A DNA stretch of 64,000 bases from assembly GCA_950097015.1 (NCBI GenBank), contig CATNEN010000001.1:8370001-8434000 (forward strand). Direction: 5' to 3'. Every line of letters starts with the position of its first letter. Position 1 is the first letter of the stretch. Position numbers and translations under genes: made by a program. The notes below the pieces were generated by a model. That model did no database searches. It saw only the letters and a program-made list of their open reading frames with translations, and had not been told where the DNA came from. Below are positions 1 to 64,000 of this stretch, one piece after another. The stretch is from Macrostomum hystrix. Taxonomy: Eukaryota > Animalia > Platyhelminthes.

Positions 1-3000
1 GACATTACGGAAAGCCAATTTTAGTTTCAACATTACATTGACATTAGACGGGCCGAGCGGGAGGCGTTCGAGCTACCGTGTGATTACAGGAAATTACATA
101 GGTTACAAGGCGGCGCGGCGATTACAGAGATTGGCATTCTACTCGAAAGGCGGTGATACAGAAGGCAGAGGTGAGAGGCACGAGTCCAATCAACCGACGC
201 CAAGCGTCAGGGCTGGCGGGACACGGCGCGGCAAAAGTCTTCCTCTGATCTTTTTACTTCATTTAATTCTACATGTACTACATCATTACACATGATTGCG
301 CCATAATAAACCGTAACTGTAGCTAACACATGTGTAAGTTCTCTATGGTTTTACATTGGCGGGCGTAATACGAAATTGTTTCGAGAATTAATTTTATTTG
401 TACTTCTGTGTATATAGTTTGGCCTAGCGTTATATGCACTAGTATATTGTGCATTTGACTTCCTGTAACTCTGTAACTCGTTAGAAACTTTTCATGATGC
501 TATAATCTTGTAAGCGGTTATAGTTGCAGTTATCCTTATCGGCGGCCTTAGTGACTGCCACCAGTGAAGGTCAATTAGCTCGTGCCCAGGCCCGCAAGTC
601 ACTAGTGTCTCCGCTGGCCAATTGGCGGGCCTGCTGATAATTTCATCGATTGAGAGATGTGCCGTGGCCTGATTGGCTGATGGCGTTATATTATGCTCGT
701 ATGGTATGTTTTTTTATTATATTAATTTATGCTGTAGTATGATGCTTATACATTCCAGTGGCCTTTCGCAACTTGTAGTTATGGTACCGTATAAATGTTT
801 CTGTTCCTGTATTACTGGCATGTATCAGGGGGCGATCTTTCTTTCTCTCTCCCATTTCCTATTTCCTAACCCCCGGAGTAACACGTGGCCGCCTAGTGCT
901 GCCACGTGAGGTAGTTTAACGCCTTGCCCGGGGCGGCGGCGATTTATTGAGGGTTGCCTACCAGCTGGAGCAGGTCGGACACTTGACACGTCCGGTACCT
1001 GACGGGCGGGCGGATTGGGCGCCCGTACCTGGATCTGGGCACCGCAGCTTGGGCTGGCGGTTCGACAACCGTGGCGACTGAATTTGCTACAAGTTCGGGT
1101 GGTTCTATCGGCTCGGATGCAGATAGGGAAGAATTCCCCAGCGAGACTGTGGGGTGATTCCGGGCTTTCTTGGCTGTGATCAAATAGCAGACGGGACTTT
1201 CACTACTCATGTCACTACACATATACTCGTACGTTGATTAGAAGAACCAGACTCGAGAATCTCCATTCTCGTTACTGAACTGAACTGGTGACAGTGCTGT
1301 CAGCGCTGACTTCGGCGGGGGGCCGTTCTTCAACGGCTACGGCCTCACCGGCTTCGGCGACCTGCTGCCCCTCTCCAGCTCCAGCTCCCGCCTCCTCCTC
1401 AGAAGCGCCTGAAGCCAGCGATGGCGTCTCGGGCCCTAACTCTTCACTCGGGCTTCTTGGCCGGACGGAGGGACTCTGGGAAATGGTCACAAGGCTGGGC
1501 TCGAGTGTCGCTCGTCTTATGGATTCGCCAGAGCTAGAGGAGCTGTCACTAAGAGACGATGAGGACCGAGCCTGGATTGCCTCACTGTACCTGTCTACTA
1601 CACCCTGATAGGTGGGCTGCCTGATGCATGGCTTGAGGCTGTGAATCCACAGGACTCAGCAACTGTGGCACGAACTGACTGGCGGCCAGGCGGCTGGCCA
1701 GAGGCCAATCACACTGCCTCTCAAGACAGATTGCTCTGATCTGGACCTTCACGGTCTAGATCATCCTCTCAGCCTTGCCATTAGCCTGAGGGCGGCGGGC
1801 TGTGATCCGGCCTATATCAATTTGCAAGAGCCTAGTCAGTTCGGCCATTTATATTTATTGCTATTTATAAAGGCTGTCCTATTGTGAGACACCAGCTTCT
1901 CCATCACACCATACCTGGCAATCCGTTCAGTTAGGATGGTGGTGGAAGTGGTCTCGGCACTGACATCGGAGACTGGGGTGACCTCGACAAACCCGGTGAA
2001 CCGGTCGATCATGACTAGCAGGTGCTTGTACCCATCAGACTCCTCGAATGGGCCTGCATTGTCCACGTGGACAACCTGGTTCGGGTAACCGGACAATTCT
2101 GGTTGCAGGGGTGCCTTAAGTTTGCGTTTGGACTTTTTTGTCTTAGCACAAGTGTCGCACTCCGCTATGATGCCTTTCACATCCAACTATACTAAATCTC
2201 TAAAGTCTGTCTGTCTGTCTGTGGAATTTCGATACACAGGCTAAATGCCTCAACCAAATTTGATCGCGTTTTTGCTAAACATGCCAAATTTTACTGGCAT
2301 GAGACCTTGAAAATTTCGTTAGTCTGCTTCAATGCTGACAATATTAAATATTCGAAAAACGAGTTTTCCTATTGCTTTTAATAGGAGGCCAAACAAGGTT
2401 AAATTAGAATAGGGCCGGACACTGTCAGCTTTAATAGATTGCATCGGTGCTTTTTCTCGCCCGCGCGTGCATTGGTATAGCACAGAACAGGGCCCGATAC
2501 TCTCAATTGAATAGGATTGCGTCACTGCTTCTAGCACCCGTACGTACGTTTATAAATTTGTCTCTTGGCTGATTGAGTGATTTCAGACGTACATAGCAGA
2601 TTTCATGATTGGGCTTTTATGATTCTCAATGCTAGCGAGACCTCTCCTCCTCCTTTCTATCTATAAAACTGCAGCCTTTCTATTGTCAAACCTTGTCTCG
2701 ACTTCGATCATTGTGCCGCTTTCTTTTCATCTAGCTACGAAGTAAAGTACTTTAATGCTTTTGTGGAACGCAGGTAGAATTTTAGCATCGGTTTTGTTAC
2801 TGCTTCTTTTTCTTCTAATCTTCTAAACATCAACAGTTGAAATTTTTTTGGGCATTTTTGGTTCGAGTATAAATAGTAAGCGCTTTTGGTTAGCTACTGT
2901 CGAAGCAGATATTTGTTAGCTTTATTATTCCTGTACTCGCTTTCAGAAAATAGTATAAGTTTTTTCGAGTAAAGCAGCAAGTTTTATTCGATAATAAAAC

Positions 3001-3433
3001 TAAGGAAATATTTTTGTGCATAGCTGCAGGCGTTATCACAATTGAGAACTGCAAGAAAAAAATATTGAGCGCAGCTAATTTTTCTTTTTTTGAGCATTGT
3101 CTTAAGCGTTATTCGATCAAAAAAATAGCTTATTTAATAATAATAATTATAAAACTTTATTCGACGAACACTGATCGAAACCGTTTTCTAAAGTGCTCAA
3201 CGATTTTCTAAATGTGTTTAACAGTTTTCTAAATGTATCTACCGTGCCACATGTAACAGGAGATATTTGTTGCCTTCTGGGCTGAGTAAAACGATGGACA
3301 CATCGTTTCTATGCTATTTGGGGGCAATGGTTTCCTGTCAAAGAAAAAGGGCAAACATTTCTTGCTGCGAGTTTGGTAGCCTGCAAGTAGCCTCCATTCT
3401 GGTATTATGAAGGTTCTCTTCTGTTTGGAGAAC

Positions 3434-3980
3434 ATTAGTTCTCTGCTGCTGGGGGCATTAGTTCTCTGCTACTGGGGTAATTAGTTCTCTGCTGCTGGGG
3501 GAATTAGTTCTCTGCTGCTGGGGGAATTAGTTCTCTGCTGCTGGGGGAATTAGTTCTCTGCTGCAGGGGGAATGATTTCTCTGCTGTTGGGGAAATTAGT
3601 TCTCTGCTGCTGGGGAAATTAGTTCTCATGGCAAAACCAGAGTTTCAATCATGTTTATACCAGAGTTTGAATCATGGCAAAACGAGAGTTTGAATCATGG
3701 CAAAACGAGAGTTTGAATCATGGCTAAACCAGAGTTTGAATCATGGCTAAACCAGAGTTTGAATCATGGCTAAACCAGAGTTTGAATCATGGCTAAACCA
3801 GAGTTTGAATCATGGCTAAACCAGAGTTTGAATCATGGCTAAACCAGAGTTTGAATCATGGCTAAACCAGAGTTTGAATCATGGCAAAACCAGCGTTTGA
3901 ATCATGGCAAAACCAGAGTTTGAATAATGCCAAAACCAGAGTTTCAATCATGGCTAAACTAGAGTTTAAATCATGGCAGA
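3434..3980. repeat. Two adjacent minisatellites inside Helitron 1: ~22-bp (ttagttctctgctgctggggga) and 23-bp (aaaccagagtttgaatcatggct)
   Basis: Direct tandem repetition; the 23-bp unit recurs at 14802-15330. Confidence 0.95.
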
Positions 3981-4134
3981 AATTTTTAATTTTATTGAAT
4001 TGAAATCTCTACATTTTGATTTTGTTATCTCATAACGTCATAATAAGATATATTTTTATGATAATGATTTTACGTAATATTCATTTAATTGTTGTTCTTC
4101 TCAATTTTCTGCAAAAGCAGCCAATATAAAAATT

Positions 4135-4857
4135 CAACTGGGGAACTGGGTGATCATCATTAACTGGGTGATCATTGTCAACTGGGGGATCATTGTCATC
4201 ATGGGGACCATTGTCAACTGGGGGATCATTGTCAACTGGGGGATCATTGTCAGCTGGGGGATCATCATCAACTGGGGGATCATTGTCAACTGGGGGATCA
4301 TCATTAACTGGGGGATCATTGTCAACTGGGGGATCATTGTCAACTGGGGGAACATTGTCAACTTGGGGATCATTGTCAACTGGGGAACATTGTCAACTGG
4401 GGATCATCATCAATGGGGATTATCATCAAATAGGGGATCATGGTCAACTGGGGGATCATTGTCAACTGGGGGATTATTGTCAACTGGGGGATCATTGTCA
4501 ACTGGGGGATTATTGTCAACTGGAGGATCATCATTAACTGGGGGATCATTGTCAACTGGGGGAACATTGTCAACTTGGGGAACATTGTCAACTGGGGATC
4601 ATCATCATTGGGGATTATCATCCAATGGGGGATCATGGTCAACTGGGGGATCATTGTCAACTGGGTGATTATTGTCAACTGGGGGATCATTGTCAGCTGG
4701 GTGACCATTGTCAACTAGGGATCATTGTCAACTGGGGGATCATTGTCAGCTGGGTGATCATTGTCAACTGGTGGATTATTGTCAACTGGGGATCATCATC
4801 AAATGAGGATCATTGTCAACTGGGGGATCATTGTCAACTGTATGGGGGATCATTGTA
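4135..4857. repeat. 18-bp minisatellite (gtcaactgggggatcatt) inside Helitron 1
   Basis: Tandem array that produces the spurious WGIIVN/STGGSL ORFs; recurs at 15485-15750. Confidence 0.95.
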
Positions 4858-5819
4858 GCTTTAAAAAAGCTTAAAATACAGCTGCTAAGTAGTATATGCT
4901 AGACTAATTTAAAATACTTCTGCTCCCCGAAGGGGGACATAACTTGCTAGTGGGTTACTAAATCGGCAATCGCAAAGGGGGATCGGATAGCCGCTAGAGT
5001 CTTAGTGACTCCGCAATGGTTTAGTTGCTGATGGTACTTGCGAACTAGCTCACAAATGTCTGCGGTTTCTGGTATCGCCAGCAGTTTTGAAGTCGTTCTA
5101 GAGTTCTTCCTTTGTTTGTGGTGGTATAGCAACCCGTTCTCCACTCGCAACTCATCAAGAAGCGACCATAGGTTCCTAACCTCTCGACTGCAGCTCTGAA
5201 AGTCTGGCTTAGAGGGCTTCTCGCTATGGCCTTGTACACAGCTGATGAGCTGCGTAATATCAATGCACGTCCCTTGCGCATCACGAGCCCACTCAAGACA
5301 AGAGTTAGCGGGTGAGTCTTCGGCGGCGTCTGGACCGTCGTCAGCCTCTACGGTCCTTACCACCAGCACTGGCTCTGGATTTTCGACATCTGCAGTCGAG
5401 CATTGGCTAGCTACATGGCGCAAATTGAGCTCCCTTATGAACCTCGGCTTCACGTCTGGTGAGAGCTTAAACCTTCCTTGAAATTCAGGAATTAGACTGC
5501 AGGTGGGACAGTCGAAGTGATCTGCTCTTAGCTTTGGCAGTCTACTAAGAGCGTCAGCAGGCACATGATCGATGTCCAGGCGGTACTGGACCGAGAAGTC
5601 ATATTCGGCGATACGTTCCAGGTGGAATGCTTGACCTTCTTCGGGTAGAGTTCAATGGTGGCAAGCCATTGATCTAGCATGCCAGTGGCATGTTTCTTGG
5701 AATGCAGCCATTTGAGCGCGGCCGCGTCTACCCGGACGGTGAAAGGTTTGTCCAGCAGATAAGGGCGGAAGTTAAAACGGCCTCCCTCGGGGCCACCTAC
5801 ACCTGACAACCTCTCGGTA

Positions 5820-6777
5820 AATAATTCAACCCGTTCGATAATACACTAACCCTTTCTATACATAATGCTACCCCCTTAATAATTCATGCAAGCCAGTTGA
5901 ACAATAATTTTACCCTTTGATAATTAATGCTTCCCCTCGATAATTCATGCATTCCCCTCAATAATTTATTCTTCTCGATAATTCATGCTTCCCCTCGAAA
6001 ATTCATGCTCCTTGCTCGAAAATGCATGGTACCCTCGATAATTTATTCTTTTCCCTCGATATATCATGTTTCCTCTTCGATAATTCATGCTTTCCGTCGA
6101 TAAATTATTATTGCCCTGGATATTTCACGCTTTCCTTTTCGAGAATCAATGCTTCTCCATCGATATATCATGCTTTTTCATCGATAATTCATACTTCCCA
6201 ATCAATAATTAATGTTTTTCTTTAATAATTCATGCCATTTCATCGATGATACATGCTCTCCATCGATATTTCGATATTTCATCCTCCATTGTCGACAATT
6301 CATGCTACCCATTTGATAATTCATCCTTTTCCCTCGCTTTATCATGCTTTCCCTCTCGATAGTTCATGCTACCCAATTGAAAATAAATTGTTTTTTTCTT
6401 CAATAATTCATGGCACATCGTCGATATTTTTTGCTTTCTCTTTGATTATCTATGTTTTACCCTTAATAATTCATGCTACCACTTTGTTATATCATGCTAT
6501 CCCTGGACAAATCTTGCTTCCCGCTGAATAATTTATGCCATCCACTCAATTTATGCTTTTCCCACGATAATTCAGCCTACCCCGTTGATAACTCATGCTT
6601 CGCCCTTAATAATTCATGCTACCCTCTCGATAAGTCATGTTTTACAATCGATAATTCATGCTTTTCACTCGCTGCATCATGCTTCCCCTGAATAATTTAT
6701 AGTTTCCCTCCGTTAATTCATGTTTCCATCGTGATAATTCATGCATAACCTCAATTTTTTATTCTACCCCACTATAA
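5820..6777. repeat. Old degenerate ~20-bp satellite (tcgataattcatgctt-like), left part
   Basis: Recurrent gataattcatgc motif; the same array resumes at 16786 after the EnSpm element. Confidence 0.85.
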
Positions 6778-7757
6778 CCCGTATAGAAAAATGACGGTCA
6801 CAAAAAAGTTGTGACCGTCGTTTTGTAACCGTGCTGTGACCGTACTGTGTGACCGTAAGGGTCAACTAGTGACCGTGCCCCGAGACGCTTTTGACCGTGG
6901 AATGTGACCGTCCATGGTCACAATAGATGAAATCAGAAAAAGTCTGTTACCATAAAATGTGACCGTGTAATGTTACCGACAACTGTGACCGTACCGTGAC
7001 CGTCAAATGTGACCGTGTAATGTGACCGTCAACTGTGACCATTCCGTGACCGTGTAATGTGACCGTCAACTGTGACCGTTCAGTGACCGTCAATTGTGAC
7101 CGTGTTATGTGACCGTCAACTGTGACCATCAACTGTGATCGTTGCTTGACAGTCAATTGTGACCGTAACGTGATCGCGAACTGATATGACCTATCTGACA
7201 CGTGAATATACGGCTCAGTTTCTTATCACCGGGAAGAGGAAAACGCGAAGTCGAAGTCGAGAAAATTTAATATTTAATAAAATTTAATAACAGCTGAGAT
7301 TGTAAGTTAAGGAAGAAAGGTTTTTGATGATTTTTATAAGAGAAATTGAAAAGCGGAGTACAAATTGATATAATATAATACAAGGCAAATCTGAGCAAAA
7401 CCGCCCAAGTACTGATAGTATTTGGCAATTGTAAATTTGTAAGATTGTAAATTGGCAAATGGCAATTGTCGCACCAGTAACAAACGCATCTAGTGTATAC
7501 ATGGCAATAAGAAAAGAATGCAACTGTACTACTAGCGCCAGCTGGCGTATACATGGCCAATGGAAATGCAACTACTAGCGCCACCTGGCGTATACAGGGC
7601 CAATAAGAATGCCAATAGCAATAGGGACCATACGGAATGCTCAACGTAACTGATGTGTCCAACCTGCTGTGAAGCACTCCAATTCCCTCCCGTATAGAAA
7701 ATTTACGGTCATAAAAAAACTTTGTGTGCATCGCTGTGTCAGAAATAGGTGTCACTA

Positions 7758-9388
7758 CTAGGTGTCAACATGGACTGACGCAATGGAAGCCGCTTGCTCG
7801 ACAAACTCCAGGCTTCCTGCTCCAGGACCCGAAGCAGCGGTAGCTGAACTCGAGGCAGCGGCAGAACCAGCAGAGGCAGTGGAGGCAGCGATAGAATCAG
7901 GGGCAGCAGCATCAGCAGCAGCCCGTTTCCTCTTCTTGCCCTGCCGGCTCCCTGCCTGAGTTTCTTTAGGATCGTGTTTGCGCTTCTCGCAGTAGGCGGT
8001 GCCCTTGAAAACTGTCGACCACGTTCCCTGTGGGATCTTAACAGGCAGGTTAAGACGTTTAATAAAGCCTTCAATGGCTCTTTTCTTTTCGGAAGGCACA
8101 GCGGGCTTCGCCTTATCGAATAGACGTTTTGTTTTCCGACCCGTGTAGGAGCAGGTTAGAAGCTCCTCTGTGCTGAACACAGATTTAAACAGCGTGCGAA
8201 GCAGTCCCATTGCATCACCTTTTTGAAAGCCTGCGCGTATTTTCGCGACATTTGTCGAATTGACGCATATTCCTCCTCGCCGACGGTGACGTCAGGACTC
8301 CTCGCGCTCAAGACAATACGCCTTTCGGCGGCATCAGCCGCTTGCAGCACCCAGGCGGCAGCAACGCTGGAAGCCAAATCTGCGTCATTCTCCGCCGACA
8401 ATGTCATGGCGTCGTCACCGCAATTCAGTGCGTTGGTTGTTCGCCGATTGGCGCATAGAGGAAGAGGTGGAATGGCCGATATTTGGATGCTTAGAACATC
8501 TCGAGCTATTGTAGAAGCTGCACGGCCCGCTGCTGACGCACCTTGGGCAACTGCAGTCTGCAGCAACTCAACAGCAGCGACCACCGCATCTTGAAGTTCT
8601 GCTGTGTACCGACGCGTGTCAATATCCGCACGTGAAACAGTAGCTGGTTGGCTTCCAGCTCCGTTTTCAGTTCCAGCTGCAGCGAAAACACGTGCCAGTT
8701 CCTTGCTAAGTTCCGCAATTTTGCGCTCTGCTGACTCGCTCTTCTCCTTGTACACTTGACACTCCTGACGAGCTTCCTCTAGCTGGCTATCCAGAGAGTC
8801 AACCTGTCTCCGTCTGCTCTCCCGCTCCTCGTCGCCACTGGCCAGCTGGATGTCCACAATCGCACGCTGCGAGGCCAACTCCTGCCATAGGGAGGTGCAC
8901 GTGGAGCACCCGTTTGGTAGATTAATGCCAGTGTTGTGCCCTGGCAAACAAGAGTTCACGCGCGACTCAGCAGCCATCTTGGTTTTATAGGGCCCTTTGA
9001 CGATACGAACTCGGTACACTTTGCTGCCAGCCTTTCCCGGCCGAATGGTGACAATTTCGTCCACCGACAAATGGCTAATGTCAGTATGTGAGTCGGTTAC
9101 GATGCTCTTATCGGAATAGACACCCAGCATGCCGCCGTCCTCCTCTGTATACTCAAAAACCCAAAAACGGGCTACGCATTTCCCTGGCGCTGACTTCGCA
9201 GTCGCTGACGCTGACTTCGCCACTGGTGGCGCTGACCTCGCCGTCGCTGGCGCTGACCTCACCGTCGGTGGCGCTGACTTCGCCATCGGTGGCGCTGACT
9301 TCGCCGTCGCTGGCGCTGACTTCGGATTACTGTTACTACTCATCGAGTAATTGACCAGTATGATAAATATGAGTAGGATTGCTGCCAC
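7758..9388 (-). CDS. Transposon accessory protein: SAP repeats, CxxC, coiled coil, C-terminal BEN domain (one frameshift near 8220)
   Basis: 410-aa ORF plus overlapping 150-aa ORF. Adding one A to the A5 run joins them (AFKK-GDAMGLLRTLFKSVFSTEELLTCSYTG...KKRAIEGFIKR), which fits the BEN pattern LxxxFxxEEL...SxxG. Start may be Met at 9343. Confidence 0.75.
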
Positions 9389-10200
9389 GAAGTACTGGAA
9401 TGTTGAGGAACAGATCGTAATATATTGAATAAAATATTAAGAATATGCGGGGCGTAAGCATTCTCACATGGAGACAGCGACATACGACATCTACCTGGAA
9501 CCTTTTATTTGTCGTGCTACGCAGATGTACGCCGCTTAAAAAAGGACTAAACGAACTAACAAAGAGTTATCAAAGAAACAAAAACCAATAAGATTTAGAC
9601 CGAACGTAGCTAGTATAGCAGTAGAGCTATCGGAGCTGTATTACTATATTAACGTATTAATAAGTCAGGAAATAATGAGTTACATGTACTCGTATTAAAG
9701 TTTAATAACTCAAGGAAGAAAGGGATTTGATGTAAGTGTATAAAAAAATTGAGAATTTGAGCGTATACATGGCAATAAGAAAATAATGCAACTACTAGCG
9801 CCACCCTGCGTATACATGGCCAATGGGAATGCAACTACTAGCGTCTTACAGCTTCTTACGTCTTAAGAATGCTTCTTATAGCTTGCAACCCAGTAAGGGT
9901 TTCCAGGGGTTGACTTTGCAGTGTTCTCTTTTCACGTGCTATTTCAATTACAATTTACATTAACACATTTTTTAAACGACTAAACGAGGTATTAAACGAT
10001 TAAAAGCGGTATAAGGATGTATAAGAAACAGAGGCTATATCAAAAGTTCTCACATTAAATCACTGACATCACTAAGCAATCGCACACCATTAATTTTCGT
10101 CGAGTCCCGACGTCGCTCTACGCAGCGTAGGAAAACTGGTTATGTGGTAGGAAAGCCACATGGGTGTCTGAGACGCAGCACGGTCGGAGTACAGCAGTCG

Positions 10201-12576
10201 CTATGGGATCCAGTTCAAAGTAGAACCGGGAAACTTCGACAAACGGATTGCGCTGCAGACGGCGAACGTGTAGTAGTGGACAGCCGCCCAGCGGTCCAGC
10301 ACTCCAGCAGATGTCGTTCTTGTGGGAGCCCTCTCGGCTTTCGGTTCAGTGTCCAACAATGACATGAGATAATGGGTCGCTGCCCGTCTAGTGATCACTT
10401 TCACCAGCCTTATTTCGGCGTGGCGCGTTCCATGGATGTTCGATCGCAGACTCCATGCGTGGACTCAAACAGGCCGGCAGATACTCTATAAATAGGACCG
10501 AACTGCATGGCGAGCATGCCAAAATGTTCGCAAACCTGATGGCCATTGAACGTCAGCATAGTGTCGTCGTATAGTGTATTAAGCGCCCTATAGAAGTGCT
10601 TCAAATTGGCGTCGGCTCGCAATATTTGCGCGTGGTTGGTGCCCTCCATGACAAGTGAGAATGTTCCTGAAGACAGCAGCATGAAATGATCGAAGTGGTC
10701 GTCCGGAAGCAGACCACCAAGCACCATCGGAGCACAGACGAGGAGAAGCGTCTCAAACTCGTGTCCAGGGGTTGTCCAAGTTAGTGCAGTGTGCGCGGCC
10801 TCCTTTGATGTGACGAAGGTACGTGCAACGACGCCAACCGTGTGTCCACTTCGGCGATTCGCCTGGACATATCGGGTGCAGAGCTCACCCTCGCAGGTTT
10901 CCTGCCAATAGGGAAGAATAGTTGCTCGAATATTCGGCGGACCATACCAGTTAGCAGTTGGTGCAAATAACATGGCGGACATCCCGCCACGTAATCGAAG
11001 CCCTGTAGTTGCATCAGCGGTGAGACACGCACAACGCCTAGATGGTGCTCACTTCCAACGGGCTTCGTCCTAGCCAGCATGACGGTGTCTGTCAGATTTC
11101 TAACGTTGGGCTGTGACATTCGCATTCACTGCGGCATGCGCGGCGGCGGCTGAAAGTGTGACCGGATATATTCTCGCGTTAACTCCGGGATCTGTGTCGT
11201 GCAAGCTGATGGTGTAGCACATGTCACAGCCGTACTCGGCGTTAAACTGGCGCATGCACTTTGTATCAGCTCTTTGCGGGGCATCCATGATGAACATGAA
11301 TGGATGTAGCCGGATTGTTCCACCTTGGAGGCCATCGGCTCCACCACCTCGTGCAAATGTGACCCCCTCGGAGCGCAGCGAATTCAACTCTCCGACTAGC
11401 CAGGACAAGTAGGCCGTAAAGCGCAACTTGCGTTTACCGGCCCAGAGTCCGCAGACGGCAACAAAGCGGCTCTTCATTTTTTACTTCACTTCGTTAATGG
11501 AAAGGTACACTGGACACAGTTCCATTGTAGCGCGCTTGAAAACGGGTAAGCCGTCAATGCAGACAACGTAACTGAGGTCGCTTCGCGCATTCAAATCAAT
11601 CGTCCGCTTAAAGGTTGAATAAGCTACACTGCCTCCCATGTTTAGGACGTTAGCGTCTGCGGGCTGGTCCGCTGTAAATACGACATGTCGAAGTAGATGG
11701 CAGTCTTCTAACTGAGAGCGCAATTGACTGCGTCCATTCGCCAGAATACGCCAATAGCTGCTTGTACAATGCGGACACGGCAATGCGGACAGTTGGCCGA
11801 TGTCGTCGGAAATATCTCGTGTTCGCACATTAAACAGAAAAATACACGTCTGGCTCTTTTGAAAGAGAATGGCGTCAGTTCTAGGAATTGCACCAGCCTA
11901 TGCGTCGTGTGTGGAAAAGCTGCATTCTCGGGCAGTATATCGTGCATATAGGACAGCAACTTTTGTACATCCTTGTCAGACAACTTCAGCTCGATGGCCA
12001 GTTTCTGCGCACGTGTGGCAATTGTCACATACGATTGCGTTGCGCCTTCATAGGCAGGCATATCCCGGAAGAGCTGCAACTTAGCTTTGCGGGATGCCTC
12101 GCGATCGCTATCGCTGGCACTGCGCCGCTGTTAGCGGCCCCTTCCATTGTCTCACCTTCTGCTGCCTCACCTTATGCTGCCTCGCCATCATTCGCCTCGC
12201 CATCATTCGCCTCGCCATCGCTGGCGCTCGCCTCACTATCGCTGGATGCCTCGCTATCGCTGGATGCCTCGCCACCGCTGGCGCTCGCCTCGCCACCGCT
12301 GGCGCTCGCCTCGCCACCGCTGGCGCTCGCCTCGCCACCGCTGGCGCTGCTGCTGCTGCTGTTTCTCGTACCCGTAATAGCGGCTCCACTTGGACCAGCC
12401 TCACCATGCACCTGTTGGCGCCGATTGAACAGCTGCTCCATTCGTTGGCACTCTCGGAGACAGCGATTTCTGGACCGCCTTTGCAGCTGTTGGACTTTCT
12501 TCCTCGCCATCTGCAGCACCGACTCGACGTTGTCGTCATCTTTATCATCAGTTTCTCTCATGTCGCTCATTGTCAC
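10201..12576 (-). pseudogene. EnSpm/CACTA-family (Transposase_21-like) DDE transposase, disrupted
   Basis: Motifs in order across 7 ORF pieces: FCLMC..CPHC, CIDGLPVFK, FIMDAPQRA..FNAEYGCDMC, CYLHQLLTGM, GHEFETLLL, SAGLFESTHG. In-frame stops near 12172 and 11481 plus frameshifts. Confidence 0.9.
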
Positions 12577-13065
12577 GTGTTAAGTGCAGTTTTGTGTTAC
12601 GGTGTTGAAATTATGATTTGAATGTTAGGATTTTTCTCGTTTTGCACAATCATACAATCTAGCTGAACTAGCCATATGAACTGAACGCATTTATGCACTA
12701 TTCATAAATAGAAAGTTGAAGACACACTTATGAAGTACTTCATAAAGTGATGCATGAACTTACTTATGCAAAGTACTTATGAAGTGATGCATGAATACAT
12801 GCATCACAAGATGCTTACAATTTCATGTTTTTATGTATTTCGCAACAAAAACGTGTGATAGTTCCGCAAAATAAACAATGCAGGGCAAAAAATCATGGCA
12901 CACAAATAAGAGTTCCGATTCATTTATCTGTCGTGGCTCAGCTTCCAAGTCTCCAACCCACTGAACGATACCTTATGGGGACCAATTCTAATGGAATGAA
13001 ACAAACAAAAACAATGTAATTAAAGGATACGGACACTATCGTGACTGCAAAAACGACGAATCGTA

Positions 13066-13473
13066 TTACCTAAGGCTTGTGCCTTCAGCCGCTGCGGATG
13101 CGCCGTCTTCGGCGATGTCGATGTCGGGCCCTTGGGTCTCGGATGCGCCGTCTTCGGCGATGTTGGGCCCTTGGTTCTCGGATGCGCCTTCTTCGGCGCC
13201 GTCGGGCCCTTGGTTCTCGGATGCGCCGTCTTCGGCGCCGTCGGGCCCTTGTGTCAATCCGTAAGGCCAAGCAAGCGCCATAACTGGCGTAGGCGGAAGC
13301 TCGTCGCATTGCAGAACTGCCCGCCTCCGACGCACACTTGCGCTTGTGCTAAATACGGGGGATGTTGGTCGTTCTGGGGCACGCAACCGGCGGAGTTCTG
13401 CTCGCATGACGCGGTTCTCCTCCTGTAGGGCCGCACAGACTGGGCACGATATAGCATAGGACCAGTGATCCAT
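13066..13473 (-). CDS. Putative third transposon ORF or first exon (CxxC, short coiled coil, acidic 13-aa repeats)
   Basis: GC-rich 135-aa ORF in AT-rich flanks. CPVCAALQEENR resembles CSTCTSLWQEL of the BEN ORF. Ends at a possible AG|GTAAT donor. Confidence 0.4.
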   Translation of the reverse strand: MDHWSYAISCPVCAALQEENRVMRAELRRLRAPERPTSPVFSTSASVRRRRAVLQCDELPPTPVMALAWPYGLTQGPDGAEDGASENQGPDGAEEGASENQGPNIAEDGASETQGPDIDIAEDGASAAAEGTSLR

Positions 13474-13909
13474 TTTATTTGTGACTGAAACGAGGGACCC
13501 GAATTGTTACAGAAGAAGCATGCAGACAAAACCTTTCATGCTTATTTGTTTCATATTTCATATTTCTAATGTCTATTCCTATATTTCTATCTCGCGTTCA
13601 GACGCCGTGCTGGCCCGCCTGCCCGCTCCAGCAATTTCTAAGAAATCCTAAGCGTCAACTTTCGAATTCACTTGGCCCAATGAACAGGCAGAGGCAAGCG
13701 AAGAAGCATTGAACTCCTGCCTAGATCCTAGATCCTAGATCCTATTTCGATCCTTAATTTACGACACATCTATTGAATTGGCATTGAATCTTGCGATTGA
13801 GCAGTTTGTGATTATTAATATTGATCTTGATATTGACATTGATAGAGATATTGATCTGCGGGCAAAGTTTTTTCCGACATTCATCTCGTATTGAACGCCC
13901 ACTACGATT

Positions 13910-15841
13910 TCTTCTTATTGATCTTAAAAATGAAATGCTTGGTTGGTTGCTTGCTTATTGTTGTTGTTTATTTTCTCCCGAACGGCGCAACCGATTTTCA
14001 CCATTTCTTCACCAAAAGATGCCAAATATGGGGACAATTATACACGTATTTTTATTAAGCTTAACTTTATTGCTAAGGGGATTAAATATTCGAAAAACAT
14101 TATTTTTTGCACATTTTTTCAAAGGTCAAACCATCTTGGCCTATTGAGAATTTCATTCACTGACTGCCACTGAATTAGAATTGCATCGTCAAATTGCGCA
14201 ACAACCCCTAGCTGATTGAATTTGAAGCCTGCACTCTGGAGACAAATTGGAAATAAATGTACACAACCAACCGCGAGACTGAGTGTACTCTATTTTCTTA
14301 CTTCATTGTAAGAAAATGGACCGCACAGGCGAGGCCAAGGGCGAACGGCGAGATTTCCTGAACGGCTTCTGAGCGATGCTGGCGCCCCGGACCAAGCTAG
14401 CGGGAGTGACTTTTTGAGATCGTTGGCCCAGAAACGCGCTCTCTGACTGCTCTCCCCCTCTCTGGCCACTGCGTGGCTGGCGGGAGCAGTTCTTTGTTGT
14501 TGTTGTTGTTACTTCATTGTACAAAGCCAGAACTTTAAGAATTCATTTTATAAGACAGATTTTTGCAGAACTTTGAGAATTCATTTTATAAGGCAGATTT
14601 TTGCACCCACTAACCAACAGTCGGAATAGCCGATGTGTAGGCACTAGGAATAGGTTAGGCTAGGCTAGGCGAAGTGTCCCTGGTTCGACTCTGCACTGCG
14701 TCAAATCATTTAAATTAATTGTCAGTCAGTAGTGATCGATGCGAAGCGATAAATTTTTATTTAATTTTAAAAATAAAGGGGAAACTTTTAATTCACTTTT
14801 GCAAAACCAGAGTTTGAATCATGGCTAAACCAGAGTTTCAATCATGGCTAACCCAGCGTTTGAATCATCTCTAAACCAGAGCTTGAATCATGGCTAAACC
14901 AGAGCTTGAATCATGGCTAAACCAGAGTTTGAATCATTGCTAACCAGAGTTTGAATCATGGCAAAACCAGAGTTTGAATCATAGTCAACCAGAGTCTGAA
15001 TCATGGCTAAACCAGAGTTTGAATCATGGCTAAACCAGAGTTTGAATCATAGCAAAACCTGAGTTTAAATCATAGCCAACCAGAGTTTGAATCATAGCCA
15101 ACCAGAGTTTGAATCATAGCTAAACCAGAGTTTGAATCATGGCTAAACCAGAGTTTGAATCATGGCTAAACCAGAGTTTGAATCACAGCAAACTAGAGTT
15201 TGAAGCATAGCTAAACCAGAGTTTGAATCATGGCTAAACCAGAGTTTGAATCATAGCCAACCCGAGTTTGAATCATGGCAAAACCCGAGTTTTAATCATG
15301 GCTACACCAGAGTGTGAATCATGGTAAAACCAGAATTTAAATTAATTTTTCTTTTGTCATTGATCTGAATTCTCTACATTTTGATTTTGTTATCTAATAA
15401 CGTCATAATGATATATGTTTGTATGATAATAGTTTTGCCTAATATTCATTAAATTGTTGTTCTTCTTAATTTTATACAAAAGCAGCTGGGGAACATTATC
15501 AACTGGGGGATCATTGTCAACTGGGGGATCATCATCAACTGGGGGATCATTGTCAACTGGGGGAACATTGTCAATTGGGCATCATCATCAATGGGGAGTC
15601 ATCAGCAAATGAGGAGATCATGGTCAGCTGGGGGATCATTGTCAACTGGGGATCATCATCAACTGGGGGATCATTGTCAACTGGGGAATCATTGTCGACT
15701 GGGGGATCATTGTCAACTCGGGGATCATTGTCAACTGGGGATCATTGTAGCTTTAAAGAGCTGAAAATACAGCTGCTAAAAAGTATATACTAGACGGATT
15801 AAAAATATTTCTGCTCCCCGAAGGGGGGCAAAACTTGCTAG
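13910..15841 (+). mobile_element. Non-autonomous Helitron (copy 2), nested in the EnSpm element
   Basis: 3' ~1 kb is homologous to copy 1: same 23-bp and 18-bp arrays, spacer, CCCCgaaGGGG hairpin, CTAG 15838-15841 followed by T. The 5' end is approximate (TC then TTGG/TTGC microsatellite). Confidence 0.85.
14311..14510 (+). mobile_element. 5'-truncated LINE 3' end (RTE-like) with (TTG)n tail
   Basis: Encodes GPHRRGQGRTARFPERLLSDAGAPDQ...RAL*. (TTG)n tail; TSD ACTTCATTGTA at 14300-14310 and 14511-14521. Confidence 0.88.
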
Positions 15842-16785
15842 TAGTACGACTAAATATCAACTATATACAATTTTCGGTGTATATATGTGTTTTCCTGTGT
15901 GTGAAGGAAGAAGACCGTGAGTCTTCTGTGACAGTCACAAAGCAGGTCACATACGTGACCATATAGGGCACGGTCACAAGACACGGTCACAAAGCAAGGT
16001 CACAAAGCATGGTCACATACGTGACCATATAGGGCACGGTCACAAGACACGGTCACAAAGCAAGGTCACATTCGTGACCATATAGGGCAGGGTCACAAGA
16101 CACGGTCACAAAGCATGGTCACATACGTGACCATATAGGGCACGGTCACAAGACACGGTCACAAAGCATGGTCACATACGTGACCATATAGGGCACGGTC
16201 ACAAGACACGGTCACAAGGCATGGTCACATTCGTGACCATATAGGGCACGGTCACAAGACACGGTCACAAAGCATGGTCACATACGTGACCATATAGGGC
16301 ACGGTCACAAGACACGGTCACAAGACACGGTCACAAGACACGGTCACAAGACACGGTCACAAGGCATGGTCACATTCGTGACCATAGGGCACGGTCACAA
16401 GACACGGTCACACACCAAGGTCACATTCGTGACCATATAGGGCACGGTCACAGAACACGGTCACACACCAAGGTCACATTCGTGACCATATAGGGCACGG
16501 TCACAGAACACGGTCACACAACAAGGTCACTTACATGACCATAGGGGCACGGTCACAAGACACGGTCACAAAGCATGGTCACATTCGTGACCATATAGGG
16601 CACGGTCACAGAACACGGTCACACAACAAGGTCACTTACATGACCATAGAGGCACGGTCACAAGACACGGTCACAAAGCATGGTTACATATGTGACCATA
16701 GGGGAACGGTCACAAAACGGTTACAAAATAGTCACCGTTTCCACGATCACAACCAAAAAGTGTGACCATAAATTTTCTATACGGG

Positions 16786-17370
16786 TAATTTATGTTGTCC
16801 CTCGATAATTAGTGCTTGCCCCATGAAAATGCATGCTTTTCACTTGATAATTTATGAAACCCCCCTTGATTATTCGTGCTTCCCCATCGCGAATCTGTGC
16901 TACCCCTTCGATAATTCGTGCTGCCACTTCGATAGTTCATACCTCCACTCGAAAAGTTATGCTTCCCCCTCGAAAAATCATTATTTACGCTCGATAATTA
17001 AAACTTTTTACTCCTTATTTCATGCTTCCTTGGGTAATTTATGCTTTCCCTGGATAATTCATGCTTTTCCATGGATAATTAATATTTCTTTCTTGATAAT
17101 TAATGTTTCCTCCTGGATAACACATGCTCCCACATCGACTATTAATGCTATTCCCTGGAAATATCATGCTTTCCCCTGGAAATCTCATGATATACCCCTT
17201 AAATCTCATTATTTTTCCTGGAAATCTAATTCTTTTCTTCATAAATCTTATATCATTTAGTTAATACCTTACGCTTTCCCCCCCCCGGAAATCTCATGCT
17301 ATACCCTGGAAATCTCATGCTTTTCTTTATAAACCTCATGCCTTTCACCTAATACCAGATGCTATCCATT
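16786..17370. repeat. Right part of the degenerate ~20-bp satellite split by the EnSpm insertion
   Basis: Same gataattcatgc/atctcatgct motif as 5820-6777. Confidence 0.8.
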
Positions 17371-17912
17371 AATATCCATTTGCTCTATATCAAAACATCG
17401 AGCAAATAATGCTAGCTGATATGCTCGAAAAACGTTTAGTTAAAGAAATAATACCGCTGTTTGGAACACTCAAAATCATTTCTTTTGTTTCTAACCTAAT
17501 AACGATTGCCTCAATGCTAGAAAAACTTTTCATTAGCGTCAATTCGAATCGATCTAGAGCTATACTCGAAAGAAACATTAATTTTAGAAAAGCATGAGGC
17601 CATTAGCCATTATCAAATTATTTACTTTTGAATATAATAGCGATTGCATCAATCCTCAAAAATCTTTCTCTAGCGTTAATTAATCGTAGAATAGTGATAA
17701 CAACTATGCTAAAAACTTTTCAATATAAAAATAATAACGCTACTAGCTATGCTTTAAATATTATCTTGTAGTTCTAAATCTGATTACTCTTGCAGCTATG
17801 CTAGAAAAATCTAGCATATCTAGCATAATCTAGCATAAAAATCATGCTGGTCGCAAAAACTGCAGCATCTGCGCAAAACGATGCCGAAACTAGAACAGCC
17901 GAAAAGGCATAT

Positions 17913-18104
17913 TGTTCTCATCGTCAGACAGTTTACACTTTCACTGTGCTTTGGAGGTTGTCCCTCATATAGCGTAAATTGCACGACAAGCCCCCAAGCC
18001 TTCTCTCCGCTGCTACGCGCCAAATAAATGTAGCCTCGCCGCGAAATCGAGCTAAGGGATCTTGGTGCGAGTGGAAAACGCGTTTACCGCTCTGCCACTC
18101 ACCC
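17913..18104 (-). mobile_element. tRNA-derived SINE, family A (partial)
   Basis: Reverse complement of the 32514 and 49020 copies. Confidence 0.85.
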
Positions 18105-18581
18105 TCCTCGTTGGCTCTTAAGTCTATGTTATTTTTTCTAACAAGATTAGAAGTGCACTTTATAAAATTTCTCTTACGTCTTTAAAGTTCAAATTAATCT
18201 GCACGAATGAAACGGACGGTTACCAAATGTTATTTGCCCTTCATGCTTAAGTGACGCCGAACTGTCAGGGTCCAGGGTCCCAGCGAATGCGAATGCGAAT
18301 GCATTCTGGTCAACCTCTAAAGTTAAACCAACGCATCTGTCTTAGATGTTAAGATCAATTTATCAGTTGTTAGAGTTTAGAAAAAAGTGCGCCATTCGAC
18401 ACTGCCAGACAAATCTGGCTAAGCCAAAGGCTTTCTAGTTTTACGAACTGTAGCCCATTAAAGGCGTCTTAGCCATGTTGCATATGATCGTGCAGAGCTT
18501 CTAGGCACTTTCTTGTTTAGTATATCGCGCAATCTTTGCTTTATCCACTGTCGCCAGCATTCAGTTTGAATCTTTGCCTTT

Positions 18582-18587
18582 TATAAA
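18582..18587 (+). promoter_or_regulatory. Candidate TATA box of the aminopeptidase gene
   Basis: TATAAA ~100 nt upstream of ATG 18683; AATAAA at 21389-21394 downstream of the stop. Confidence 0.45.
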
Positions 18588-18682
18588 GGACAGCACTTGA
18601 AAAATTGGAATCAACCGATTCAAGAAAAGCTAGCTCAGTTTCTACATGTTACAATAGTATCTAAATACTTTAGTTCTATTCG

Positions 18683-21253
18683 ATGGAGACTACGTTTGCC
18701 TTTATTTTCACTGCCTGCTTGGTCTTCTCCAGCTGCATCCATCTGGCCGCTGCTATTCCGCAATTGATAAGTGAGCCTTCTAATATTGCAGGCAGCTCGC
18801 GATTACCCCATGCTGTTATTCCTACTCACTATCGTCTCACCGTCGCCCCATTCATATATGGTGACGAATTCTACTTTGTCGGCGACGTGACAATATTGTT
18901 GGTTGCAGTAAGAAATATCAGCAGCTTTTGCATACATGCTTCACGATTGAATTTCACTGCGGGCCTAAAGGTCTATGATGATCAATGTGGTGCAGAAATA
19001 AATACTGAATCAATAAAACACGATATACAGCAGATGTGGCTAAATGTTACTATGACACATTCCCTGCAGAGTGGTCGACGCTACAAAATTGTGATTAATA
19101 AGTTTCGTGGTCACTCACAAACATCCAATACTGGACTATTCAGACTCTACTCTCGTAGAAACGGAACTGGCATACCATTTGCTGCATCACAATTACAGAC
19201 AATATTTGCCAGGACTGTATTCCCGTGCTTTGATGATCCCGCATACAAGGCCACTTTTGATATTAGCATCATCCGTCGTCATGACTACAAAGCGATAAGT
19301 AATATGCCATCGATTTCCGTAGCACGAGTGTCTTCGTCCGAATGGTTTCAAGGTAATGAGTCAAGCATAGGAACGTTTGTAAAAGAGAGCTTCAATACAA
19401 CACCAAAGATGCCCACATATCTACTGGCATTTTTTGTGGGTCAGTTCGAATTTGTGTCCGTGCGGGATAAAATCGGCCGCGAATTTCGCACCTGGGCAGA
19501 ACCAGGTGAGATCAATTTGACTCGGCACGCTCTATCATCAGCGATCATTGTGATGGAATATTTTGAAATGTTCTTTAACATCTCGAATCCTTTAATCAAG
19601 ACCGATCAGGTATTTTTCATAAGATCTGGCGCCATGGAGAACTGGGGACTCATATTTTATAATAAAGATGATTTGCTAATCAACAATGAGTTAGACAGTG
19701 TGGATCGACTATTTCTTTCCAATTTTATATTAAGCCACGAGCTGGCACACATATGGTTTGGAAATTTAGTCACCCTGGCCTGGTGGAATGAAGCTTGGCT
19801 AAATGAGGGGCTGGCAACATACTTCTCTGCTCTCGGAACACAGCACCTGATTCCATCGTGTGAGTCGGATTCTGTCGCTTTAGCTAAGTGGCAAGCAGCC
19901 ACGTTTATCATAGAAGATATGAGTCGGTCTAGACGTGCAGTTCGCTCTCAAGTGAAAACTTTGTTCGATATTGAAACAATGTTCGATGAAATTACATACC
20001 ACAAAGGCGCCGCTTTTGCCCGAATGATTCATGGTTTCCTGGGAGACGCTGTCTTTCGCAATGGCATCAGCAACTATTTGAAAGACAGAAGCTACAAAAG
20101 CGTGAAAAGCTCTGACTTGTTTGAAAGCCTAGCCCAGAGAAGTAACGAGAGTGCTCTTAATAATGTGAACCTAAGGGAAGTCATGAATGGTTGGATCGAT
20201 CAAGCGGGCTATCCAGTTGTGACCTGCGAACAATACAATAATACTTTGAGACTAAGTCAACAGTCTTTTCAGACCTATATAAGAGATTCTTCAAATAGTT
20301 CAGCATCAAGTTCCAACAAATCTCTATGGATCATACCGATCACTATGCTAACGAAGGAGAATTCTAGTAGTTGGGATGGATTTAACGTGTCTCACATAAT
20401 CCATTGGATGCGCTTGCAGCAGCAGAGCTTTTCTGCTAATACTTCTGGCTGGTATCTTCTAAACATTCGTTCAGTCGGTTACTATCGAGTGAACTACGAC
20501 ACCGCGAACTGGTTGGCCATAGTCAATCAGTTACTTGACGATCACACAGTATTTTCGCCCCAGGACAGGTTAAAGCTTCTATCAGACAGTTTCGCGCTGT
20601 TCAGGGCCAAAAAGTTCGAGCCCAGTTTGTTTATCGAACTTTTGGAGTACCTGCGCTACGAGAGACATTTCGCTCCTTGGAATGAAGCATATTCACTATT
20701 CAGCACTATGAATGAAAGACCAGACAGCAATACAGAAGCGATACTGTTTGTGGCCTTTTTTAAGGGCCTCATCTATCCAGCCTACCGATCGTTGGGCATT
20801 AAAGCTGTGCCGGGTACCGACACTTTCATGGCCAGACTCGTGCGCAAGAGACTAGTAGAATTCGCCTGCTTGATCGGACTGCACATCTGCCAGATGGAAG
20901 CCAAGGCCGAGTTCGCCCGCTTTGTGGCCTCCAACTTTTCCGCCAATACTATTTCGCCAGAATCGCGTCGTACAGTCTTCTGTACAGGTCTCAAGGCAGC
21001 GCCTTATTATTTGTTTAAAAAAGTACTTGAACTTTTCCATGCAAACTCGGCAAGCTCTTCAAAGATTTATCCTTCAGTTGAGTTTGTAAACGATTTAAAA
21101 TATGGTTTACAGTGCAAGCGTAATCAACAGAGACAACTGACGCGAAGACAAAGAAGATCTGTTTTGAGGTCGCACGAGTTGAACCTGTTGATTGGAAATG
21201 ATCAGCTGATGCGAAAAGCGATTTGGCGTTTGCATGTTCGCAGCGAAAATTAA
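18683..21253 (+). CDS. Intronless M1-family zinc aminopeptidase (aminopeptidase N-like), signal peptide, 856 aa
   Basis: Hydrophobic N-terminus; RLP..P.HY; FPCFDDPAYKATF; GAMENWG; HELAH...WLNEG (HEXXH-x18-E); ITYHKG catalytic Tyr; GYYRVNYD. Confidence 0.96.
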   Translation: METTFAFIFTACLVFSSCIHLAAAIPQLISEPSNIAGSSRLPHAVIPTHYRLTVAPFIYGDEFYFVGDVTILLVAVRNISSFCIHASRLNFTAGLKVYDDQCGAEINTESIKHDIQQMWLNVTMTHSLQSGRRYKIVINKFRGHSQTSNTGLFRLYSRRNGTGIPFAASQLQTIFARTVFPCFDDPAYKATFDISIIRRHDYKAISNMPSISVARVSSSEWFQGNESSIGTFVKESFNTTPKMPTYLLAFFVGQFEFVSVRDKIGREFRTWAEPGEINLTRHALSSAIIVMEYFEMFFNISNPLIKTDQVFFIRSGAMENWGLIFYNKDDLLINNELDSVDRLFLSNFILSHELAHIWFGNLVTLAWWNEAWLNEGLATYFSALGTQHLIPSCESDSVALAKWQAATFIIEDMSRSRRAVRSQVKTLFDIETMFDEITYHKGAAFARMIHGFLGDAVFRNGISNYLKDRSYKSVKSSDLFESLAQRSNESALNNVNLREVMNGWIDQAGYPVVTCEQYNNTLRLSQQSFQTYIRDSSNSSASSSNKSLWIIPITMLTKENSSSWDGFNVSHIIHWMRLQQQSFSANTSGWYLLNIRSVGYYRVNYDTANWLAIVNQLLDDHTVFSPQDRLKLLSDSFALFRAKKFEPSLFIELLEYLRYERHFAPWNEAYSLFSTMNERPDSNTEAILFVAFFKGLIYPAYRSLGIKAVPGTDTFMARLVRKRLVEFACLIGLHICQMEAKAEFARFVASNFSANTISPESRRTVFCTGLKAAPYYLFKKVLELFHANSASSSKIYPSVEFVNDLKYGLQCKRNQQRQLTRRQRRSVLRSHELNLLIGNDQLMRKAIWRLHVRSEN

Positions 21254-22472
21254 TCAACAAGACTTACAAATTGAAAACGTTACTTATAGATCGTGTGGCC
21301 TCTATATTTATCTGAAAGCGAGTGTTACTTTTTCTCATTAGTATAGCTAATATAAGCACTAGATCTAGCTTCCGTTCAAAAATTTTTCAATAAACGTTTA
21401 TTCATTATTGTCGCGACAAAAAATACGCCGCTTGACAGTAGCTCCTAGGAAGACCACGGGGATATTTCATGTAGCCCAATTTTTTCTGAATCACAAAACA
21501 TCGGAATCATCGAGATATTCAACGATTCTCGTCGAGGTGTCTTGTGGCACAAGCCCACAATATCGGCATTATTTTTCTGCCCACAAAATTTCAATACGCC
21601 TTTCTTTTTTATTTAATTAATTTGATGTTTATATGGAACAATGTAGTTGTCCCTGTCAGTCAAGAGCCTTTGACAAAAATCGGTGGATATCTCGTCGATT
21701 CTGACGTGGGACGGATTCGAAAGTTAGTTTATCGTAGGGGCTGGAAAATATTTAATAATATGGTTGGACTTTCACCAAAATCGGTAATCTCGATTGGGAG
21801 CTATCCTGAAGTAGGCAGTATTTAGGTATTTCTACTATTAAGGGCATGCCAAATTTATCGCATCAAAGCATACATTAAATTGTTCTTTAGTAAAATTTTA
21901 TTCTGTTTCTGATAAACGCCTACTAGATGATAAATTTTTCTGGATTTTTAATAATTTATAATGATTTTGTTTCATCATAGACACAAATATGTATTCTACT
22001 CTGGCTCCTGTATTATTTTGTGGCGCAAAAATTAAAAAGACACAGCCTTGGTGTTAAAAAGTCTTGATTTTTCGAGCCGTAATGGTTACCTGTTAAATTG
22101 TTATTTTGTTCAAAGGGAGGGCAGAGCAAAGAATATTAATTTTGCATCATATTCAATAAAACACTACAAGTTCATCCGTAATGGTTACTAGTTTTTTTCA
22201 GTTTTTTCAACATATTGCAGGGTTTCCTTTCTATAAAGCTTTTAAAACAAGACTAGAAAAATATCACCTCGAGAGCAAGATACTCGAACAGTCTACATCT
22301 AACAGCCTAAATACTCCTAAATCTGTGGTCCTAGCCCACTGACTACTTCTATCACCGATGTGTCTTATCTTAACCATCTCTCACCTCTACCCTGTCTAAT
22401 ATCGCCTCTTTAGTTTCTCCTGCTTCTAATCTGAAACTGTCTCATCTCTCCAATCTTACGAGTACCTCTCCC

Positions 22473-24070
22473 ATGTCTCATCTCTCCCTGTCTCATCTCT
22501 CCCCTGTCTCATCTCTCCCTGTCTCATCTCTCCCCTGTCTCATCTCTCCCTGTCTCATCTCTCCCCTGTCTCATCTCTCCCCTGTCTCATCTCTCCCTGT
22601 CTCATCTCTCCCTGTCTCATCTCTCCCCTGTCTCATCTCTCCCCTGTCTCATCTCTCCCTGTCTCATCTCTCCCCTGTCTCATCTCTCCCCTGTCTCATC
22701 TCTCCCTGTCTCATCTCTGCCCTGTTTTATATTTCTCGTGTCTCATTTAACTCTTCCACTACTCTGCCATGTCTCATTTCTCCTCTGTCTCATCTCTCCA
22801 GTGTCTCATCTCACCCCTGTTTAGTTTCTCCTGCATCTAATCTCAGTCTGATCTCTCATCTCTAACATCTTACCTCTCCTCTGCATTATCTCTCCCATGT
22901 TTAGTTTCTCCCCCATCCCATCTCCCCTGTCTGGAATCTGCTCTTTTTATGCCTCATCTTACTAATCTCACCTCTCCATTTTTATTGTTTCATTTATCTA
23001 ATGTTTCTTCCGTGTCTCATCTCTCCTCTGTCTCATCTCTCCCCTGTCTCATCTCTCCCCTGTCTCATCTCTCCCTGTCTCATCTCTCCCTGTCTTATCT
23101 CTCCCCTGTCACATCTCTTATCTGTCTCATCTCTCCCTTGTCTCATCTCTCCCGTGTCTCATCTCTCCCGTGTCTCATCTCTCCTCTGTCTCATCTCTCC
23201 CCTGTCTCATCTCTCCCCTGTCTGATCTCTCCCTGTCTCATCTCTCCCCTGTCACATCTCTCCCCTGTCTCATCTCTCCCCTGTCTCATCTCTCCCTGTC
23301 TCATCTCTCCCCTGTCACATCTCTCCCCTGTCTCATCTCTCCCCTGTCTCATCTCTCCCCTGTCTCATCTCTCCCCTGTCACATCTCTCCCCTGTCTCAT
23401 CTCTCCCTGTCTCATCTCTCCCCTGTCTGATCTCTCCCTGTCTCATCTCTCCCCTGTCACATCTCTCCCCTGTCTCATCTCTCCCCTGTCTCATCTCTCC
23501 CTGTCTCATCTCTCCCCTGTCTCATCTCTCCCTGTCTCATCTCTCCCCTGTCTGATCTCTCCCCTGTCTCATCTCTCCCCTGTCTCATCTCTCCCGTGTC
23601 TCATCTCTCCCTGTCTCATCTCTCCCCTGTCACATCTCTCCCGTGTCTCATCTCTCCCCTGTCTCATCTCTCCCGTGTCTCATCTCTCCTCTGTCTCATC
23701 TCTCCCCTGTCTCATCTCTCCCCTGTCTCATCTCTCCCGTGTCTCATCTCTCCTCTGTCTCATCTCTCCCTGTCTCATCTCTCCCCTGTCACATCTCTCA
23801 TCTGTCTCATCTCTCCCGTGCCTCATATCTCCGGTGTCTCATCTCTCATCTGTCTCATCTCTCCCCTGTCACATCTCTCATCTGTCTCATCTCTCCCGTG
23901 CCTCATATCTCCGGTGTCTCATCTCTCATCTGTCTCATCTCTTTCTGTCTCGTCTCTTCCCTGATTAGTATCCCAGGTTTCTCGCCCCTGTCGCAACTCT
24001 CTACTGTCTCATCTCCCATGCCTCATGTGTCCCTGTCTTATCTCTGCCCTGTTTTATATTTCTTGTGTCT
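22473..24070. repeat. 15-16-bp pyrimidine-rich minisatellite (tgtctcatctctcccc)
   Basis: Tandem array with degenerate edges; same family at 48503-48965. Confidence 0.95.
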
Positions 24071-24410
24071 CATCTCTCGTATCTGAAATCTCTTCTGTCT
24101 CGTCTCACCACTATTTAGTTCCCCCTGTATTTTATCTTGCCCTTGTCTCATTTCTCCTCTCTCTCATATATTTCCGTCTCAACTTTCCCCTGAAAAATTT
24201 CTTGGCTTTCTTGATTTACTGAATAAATGTTTGCATTGTTGTATGTGCCTACTTGTTTACTTATAGTACTAAAGTAATATTTAAGAAATGTTCTGCTCTA
24301 CAGCTGTTCGGCAGCGTGGCCGGTGCGATACAAGCTACAAATGTTCGTTAATCAGCCAGCCGATCGCTATAGACAATTCGATTGGAGTGCCGGGCCAGAG
24401 TCTGCCCACT

Positions 24411-25204
24411 TCAGAGGCGCATCCAGGCCTGCAGATGATCCTGACAGCTGGGGCTGCAGATGCAGTCAGGATAGCCTGAGCTAGCTGTGAACCGACCACC
24501 GCAGAAGGCATTGTCAGACCGGAAAATCTCGCGGCACAGATTGGAGCAGACTGCGTTTAGTCTGGCCGGTAGCAGAGGATCTGCGTGTCGGTTGCGATTA
24601 CTGAATGTTTTAGCTATAGGCAGGATTTAAAGTGGCGTAATCCGATTATTGTGACACGTGTGTGACTATAGATGCTGCAGTATATCGGATTCCATCGTAA
24701 TCATCTTCTAATCCATCTCACTTTTGTACTCAACTTAAATTATTCCTGAAGTTTATCAGCTTACACCCCTAGGATTAGGAATCCTATCATCGTAGATGAA
24801 AAATCGAAATTTGATCTCTAAAAATCTTTTAAATCACGGGATGGGAGAATAGATTGGTTTTAAGCTCTTCATTTCCTTTTTTTGCACGATGGACGCAGAG
24901 TAAAGCAGATTTACTAGGTACGCTCGCAGCATGTATCACGAAATATTGTTGCAGCAATAAACGACACTTTTAACACGTTTTTGGTTGCTCGAAAATTCTT
25001 TATAAGTAATTCTCTTAAAAGGATCTAATAGCGATTTTTCTGTGTGAAATTATAGGATTGAAATAGGAACTCACCGTCGCTTCCGGTTACCAACCGTTTG
25101 TTCGCCGGTGCAGCGTTACCATTGCCAGCTGAGTATTCCAGTGATTCAATGGGACTACATATGCCCTCTAGAGCCAGTAGGGAGATGACAATCAAAGTTA
25201 GCAT
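24411..25204 (-). CDS. Two-exon secreted Cys-rich (defensin-like) prepropeptide, 110 aa; exons 25204-25075 and 24613-24411
   Basis: MLTLIVISLLALEGICSPIESLEYSAGNGNAAPANKRLVTGSD|AKTFSNRNRHADPLLPARLNAVCSNLCREIFRSDNAFCGGRFTASSGYPDCICSPSCQDHLQAWMRL*. GTGAGT donor, CTATAG acceptor, phase 1 matches. Confidence 0.75.
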
Positions 25205-25587
25205 GCTGTAAGTGTGTTGCTTCTGTGTTGTTGTACGCCTAGGTGCGATAGTAGTGCGATGTGCTATCTAAGTCTTAGTTAGTAGAAGAACCAGCTTCTC
25301 TGCCTCTCTACCTGTGAGTCAATCGGGCTTGTGAAGCATTTTTATCCGCATGTGAGCAAGCCGCCTTCATAGATAGCGAATCAGGAATGTTCTGTGATTG
25401 TGTGTGGAAGATCTACAAACTTGTAGTAGCAAATGACTGCTCGATTTGCTTGGAAAATCACGAGAACTGCAGTGGTCGACTTATTGCTATACTGTACATT
25501 GATCCGTTAGTCCTTTTATATCTTTTCAATACCTGATTTTGTCGTCTACACAGTATTTAATAGGTTAAAATAAATTCTGTTCGATAG

Positions 25588-25625
25588 TGCCTGAAGATGG
25601 CTGGTTTTAGCCGAAACGCGTCGCA
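25588..25625 (+). ncRNA. Minimal type I hammerhead ribozyme motif (Penelope-like element type)
   Basis: tgc-CTGAAGA-t-GGCTG gttt TAGCC-GAA-ACGCGT-C-gca: complete core, 5-bp stem II, palindromic stem III, GUC cleavage triplet at 25620-25622. Stem I is only 3 bp. Confidence 0.75.
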
Positions 25626-26574
25626 AATAATATTGAGTTTTGTCTTACTATTGTATGTCCTTTCCGACAATTTGAATAAATTAAACCTCAAGAATTGCAA
25701 TAGAATTTCTCCACAAAAATGTAGCTCAGTGTAGGAGAAGTCAAGTTAACCTTATCGGGCCTTGTCTGCTCATCGTCTGTCAATAATAATTAGCCAGCCC
25801 GTGTCTCACTGTGATCAGAAATCTGAGGCATATCCTTGATCTCTTATTTGACTGCCATTTCACTTAGCCAATCTCCTAGAATTATTGCCCTGTTACTCTC
25901 AGGTCAGTAAGGCAGGTACACTGAGAGGTTTTCTCTATTTGATTGAGTAATCTCAGTCTCATCGCCAAGCCCACCAAAATTTCTACCTCAGCTGATGCAG
26001 GTGCTTATTCGCAGCAGGGTTAACTGACGCACAAAAGAATTTTGTTTTAGTTCAATAACAAATATTCCATGGACATCTATATGTAGCATCCAGTTGAGAT
26101 GCGATGTATTTGACTTACTTTGACTTAGCTGCAGGGCGGTCCCATAGAGGGACACAGCGGGAAGGCGATGCCGCCCATTCCGCTAGTCCCTGAAAGACCG
26201 ACGTACCGTCACGGACGATCGAGTTGGCGTCGCCCAGGGAGGTCCCTCGGAGTCGCTCTCCGCAGCCACGTCGCTCCCTGGAAGAGGGAGTTCAGCTCTG
26301 CGGGTGGCCCGAAGGTAGCGCATGAGCTGATTAAAGTTTTCGGGTTTACATGCTCTGCCATGGCAATGGCATGGCAGACCAAAGCGCGTTGCCAGGGCAA
26401 CGCTTTCCACTTCAGTACATAGACCCAAGTCTTTTACATGTTTTGCAAAAAACCGCATCCAAATCGGTTCAACTGGGCAAAAGCGGCAATCGTTAAAAGT
26501 TCAAAATCGTGCTTTCCTATCCCGACACGTTGGTTACATCTCATCAAGATGAGATATCGCATCCGTAATCAGCG

Positions 26575-26765
26575 ACAGGGCCCGTTCAGGCGCGGCCAGG
26601 CTCGGACCCGCCGCTACGTCGACTGCTTGCTGAGCGACGCCGGGGCGCCCGACACTGCCACCGGCGCGGACCCTGTTCGCGCGCTGGCTCTGCGGCGCGC
26701 CATCTGACGCTGCCTCCCTGACTTTTGGGGCTAGCGTCTCTTGTTGTTGTTGTTGTTGTTGTTGT
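26575..26765 (+). mobile_element. LINE 3' end (same family as 14311-14510) with (TTG)n tail
   Basis: QGPFRRGQARTRRYVDCLLSDAGAPD...RRAI* aligns with the 14311 copy; (TTG)n at ~26741-26764. Confidence 0.85.
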
Positions 26766-26785
26766 GATCAGGTGTCAACGTAATA

Positions 26786-27292
26786 TAGCTTTTGCCATTC
26801 AATCTCAGTGTTTTGTCATTCATACTCAGCCGTCCATACACATTACAAGTCAAACACCTCTAGCATCATGGTGAGGAACATACGGATTTGAGCGGAATTG
26901 TTAATGTCTTGGATCAGAACAGTGACTCAGAGAAAATGAATTTACATAATGCACCGTGGATACAGTCGGCTGCAGGCAATCTCCCAGTTTGCGGCCTTCA
27001 GAGGCGTCAGAGTGTCCAGTGCAACGTGGCCCAGGCGCTCCATGTAAGCATATGGCCCATGTAAGTTGGGCCATGTAAGCAAATGCTATGGAAGAAATTT
27101 GTAATTTAGCTGTCTTTGGGAGGACTGCGTTTGAGAGACCGAGCTTATAAAGCCTGACTGTTTGAATGACAAAACCCGAGATTGAATGGCACAGAGCGAT
27201 AGTCTATGGGCCAAACGGCGCCAACTGGCTGGATTAATTCTATGGGGGCTGAGTATGAATGACAAAACACTGAGATTGAATGGCAAAAGCTA
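26786..27292. mobile_element. MITE, ~46-bp perfect TIRs, TA flanks
   Basis: TAGCTTTTGCCATTCAATCTCAGTGTTTTGTCATTCATACTCAGCC and its exact inverse at 27247-27292. TA on both sides; extra partial TIR at ~27163-27190. Confidence 0.9.
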
Positions 27293-27746
27293 TACTACAC
27301 GAAGCCAAAGAATCGTTAACTTTTGTTATCGAACTCGTCAATCTCTGACAAATTATCCGTCATTCACACTCGAGCATTCTTACCTGCATGCTAATAAAGG
27401 AACACCCAGATTCTGGTCGCTTTAGTTCAGAAATGAAACGCCAAATTCAAGCAAAAGTACGTGTGAAGCACGTGCAAAACAGGCGCAACTAAGCTCTTTA
27501 CGCAAATTGCATTTTTTTATTTTTATAGTGCTTAGAAGTGAGAGCGTAAAGCAAATTACAAAAGGTAAAAAGCCAGCGTCAATAGAAAGCGAAAGCTGTC
27601 GTTACAGCAGTTTTTTCGCAGATTAAAACATTTCAATTAAAAAATAGCTGACCCACTGAGAAACTGGAAAAATCTAAGCTTTGAAGGTTTGGTATTACTC
27701 GAAGCTTCAATTTGAATGCTGTCTTCCAGATTTCACAGAAGGAATG

Positions 27747-28954
27747 TCACAGCGACCCGCTAGCAATAGCATGCGCAGAGTTCAAATCGTTTGCATTTTC
27801 GCTACTTAAAGTAGCATGAATTGCTGCCTGATTCTCACTGACATTCGACTCTGCATCGCTCGTTTGTTTCACATTCCTAGAGCTCTTGGCTCGCAGTTGC
27901 CGCCCAAGTCGCCGCAGGTTGTCAGCCTGCAGGCCGCACCTGTACAATGGCACAGCCGCCAGGTTCACCACCGCCTGCACCGCCAGCACCTTCAAGCAGC
28001 TGCGCGTGTGATTCAGTGCCAGCTGGGCCGAGTTCTTTGCTGGCCGATACTTCACAGGCCTCGGTGGCACGAACTCGAAGCTCGCATCGGTTGATTGATC
28101 TTCGCTGTGGTCGATTTTGCTTGAGCTCGCAGTTTTATCGGCAGTGCAAGCGGAGGCTGGGCTGTCTTGCGCTGCATCGGTTGAGCACCTGGATCGATTG
28201 ATTGGATCGGAGCACAGGTGCTTCATGGGGGTGAGTGGCAGAGCGGCAGCACGCCCGAATCTGGTTCAAAAGTCCCTGAGCTTGAATCCGCGGCGAGGCC
28301 AAATTAATTTGGGGCGCAGCCGCGGAGAGAAAGTTTTTGGAGGCTTGTCGTGAAATTTACGCCCCGTGAAGGCCAACCTCCGAGGACGATTGAATTAAAA
28401 CACAGCCTTACGATGAGAAAGTCAGAGCTGTGTGAGCGCGTGCTTATGAGTCAGCGAATGTTTGTCAGGATGTTTATCAAATAATCTTACGTTGTAGACA
28501 TCCGCTGCTTTTGCAGAGACCAGGCGTCAGGATTCGGATTATGCTTGACAACCTGTAACAGCCTGAGCTGATACTGGCACAGGCTGTTGAGCTGCTTGGA
28601 TTCGCGAATACCGTAATAGACCCAGGTGGTGAAGTGCTCGCAGTTGCCGCCGTGCAGTGAATATGGCAGGGGGCCGATCTGGCTGCGAGCCCGCTGGACA
28701 ATCTCCTTCCTAGAGAACACCGTGTCTGTCACCTGGAACACTTTCATTAAGTCGCCCTTGGCCAGGTATTCTAAGGTGGCTTCGATTACCTCGCCGTCGC
28801 TAGGGCCCAGGTGGTGATGCACCGCCCGACCGTCGCCAACGTAAACGGCGTGGTGAATAAAGAGGCCGCGATGGAATCGAACCGAATCGCCGGGCTGCAC
28901 TTCGTCCAGAATCTTGTCCAGACGGGTGGTCCACGTGAGGCACCTGTGACGCAT
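27747..28954 (-). CDS. LRAT/PLAAT (HRASLS)-like permuted NlpC/P60 acyltransferase, ~301 aa; exons 28954-28491 and 28188-27747
   Basis: PGD..F.RGLFIHHAVYVGDG.AVH and YSLHGGNCEHF motifs. AC|GTAAGA donor and CCAG|G acceptor join in frame (MSTT-CSTDAAQ). Confidence 0.88.
28229..28470 (+). mobile_element. SINE family A, diverged copy filling most of the LRAT-like intron
   Basis: gggtgagtggcagagcgg...gtccctgagcttgaatccgcggcgaggcc...gatgagaaag shared with other copies. Confidence 0.82.
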
Positions 28955-30159
28955 TGGTTTTGATTCACTCGAATGAAAATTTCACTTACTGCTGTAGAAA
29001 ATATAATACCACGGCTCTTTAAGGTGTCAAAAGTTATTCGACCGTCAGGACCTTCAGGACTTCAGGATGCCACCACTGATTCATTCGAAGACCTTTATGC
29101 TTTAAGGTTGTCAGCAATGATTCTATAAAATGTCTTCAGGGTGTCAGCAATGAATCTATCAAATACTTTCAGGCCTTCAGGGTGTCAGCAACTATTCTAA
29201 GAAAAAGCATCAGGACTTCAAGGTGTAAGCAGTCAAGCTATCATGAGGTCATGAGGTAGATTTTTTCAGTACTTTAGGGTGTCAGTCAGTAATGAATAAA
29301 CAAAATATTTTCAAAAACCTACTTAAACACACTCATTTGTCGGGCGGTAGTTCTCAACCAAACCGTTGCTTAGGACGCATTCAAAGCGCTAAAGAGAGAC
29401 ACGATGATAATTATACCAAGTTAATATAGCCAAGCAGTCCACCTCTGCTTTGTGTGTTGAATGTCGAAATTTATTACGATTGTGGCACCGCAGTGTAGGA
29501 CAGTAGGTGGTTGAGTCTATTTAAATTGTAGCATTTCATTGCTTACGCGTAGCAGCCACAAGATGCGTCACAAGATGCCAGCCGTTGAGAAATGTAAATG
29601 GAACTGTATTAGTGTTGGCATGTGCGTACTTGGCGTTAGACGCTTAGCGCGCTCTCTCTCTTTCTCTCTCTCTTTCTGTTTCTCTCTATCTGTCGTCTCA
29701 CCACGCTATGTACGTGCAGTGGATGCGTGCAATTTCACACACACACACACACACACACACCATTTGTGTCTGCGCTTGTCGCATAGTGCGTACAAAGTAC
29801 GTACATAGATATATCTAGAGTGAAAACCCTTTGGCTTGGTTTGCGCATACGAAACTCGAGAAATTTGTTGCTAAGAGCTTGTTTAAATGCTAAAAATACA
29901 CCTTTGCTATAGACACAATGGCTATATATAGGATTAATTTATAAAATAGAATTTTCATTTTGTCTTGCTGACTAATGAATAATAACCATGACATCTTATA
30001 AACACGCGTAATTTCTTTTGTTAAGTACTAAGAATTCTACGGAAAGAATTTTCGAGTTTTGAGCCGATGCTCAAATTAAATCTAATTATGAGAAGTTTAT
30101 CGTTTTTCATTTAAACTAACAATATCACATTCGACAATAATTTTAAGGTATCAGAAATG

Positions 30160-31126
30160 ACTCTACAGAAACTTTAGGCCTTCAGGGTATAAGCAATGAT
30201 TCTAAGAGAACCTTCAGGCCTTCATCGAGTCAGCAATGATTCTAACAGAATCTTCAGGCCTTCAGGGAGTCAGCAATGATTCTAACAGAACCTTCAGGCC
30301 TTCAGGGAGTCAGCAATGATTCTAACAGAACCTTCAGGCCTTCAGGGCGTCAGCAATGATTCTAAGAGAACCCTCAGGCCTTCAGGGAGTCAGCAATGAT
30401 TCTAAGAGAACCCTCAGGCCTTCAGGGAGTCAGCAATGATTCTAAGAGAACCCTCAGGCCTTCAGGGCGTCAGCAATGATTCTAAGAGAACCCTCAGGCC
30501 TTCAGGGTGTCAGCAATGATTCTAAGAGAACCTTCAGGCCTTCAGGGAGTCAGCAATGATTCTAACAGAACCTTCAGGCCTTCAGGGAGTCAGCAATGAT
30601 TCTAACAGAACCTTCAGGCCTTCAGGGTGTCAGCAATGATTCTAACAGAACCTTCAGGCCTTCAGGGCGTCAGAATTGATTCTAAGAGAACCCTCAGGCC
30701 TTCAGGGAGTCAGCAATGATTCTAAGAGAACCTTCAGGCCTTCAGGGCGTCAGCAATGATTCTAACAGAACCTTCAGGCCTTCAGGGAGTCAGCAATGAT
30801 TCTAAGAGAACCTTCAGGCCTTCAGGGAGTCAGCAATGATTCTAACAGAACCTTCAGGCCTTCATGGAGTCAGCAATGATTCTAACAGAACCTTCAGGCC
30901 TTCAGGGTGTCAGCAATGATTCTAACAGAACCTTCAGGCCTTCAGGGAGTCAGCAATGATTCTAACAGAACCTTCAGGCCTTCAGGGAGTCAGCAATGAT
31001 TCTAACAGAACCTTCAGGCCTTCAGGGTGTCAGGAATGATTCTAACAGAACCTTCAGGCCTTCAGGGAGTCAGCAATGATTCTAACAGAACCTTCAGGCC
31101 TTCAGGGCGTCAGCAATGATTCTAAG
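30160..31126. repeat. 40-bp minisatellite (cagcaatgattctaacagaaccttcaggccttcagggagt)
   Basis: Homogeneous array; older degenerate copies at ~29020-29295. Confidence 0.95.
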
Positions 31127-31360
31127 CTTTTTTAAACATCAATTAGTTTTTTCTCAATAACAGTAATGAACTGTAGTATTGCTTTAACGTCTTTCGAAAG
31201 AATATATTAGCTATTTATTACCAAAAGTAAATTCAGTATATCTTTTTTGTACGCAATAATTTGTTTACAATAGTTAGAACTGGTTATTAAAATAATAGTG
31301 TTTTACGAGTAAAAAACCCGTAAGAATAGTTTATTAAAACAAACATCGGTTCTCCAATTT

Positions 31361-34300
31361 CTAAGCGGCAGCACCGTCGCTTCCGAAAGGCTTGAAGCCG
31401 AACAATAGATCCTTGCGGAAATAGTTCAGGGCGAACATGCCAGCGATGGCTAAAATAGCTCCGAGAATCAGCATCCCGATTGCTAGGCCGGCAGCCCCAC
31501 CTGAAAGGAGCGGCTTCATTGTCTTCCGCCTGCCTTGCGTCTAAATTCCTGCCTTGCTTCTAGATTCTCTGGCGCTTTTGTACCTGATTTTATAAAAGTC
31601 TGACATTTTTTTTAAATTCTCTGACATTCCTACTCGGTGACTTTCCTATTCTAGATTCTCTGACAGTCCTATTCTAGATTCTTTGACAGTCCTAGTCTAG
31701 ATTCTCTGACAGTCCTATTCTAGATTCTCTGACAGTCCTATTCTAGATTCTCTGACAGTCCTAGTCTAGATTCACTGACAGTCCTAGTCTAGATTCTCTG
31801 ACAGTCCTAGTCTAGATTCTCTGACAGTCCTATTCTAGATTCTCTGACAGTCCTAGTCTAGATTCACTGACAGTCCTATTCTAGATTCTCTGACAGTCCT
31901 AGTCTAGATTCTCTGACAGTCCTATTCTAGATTCTCTGACAGTCCTATTCTAGATTCTCTGACAATCCTAGTCTAGATTCACTGACAGTCCTATTCTAGA
32001 TTCTCTGACAGTCCTAGTCTAGATTCTCTGACAATCCTATTCTAGATTCTCTGACAGTCCTATTCTATATTCTCTGACAGTCCTATTCTAGATTCACTGA
32101 CAGTCCTAGTCTAGATTCTCTGACATTCCTATTCTAGATTTTCTGACAGTCCTATTCTAGATTCACTGACAGTCCTAGTCTAGATTCTCTGACAGTCCTA
32201 TTCTAGATTCTCTGACAGTCCTATTCTAGATTCTCTGACAGTCCTATTCTAGATTCTCTGACAGTCCTATTCTATATTCTCTGACAGTCCTATTCTAGAT
32301 TCACTGACAGTCCTATTCTAGATTCTCTGACAGTCCTAGTCTAGATTCTCTGACATTCCTATTCTAGATTTTCTGACATTCCTTTCTAAGATTCTTTTCT
32401 CACCAGCTGACAGTCCCTGTGGCCCGCTGGATTCCGGTCTGCAAAAATGAATTAGTTTAAGGTTTATTATAAATATTCGAAATTTGTTATTGAACGATAG
32501 TTTGGTCAATAGAGGGTCGGTGGCAGAATGATTAACGTGTTTGCCTCTCGCACCAAGGTCCCTGAGCTCGATTCCGCAGCGAGGCCACATTCATTTGGGG
32601 CGCAGCTGCGGAGAGAAGGCTTGGGGGCTTGTCGTGCAATTTACGCCATTGAGGGCCAACCTCCAAGGCACAGTGAGAGTGTACACTGCCTGACAATGAA
32701 AAAGTCAGGGCAGATGTACACACCTGGGTGAGCGTGTGCCCGCGTACAATATCTGAGTGAGTGTGTGCTCAGGAGTCAGCGAAATGGGCAGAATTGACTG
32801 CTCCTCGCTGGTTGCGGGTCACTAAAGATGTGCCTGCAGCCCTTCTCAAATTATTATTATATTTTTTCTTCTTTTTAGATTGGTCAAAGAGTTAAAAACA
32901 GCAGCCCACCCTCTAGCGTCCATCTGTACAAAGGCGTCAACCGGTACGTCGAAGGCAGTATCGCCGTCTAGAATTTGGACAAACAGTTGCTTGTTCGACA
33001 CTAGCTCGGCAAGTTTGGGCGCAACCTCTGCAAGAGTGGCCTCCGGCTGCTTCGGCGTGTAGCCGGGGACATTGGCTCGGTCGCTGATGCTGATTTCTAC
33101 TAGGAGCAGTGGCTCGGCAAACAGACTCACCTGTATTTGTTAGGTAGAGACTAGTAGAGCGGCAATAGAACGGTGGAGTAGAAAAGTAGACATAAAGGTA
33201 GATTGGTAGATGAGAATGGTTAAGTATGAGAAGAGGGGTTGATAGCAGTGGTTAAGTATGAGTAGAGTGGTTGATAGCGGTGGTTAAGTATGAGTAGAGG
33301 GGTTGGTAGCAGTGGTTAAGTATGAGTAGAGGGGATGGTAGCAGTGGTTAAGTATGAGTAGAGGGGATGGTAGCAGTGGTTAAGTATGAGTAGAGGGGTT
33401 GATAGCAGTGGTTAAGTATGAGTAGAGGGGTTGATAGCAATGGTTAAGTATGAGTAGAGGGGATGGTAGCAGTGGTTAAGTATGAGTAGAGGGGTTGATA
33501 GCAATGGTTAAGTATGAGTAGAGGGGATGGTAGCAGTGGTTAAGTATGAGTAGAGGGGATCGTAGCAGTGGTTAAGTATGAGTAGAGGGGATGGTAGCAG
33601 TGGTTAAGTATGAGTAGAGGGGATGGTAGCAGTGGTTAAGTATGAGTAGAGGGGATGGTAGCAGTGGTTAAGTATGAGTAGAGGGGTTGATAGCAGTGGT
33701 TAAGTATGAGTAGAGGGGTTGATAGCAATGGTTAAGTATGAGTAGAGGGGATGGTAGCAGTGGTTAAGTATGAGTAGAGGGGATGGTAGCAGTGGTTAAG
33801 TATGAGTAGAGGGGATGGTAGCAGTGGTTAAGTATGAGTAGAGGGGATGGTAGCAGTGGTTAAGTATGAGTAGAGGGGTTGGTAGCAGTGGTTAAGTATG
33901 AGTAGAGGGGTTGGTAGCAATGGTTAAGTATGAGTAGAGGGGTTGGTAGCAGTGGTTAAGTATGAGTAGAGGGGTTGGTAGCAATGGTTAAGTATGAGTA
34001 GAGGGGTTGGTAGCAATGGTTAAGTATGAGTAGAGGGGTTGATAGCAATGGTTAAGTATGAATAGAGGGGATCGTAGCAGTGGATAAGTATGAGTAGAGG
34101 GGATGGTAGCAGTGGTTAAGTATGAGTAGAGGGGATGGTAGCAATGGTTAAGTATGAGTAGAGGGGTTGATAGCAATGGTTAAGTATGAGTAGAGGGGAT
34201 GGTAGCAGTGGTTAAGTATGAGTAGAGGGGTTGGTAGCAATGGTTAAGTATGAGTAGAGGGGATGGTAGCAGTGGTTAAGTATGAGTAGAGGGGATGGTA

Positions 34301-37300
34301 GCAGTGGTTAAGTATGAGTAGAGGGGATGGTAGCAATGGTTAAGTATGAGTAGAGGGGATGGTAGCAGTGGTTAAGTATGAATAGAGGGGATGGTAGCAG
34401 TGGTTAAGTATGAGTAGAGGGGATGGTAGCAGTGGTTAAGTATGAGTAGAGGGGATGGTAGCAGTGGTTAGGTATGAGTAGAGGGGATGGTAGCAGTGGT
34501 TAAGTATGAGTAGAGGGGATGGTAGCAGTGGTTAAGTATGAGTAGAGGGGTTGATAGCAATGGTTAAGTATGAATAGAGGGGATCGTAGCAGTGGATAAG
34601 TATGAGTAGAGGGGATGGTAGCAGTGGTTAAGTATGAGTAGAGGGGATGGTAGCAATGGTTAAGTATGAGTAGAGGCGTTGATAGCAATGGTTAAGTATG
34701 AGTAGAGGGGATGGTAGCAGTGGTTAAGTATGAGTAGAGGGGTTGGTAGCAATGGTTAAGTATGAGTAGAGGGGTTGATAGCGGTGGTTAAGTATGAGTA
34801 GAGGGGATGGTAGCAATGGTTAAGTATGAGTAGAGGGGTTGATAGCGGTGGTTAAGTATGAGTAGAGGGGTTGATAGCGGTGGTTAAGAATGAGTAGAGG
34901 GGATGGTAGCGGTGGTTAAGTATGAGTAGAGGGGTTGGTAGCGGTGTTTTTACCATAGGATCGAGAATTCTGAGCGGTGAAATATTCAGAGCTCTAGCCA
35001 GGCTGCCGGCAAGTGCAAATAGCAGCTCATCCAGATTGCCTTTAAGGTACTCAAGGTGAGCTGGATCCTTAATATCGGCTGAAAATGAATGGAAATTGAC
35101 TAGCTGTAGTTCAATCAAGACGATATAATTGTCATTTATCGGGCACTTACACGTGTCCATAACTATTTCAAAATGCTGCAACTGGGTAATTGTGAAACAA
35201 CCCGACACGTCGTGATCGTATTCTCTCGGTAGGCCAGTGTTGAAATCAAACACGTCGGTCATTGTGTAGATTTTTAGCTGAATGAATGAAAGGTCATGAG
35301 CTCGAATCGTAGCTACATCCGTTCAATTTTACTCGTGTCAAGTTTCATTTTACTCACGGGAGGCGGCGCAACGGCGTAAATGGCTCTCGGCACTGATTGA
35401 TACTTTGGTTTGCCTTGCGTATCATAGCTTGTCTTCTACAAGTACATCAGAGAAAATTATTTTAATCAATAATTATTTAAAATACCAACATTTTTTCTCA
35501 AAATCTCTAAAAATATTCAACCAACTTACAATTTGCAAATAGTACTCAACAGACACTGGGTACTTCTTGCCGTCGCCAATATCGATTTGGTCGTCTATAA
35601 AGCCGACATAGATGTCAACGTCCGTGTCTCGATAGACGCCCTGAAAATATTCAGGAAAGGTTTCCATTGCAATTGCAAAACATAGCAATCTGGTCACGTG
35701 GTTCGACTCTCGTTAAGCTTCACTCACACTGCCCTTGTACTGCAGCTGGCCAATGCCGGGCATGTAGAAGTCTCCCGGCGATTTTAGCCTGGCACCGCCT
35801 GGTGTTTTGTTTGTATCCCAACCGCTCTCGGGAATTTTGTCGAATGAACAATTGCCGAAGTGAATGTTCTTGATGTAGGAAATGCCTGGAGGTGTGTTGG
35901 TTTATCGATCCAGGGTAGAGATCTTTATGACTTTAAGAGTTATAACGTAGAGTTTCTGAGCCCTTTCGTGTCTCGAGCCGTGAACCGATTGGCTGGCCTT
36001 GTGGCCCTCTCTCTCATTTCTCTCTAACCCTGTGCCCCACCCCAGCCAGTTCTACCCCGTCCCGGACGCGGATTGGCTGGCAAGTTTTTCTCTGTCCCTC
36101 TGTCCCTCTATGCCATATCCTAATACATTTAATCTTCCAGACGTCAGTCCTTTTTTGAATATTTTTTCTACTCTACCCTGACTCGAAAATTGAAGATTTA
36201 ATTAAGAATCTAATTAAGTGCTAAAACGGAGGGTGAGTGGCAGAGCGGTAACGCACCTGAGCGGGGTACTTTCACAAACTCGAAATTTCGCAACTTGAAG
36301 CAACGGAACTTCATAAACCCGAAATCTCACAATCCCAAAATTTCATAAACACCTGTAGTTTCTCTCTAAGGCTTTGCTCCCAATTGATGTTGCCTCGCCG
36401 TGGATTTGAGCTCATGGACCCTTCCACTAACCACAAGAATTACTATCTTCTAGTGTGTCCATTGAGTTCGATTTACTTGGCTAATAGTTCTCGGACTTAC
36501 CGCGAGTGAAGTCGTTAATCTTTGCCAAGCGTCCGGTGCCATATTTGCCTCCATCGGTTGCAAAGAACAGTGCCGCGTCGCCTTCCATCAAGGTGATGTT
36601 GTTGCGTTGGTCGTAGGATTCGCGCATAATGTACGGCTGCTCGACTGGGGATGGCAAACCGCTGGAGATTCCTGAGTAGATTTCAAAGCGTTGATTGAGA
36701 CGTAATTAAGCCAGGAAGACCTTAAAAAATATTTATTTTACGACCTTACCGACAAATTCTTCAACGCTGAAACGGAATCGACTGTTAGGCTCTGGAGCTT
36801 TCTTGTCTGTCACCAGGCCTTTGCAATACACTCCTTTGGGAGCCTGCGAATGATCCGGTACACAACGAGATCAGTGCATGGAGGATGTCAGTGACAATCA
36901 TCAACTGTGTCAGGAGGACGTCAGTAAAAATCATCAACTGTGTCAGGAGGATGTGAGTCACAATCATCAACTGTGTCAGGAGGACGTCAGTGACAATTAT
37001 CTACTGTGTCAGGAAAATGTCAGTCACAATAATCAACTGTGTCAGGAGGACGTCAGTGACAATCATCAACTGTGTCAGGAGGATGTCAGTAACAGTAATA
37101 GTTAACAATAGTTGTTATACCGCCAAAGGGTGCCTTGTAGCATCGTGCTTATCCGTCATGTTGCGGACTGGGCCGGCAATATAAGTGGCGGTAACGGATC
37201 CAGTGGCACCAAACTTGTAGACGCTTTGAATTTGGATTAACGACTCTGAACCTGTTGTTTTGTAGAGTAATACAGCTCGTATAGGCTCTGACTGGCTTCC

Positions 37301-39711
37301 TTAACAGTGCATTAGTGTTTCTTTTTTCTGTATCTCCCGAAATATTTGACCAATCAACATGAAAACCCGGAATAACCGGAATTTAACGATTTTCGCCGTG
37401 GTTTCTGGTGGAGAAAACCACAAATATAACCACCACAAATGCTAAAAAAACACAGCAAAAGCAGAATCCGCACCAACGGAATACCACCAGGTCACTCCTA
37501 CTGTGGCCTGAGCAACAGAATCGAAATAGCAGGCGCGATATTTTGTCGACAAAATTCCGTTGACCGTCTAGAAAAAAAGGTAAAAATTCTTTCTATAGAC
37601 ACTGTTAAAATGATTAGGAAACATCAAAACTACGAACTACGAGCAGCGCCATTCTATATACCTCTTCCGTGTCCTTCTGAATGGATGTCTCCGGAGGAGG
37701 AGTTAATAAATTTCCAGTCGGCACCATCCTGTCAATATTGTTATGCTTCACCTGGGCCAGCAGTTGGAGACTGGTGGAGCTGCCAGCCAGCACCTGGCAG
37801 TTATCTATGGACATTAGGAGTGGGATCTGTAGATATCAGAGTGGGATCTGTAGATATCAGAGTGGGATCTGTAGATATCAGAGTGGCATCTGTAGATATC
37901 AGAGTGGGATCTGTAGATATCAGAGTGGGATCTGTAGATATCAGAGTGGGATCTGTAGATATCAGAGTGGGATCTGTAGATATCAGAGTGGGATCTGTAG
38001 ATATCAGAGTGGGATCTGTAGATATCAGTGTGGGAGCTGTAGATATCAGTGTGGGAGCTGTAGATATCAGTGTGGGATCTGTAGATATCAGAGTGGGATC
38101 TGTAGATATCAGAGTGGCATCTGTAGATATCAGAGTGGCATCTGTAGATATCAGAGTGGCATCTGTAGATATCAGTGTGGGATCTGTAGATATTAGAGTG
38201 GCATCTGTAGATATCAGAGTGGGATCTGTAGATATTAGAGTGGGATCTGTAGATATCAGTGTGGCATCTGTAGATATGAGTGTGGGAGCTGTAGATATCA
38301 GAGTGGGATCTGTAGATATTAGAGTGGCATCTGTAGATATCAGAGTGGGATCTGTAGATATCAGTGTGGGAGCTGTAGATATCAGAGTGGGATCTGTGGA
38401 TATCAGTGTGGGATCTGTAGATATGAGTGTGGGAGCTGTAGATATCAGAGTGGGATCTGTAGATATTAGAGTGGCATCTGTAGATATCAGAGTGGGATCT
38501 GTAGATATCAGTGTGGGAGCTGTAGATATCAGAGTGGGATCTGTGGATATCAGTGTGGGATCTGTAGATATAAGTGTGGGAGCTGTAGATATCAGAGTGG
38601 CATCTGTAGATATCAGAGTGGCATCTGTAGATATCAGTGTGGGAGCTGTAGATATCAGAGTGGGATCTGTAGATATCAGAGTGGGATCTGCAGATATCAG
38701 AGTGGCATCTGTAGATATCAGAGTGGGATCTGTAGATAACAGAGTGGGATCTGTAGATACTGTAGTGTAGGTAACTTAGTGGGATCTCAACAGGAGGACT
38801 CAAAACTTTACCAATCTGGAACGGATCTGCTTTCTGGTCAATGAGCACAGACTGGAACGAATTCGTGTCGTAAATCACTTTGAAACTCTCCTCCTTGGCA
38901 GCCTGGTTCTCTATAGTCACTGCAGACTTGTTAACCTCCGAATCGACCACGATTGACACGTGTCCGAAAAAGTCACCCGGCTGCGTCACGGTTGTCATGG
39001 TGACGTGAAATCTCTGAGGCGGAACTGGCAGCTTATCTGATTAATGTAATTGCAGCGTGTGGTTGCGTGTAGTTTATATTGTTTACATAAACTTCTATTT
39101 ATAAGAGTAATGTCAACTCAGTTTAAGTAGTGTCAACTCAGTTTGAGTAGTGTAGTGCCACCTCAGTTTGAGTAGTGCCACCTCAGTTTGAGTAGTGTCA
39201 CCTCAGTTTGAGCACTGTCACCTCAGTTTGAGTAGTGTCACCTCAGTTTGAGCACTGTCACCTCAGTTTGAGTAGTGTCACCTCAGTTTGAGTAGTGTCA
39301 CCTCAGTTTGAGTAGTGTCACCTCAGTTTGAGTAGTGTCACCTCAGTTTGAGTACTGTCACCTCAGTTTGAGTAGTGTCACCTCAGTTTGAGTAGTGTCA
39401 CCTCAGTTTGAGTAGTGTCACCTCAGTTTGAGCACTGTCACCTCAGTTTGAGTAGTGTCACCTCAGTTTGAGTAGTGTCACCTCAGTTTGAGTAGTGTCA
39501 CCTCAGTTTGAGCACTGTCACCTCAGTTTGAGTAGTGTCACCTCAGTTTGAGTACTGTCACCTCAGTTTGAGCAGCAATTAAAAAATTACTTCAGTAGAC
39601 AAGTGTCTCACCTGTACCAGAGACTTGGGTGCACACACTCGGGTCAAGCTGGGCGTTAGTAAGTCCAATCCAACTTACTAGAGCTATTAGGCCTATGTGA
39701 GACAGCTTCAT
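31361..39711 (-). CDS. 15-exon type I membrane protein with two LolA/ependymin-like domains, 650 aa
   Basis: Exons 39711-39612, 39036-38812, 37804-37662, 37567-37474, 37251-37121, 36843-36750, 36671-36501, 35885-35728, 35640-35530, 35435-35358, 35277-35151, 35078-34954, 33130-32910, 32438-32404, 31500-31361; all GT-AG and in phase (1953 nt). Signal peptide MKLSHIGLIALV; motifs LPVPPQRF, VNGI, PKGVYC, INDFTRG, DVSGC, ISPLRI; TM GGAAGLAIGMLILGAILAIAGMF. Family label is from recalled motif patterns. Confidence 0.85.
31640..32390. repeat. 23-bp intronic minisatellite (attctagattctctgacagtcct)
   Basis: Tandem array in the last intron. Confidence 0.95.
32514..32862 (+). mobile_element. tRNA-derived SINE family A, near full length
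   Basis: A-box-like TGGCAGAATG, B-box-like GCTCGATTCC, shared body, (TTA)n tail; at least 8 related copies in the window. Confidence 0.9.
33217..34945. repeat. 32-bp intronic minisatellite (ggttaagtatgagtagaggggatggtagcagt)
   Basis: About 54 units; a variant block is repeated at 512-bp spacing. Confidence 0.95.
36880..37092. repeat. 33-bp intronic minisatellite
   Basis: caggaggatgtcagtgacaatcatcaactgtgt, about 6 units. Confidence 0.92.
37818..38760. repeat. 21-bp intronic minisatellite (gtgggatctgtagatatcaga)
   Basis: Tandem array filling intron 2. Confidence 0.95.
39110..39572. repeat. 20-bp intronic minisatellite (cctcagtttgagtagtgtca)
   Basis: Tandem array in intron 1. Confidence 0.95.
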
Positions 39712-40473
39712 CGCTGCAATATAGTTTTGGATTCTTATTTTTCAATAGAGTTAGTTTTCTCGCCAGTACTTGTTAAGCTAAGTGGACGGACTGGTTTTAT
39801 ACAGAAAACAAGCTGGTGATTTTCTTCAAAATAAGAAGCTCATAAGAGAGATAAGATTGAAGAAAATCTTTGTCTATTGGTCTATATTTTCTACTGAAAT
39901 TGGTCGATGCATAAACTCTAGTCAGTGGTACCAGCGCCTCAAATGAAGTCTTTAGTTGCCATGCGAAGTGGTTTGTATACCATGAGCACTATAGGTCAGG
40001 TACACGCAGTTGTTAAAGGCCTAGAGATAAGCCTTTCAGATTGCAAACTTTAACGAAATCACGGCGAGAATTTAGTGTTTGCCTCAGGGTGCATATTTGC
40101 TCAATACTTAAGTGGCAATGCAAATGCAGTTTCATGGACACAGATTTTTATCTCACAAGCGGTGACCCCAGAGCAAGTTTTAACTAGAAGTAATTGCGCA
40201 GTACCTCTTTTCCAAAGGCCTAATGTCGAAGATTTAATGGACAAAATGCAGGCCAGACTGTAATTTGGCCATCAAATTTCGCAGGCAAGCTGAAGATATT
40301 AGCTTGCTATAAAACTCTTTAAGAGCTTCCAACTGCTTTAGCACACGCACGAAGGTACCTGAGCTCGATTCCGCGGCGAGGCCACATTAATTTATCATCA
40401 ATTGTTTTAAGACACAGTGAGATTGTACACTGCCTGACGATGAGACAATCAAGGAAAGGCATAGATTAATGTA

Positions 40474-41071
40474 TACTCAGCAACAGCTAAACCCCCCCCC
40501 AACTCACGCTGTCACACGGGCACAGAAGTTAAGCAATGTCTTTAATTCTAGTCTCAGTATCGTGTGTAGGAACCACGAGCATGCTAAAGTGCCGTGACTC
40601 GTCGTGGCATCCTGATCACCAGCCGGTTGATGAACTCTTGGGGCAGCTGCTGCCAGGCATTCAGCGCCGCCAGTCGCAACTGTTCAGCATTCTGTGGGGC
40701 ATCCTGCTGAACTCTTCGCTTTACAAAGTCCCAGACATGCTCGATGGGGTTCATTTCTGGAGACTTTGACGGCTCCTTCAGCAGCTGCACGTGTGCTGCT
40801 CGATGTGGCGCAGCGCTGTCGTCTTGAAGCATGCAGTTCTGCGGGCCTACAAAGGTTGTCGTAGCAAATGGCAGAAACTGCTGCTGGCGCAATGCAGCCA
40901 CCAGTGGGTTGAGTTGCGCACTTGCGCCCCCCCTCCCCAAATCCCCCATGCCGCACTTTGCGCTCGCGTCTGGCGGCGGCAGCCTTCACACATTTCTGAG
41001 TCACCGATGGCATACAAAACTTTTGGGCCGTGTGACAGCGTGAGTTGGGGGGTTTTAGCTGTTGCTGAGTG
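40474..41071 (-). mobile_element. Internally deleted Tc1-like transposon
   Basis: ~45-bp TIRs (ACTCAGCAACAGCTAAA-Cn-AACTCACGCTGTCACACGG) with TA flanks at 40472-40473 and 41072-41073. Transposase C-terminus QDDSAAPH...SPEMNPIEHVW...MPRR. Confidence 0.92.
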
Positions 41072-41704
41072 TAATGTAGACAGAACAGCAACACACAGCC
41101 TTTGAAAGAAACAAAAAAGTGGACATCAATATCCACGCCACCAATTATTAAGAGCGAATTTAATCACAGGCTCTCCAGTAGACACAGCCTTGCAAATGAG
41201 TATATTTAAATCAGTTACTAAGCCGAATTCCAACACCGAAGCAACACTCAAAAGGCACTTACACAAGCAGTGCGAAAGTCTAATGGAAAATTTTCACAAC
41301 AGACAAAATTATGAAAGATCAGAAACTAATTCTGATATTAACCATTTCAGGTCTCAGTTATTTGTGAATTTTTTTAACTCAAAGGCACTTGGCTAAAACT
41401 AAACTATTGCGCATTGTGGACAGAGAAAACAGAACGAAAATATTGAGTTTCTTATTTGAACATTCGGTTAGGCAGCTTCATCGTGAAAAAAACTAAAAGT
41501 TATGATTATTATGTAAAATTAGGGCACATTTAGCACAATACTATAAACTTTTTACGCAACTTGCAGCTACAATAAAAAAACTATTCACTAAAGCTTTAAC
41601 GAAATTCACAACAGTACCAGAGAAATATTATTTGCCAAAATGTCTCATACATAAAATATTTGCCTAACATGAGACATACAACTGCTTAACACATAATTAA
41701 CTTT

Positions 41705-42612
41705 ATCAGGTCACACAACTGTCTAGCAGGTCATGCACATGTCTAACAGGTCATACACATGTCTAACAGGTCACACACGTCATACACATCTCTAACAGGT
41801 CATATGTATGTCTAACAAGTCATATGCATCTTTAATAGATCATACACATGTCTAACAGGTCATACGCATGTCTAACAGGTCATATGCATGTCTAACAGGT
41901 CATACGCATGTCTAACAGGTCATACGCATGTCTAACAGGTCATATGCATGTCTGATAGGTCATACGCATGTCTAACAGGTCATACGCATGTCTAACAGGT
42001 CATACGCATGTCTAACAGGTCATACGCATCTCTAATAGATCATACACATGTCTAACAGGTCATACACATGTCTAACAGGTCATACACATGTCTAACAGGT
42101 CACACACATGTTTAACAGGTCACACACATGTCTAACAGGTCATATGCATGTTTAACAGGTCATACGCATGTCTAACAGGTCATATGCATGTTTAACAGGT
42201 CATACGCATGTCTAATAGGTCATACGCATGTCTAACAGGTCATACACATGTCTAACAGGTCATACACATGTCTAACAGGTCATACACATGTCTAACAGGT
42301 CATACGCATGTCTAACAGGTCATACACATGTCTAACAGGTCATACGCATGTCTAACAGGTCATACGCATGTCTAACAGGTCATACACATGTCTAACAGGT
42401 CATACGCATGTTTAACAGGTCATACGCATGTCTAACAGGTCATACACATGTCTAACAGGTCATACGCATGTTTAACAGGTCATACACATGTCTAACAGGT
42501 CATACGCATGTCTAATAGGTCATACGCATGTCTAACAGGTCACAAATATGTCTAACACGTCATACACATGTCTAACAGGTCATACGCATGTCTAACAGGT
42601 CATACGCATGTC
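41705..42612. repeat. 20-bp intergenic minisatellite (catacgcatgtctaacaggt)
   Basis: Tandem array. Confidence 0.95.
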
Positions 42613-43948
42613 ATACGTGTGTCCGTCACACTAAACGAATAAAAAATGAAACTTAACAACTTTTAAGTGAAAGCAAATTGGAACAAAAAAGAGCAGTACA
42701 ACAAAAATGCAAGAAATATTTCAACACCGACAACATAGATCAGTGTTTTAGGTGAAGAAATACATTTACAGAAACATAATGGTGACACAATCAACATTCA
42801 TCAAAATGGCACAATATAGCTCATATATTCTGCTCACACTACTCACTAGCAGGGGCCAGTCAGTAGTGCATTAAAAGTGCAGTAGGGCATGTACAAAATT
42901 GTACATTTGGACGGAATTAGGAACTTCTTTTAAACAAAAGTTAAAAACAGGTACGAAGATTTACTGTTAGAAAAAATGGACGGCTTTTAAAAATTAGATC
43001 ACAAAAGCACTACGGTGAGAATATGCTTGACAATCGCATTATACTACTTACTACTGGCCTTAACTTTTTATTGTTTTACAGATAAAAAAATACACTCATG
43101 AAAAAAACGAAATTTGACACAAAAGCTTAAAACTTGAAGTTATTTATCGAAAGCGTGAGGCACAAAACAAAATAAGTATTTGTTTAAGACGAATATGGAA
43201 GTTCACAATGTGTACATATAGGGGAATGCGCACACTGGAGTATACATACTAGGAATCCCAGAGAAAGAACACGAGAGTGGGGAGTACCTGGTGTGTACGT
43301 AAGGGAATTCCAACTCCTGGGAAATTATAAATAAAAAAATGAATTCGGGAATCCTAGAGTGTAATTCAGATTGAGGGGAATCCCAAAGAATGTACACAGG
43401 ATCGGGGAATCCCTAAGAATGTACACATAATTAGGGACAATCCCAAAGAATGTACAAAGGATTGGGGAAATCCTTACAAATGTACAAAGAATCAGAGAGA
43501 ATCCCTAAGAATGTACACATGCTTAGGGTAATTCTAAAGGACTGAGGTTTGAGTAGTAGGAAAGCCAATAACTATTTTTGTAGTCAATAGTTAGTGGAAT
43601 GACTTGGTAATATATGTAAAAGTTTTTTCAGGATAACAAAGATTTTATGTGATTTATGATGAATAAAAATGGTTTCGAATTAAAGCCACATTTACTGTTA
43701 GAAAAGTAATGAATATATTCTACTACTAGATAAAATACAGAGTAAAGTCATATCTAATTTTGCATTTAGTAGCAGAAAATTGAAATCGGAATTGTTAAGT
43801 TATAAATTCTGATGACTGGAGCAAAAAAATTCATGCAGGCAGGGCGATGAAAGCGCTTTTTAGCTTTTTAAATTAAAAAAGAATCGAGTATTAAGATGAG
43901 ATTTCTATGAATCACAAACGATGGCGGAGTTTCAGTTGATTTCAAAGT

Positions 43949-43992
43949 TTAACTATCCGACAGCGAAATACCCCTACGCAGGGCAGGTCTTC

Positions 43993-44029
<37 letters not shown>

Positions 44030-47000
44030 TTGTCCGCGACTGCCGCGATAGAATTCGATGGATTCTAGCACTGACTCGAGCATCTGAGACAGGTCAGTGT
44101 AGGTGAGTTCAGCGCCGCAGTCTTCGGCTGTGGCGCTGGGCAGTCGGTCGAGACGCAGCGCCGCCCGCTGCTGCTCTTGAAGCGCCTGACGAACCAGACG
44201 GTCCGAGGCGCCCAGAAGCTCCAGCTCCACCGGATCGCGGCTGGCTCGCATTAGCCGACGAATCTTGAAGAGGGTGGGGAATGAGGACACGGCACGCTAG
44301 TAGAATGTAGAATGTTCTGTAGAATGCTCCTCTAATCTTCGGAATATTCAACCAATCGTTAGAATGTCCTACAAATCTGCAGAATGTTCTATCAATCTGC
44401 AGAATGTTCTATCAATCTGCAGAATGTTCTACAAATCTGCAGAATGTTCTATCAATCTGCAGAATGTTCTATCAATCTGCAGAATGCTCTATCAATCAGC
44501 AGAATGTTCTACAAATCTGCAGAATGTTCTATCAATCTGCAGAATGTTCTATCAATCTGCAGAATGTTCTATCAATCAGCAGAATGTTCTATCAATCTGC
44601 CGAATGTTCTATCAATCAGCAGAATGTTCTATCAATCTGCCGAATGTTCTATCAATCTGCAGAATGTTCTATCAATCTGCAGAATGCTCTATCAATCAGC
44701 AGAATGTTCTACAAATCTGCAGAATGTTCTATCAATCTGCAGAATGTTCTATCAATCTGCAGAATGTTCTATCAATCAGCAGAATGTTCTATCAATCTGC
44801 AGAATGTTCTATCAATCTGCAGAATGTTCTATCAATCAGCAGAATGTTCTATCAATCTGCCGAATGTTCTATCAATCTGCAGAATGTTCTATCAATCTGC
44901 AGAATGCTCTATCAATCAGCAGAATGTTCTACAAATCTGCAGAATGTTCTATCAATCTGCAGAATGTTCTATCAATCTGCAGAATGTTCTATCAATCTGC
45001 CGAATGTTCTATCAATCTGCCGAATGTTCTATCAATCTGCAGAATGTTCTACGAATAACGTATCAATAATCTAAAAAGTGATGAAATTCCGAGAGATCCA
45101 CTAACCTCCTCCTTAACCTCCAGTGGTGACACTCCAGCTGAGAATAAGGCTGCGCAATACTTGTCCAATAGTCGGCGTCTACTGTCGCCTAAGCCGCCGC
45201 TGCCGCTGCCGCCGCCCACAGCGCCCGGTGGCAGCCTAGCTAGATGAGCCAGCTTGTGTAGAACAGCAAGCATTGGCAGTATGGGATCAGATATCTGCCT
45301 CACTCGCCTCTGACTGATAGTCAGTGCGCCGCTGCTGCTGGGCCGACTGCCGACTGCAGGCGCAGCGGCTGCCGACGGAGCAACCGACAATTGGCCGGCG
45401 CCAGTTGCCGAAGAGGTGCCCGCGCGAGGCCGAGGCGGCAAATCGGTCGACGTGGCCGAAGCCGACGCAGAAGACGGCGCCGTTGTCGGAGACACCGCAA
45501 CCCCGACTCCGCTGACGCCGCCGGCGACGCCGCGGCCGCCGCTGCTCCCACCGTCGGGTACTTCAATAGCGACGCTGCCAGATCCGGGAGCTCCCGAAGC
45601 GACGACCCCGCCGCCGGCGCCACCCCCGCCGCTGTCGTCAAGCAGCAGGAGTCGACGACGATTCCGACGCTTCTCGCGATGCAGCCGACGATCAGCGGTG
45701 GCCTTCTGAGCCTGGACCAGGTCCAGGTGGCGAAGGACCCGGTCGGACATCAGCGCGGCGACGCCGACAATGTCGGGGCGCTTGTCCGGATCAACGGTCA
45801 AGCAGGCGGCTATGACACTTGTTAGCTGGGAGATTGAGCGAGTACGATACGATTAGTTATGAATTATAGATAGCATTTGAAATTAGAATAAAACAGAGAT
45901 AATTTGTTAACTTCAGCTAATTCGTTAACTTTAGCTAATTCGTTAACTTTAGCTAATTCGTTAACTTCAGCTAATTCGTTAACTTCAGCTAATTCGTTAA
46001 CTTCAGCTTATTCGCCAATATTGTTACAAATTTCGTTTATTCGTTAATATTTAGCTTTTTTGCTAATTAAGAGATTTTCGTTCAGCAATTTATTTCCCAG
46101 AATAATTAACAAATTCGTTTCCTTTTGAGATAATTCGTTAAACAGTATTTCGATAGAGCTCACCAATTTAGAAAAGTGAGTCTGCAGCGGTGCAGGATCA
46201 TAGCTGCCCTCAACAATTCTGGTTGCCAAGTTGAGCATATTGCTAGAATCGAACGGCGCCTTCAAAGCCGCCATGTGATACAGCACGCAGCCAATGGACC
46301 AAATGTCCGCCTTGTCACCGTACGGCTGACTCTGCACAATTTCAGGACAGGCATAGACCATTGTGCCTACAACTGAAATCATCTTGCTGCAGTCTTTGCG
46401 CTTCTGTTTGGCCAAACCGAAATCTGTGATTGTCACGTGATCATCTTCGCCTAGCATGATGTTGTTTGGCGACAGGTCTCTGCGGGACAATGAAGGTCAC
46501 GATAAATGAGCGAAATGTGTCAATGACCAAATAAGTTACTGCTGTTTGAGGATGCTAATGACCGGAAAAATGACTGCTGTTTGAGGATGTCAATGACCGA
46601 ATAAATGACTGCTGTTTGAGGATGTTAATGACCGGATAAATGACTGCTGTTTGAGGATGTTAATGACGAGATAAATGACTGCTGTTTGAGGATTTTTATG
46701 ACCGGATAAATGACGGCCGTTTGAGGATGACAATGAGCGGATAAATGACTGCTGTTTGAGGATTTTTATGACCGGATAAATGACAGCCGTTTGAGGATGA
46801 CAATGAGCGGATAAATGACTGCTGTTTGAGGATGTTAATGACGAGATAAATGACCGCTGTTTGAGGATGACAATGACCGGATAAATGACAGCCGTTTGAG
46901 GATGCTAATGACCGGAAAAATGACTGCTGTTTGAAGATGTTAATGACCGAATAAATGACTGCTGTTTGAGGATGACACTGAGCGGATAAATGACTGCTGT

Positions 47001-50000
47001 TTCAAGATGGTAATGACCAAAAAATTACTATTATCTTATATAAACGTAAATAAAACTATCAAAAGAAAAGACAAAGTGAGTAAATCGTATTGTTAGCATT
47101 GAACACACTTACCTGTGCACAATATCCTTCTCCTTATGCAAGTACCTCAGCGCCAATACAATCTGTACAAATATGTACCAGACTCGATCCTCATCAAAGC
47201 GGAGACCTTTTTCGCGCATAGAGACGAAAAATTCCATTAACGAAGCGCCCTCAATTAGTTCCATGACGATGTAGAGCTTGTCATCTGGATGGTTGAAAAA
47301 ATAGCTTTCAATTTTACCATAGAATTTATAATTGTAGAAAATTAAATATAATCATGTAAAGCTAAGTGCGTTACTTATAGAAGGCTAGTTATGGTTTATT
47401 AGCTCGTATTTAAAATCAAAGTAAAGCGCTCCTTTTCTTTACGGCCAAAACATGCCACAATATCCTATCTAGGAAATATATAAATACTCGTACTATAAAT
47501 TTAGCTGTATTTTCTAGGAAATATATAAATACTCGTAATATAAATTTAGCTGTATTTTCTAGGAAATATATAAATACTCGTACTATAAATTTTGCAGTAT
47601 TTTCTAGGAAATATATAAATACTCGTACTATAAATTTAGATGTAATTTCTAGGAAATATGTAAATACTCGTACTATAAATTTAGATGTATTTTCTAGGAA
47701 ATATATAAATACTCGTACTATAAATTTAGATGTATTTTCTAGGAAATATATAAATACTCGTACTATAAATTTAGCAGTATTTTCTAGGAAATATATAAAT
47801 ACTCGTACTATAAATTTAGCTGTATTTTCTAGGAAATATATAAATACTCGTACTATAAATTTAGCTGTATTTTCTAGGAAATATATAAATACTCGTACTA
47901 TAAATTTTGCAGTATTTTCTAGGAAATATATAAATACTCGTACTATAAATTTAGATGTATTTTCTAGGAAATATATAAATACTCGTACTATAAATTTAGC
48001 TGTATTTTCTAGGAAATATATAAATACTCGTACTATAAATTAAGCATGATACATGATTTTCGTTCGAAGTGTAATACGAATACACTATAATTGATTAATA
48101 AAGATTCGAACCAACGACCTTCCAAACACGATGCATTGGCAACTCACTCTCTTCGAATGTTTTGTAATAGCGAACAATATTCGGATGCCTCAGATGCTCC
48201 TTGGCCATTGTGAGTTCGCTGACAATGTAGCCAACATTTTTCTGACGCTCGTTCGCATTGCGACCCAGGCCGCCTGTATTTAACTCTTTGATGGCGTACA
48301 TCGTCTCCTGTTTGCGAACTTTGTACACCGTGCCAAATGCGCCGCTGCCCAGAATTTCTAACACGGCGTAATCTTTGATGTGCTGCGTGGCTTCGCGATT
48401 CTGATTCACCGATTCTAGGTTCAGGCGCAGCTCTTGGGCCAGCTCTTCGTCCTGAGGGGAGAGCCGGCTAGGAATGACTTTGCTGAGAGGGTACTAGTAC
48501 ACTGTCTCATCTCTCCCGTGTCTCATCTCTCCCGTGTCTCATTTCTCCCGTGTCTCATCTCTCCCGTGTCTCATCTCTCCCGTGTCTCATTTCTCCCGTG
48601 TCTCATCTCTCCCGTGTCTCATCTCTCCCGTGTCTCATCTCTCCCGTGTCTCATCTCTCCCGTGTCTCATCTCTCCCGTGTCTCATCTCTCCCGTGTCTC
48701 ATTTCTCCCGTGTCTCATCTCTCCCGTGTCTCATCTCTCCCGTGTCTCATCTCTCCCGTGTCTCATCTCTCCCGTGTCTCATCTCTCCCGTGTCTCATCT
48801 CTCCCGTGTCTCATCTCTCCCGTGTCTCATCTCTCCCGTGTCTCATTTCTCCCGTGTCTCATCTCTCCCGTGTCTCATCTCTCCCGTGTCTCATCTCTCC
48901 CGTGTTTCATCTCTCCCGTGTCTTATCTCTCTTGTGTCTCATCTCTCCCGTGTCTCATCTCTCCATAGTCCATCTGTTGCTTTCGCATTAATACTCGTAC
49001 TATTAGGGCACGGGGCAGGGGGTCAGTGGCAGAGCAATTAAAGCGTTTGCCTCTCGCACGAAGGTCCCTGAGCTCTATTCCGCGGCAAGGCCATATTTAT
49101 ATGGAACTTGTCTTGCAATTTACGCCGTTTGAGGGACAATCTCCAAGGCACAGTGAGAGTGTACACTGCCTGACGATGAGAAAGAAGTCTGAGCGTATGC
49201 CTAGGTACAGTATCTGTGTGCGTGTGTGCTCAAGAGTCAACGGAATGGGGAGAATTGCCTCCTGGTTGGCTGAGGGTCTAGTGTCACCAAATAAAGCGCC
49301 ATTGTCCGCAGCCCTCCTGTAGTTATTATTATTAAGGGACAGGGGGCTGTAGTATAAACGATAACAGAACACAGGCGGAGCAGTTGTACTCATAGAATAG
49401 CGCACTTACCCTATCAATAGCGGCTACAACTGTGGCATAAGCTGCCAGGTCTCGATTATAGTGGCCAATATCAATGAATGTGGCCAGCAAGCCAGTTGGT
49501 AATAATTTTTTAACAGCTCGGCGATTTCTTTCCAAACTGAACAGAAATCTCAGCGCTCTGCAGGCATTCTTTCTTAGAGTGACAGCACCGTCAGCAACCC
49601 GCTGACTGCCCTCAGTGCTGGCTGACGATGGCGCATTGTTAGCTGCTGATGAACTACCATAATGACAGGCCTGATTGGGTGGCAGCAATAGACGGCCTAA
49701 CAGATAGACGCCATTGTTTTGAGCAACTAGAAATGAATTCCGATCGTCCAGTAGCAGCTCAGTAAGGGCGCAGCAGGCTGCTGAACGCACGTTCAAAGTT
49801 AATTGGGCCTGAAAATAAAAAATGATTATCCAAATCTTTCTAAACAATGATTCTAGATCAGTTTATACACGTGTATATCTGACACATTCTACATTGAGGT
49901 TGTCATGGCAAAGCCGCGCATATTGACGTGAAAAACACCGGAAAAAATAATACTCCGAGCTATTATAACACCGGAAAACTAACGGATATCCAAGAAAATG

Positions 50001-52574
50001 TTCCTCATTAGATTTAAAGTGTATGTTTCGGCTAAAAACCAGCATCATAAACTTTTTCTAAACAACGTGGCTTCCCGTCCTTCTACTCGTCAGTGGTCCA
50101 CGTGTAAATATTAAACAGTACTAAAAGTATTAATATATTCATGAGGTTGAAGCCTTGTGGTTAGAGCCTCAATTTGATTCCCGACTTCTTTATAGAATAT
50201 TTTTAGCATTTTGCAGGACACATAAAGCTGCATTGCTTCAGTTCACCCAGCTGTTAAATGAATGCCAGCAATAGCTGGGGGTATTTGAGTGTTAGCTGTG
50301 GAGTCCCCCCAGTCCATGGACTGAGCAGCCGTACGCAGCCTTCAAATGCGCTCTGCAATAGCTGCGGCTGTGCTGTCGGCTGCACATCTGGCCCGATTGG
50401 GACAGGTGCAATTTTTTTATTAAAAGAAAAAATTACCTAATGAAGAAAAACTCCACAAGTAGTATATTTGACCAGCCGCAGCTATTGCACTGCGTGTACA
50501 TGGCTGTTCAGTCCAATCAGGAATAGTTTTTACTCAAACGACTGAGCTAGGCATAGGCGCGCGTCTAAGTTTTTGCGAGTGATCAAAATGTATTAAAAAC
50601 AATTGAATTACCTGGTCCTCCGTAATACCATCTTCGGAATCAGCGTCTTCATTAGGCACCAATAGAGCCAGGATCAAAGGCACGCCGCCCAGGGCGCGAA
50701 CTTCGCACCTCACACCAGCATCCTCGGCTAGCTGAATCAGGCACCAGAGCGCATTCCAAGCCAGTTTGACATCGTCCGAACCGGTTAGATTCACTAACAA
50801 CGCGACTCCGTCCAGATCGGACACAGCTGTTCTAATGGACGAGTCGGATAGCAACAAGCGAAGCAGATTCACAGCCAGACGCTTGGACTGAGTATCGTAG
50901 CGATCGATAATAGCCAAGATCTGTTCGGCTAGCGACTCCGGCTTGACGCCGCCGCTGCCGCCGCCGCGCAGCATCTGCCTAGGCGACTCCTGCTGGGCCA
51001 ATGAGGCTAGGGCATGCAGTGAGCAGTGCAGAGTTGCCGAATCGTTGGCCGATAGCAGATGAACTAGAGACACGTGTACCTGCGGCGAGAGTAGGACACA
51101 ACTGTTAGATCATCATAACAGTAATGTTTGAAGACCCGCAGCCATCTAGCAGGCAATTATACTCATTCAGCTGACACCTAAGCGCGCCAGAGCATTTCGT
51201 ATACTACTTATTGTCTCATCTCTCTCCTTCAGAATCTTGATTGACGACTTCTAGAATATTAGTATCAAGGATATAAATAATTTATTGCAGGAGGGCTGCG
51301 GGACACTAGACCTGCAGCCAGCGAGGAAGCAATTCTGCCCATTCCGCTGACTCCTGAGCACACGAGCACAGAGGTGAAGTACGTCTGCTATGACTTTCTC
51401 ATCGTCATGCAGTGTACACCCTCACTGTGCCTTAAAGGTTGGCCCTGAAGGGAGTTCATTACACGACAATGAATGTGGCATTGTCGCGAAATGCGAAAGA
51501 CAAACGCTTTAGACCGCTCTGCCACTGACCCACTAGTAATCCGGGATTCAATAACATATAATCTGCCTCTGACCCACTAGTAATCCGGGATTCAATCACA
51601 TATAATCTGCCTCTGAGCCACTAGTAATCCGGGATTCAATCACATATAATCTGCCACTGACCCACTAGTAATCCGGGATTCAATCACATAAAATCTGCCA
51701 CTGACCCACTAGTAATCCGGGATTCAATCACATAAAATCTGCCACTGACCCACTAGTAATCCGGGATTCAATCACATAAAATCTGCCACTGACCCACTAG
51801 TAATCCGGGATTCAATCACATATAATCCAGAAATCAGAAGCTCGCTGACCTGCAGTTTTAAGAAGGTCTCCTTCCCAGTGCCGGCTGCGGAGCTGTGACT
51901 GGGGCAGGTGATGAGCTTCTGAAAGACGTTGCAGAACTCGCGCACAATGTCTAGCATGTGCGGAGTGTCGCCGTGAATCAGGTAACTTTCAGTCGCTAAT
52001 TTCAAAGCCTTGGCCAAGCATTCAACAGCTTCAGCATCTTCCAGACACCGGCGCTGCATGTAGCGATCGCGCAGGAGAATCCTGAGAGCACCAAGCAGGC
52101 CAAGCAGAGTGTCAGGTTGAGCCTCGGACATCCACGAGTCAGATTTCACTCGGCGGGATAGAAGCAGGTCCAGCAGACGCGAGGCGGCATGATTTGGGCC
52201 GAAGCGCCGCTCGTTTCGATGCGCCTGACAGAACAGATGCCAGAGCTCGGCCTCCTGCTGGTCGTGGGCGCTGGCGCGCGGACTGGCTAGCGGCCATGGA
52301 CTGGCTGGAACCGGTTTGGCGCCAACAGTTGGCTGGCTGGAGCGACGATTTTCGCGCGAGCTTTGTCTCTCTAAGCTAGGGGGCTGCTGCTGCTGCTGGG
52401 AGGTGACGGATGTTATTGGCAGCGGAAGCGACTTTTCCAACAGAAAAAGCAGCTCTCGAATTGGGTTTCTGTTTTTGATTGATAAAGATGAAATAAAATT
52501 TCATTTAATAATTAAACTTATAATAAAAAAAACTAGATAACTCACTGCTCAAATGTTGCATCTTCACTAGACAT
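43949..52574 (-). CDS. NEK10: NIMA-related kinase 10 (ARM repeats plus central kinase), 9 exons, 1113 aa
   Basis: Exons 52574-52546, 52468-51850, 51079-50612, 49808-49410, 48451-48148, 47284-47113, 46479-46164, 45825-45106, 44263-43949; in phase (3342 nt). RALRFLFSLERNR, FIDIGHY, LGSGAFGTVYKV, HRDLSPNNIMLG, DFGLAKQK, RVRQISDPI. Confidence 0.94.
44361..45052. repeat. 20-bp intronic minisatellite (agaatgttctatcaatctgc)
   Basis: Tandem array in NEK10 intron 8. Confidence 0.95.
45905..46010. repeat. 18-bp intronic minisatellite (gttaacttcagctaattc)
   Basis: About 6 units in NEK10 intron 7. Confidence 0.9.
46520..47020. repeat. 35-bp intronic minisatellite (gatgttaatgaccggataaatgactgctgtttgag)
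   Basis: Tandem array in NEK10 intron 6. Confidence 0.93.
47468..48041. repeat. 45-bp AT-rich intronic minisatellite
   Basis: ctaggaaatatataaatactcgtactataaatttagctgtatttt, about 13 units, NEK10 intron 5. Confidence 0.95.
48503..48965. repeat. 16-bp minisatellite (tgtctcatctctcccg)
   Basis: NEK10 intron 4; same family as 22473-24070. Confidence 0.95.
49020..49333 (+). mobile_element. SINE family A, near full length
   Basis: tRNA-like head, shared body, gcagccctcctg-(TTA)n end. Confidence 0.9.
50150..50410 (+). mobile_element. SINE family B, degenerate
   Basis: gcattgcttcagttcacccagctg and gctgcggctgtgctgtcggctgcac...ctggcccgattgg shared with 57490-57690. Confidence 0.7.
51280..51531 (-). 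mobile_element. SINE family A
   Basis: Reverse complement of the 49020 copy, ending ...ctctgccactgaccc. Confidence 0.88.
51519..51826. repeat. 44-bp minisatellite built on the SINE/flank junction
   Basis: ctgccactgacccactagtaatccgggattcaatcacatataat, about 7 units. Confidence 0.93.
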
Positions 52575-54430
52575 AACAAGCGAAGTTGTTTTATTGGAAT
52601 TTCTTTGAATTATGGAGGCAGAAAACTTTAAGCTGCAATTAGTAAGTTAGTGGCTATACAGTTTCTAGTCTTTTGATTGATTGATTGCTTAATAACTTTC
52701 AGATTTGAGTAGAATAATTTATGAGGTGCAGTTCAAAGCCAAACTATACTAAATCAATTTGTAAGCATTTATTATGCATTTTTTCTATAGCAGTTAAACA
52801 CTGAAAAGGTAAATGATTAAATAATTTCATTAAGCTTAACTTGCAAAATAGTTCACAGTTCAATAGTTGGGCACAGGTCCAATACTGTGATGCTCCAATT
52901 GTATCACCAATAATGCTATTTCAGTATTTGAGTTTTGGACCTTAATACTTTTTTCTTAGTATTGGACCATGGTACTAAGCGATACATTTTCTTAAGTCCA
53001 ATAATTGAATATAATCAATCTAGTACTAAAACATCATTGGTTTTTTTCAGCTAAAATGATTAAAGAAAATAACAAAAAAATGTTAATTGTGTAATTTAAT
53101 AACACCTGTTTTCTTTTGATTTTGATCAATTAAACATAACATTCGGTTTTTGTTCTGATTCTGAACACTCACTGTCATTATTGATGAGTGATCACAAATG
53201 ACAAATTCACAACTTTGACTAACTAGTTAGTAATAGTAACTACAACTAAAACTGCTACATCAAGTTTTTTTTTAAATTATATATATATATTTAATTTTAC
53301 CTTGTATAGGGACATACTTACTTTAAACTTAATTAGTGAGTTATTGTACTGGCAAAATAGAATTGTACTGTACTAATAATAAAAAAAATGCAATTTATAA
53401 CAATATTTCACCCATTTAATCTTATTTTCTGGTCAGCAATGTCTCAATAGAGTCCTTAGCATCTAAGAAAAAACCGACTAAAAACTTTTTTTCAATTTTA
53501 GGCTGTACAAATAATGAGAAAAAATAGTATCAGACAAAGTATCATATTAAAGTATTGGGCAAAACTAAAATTTTGTACAACAAATCTTGCCAATACATTT
53601 TGCCTGAGTATTGGTATTGTAATATCACTTTAAAGCTCAGAGTTTAGATTATCAGTACAGTAGGCCTTGCTAAGATTTTAAATATCTGGTGTTTGGCGCC
53701 TATTGTCTATTGAAACTTTTAATTTTTTAATTAATTGACACAATTTATGTAGCAAGAATTTTTACCCAATAAAAAAGTTAAGCAACACTAGTGTAGCCAC
53801 TTTATTGCATTAGGGCCTATGTACTTAACAAAATATTCTCTAATGGATTAATGCTGGCACATGTTTCTATATGGATTTATAATCTGAATTTTCGGCAGTT
53901 CACTGACTTAACTATATAATAATATATATATTATATATATATTATATATATAACATATAATAATTAACAGTCAAAGAAATTCTCAACTTCATTGTACGCT
54001 CAGCGGCTCAGTATGTGCACTGACTACTTTCTACTCACTTCTTAGAAATGAAACTATGATATAGTAATCAGAATTGGATGCACAGCGATCCTGTATATCA
54101 AATTATAAGTATGCAATAATGTACTTCAGAGTTTTATTTGTGTGATAGAAACCTGAATTGCGTAATATTAAGCCCGTAATATTGCAATGACCTGTAGTTA
54201 TTTTTAGAATTGATCAAAATAAAAGAATGAAAGGACGCTAGTTTTTTCAATTCGTTTTAAAAAAATATAGAAAAAATAACTTGATGTGATTTATTAAAGC
54301 AAATAAGTATTTCTTTTGACCTTGGTTCTTATTCGCGCACATAAAAAATGTACATTTTGCTTAAACCCTTGTTTTTTTCGCTTTATTTGAAAGAGTCGAA
54401 AATTCCAAATTTCACAACATTTTTATAAGG

Positions 54431-54921
54431 CAGTTGTTATTTACCTACCGGACAAATAGCCGTTTGATTATTCGTCCGGTTAGGCCCCTAGTGATTTTAT
54501 TGTTAATTTTAGATTTCATACCAAATGTCTGCATTAAAAGGAAGGCACCAAACTATGCATGTCGGAAGAGATCTTCCCTTTAAGCCAATTTTTTTATATC
54601 TAACTAATGTCTGTTTGATTTGTATTTTTATCCAACTAAAGAGTAGGCCTAACCTAAGTTCCTTTGAAGCGTGAAGTTGTAAATGTAGCGACTCATTCGA
54701 ATACTTCTACAAAGTCAACTGGGTCACCAGCGAAGGACGATACCATGATCAACAGCGAGGACCACAATTTCAACTCCTCAATAGGCTTTCCTCTTGAGTG
54801 ATTAACTAAGTTATGAGGAGTTGTAGCGCTACCATGAGAACCCCTATCATTTTTAAGATAAAATAATTAACCGGAAAAATAATTAAACGGCTATTTGTCC
54901 AGTTAACCGGACAAATAACAA
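54431..54921. mobile_element. MITE-like element with ~55-bp imperfect TIRs in the NEK10/NUP98 intergenic region
   Basis: agttgttatt...ggacaaatagccgtttgattattcgtccggtta at left; inverse taaccggaaaaataattaaacggctatttgtcc...aataacaact at right. Confidence 0.75.
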
Positions 54922-55878
54922 CTAACTTTTTATAATTGGAGCACATTGAACACATTGTTGTTCACATTAGCAAAGCAGAAGTGAAAGTTTATTTCACAAT
55001 TATTCGAAATGTTGTAGTTGATTGATTCAGAATTTTTTTGTGTTTTTGTTAGTTTTATATCGTTTTTGTAGTTTATTGAACATTTCTTGTTATTACTGTA
55101 CTTTAGAGTTTTATACAATACATATTGAAGATAGGATTTTAATAAAAGTTATGATCAAATAGAAATAGAAATTTGCTAAAATACGATAAACAATAAGATT
55201 TTTATGTGATCATTACAGTACCTCTATGAACATATAATATTCTTTCTTTGTTTTTTAAAATTTAGAATTGAAATGTTTACTTGCAAAATTGAACTAGGCG
55301 GCAGGCCCTACCTTTTCTGCTTTTCATGGCTTCTTGATCTTTAATCCTATAAAGCACTTGAGGTTTTTCAATTGACTTGAAATTCAATTAGACACTTAGG
55401 ATCCTAGACACTTTGTCATCTTTCACTTTCGTCATCTACTTTGAAGATACTAGGCCTACACTTTGTTGGTTCTTGGACACTTTGTCATCTGAATGATTCC
55501 TGACTCCACTAAAACAATTTGTGTCCTTTAGCAAGACACTAAACTCTGCATTGCTTTAGTTCACCCATTTTCATTTTATTTTTCATATTCCATATTTGAA
55601 ATTATAATTATAAATATTTATGATGTCAAGTTAGTGTTATAAGTAATTAATTCAAATTATGTACTTTTAATTCTAACTTATATAAAACATACTCATAGGC
55701 CTACTTTAAAAACTTCATGCAATTCGAACATATTCAAGCCAAAAAATATTAAACAGATTCTGGAATTATAATCCATAGTTTAAAAATATATTTATATTAG
55801 ATACAAATAGCTTTAAGATGCAAACTTTTCAATCTGACTTTTAGTGCATTATTTTATTTTATTTCACATTTCATAGCA

Positions 55879-58800
55879 ATGTTCGGCAGCAATCCATTTG
55901 GCAAACCTGCCACCCCAGTGCAGCCAACTGCTGGAAGCAGTCTGTTTGGCAGTCCATCAGCAGCTGGCAGCTCCACCAACTCAACCGGTCTGTTTGGCGC
56001 CGCAGCCAGACCTGGCGGCCTGCTATCTAGCCCAGCCGGCTCCACCTTCGGCATGATGCAGCCAAATGTTGGCCTGCAACAGCAGACTTCTGTTGTGCCC
56101 GGCTCTTCCAGTGTGACATTTGGCGGCGCTGGAACTGCTGGCGGCGCTGGAACTGGCAGCATATTTGGCGCATCTGGCGGGTTTGGTGCCACTGGCAGCA
56201 TGGGCATGTCCAGTAGTCTTGGCGCCACCGGAGTCGGTTCAATTGTTGGTGGCTCTAGACCGTCTTTTAATCCACCAATTAGTACAGAGAGTTCTACGCA
56301 GGTAAAAACATGCTTGGTATTGATTTAGTCTATTCGAACTCTTTTTTGAGTATCAAATCGCAAATTTTTCGATACATATCGGGTAAATGTCGTCTAAATT
56401 TTGTGTACAGTGTTTTGTGAGGTTAATCCTCTAGGGTGCAAATTGCACTTAAAGCCTTCTCTCCGCGGCTGCGCCCAAAATGAATGTGGCCTCGCCGAGC
56501 TCGGGGACCTTAGTGCGAGAAACAAACTCGTTAGACCGCTCTGCCACTTACCTCTAACAGGCTTTCAATTTGGTTCTTGATTAAGTTTTTCTATACATAT
56601 CGGACAAATATGGTAAACCCCTTGTGGCAGTGTCCCTCATATTTTAGTTATTCAAAAATTGTTTTGGACCAAGAATTTTGTTTAAAAAGTTTTCTATACA
56701 TATAGGATAAATATAGTAAAAGCCTTGTGGCAGTGTGTCCCTCATATTTTTAGTTATTCAAAAATTGTTTTGGACCAAGAATTTTGTTTAAAAAGTTTTC
56801 TTTACATATAGGATAGACACTCCACTATCAAATTTGTTCAGGCAAAGGGCGGCGCTCAGCAGACCGTGAACACTAAGCACATGGTGATCACCGCTATGAA
56901 AGAATATCAGGCCGGCAGCCTTGAGGAATTGCGCTCGGAAGACTACGCCGCTGGTAGGCGGGGTCCGCAATCCGTTGTCGGATCCGCCGGTGGAGTTGGC
57001 ATGTTCGGCGCTTCCTCTGTGCAGCCAGCGTCAGCCGCCGCGCCCGCTGTTGGAAGCCTGTTCGGCAGCGGGGCCGGCACAGGTGGTCTGTTTGGTAGCG
57101 GCGCCGGTGCTAGCAATCCAGGCGCTGCTAAGCCGTTCGGCGCAGCCACATCCGCCGTACCGACTTTCGGTAGCGTGGCATCGTCGACCGCTACTCAGAA
57201 TGTCGGCGGCGGGGGCCTATTCGGCTTCAATGCCGGAGCATCTTCAACTGTCGGCTCTACGGGCACTGGCGCCGGCGGACTATTTGGCGCCTCATCCGCC
57301 GCGGGAGCTGCTAAGCCTACCGGATTTGCATTCGGCTCAACTGCTAGTCAGCCAACTTCAGTAAGCGAATAAGATGACGAGGAATCTTTAACTTGTATTA
57401 TAGTCATACTGACTCTCGCCGTTTACCTAAAAAAGGACTAGGCGCTGATCATTCTGCACTAATTATAAAGAAGAATGATGACATCTGCCCTGGTTTTAGC
57501 CTAGTGGTTAGAGCGTTGGACTCACGACGTGAAGGTCGGTGGTTCGATTCTCGAATCCACGAAGCATTTCTTTCCCTTAACAAGACACTTAACTGAGCAT
57601 TGCTTCAGTTCACCCAGCTGTACCAGCATCAGCTGCGGCTGTGCTGTCGGCTGCACACCTGGCCCGATTGGAGCAGATGTAGTCAAATTTTTATAATTAT
57701 TACTGTGCCTTCAAGGTTGGCCCTCAAAGGCGCTAATTGCACGACAAACCCCCAAGTCTTCTCCGTGGCGGCGTGGCCTCGCCGCAGAATTAAGAGAGGC
57801 AAACTTGTCTGACCGCTCTGCTACGCACTTAAGCCCTTTCTCAGCCCCCATTCTAGTGTTATTTCTCCATGCCTTCGCAGGTCGCAGCTCCGGTCTCGGG
57901 TACCACCTCGCTATTTGGCGGCGCCGCAGCTGGCGGAGGCCTGTTTGGTTCGTCGGCGGCCAACGCGGCTAAGCCGAGTCCGTTTTCGTTCGGCGCATCG
58001 ACTGGAGTGTCGACCGCTTCGGCCACTCCGGCAGCCGGCTCGGCGTTCGGTTTCGGCGCTCCCACAGGTGCCACCGGTGGTGGCCTGTTCGGTGGTGCTG
58101 CTAATGCCGCTAAACCGTTCGCATTTGGCGCATCAACTGGCACCGCGCCTGGCACTTCCACAGCTTCTGGCGGCTCGTTCTTTGGCGCCCCGGCGGCTGC
58201 TCCGAATGTCTCAGCTGCGCCTGGTGGTGGCCTCTTCGGCGGCGGCGGCGGTGCCTTTGGCTCCACAGCGGTATGTCATTGCGACATCCTGTTCCAGACC
58301 CCCTTTCCCAGATGCTCACTCACCCACTTTCTCAAAGACTCAAATCATTTCCCGCACCCTCAGATTCTGTCCTGCACCCTCAGATTCTGTCCTACACCCT
58401 CAGATTCTGTCCTACACCCTCAGATTCTGTCCTGCACCCTCAGATTCTGTCCTCCACCCTCAGATTCTGTCCTACACCCTCAGATTCTGTCCTGCACCCT
58501 CAGATTCTGTCCTACATGCACCCTCAGATTCTGTCCTACACCATCAGACTCTGTCCTGCACCCTCAGATTCTGTCCTCCACCCTCAGATTCTGTCCTCCA
58601 CCCTCAAATTATTTCCTACACCCTCAGATTCTGTCCCACAACCTCAGATTCTGCCCCACACCCTCAGATTCTGTCCTACACCCTCAGATTCTGTCCCACA
58701 CCCTCAGATTCTGTCCTACACCCTCAGATTCTGTCCTACACCCTCAGATTCTGTCCTACACCCTCAGATTCTGTCCTACACCCTCAGATTCTGTCCTACA

Positions 58801-60659
58801 CCCTCAGATTCTGTCCTACACCCTCAGATTCTGTCCCTCACCCTCAGATTCTGTCCCACACCCTCAGATTCTGTCCCTCACCCTCAGATTCTGTCCCACA
58901 CCCTCAGATTCTGTCCCTCACCCTCAGATTCTGTCCCACACCCTCAGATTCTGTCCCACACCCTCAGATTCTGTCCTACACCCTCAGATTCTGTCCCACA
59001 CCCTCAGATTCTGTCCTCCACCCTCAAATTATTTCCTACACCCTGAGATTCTGTCCTTCACCCTCTGTTTCCCCCACAGCCAAAACCTCTATTCGGCGCC
59101 ACCCAGCCGTCAACCGGTCTGACGCAGCTCGGCTTCGGCTCAGTCGGCGGCTCCGCAGGAGGTTCTGCTGCGCCTTCTTCCGTTGGGGGCGCATTCGGAT
59201 TCAATCTGCAGAACACAGGCCAAGGTGTTGGTGGCGGCGGCATGTTGCTAGGCCAGACTCCATTCCAGTCTAGTCTGCAATCAACAGTTGGTCAGCCCGG
59301 TGCATCGCTGATGCAGCAACCGTTTCAATTGAATCAGCCTTCTCTATTGGGTAATACAACTGGAGCTGGTGCTGCGCAAATGTCAATTGGATTGAGTGCC
59401 AATCACGACGAGGCACTCTTGCAGCAGGCTAGGGTGCAACAGCAGGTATGAATTCGAAAAAATTATTTGGGTCTGTTGGGTCCTGGTATTATCCTTAGCT
59501 TATTTAATCTAGGTATCCGGTTTTAATATTTAATTTTTAAGCTTTTCAGTCCGTAGTTCCATGTGTTTTTGGTCTATAGTTTCGTTTTTTTAGTCAGTAG
59601 TTTCGTGTTTTTCGGTCTGTAGATTCGGGTTTTTCGGTGTGTAGTTTCGGGTTTTTCGGTCTGTAGTTTCGGGTTTTTCGGTCAGTACTTTCGGGTTCTT
59701 TTGGTCAGTAGATTCGGGTTTTTCGGTCTCTAGTTTCGGGTTTTTCGGTCAGTAGTTTCGGGTTTTTCGGTGTGTAGTTTCGGGTTTTTCGGTCAGTAGA
59801 TTCGGGTTTTTTCGGTCAGTGATTCGGGTTTTTCGGTCAGTAGATTCGGGTTTTTCGGTCAGTAGATTCGGGTTTTTCGGTCAGTAGATTCGGGTTTTTT
59901 CGGTCAGTAGATTCGGGTTATTCAGTATAGTGATTAGGTTTCTAGTGATTTATTGTTCAACAAACTAATTTCATTATAATTCCCCAGGTGCTAGACCTGG
60001 TGCAAACTCTACCATACGGGACAGCTCACCTATCTCGCCAATTGTCGTCAAGCACATCGTCTGCGGCTAGCAGTTTAAATCCAATCGCCAGTTTTGGTCC
60101 CTATTCGCCAGTGTCGGCCTACAATTATTACGCCGCATCATCGTCCAATAGCCGGTATCAGAACAGCCAGCAGCAGCAGCAGCAGCAGCAGTACATGCTG
60201 CCAGTTGCTACACAGCGCGCCCTAGCAAATGCAACTAATTTCACGCCAAACTTTTCAATGGGCGTGTCGCCTAAACCAGCTGGCAAAGGCTCACCTCTAG
60301 CCAGACCAATTCAGGTAGCCAATAGGAAGCAACTGTTTGAAGGCTTTGAACAGTCCGACTCTATGATTGGTCATCAGCATCAACAATCTGTTAATTCTAC
60401 TAGCAACGGTACTGACAATGGGTTGTTTTTCCTTGAGAAATCCAATTGGAAGAAGTTGACATTGCCATCGTCTGTGCTGAGATCTTCTCTAGATTCCGCA
60501 TCTGCTTCGGCTATCGCCGCTTCGGCTACGACTAAAGCTACTGCATCCAATGCTGCCGCTGCTGCTGCTGCAAAATCTAAGTCGCTAAATGATTCACTTG
60601 GTGTCGCTTCACCTGTTGAAAGTGGCCAGCAGCTACCAGATAGCAGTAGTGCTATTTAG
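55879..60659 (+). CDS. NUP98: Nucleoporin Nup98 (FG/GLFG repeats plus GLEBS), 5 exons, 789 aa, no autoproteolytic domain visible
   Basis: Exons 55879-56301, 56842-57360, 57881-58270, 59080-59445, 59988-60659; all phase 0. GLFG repeats; GLEBS NTKHMVITAMKEY..SLEELRSEDY; post-FG motifs LPYG, QRAL, LFEG, WKKLTL; TAG at 60657-60659. Confidence 0.92.
56440..56552 (-). mobile_element. SINE family A 5' fragment
   Basis: Inverse of the SINE head, in NUP98 intron 1. Confidence 0.75.
57490..57690 (+). mobile_element. tRNA-derived SINE family B
   Basis: A box TAGCCTAGTGG, B box GGTTCGATTC, then caagacacttaact...cacccagctg core; fragments also at 50150 and ~55520. Confidence 0.8.
57700..57825 (-). mobile_element. 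SINE family A fragment, tail-to-tail with SINE B
   Basis: ctgtgccttcaaggttggccctc...gaccgctctgc. Confidence 0.75.
58355..59062. repeat. 20-bp intronic minisatellite (ccctcagattctgtcctaca)
   Basis: NUP98 intron 3. Confidence 0.95.
59580..59925. repeat. ~20-bp intronic minisatellite (agtagattcgggtttttcggtc-like)
   Basis: NUP98 intron 4. Confidence 0.92.
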
Positions 60660-60820
60660 GTCCCAATGGAACGTTGCCAACTAGAAGTCTTTGTTGAATC
60701 TTAAAAGGTTTTAACGAATTTCAAGTTTGGAAAACAAGTTTATACAGACTGTTGTTACTTACCATTCATGTCCATTGAAAAAAGTTAACGATTTTGTTGT
60801 TTTTAAAGCATAAACTGGTT

Positions 60821-61256
60821 CTGACAGGATTCTGTGTCAGTATTCCGGATCTGACAGAATTCTGTGTCAGTATTCCGGATCTGACAGGATTCTGTGTCAG
60901 TATTCCGGATCTGACAGAATTCTGTGTCAGTATTCCGGATCTGACAAAATTCTGTGTCAGTATTCCGGATCTGACAGAATTCTGTGTCAGTATTCCGGAT
61001 CTGACAAAATTCTGTGTCAGTATTCCGGATCTGACAGAATTCTGTGTCAGTATTCCGGATCTGACAGAATTCTGTGTCAGTATTCCGGATCTGACAAAAT
61101 TCTGTGTCAGTATTCCGGATCTGACAGAATTCTGTGTCAGTATTCCGGATCTGACAGAATTCTGTGTCAGTATTCCGGATCTGACAGGATTCTGTGTCAG
61201 TATTCCGGATCTGACAGAATTCTGTGTCAGTATTCCGGATCTGACAGAATTCTGTC
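60821..61256. repeat. 30-bp palindrome-rich minisatellite (ctgacagaattctgtgtcagtattccggat)
   Basis: About 14.5 units. Confidence 0.95.
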
Positions 61257-61260
61257 ATTC

Positions 61261-61918
61261 GAACATGTCAGATCTGTTTTAGTTAAAGTGGCATTGAGTA
61301 GATTAGCCCTGTCAGAACATGTCAGATCTGTATTAGTTAAAGTGGCATTGAGTAGATTAGCCCTGTCAGAACATGTCAGATCTGTATTAGTTAAAGTGGC
61401 ATTGAGTAGATTAGCCCTGTCAGAACATGCCAGATCTGTTTTAGTTAAAGTGGCATTGAGTAGATTAGCTCTGTCAGAACATGTCAGATCTGTTTTAGTT
61501 AAAGTGGCATTGAGTAGATTAGCCCTGTCAGAACATGTCAGATCTGTATTAGTTAAAGTGGCATTGAGTAGATTAGCCCTGTCAGAACATGTCAGATCTG
61601 TTTTAGTTAAAGTGGCATTGAGTAGATTAGCCCTGTCAGAACATGTCAGATCTGTTTTAGTTAAAGTGGCATTGAGTAGATTAGCCCTGTCAGAACATGT
61701 CAGATCTGTTTTAGTTAAAGTGGCATTGAGTAGATTAGCCCTGTCAGAACATGTCAGATCTGTTTTAGTTAAAGTGGCATTGAGTAGATTAGCCCTGTCA
61801 GAACATGTCAGATCTGTTTTAGTTAAAGTGGCATTGAGTAGATTAGCTCTGTCAGAACATGTCAGATCTGTTTTAGTTAAAGTGGCATTGAGTAGATTAG
61901 CTCTGTCAGAACATGTCA
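61261..61918. repeat. 54-bp minisatellite
   Basis: gaacatgtcagatctgttttagttaaagtggcattgagtagattagccctgtca, about 12 units. Confidence 0.95.
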
Positions 61919-62394
61919 TCCTTTTCCAGACAAATAAATTACCTTATAACTCGTAGTTTAGTAATATGCTATGTAATCAACTTGTAATTTTATTTTCTCG
62001 TTGATTGAATTGCCTGTTACCACTGTAATTGTTTTTAAAACACTTCAATTTTCTGTCTTGTGTCACGCTCGATTTAATTTACTATTTGTAACTTTTCTAG
62101 TTCCTGGGTAATTGTGGTGTTTTGAAATTACGCATAAAATTTTCAAAAAAGGATTTAAATACACACTGCATGCATGATGCCGCCCAATTTTCGTTCCAAA
62201 AACAGTTTTATTTTATTGCAGAGTATCAAAGTGTTTTGTTACATTTTTAGTTTACTAAACTAATAAAATATCTAGGTGTAAAAATATCGTTAGTCAAAAG
62301 TAATTTAACAACTTTTTGTAGTGTCTTTACACTTGTTCATCAGTCCACAAGATATGTATGCGTTTCCTTTTCAATTATTATTCACTCCTTTCAC

Positions 62395-63525
62395 TCCAGT
62401 CACTCTTTATTCAGGGTCACTCATCACTCCTCAGTCACTCCTCAGCCACTCTTCAATCATCTCTCCTCAGTCACTCCTCAGCCACTATTCACTCTAGTCT
62501 GTAGTCACTCTTCACTCATCTCTCCTCAGTCACTCCTCAGCCACTATTCACTCTAGTCTGTAGTCACTCTTCACTCATCACTCCTCAGTCACTCCTCAGC
62601 CACTCTTCAATCATCTCTCCTCAGTCACTCCTCAGCCACTATTCACTCTAGTCTGTAGCCACTCTTCACTCATCTCTTCTCAGTCACTCCTCAGCCACTA
62701 TTCACTCCAGTCTGTAGTCACTCTTCACTCATCTCTCCTCAGTCACTCCTCAGCCACTATTCACTCTAGTCTGTAGTCACTCTTCACTCATCTCTCCTCA
62801 GTCACTCCTCAGCCACTATTCACTCTAGTCTGTAGTCACTCTTCACTCATCTCTTTTCAGTCACTCCTCAGCCACTATTCACTCTAGTCTGTAGTCACTC
62901 TTCACTCATCTCTTCTCAGTCACTCCTCAGCCACTATTCACTCTAGTCACTCTTCACTCATCTCTTCTCAGTCACTCCTCAGCCACTATTCACTCTAGTC
63001 ACTCTTCACTCATCTCTTCTCAGTCACTCCTCAGCCACTATTCACTCTAGTCACTCTTTACCCATCACTCCTCAGCCACTATTCACTCTAGTCACTCTTC
63101 ACTCATCTCTTCTGAGTCACTCCTCAGCCACTATTCACTCTAGTCACTCTTCACTCATCTCTTCTCAGTCACTCCTCAGCCACTATTCACTCTAGTCACT
63201 CTTTACTCATCTCTTCTCAGTCACTCCTCAGCCACTATTCACTCTAGTCACTCTTTACCCATCACTCCTCAGTTACTCTTCACTCATCACTCCTCAGCCA
63301 CTCTTCACAATTGTCACTTTTCACTCTTCACTCTTCAGTCACTCCTTATTCACTCTTCACTCTAGTCACTCTTCACTCATCTCTCATCAGTCACTCCTCA
63401 GCCACTATTCACTCTAGTTACTCTTTACCCATCACTCCTCAGCCACTCTTCACAATTGTCACTTTTCACTCTTCACTCTTTAGTCACTCCTCAGTCACTC
63501 TTCCCTCTAGTCACTCTTGACTATT
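62395..63525. repeat. Composite CT-rich satellite (agtcactc/cactcctcag subunits, ~50-58-bp period)
   Basis: Tandem degenerate repeats. Confidence 0.9.
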
Positions 63526-63624
63526 ACCTTAGTCATTGGTCACTATTCAAATTTGTTCAGCTTTCAAATAGACCTGTATCGAAATATTTATAAATATATA
63601 TTATTTATTTATTACGGATTCCAG

Positions 63625-64000
63625 CCACACAGCACTCCAGTATCGACCAACATGCAGCAGCAGCAGCAGCAGTCTCATTCACCCGTCAACTATCAGCGCT
63701 ACTATTTCTATCCTCTGCCTGATGGCACTGTACTACCATGCGTACTACACAATGGTCGCTTGTGCCCGATCGGGCCTCCAATAATCAATAACCAACGCCC
63801 TGTACCTCCGCCGCCGCCGCCACCACCGCCACCGCCTCAGGAGTCAGCTATCACTGCGCCAACTGATCCAACATCCATAGCCTTAGTTAAACAGCTTGGC
63901 CTGAGTGTATCTACCTTGCGCACTATGAAACACGAATTATTTGATAGTTGCACAGCTGACCAATCACTTTGCTCCCCGGCTAAGCTAGCTAGCCAATCGC
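63625..64000 (+). CDS. Exon encoding a Nup96-like N-terminal region; open past the window end
   Basis: Acceptor ttccag| at 63624; ATG at 63652; stop-free frame MQQQQQQSH...PPPPPPPPP...PTSIALVKQLGLSVSTLRTMKHELFD. This resembles the Nup96 motif recalled as IASSLGINPHVLQIMKASL, and it lies directly downstream of NUP98. Confidence 0.7.

Follow-up and report, generated by a model that had tools for sequence, protein, structure and literature searches.

Nup98 and Nup96 of animals and fungi (Nup145) are encoded as one precursor, in which Nup98 with FG repeats and GLEBS is followed by Nup96 (PF12110). An autoproteolytic domain (peptidase S59) cuts Nup98 from Nup96 at an HF/S site and docks Nup98 onto the pore. 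To our knowledge, this domain is regarded as invariant in the pores of animals and fungi, and the Nup98-Nup96 polyprotein is universal in opisthokonts. Plants encode Nup98 and Nup96 separately and retain the domain on Nup98. Autoproteolytic processing is absent in trypanosomes (PMC8421043). Both there and in engineered S. pombe, a single cleaved precursor is not obligatory for Nup98 and Nup96.

In Macrostomum hystrix, Nup98 and Nup96 lie in the same order and on the same strand as in the animal and fungal precursor, at the genome's single locus for both. The locus differs from the precursor gene in that peptidase S59 is missing, two stops are in frame and an extra closed frame of 202 codons lies between the two genes. 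In contrast to trypanosomes and engineered S. pombe, M. hystrix is an animal, the two genes have remained neighbors, and not only the fusion but the entire domain is apparently gone.

Materials and Methods

The window, that is, the whole stretch of DNA analyzed, comprises 64,000 nt of M. hystrix assembly GCA_950097015.1 (contig CATNEN010000001.1, positions 8,370,001–8,434,000, forward strand). Positions above 64000 are termed window-equivalent and continue the same numbering beyond the window end on the contig. The assembly is PacBio-based, with 42 contigs, an N50 of 13.5 Mb, a Merqury QV of 42.8 and a BUSCO completeness of 84–85% (PMC10468722). Profile searches were run in six frames on the whole 220-Mb assembly, and the Nup98 and Nup96 exons were searched one by one, each as a separate query. 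The papers and supplements consulted held nothing on Macrostomum Nup98, the Mlig gene ids, S59 in Schistosoma, or separate Nup98/Nup96 genes.

Results

Nup98 (ORF A), with FG repeats and GLEBS, was read from its ORFs and sequence as five exons on the + strand, with all introns in phase 0 and ∼790 codons up to a TAG. Exon 1 (55879..56301) begins with the ATG at 55879, carries FG repeats with a weak PF13634 match, and ends at the donor GTAAAA (56302). Exon 2 (56842..57360, donor GTAAGC at 57361) encodes GLEBS and FG repeats. Its PF21240 match reached 48 bits by hmmscan; in the six-frame search of the genome it scored 64.3 bits and was the only match above the cut-off genome-wide, the remainder being chance hits. 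FG repeats are also present in exon 3 (57881..58270, donor GTATGT at 58271), which is followed by exon 4 (59080..59445, donor GTATGA at 59446). The introns 3′ of exons 3 and 4 contain a 20-bp minisatellite (58355–59065) and a 22-bp minisatellite (59543–59923), respectively.

Exon 5 (59988..60659) is entered in phase 0 through the acceptor ccccag/G, encodes a linker that includes ...KQLFEGF... and ...NWKKLTLP..., and ends at TAG 60657–60659. The stop is directly followed by a weak donor-like GTCCCA. GTAA, GTAT or GT[AG]AG sites were absent from the last 350 nt of the exon, and no donor of the types that Nup98 uses precedes the TAG. Exon 5 had no match among Pfam and PDB sequences, and no homologous protein was found among proteins within a set length band, outside which the full-length relatives fall. 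The sequence-only reading had stated that exon 5 passes conserved LFEG and KKLTL motifs and meets the TAG at 60657 without a strong donor. The sequence and the donor comparison bear this out, and both motifs are there; as for their being conserved, neither could be assigned to any Pfam family.

Downstream of the TAG lies spacer 1 (60660..63624, + strand), 2,965 nt of 3′ UTR, intergenic or intron-like DNA (∼740 nt after subtracting tandem repeats). It contains three minisatellite arrays of 0.4–1.1 kb that differ in sequence (30 bp ×14.5 at 60820–61255, 54 bp ×12.2 at 61261–61918, and a 52/59-bp family at 62417–63547) and AT-rich DNA. AATAAA occurs at 61933 and 62262. The + strand frames of spacer 1 had no match to any Pfam family at E ≤ 10, in keeping with the earlier description of this segment as three satellites and AT-rich DNA devoid of autoprotease coding.

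The autoprotease domain is without detectable trace at the locus or in the assembly. PF04096 (peptidase S59) gave 0 matches at E ≤ 10 in the whole genome, and none in the profile search of exon 5, the spacer 1 frames and the exons of the two downstream frames (ORF B and ORF C, below); this absence is relative to one HMM, whose initial screen yielded zero candidates, and to an assembly that is 84–85% BUSCO-complete. For comparison of sensitivity, the same kind of search picked up the individual Nup96 exons, the weakest at 20.7 bits. The domain had been called absent from the letters of the window, and the genome-wide search agrees. An intact Nup98-96 paralogue, which the sequence-only reading had named as evidence that would count against it, was not found, because Nup98, Nup96 and the exon at 63625 (ORF B) are each single-copy in the genome.

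ORF B is preceded by an acceptor-like TTCCAG (63619..63624, ttccag/CC, + strand), from which the frame is open from 63625 through the in-frame ATG at 63652, 27 nt past the site, as had been read from the sequence. The window holds the first 116 of its 202 codons (63652..64000, + strand). The frame closes at a TAA (window-equivalent 64258–64260, 260 nt beyond the window end), and no GT is present at the TAA or immediately beyond. ORF B shares 52% identity with M. lignano PAA60595.1 and PAA53030.1 (190 and 191 aa), which have the same starting Met and the same C-terminal ...SWR..S.TLLR stop. Conservation is among the highest in the C-terminal block, and thus the frame is coding up to its stop. 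The M. lignano proteins come from a transcript-based annotation in which RNAs were cut at leader and poly(A) sites and ORFs called by TransDecoder (PMC5730564); there ORF B is a complete 190-aa CDS from the conserved Met, with no Nup98 sequence ahead. The suffix 'g1' in the gene names of M. lignano was considered as evidence for position in a transcription unit and dropped: the prefix before '.g' denotes a 95%-identity transcript cluster, and the source paper gives no definition of the g suffix as order within a unit (PMC5730564).

AF2 models ORF B as mostly disordered, without a beta-sandwich. With ORF B, a three-sequence ORF B profile or a 33-aa motif segment as query, no Nup96 chain was found among PDB sequences at E ≤ 10, and the best PDB-sequence matches of the 33-aa segment were leucine-rich repeats. 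Apart from low-complexity and bacterial matches, the M. lignano protein was all that the representative protein search returned. ESM Atlas gave no match to ORF B, and an Rfam search of the locus DNA around it gave none either. By these searches, no similarity of ORF B to Nup96, or to sequences from outside Macrostomum, could be detected. The sequence-only reading had taken the 63625 exon for the start of Nup96 on the strength of a Nup96-type LGL...MK..LF motif. The Nup96 identity of the motif finds no backing among the PDB sequences, and the view that the exon is simply the first of Nup96 is not supported, given the TAA that closes its frame and the location of PF12110 in later exons.

The Nup96 core is the third frame on the same strand (ORF C), separated from ORF B by spacer 2 (2,647 nt, or ∼1,750 nt after subtracting tandem repeats only). 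Its 5′ end has an acceptor-like CTGCAG directly before window-equivalent 66908 and an in-frame ATG at window-equivalent 66932, 24 nt later, and a GTGTGT donor links its first two exons in phase. ORF C carries a Sec13-blade-like motif, RVAWGP, ∼126 residues after its start, and then PF12110, which matched three successive exons at 133.9, 58.9 and 20.7 bits (window-equivalent 68363–70123); the domain is intact. No homologous protein of the 293-aa Nup96 exon was found among proteins within a set length band, full-length relatives being outside the band. The + strand block of ORF A, ORF B and ORF C is flanked on both sides by minus-strand genes and contains no opposite-strand gene. A single continuous frame from Nup98 to Nup96 was not found: read from genomic sequence alone, TAG 60657–60659 and TAA 64258–64260 interrupt it, and suitable donors are lacking.

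The M. lignano spliced leader, which ends in ATG, has 26 exact copies in the M. hystrix genome and 208 within 3 mismatches; the reversed leader, as a control, has 0. Trans-splicing has been reported for about 20% of M. hystrix genes (PMC10468722). The trans-splice acceptor motif of M. lignano is [T/C]TNCAG, and Macrostomum operons have a repeat-adjusted spacing of <1 kb (PMC8629364). The sites preceding 63625 (TTCCAG) and 66908 (CTGCAG) both fit this motif, a weak test since cis acceptors often fit too. When tandem repeats only are subtracted, the spacing is below 1 kb between ORF A and ORF B (∼740 nt) and above it between ORF B and ORF C (∼1,750 nt).

Discussion

The absence of any trace of the domain, together with three separately closed frames, suggests that the separation of Nup98 from Nup96 probably takes place on RNA or in translation, not by proteolysis. 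On balance we favor the view that the autoprotease was lost and that separate products arise from the locus, with spliced-leader trans-splicing as the probable route. In Macrostomum, the peptidase S59 domain would have disappeared from the ancestral precursor gene of Nup98 and Nup96, and the locus would now consist of three consecutive closed frames on one strand: Nup98, the mostly disordered ORF B and the Nup96 core. Nup98 and Nup96 would then be made by translation termination and separate initiation instead of self-cleavage. The 5′ ends of the downstream frames would most likely arise by trans-splicing at TTCCAG/63625 and CTGCAG/66908; at both acceptors the AUG that ends the leader would be read in frame, and each frame has an AUG of its own 27 or 24 nt further on. 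The RNA ends and the junctions in use are those that we infer from these sites, and the linker motifs of Nup98 would have to suffice for its retention in the pore. RNA-level separation had been proposed by the sequence-only reading, and separation at that level or in translation is still the best reading in view of the leader copies and the fit of the 63625 site to the acceptor motif. The two-part form of the proposal fails by a condition that the sequence-only reading had itself set, because the 63625 exon closes before PF12110 is reached, and it gives way to a model in three parts.

Spacer 1 can also be seen as an intron. Phase 0 is shared by TAG/GT at 60660, the 63625 acceptor and every Nup98 intron, so that spacer 1 looks like a former intron and could still be cis-spliced. 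A single cis-spliced mRNA, in which weak donors just before the TAG would join Nup98 in frame to ORF B, appears unlikely to us. The resulting protein would lack the protease domain and end at the ORF B stop, and the Nup96 core would be expressed separately. In-frame pairs of weak donors and acceptors do exist (e.g., GTAGTG at 60646 joined to AG 63639–40, with the exon starting at 63641), the ORF B frame is open upstream of its ATG to the acceptor, and the phase-0 introns of Nup98 are minisatellite-filled like spacer 1. The candidate donors, however, are unlike those that Nup98 uses, and the M. lignano annotation starts at the conserved Met with no Nup98 ahead. Splicing of exon 5 at TAG/GT itself (60659 to 63625), possibly onward, would give a polycistronic mRNA whose ORF B and ORF C are reinitiated or are poorly expressed remnants. 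The phase-0 match of TAG/GTCCCA to ccag/CCA would leave only 27 nt from the stop to the next ATG, but GTCCCA makes a poor donor, nonsense-mediated decay is the normal fate of an mRNA with a stop ahead of an exon junction, and ribosomes reinitiate inefficiently once they have translated ∼790 codons. The intact domain of Nup96, an essential scaffold protein, also speaks against this arrangement, to which we give little credence.

It is also improbable that real autoprotease exons were lost by satellite collapse or mis-joining, or are too diverged or finely split for the HMM. Satellite arrays do flank the gap, the HMM screen gave no candidates whatever, and BUSCO completeness is 84–85%. Against this, the assembly is PacBio-based, with the contig number, N50 and QV given above, the arrays (0.4–1.1 kb) are far below long-read length and mutually different, no contig carries a PF04096 signal, and the independent M. 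lignano annotation begins ORF B at the same Met. There is a similarly slim chance that ORF B is an unrelated, Macrostomum-specific small gene between independent Nup98 and Nup96 genes, each with its own promoter and without an operon. Such a gene would account for the lack of detectable similarity to Nup96 or outside Macrostomum and for the long spacers, above all that between ORF B and ORF C. It sits less well with the placement of ORF B where the N-terminal disordered region of Nup96 would be, with the start of ORF C only ∼126 residues before the Sec13-blade motif, and with a block uninterrupted by any opposite-strand gene.

A bolder reading can be put forward tentatively, and we hold it to be possible rather than probable: Macrostomum has dismantled the Nup98-Nup96 polyprotein, with the domain gone, three trans-spliced cistrons in its place, ORF B a new free-standing disordered pore protein, and Nup98 anchored by short linear motifs alone. 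ORF B may in that case have been carved from the former junction or from the Nup96 N-terminal region. If true, an animal without the domain would be a natural experiment on Nup98 anchoring, and the locus would be a clear case of a polyprotein turned into separately translated cistrons in a lineage with spliced-leader trans-splicing.

Some properties of the spacers run against a three-cistron reading: both are long (2,965 and 2,647 nt) and spacer 2 is above the 1-kb operon threshold; the first AATAAA lies 1,273 nt past the Nup98 stop, and spacer 1 resembles a former intron. The locus shares with Macrostomum trans-spliced operons its same-strand cistrons, [T/C]TNCAG acceptors, a leader ending in AUG and repeat-inflated spacers. 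Apart from the size of spacer 2, it differs from them in that the cistrons here would be pieces of one ancestral gene.

Nup98 closes without an autoprotease domain

Nup98 (ORF A, + strand) starts at ATG 55879 (MFGSNPFGKP...); AT-rich DNA and a minus-strand gene precede it. Its exons span 55879–56301 (donor GTAAAA), 56842–57360 (GTAAGC), 57881–58270 (GTATGT), 59080–59445 (GTATGA) and 59988–60659, the last being closed by TAG at 60657–60659, and every intron is in phase 0. The GLEBS motif lies in exon 2 (PF21240; 48 bits by hmmscan, 64.3 bits in the genome search), the sole match to this model above cut-off in the genome. The sequence-only reading had exon 5 pass the LFEG and KKLTL motifs and end at TAG with no strong donor. 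Both motifs were read (...KQLFEGF... and ...NWKKLTLP...), and no GTAA, GTAT or GT[AG]AG donor was found within the final 350 nt of the exon, where the GT sites are GTAGCC, GTACTG, GTAGTG and GTGCTA; GTCCCA directly follows the stop.

Spacer 1 (60660–63624), between the Nup98 stop and ORF B, had been described as three satellites free of autoprotease coding. We found three tandem arrays (30 bp × 14.5, 54 bp × 12.2 and a 52/59-bp family), and the non-repeat + strand frames gave 0 Pfam families at E ≤ 10 and no resemblance to the protease domain. Minisatellites also lie inside Nup98 introns (58355–59065 and 59543–59923).

The proposed absence of the autoprotease (peptidase S59, PF04096) held genome-wide: a profile search of the whole genome returned 0 matches at E ≤ 10, and hmmscan likewise detected no such domain in exon 5, in ORF B or in exons 1 and 2 of ORF C, the Nup96 core. 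The genome search did pick up the individual Nup96 exons, the weakest at 20.7 bits, and chance matches to the 39-position GLEBS model appeared at E 1–5; the search can therefore see exon-sized pieces, although the initial PF04096 pass was without any candidates and some doubt on sensitivity remains. Nup96, GLEBS/Nup98 and ORF B are present in one copy each, which rules out the intact Nup98-96 paralogue that would have spoken against the earlier reading.

ORF B is a short, closed frame

We followed the locus past the end of the window (8,370,001–8,434,000 of contig 1), with window numbering continued, in L004 (window-equivalent 59001–69000) and L005 (69001–77000). The first reading of an acceptor-like ttccag|CC (63625) followed by an ATG in frame at 63652 holds. 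This exon had been read as opening an uninterrupted Nup96, but its frame (ORF B, 202 codons from the ATG) closes at TAA, L004:5258–5260 (window-equivalent 64258–64260; ...ACG CTG CTC AGA TAA caaaac). A GT is missing both at the TAA and just past it, and the frame contains no donor of the Nup98-gene type.

In two very large protein sets, the only relatives of ORF B were M. lignano PAA60595.1 (190 aa) and PAA53030.1 (191 aa), at 52% identity and with a shared first Met and end (...H.SWR..S.TLLR). The conserved blocks are YYFYPLP.G.VLPCVL.NG.L.PIG, DP.S.ALVKQLGLS..TL..MK.ELF, WR.AS.S.VAVTCRRP and the C-terminus. Conservation extends right to the stop, which speaks for a genuine, ancient stop. M. 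lignano gene models rest on transcript sequences split at leader and poly(A) sites, in which TransDecoder then called the ORFs (PMC5730564); a transcript-derived gene with a 190-aa CDS alone indirectly suggests an ORF B mRNA without the Nup98 or the Nup96 frame in that species.

AlphaFold2, run on the three-sequence alignment (mean pLDDT 40), predicted a short beta hairpin (26–48), two helices (83–106 and 118–132) and disorder in the remainder; judged by this model, ORF B is not a concealed protease fold. The Nup96 label earlier given to the motif was not borne out: searches of the PDB sequence set (E ≤ 10) with ORF B, with its profile and with the 33-aa segment holding the motif brought up no chain of Nup96, and leucine-rich repeats were the top matches of the segment. 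Nothing was found in Pfam or the ESM Atlas. For a Nup96 origin of ORF B the sole argument is position: together with the first ~126 residues of ORF C, ORF B would stand in the place of Nup96's long disordered N-terminus before the Sec13-blade motif.

The Nup96 core lies behind a second spacer

Spacer 2 extends 2,647 nt after ORF B, with two further minisatellites inside. ORF C follows an acceptor-like site (ctgcag|CAG, window-equivalent 66908) and has an in-frame ATG at 66932. Its exon 1 codes for ...SRRVAWGPSGELLAIDGQM, closes at a phase 0 GTGTGT donor and joins the next exon (TSIKPCPQVHF...) in frame. PF12110 (Nup96) runs across three successive exons (58.9, 133.9 and 20.7 bits), and by sequence the Nup96 core looks intact.

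Separate products are favoured

The M. lignano spliced leader, ending in ATG, is present in M. hystrix, with 26 exact copies of its 31-nt core, some in ~11.7-kb tandem arrays, and 208 copies at ≤3 mismatches (reversed control, 0). For M. hystrix, trans-splicing is reported for about 20% of genes (PMC10468722). The M. lignano trans-splice acceptor motif, [T/C]TNCAG (PMC8629364), is matched at both 63625 and 66908, and the leader AUG would be in frame at either. Operon spacers in M. lignano peak near 100 nt and are <1 kb after repeat subtraction (PMC8629364); without tandem repeats, spacer 1 measures ~740 nt and spacer 2 ~1,750 nt. We therefore favour a reading in which Nup98, ORF B and the Nup96 core would be made as separate products, possibly from one primary transcript, with ORF B, and probably ORF C, receiving their 5′ ends by leader trans-splicing.

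Cis-splicing from a weak donor could instead yield a Nup98-ORF B fusion, and in-frame weak-donor/acceptor pairs exist (e.g., 60646 with 63641). Splicing at TAG|GT could likewise give a polycistronic mRNA: 60660 and 63625 match in phase 0, so that spacer 1 resembles a former intron. ORF B could also be an unrelated gene lying between two independent genes. Loss of autoprotease exons from the assembly is unlikely, because the arrays are short (0.4–1.1 kb) and distinct from one another and the assembly is long-read (PacBio/canu; 220,453,370 bases, 42 contigs, N50 13.5 Mb, Merqury QV 42.8, BUSCO 84–85%; PMC10468722, Table 1).

The sequence-only observation is sound and for the most part accurate. 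Of the uncoupling first proposed, the missing protease stands and the separation of Nup98 from Nup96 is probable; the continuous Nup96 from 63625 falls. Our literature search found nothing on Nup98-96 in Macrostomum or on domain loss in flatworms. A review describes autoproteolytic processing as shared by organisms from yeast to human but missing from trypanosomes (PMC8421043), and S. pombe tolerates Nup98 and Nup96 from separate loci (PMC4483485).

Flanking genes and repeats

Upstream lies a minus-strand armadillo-repeat-like gene (window 49332–52440) and downstream a minus-strand septin-like GTPase gene (L005:4895–5416 and 6757–7230), both read from translation only; the latter, after Nup96, limits the + strand block to Nup98, ORF B and Nup96. 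Every Nup98 intron is in phase 0, and so is the first intron of the Nup96 core, the sole one of that core with phase determined.

Nearly every intron or spacer of the block has its own 20–59-bp minisatellite with a unit differing from the others (window 58355–59065, 59543–59923 and 60820–63547; L004:5453–5848 and 7332–7832; L005:1725–3734). A Nup96-core intron (L005:470–1000, window-equivalent 69470–70000) holds about five tandem ~95-bp units, each with a tRNA T-arm-like GGAGTTCGAATC motif at its end, and looks like a tRNA-derived SINE array. A short dispersed repeat occurs at window 49097–49405 (−; translation ...GDTRPSANQEAILPIPL...) and, within spacer 2, at L004:6421–6531 (+; ...RDTRPAASEEAILPIPL...).

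Elsewhere in the genome, two identical weak GLEBS-model matches (contig C10:3200241–3200315 and contig C33:5128129–5128203) suggest a leftover duplicated or haplotig segment of the assembly. Tandem leader arrays, with a period of ~11.6–11.7 kb, lie on three small contigs (C15, C17 and C42; e.g., C17:2765–120870), and many dispersed leader near-copies have ATA in place of the terminal ATG.
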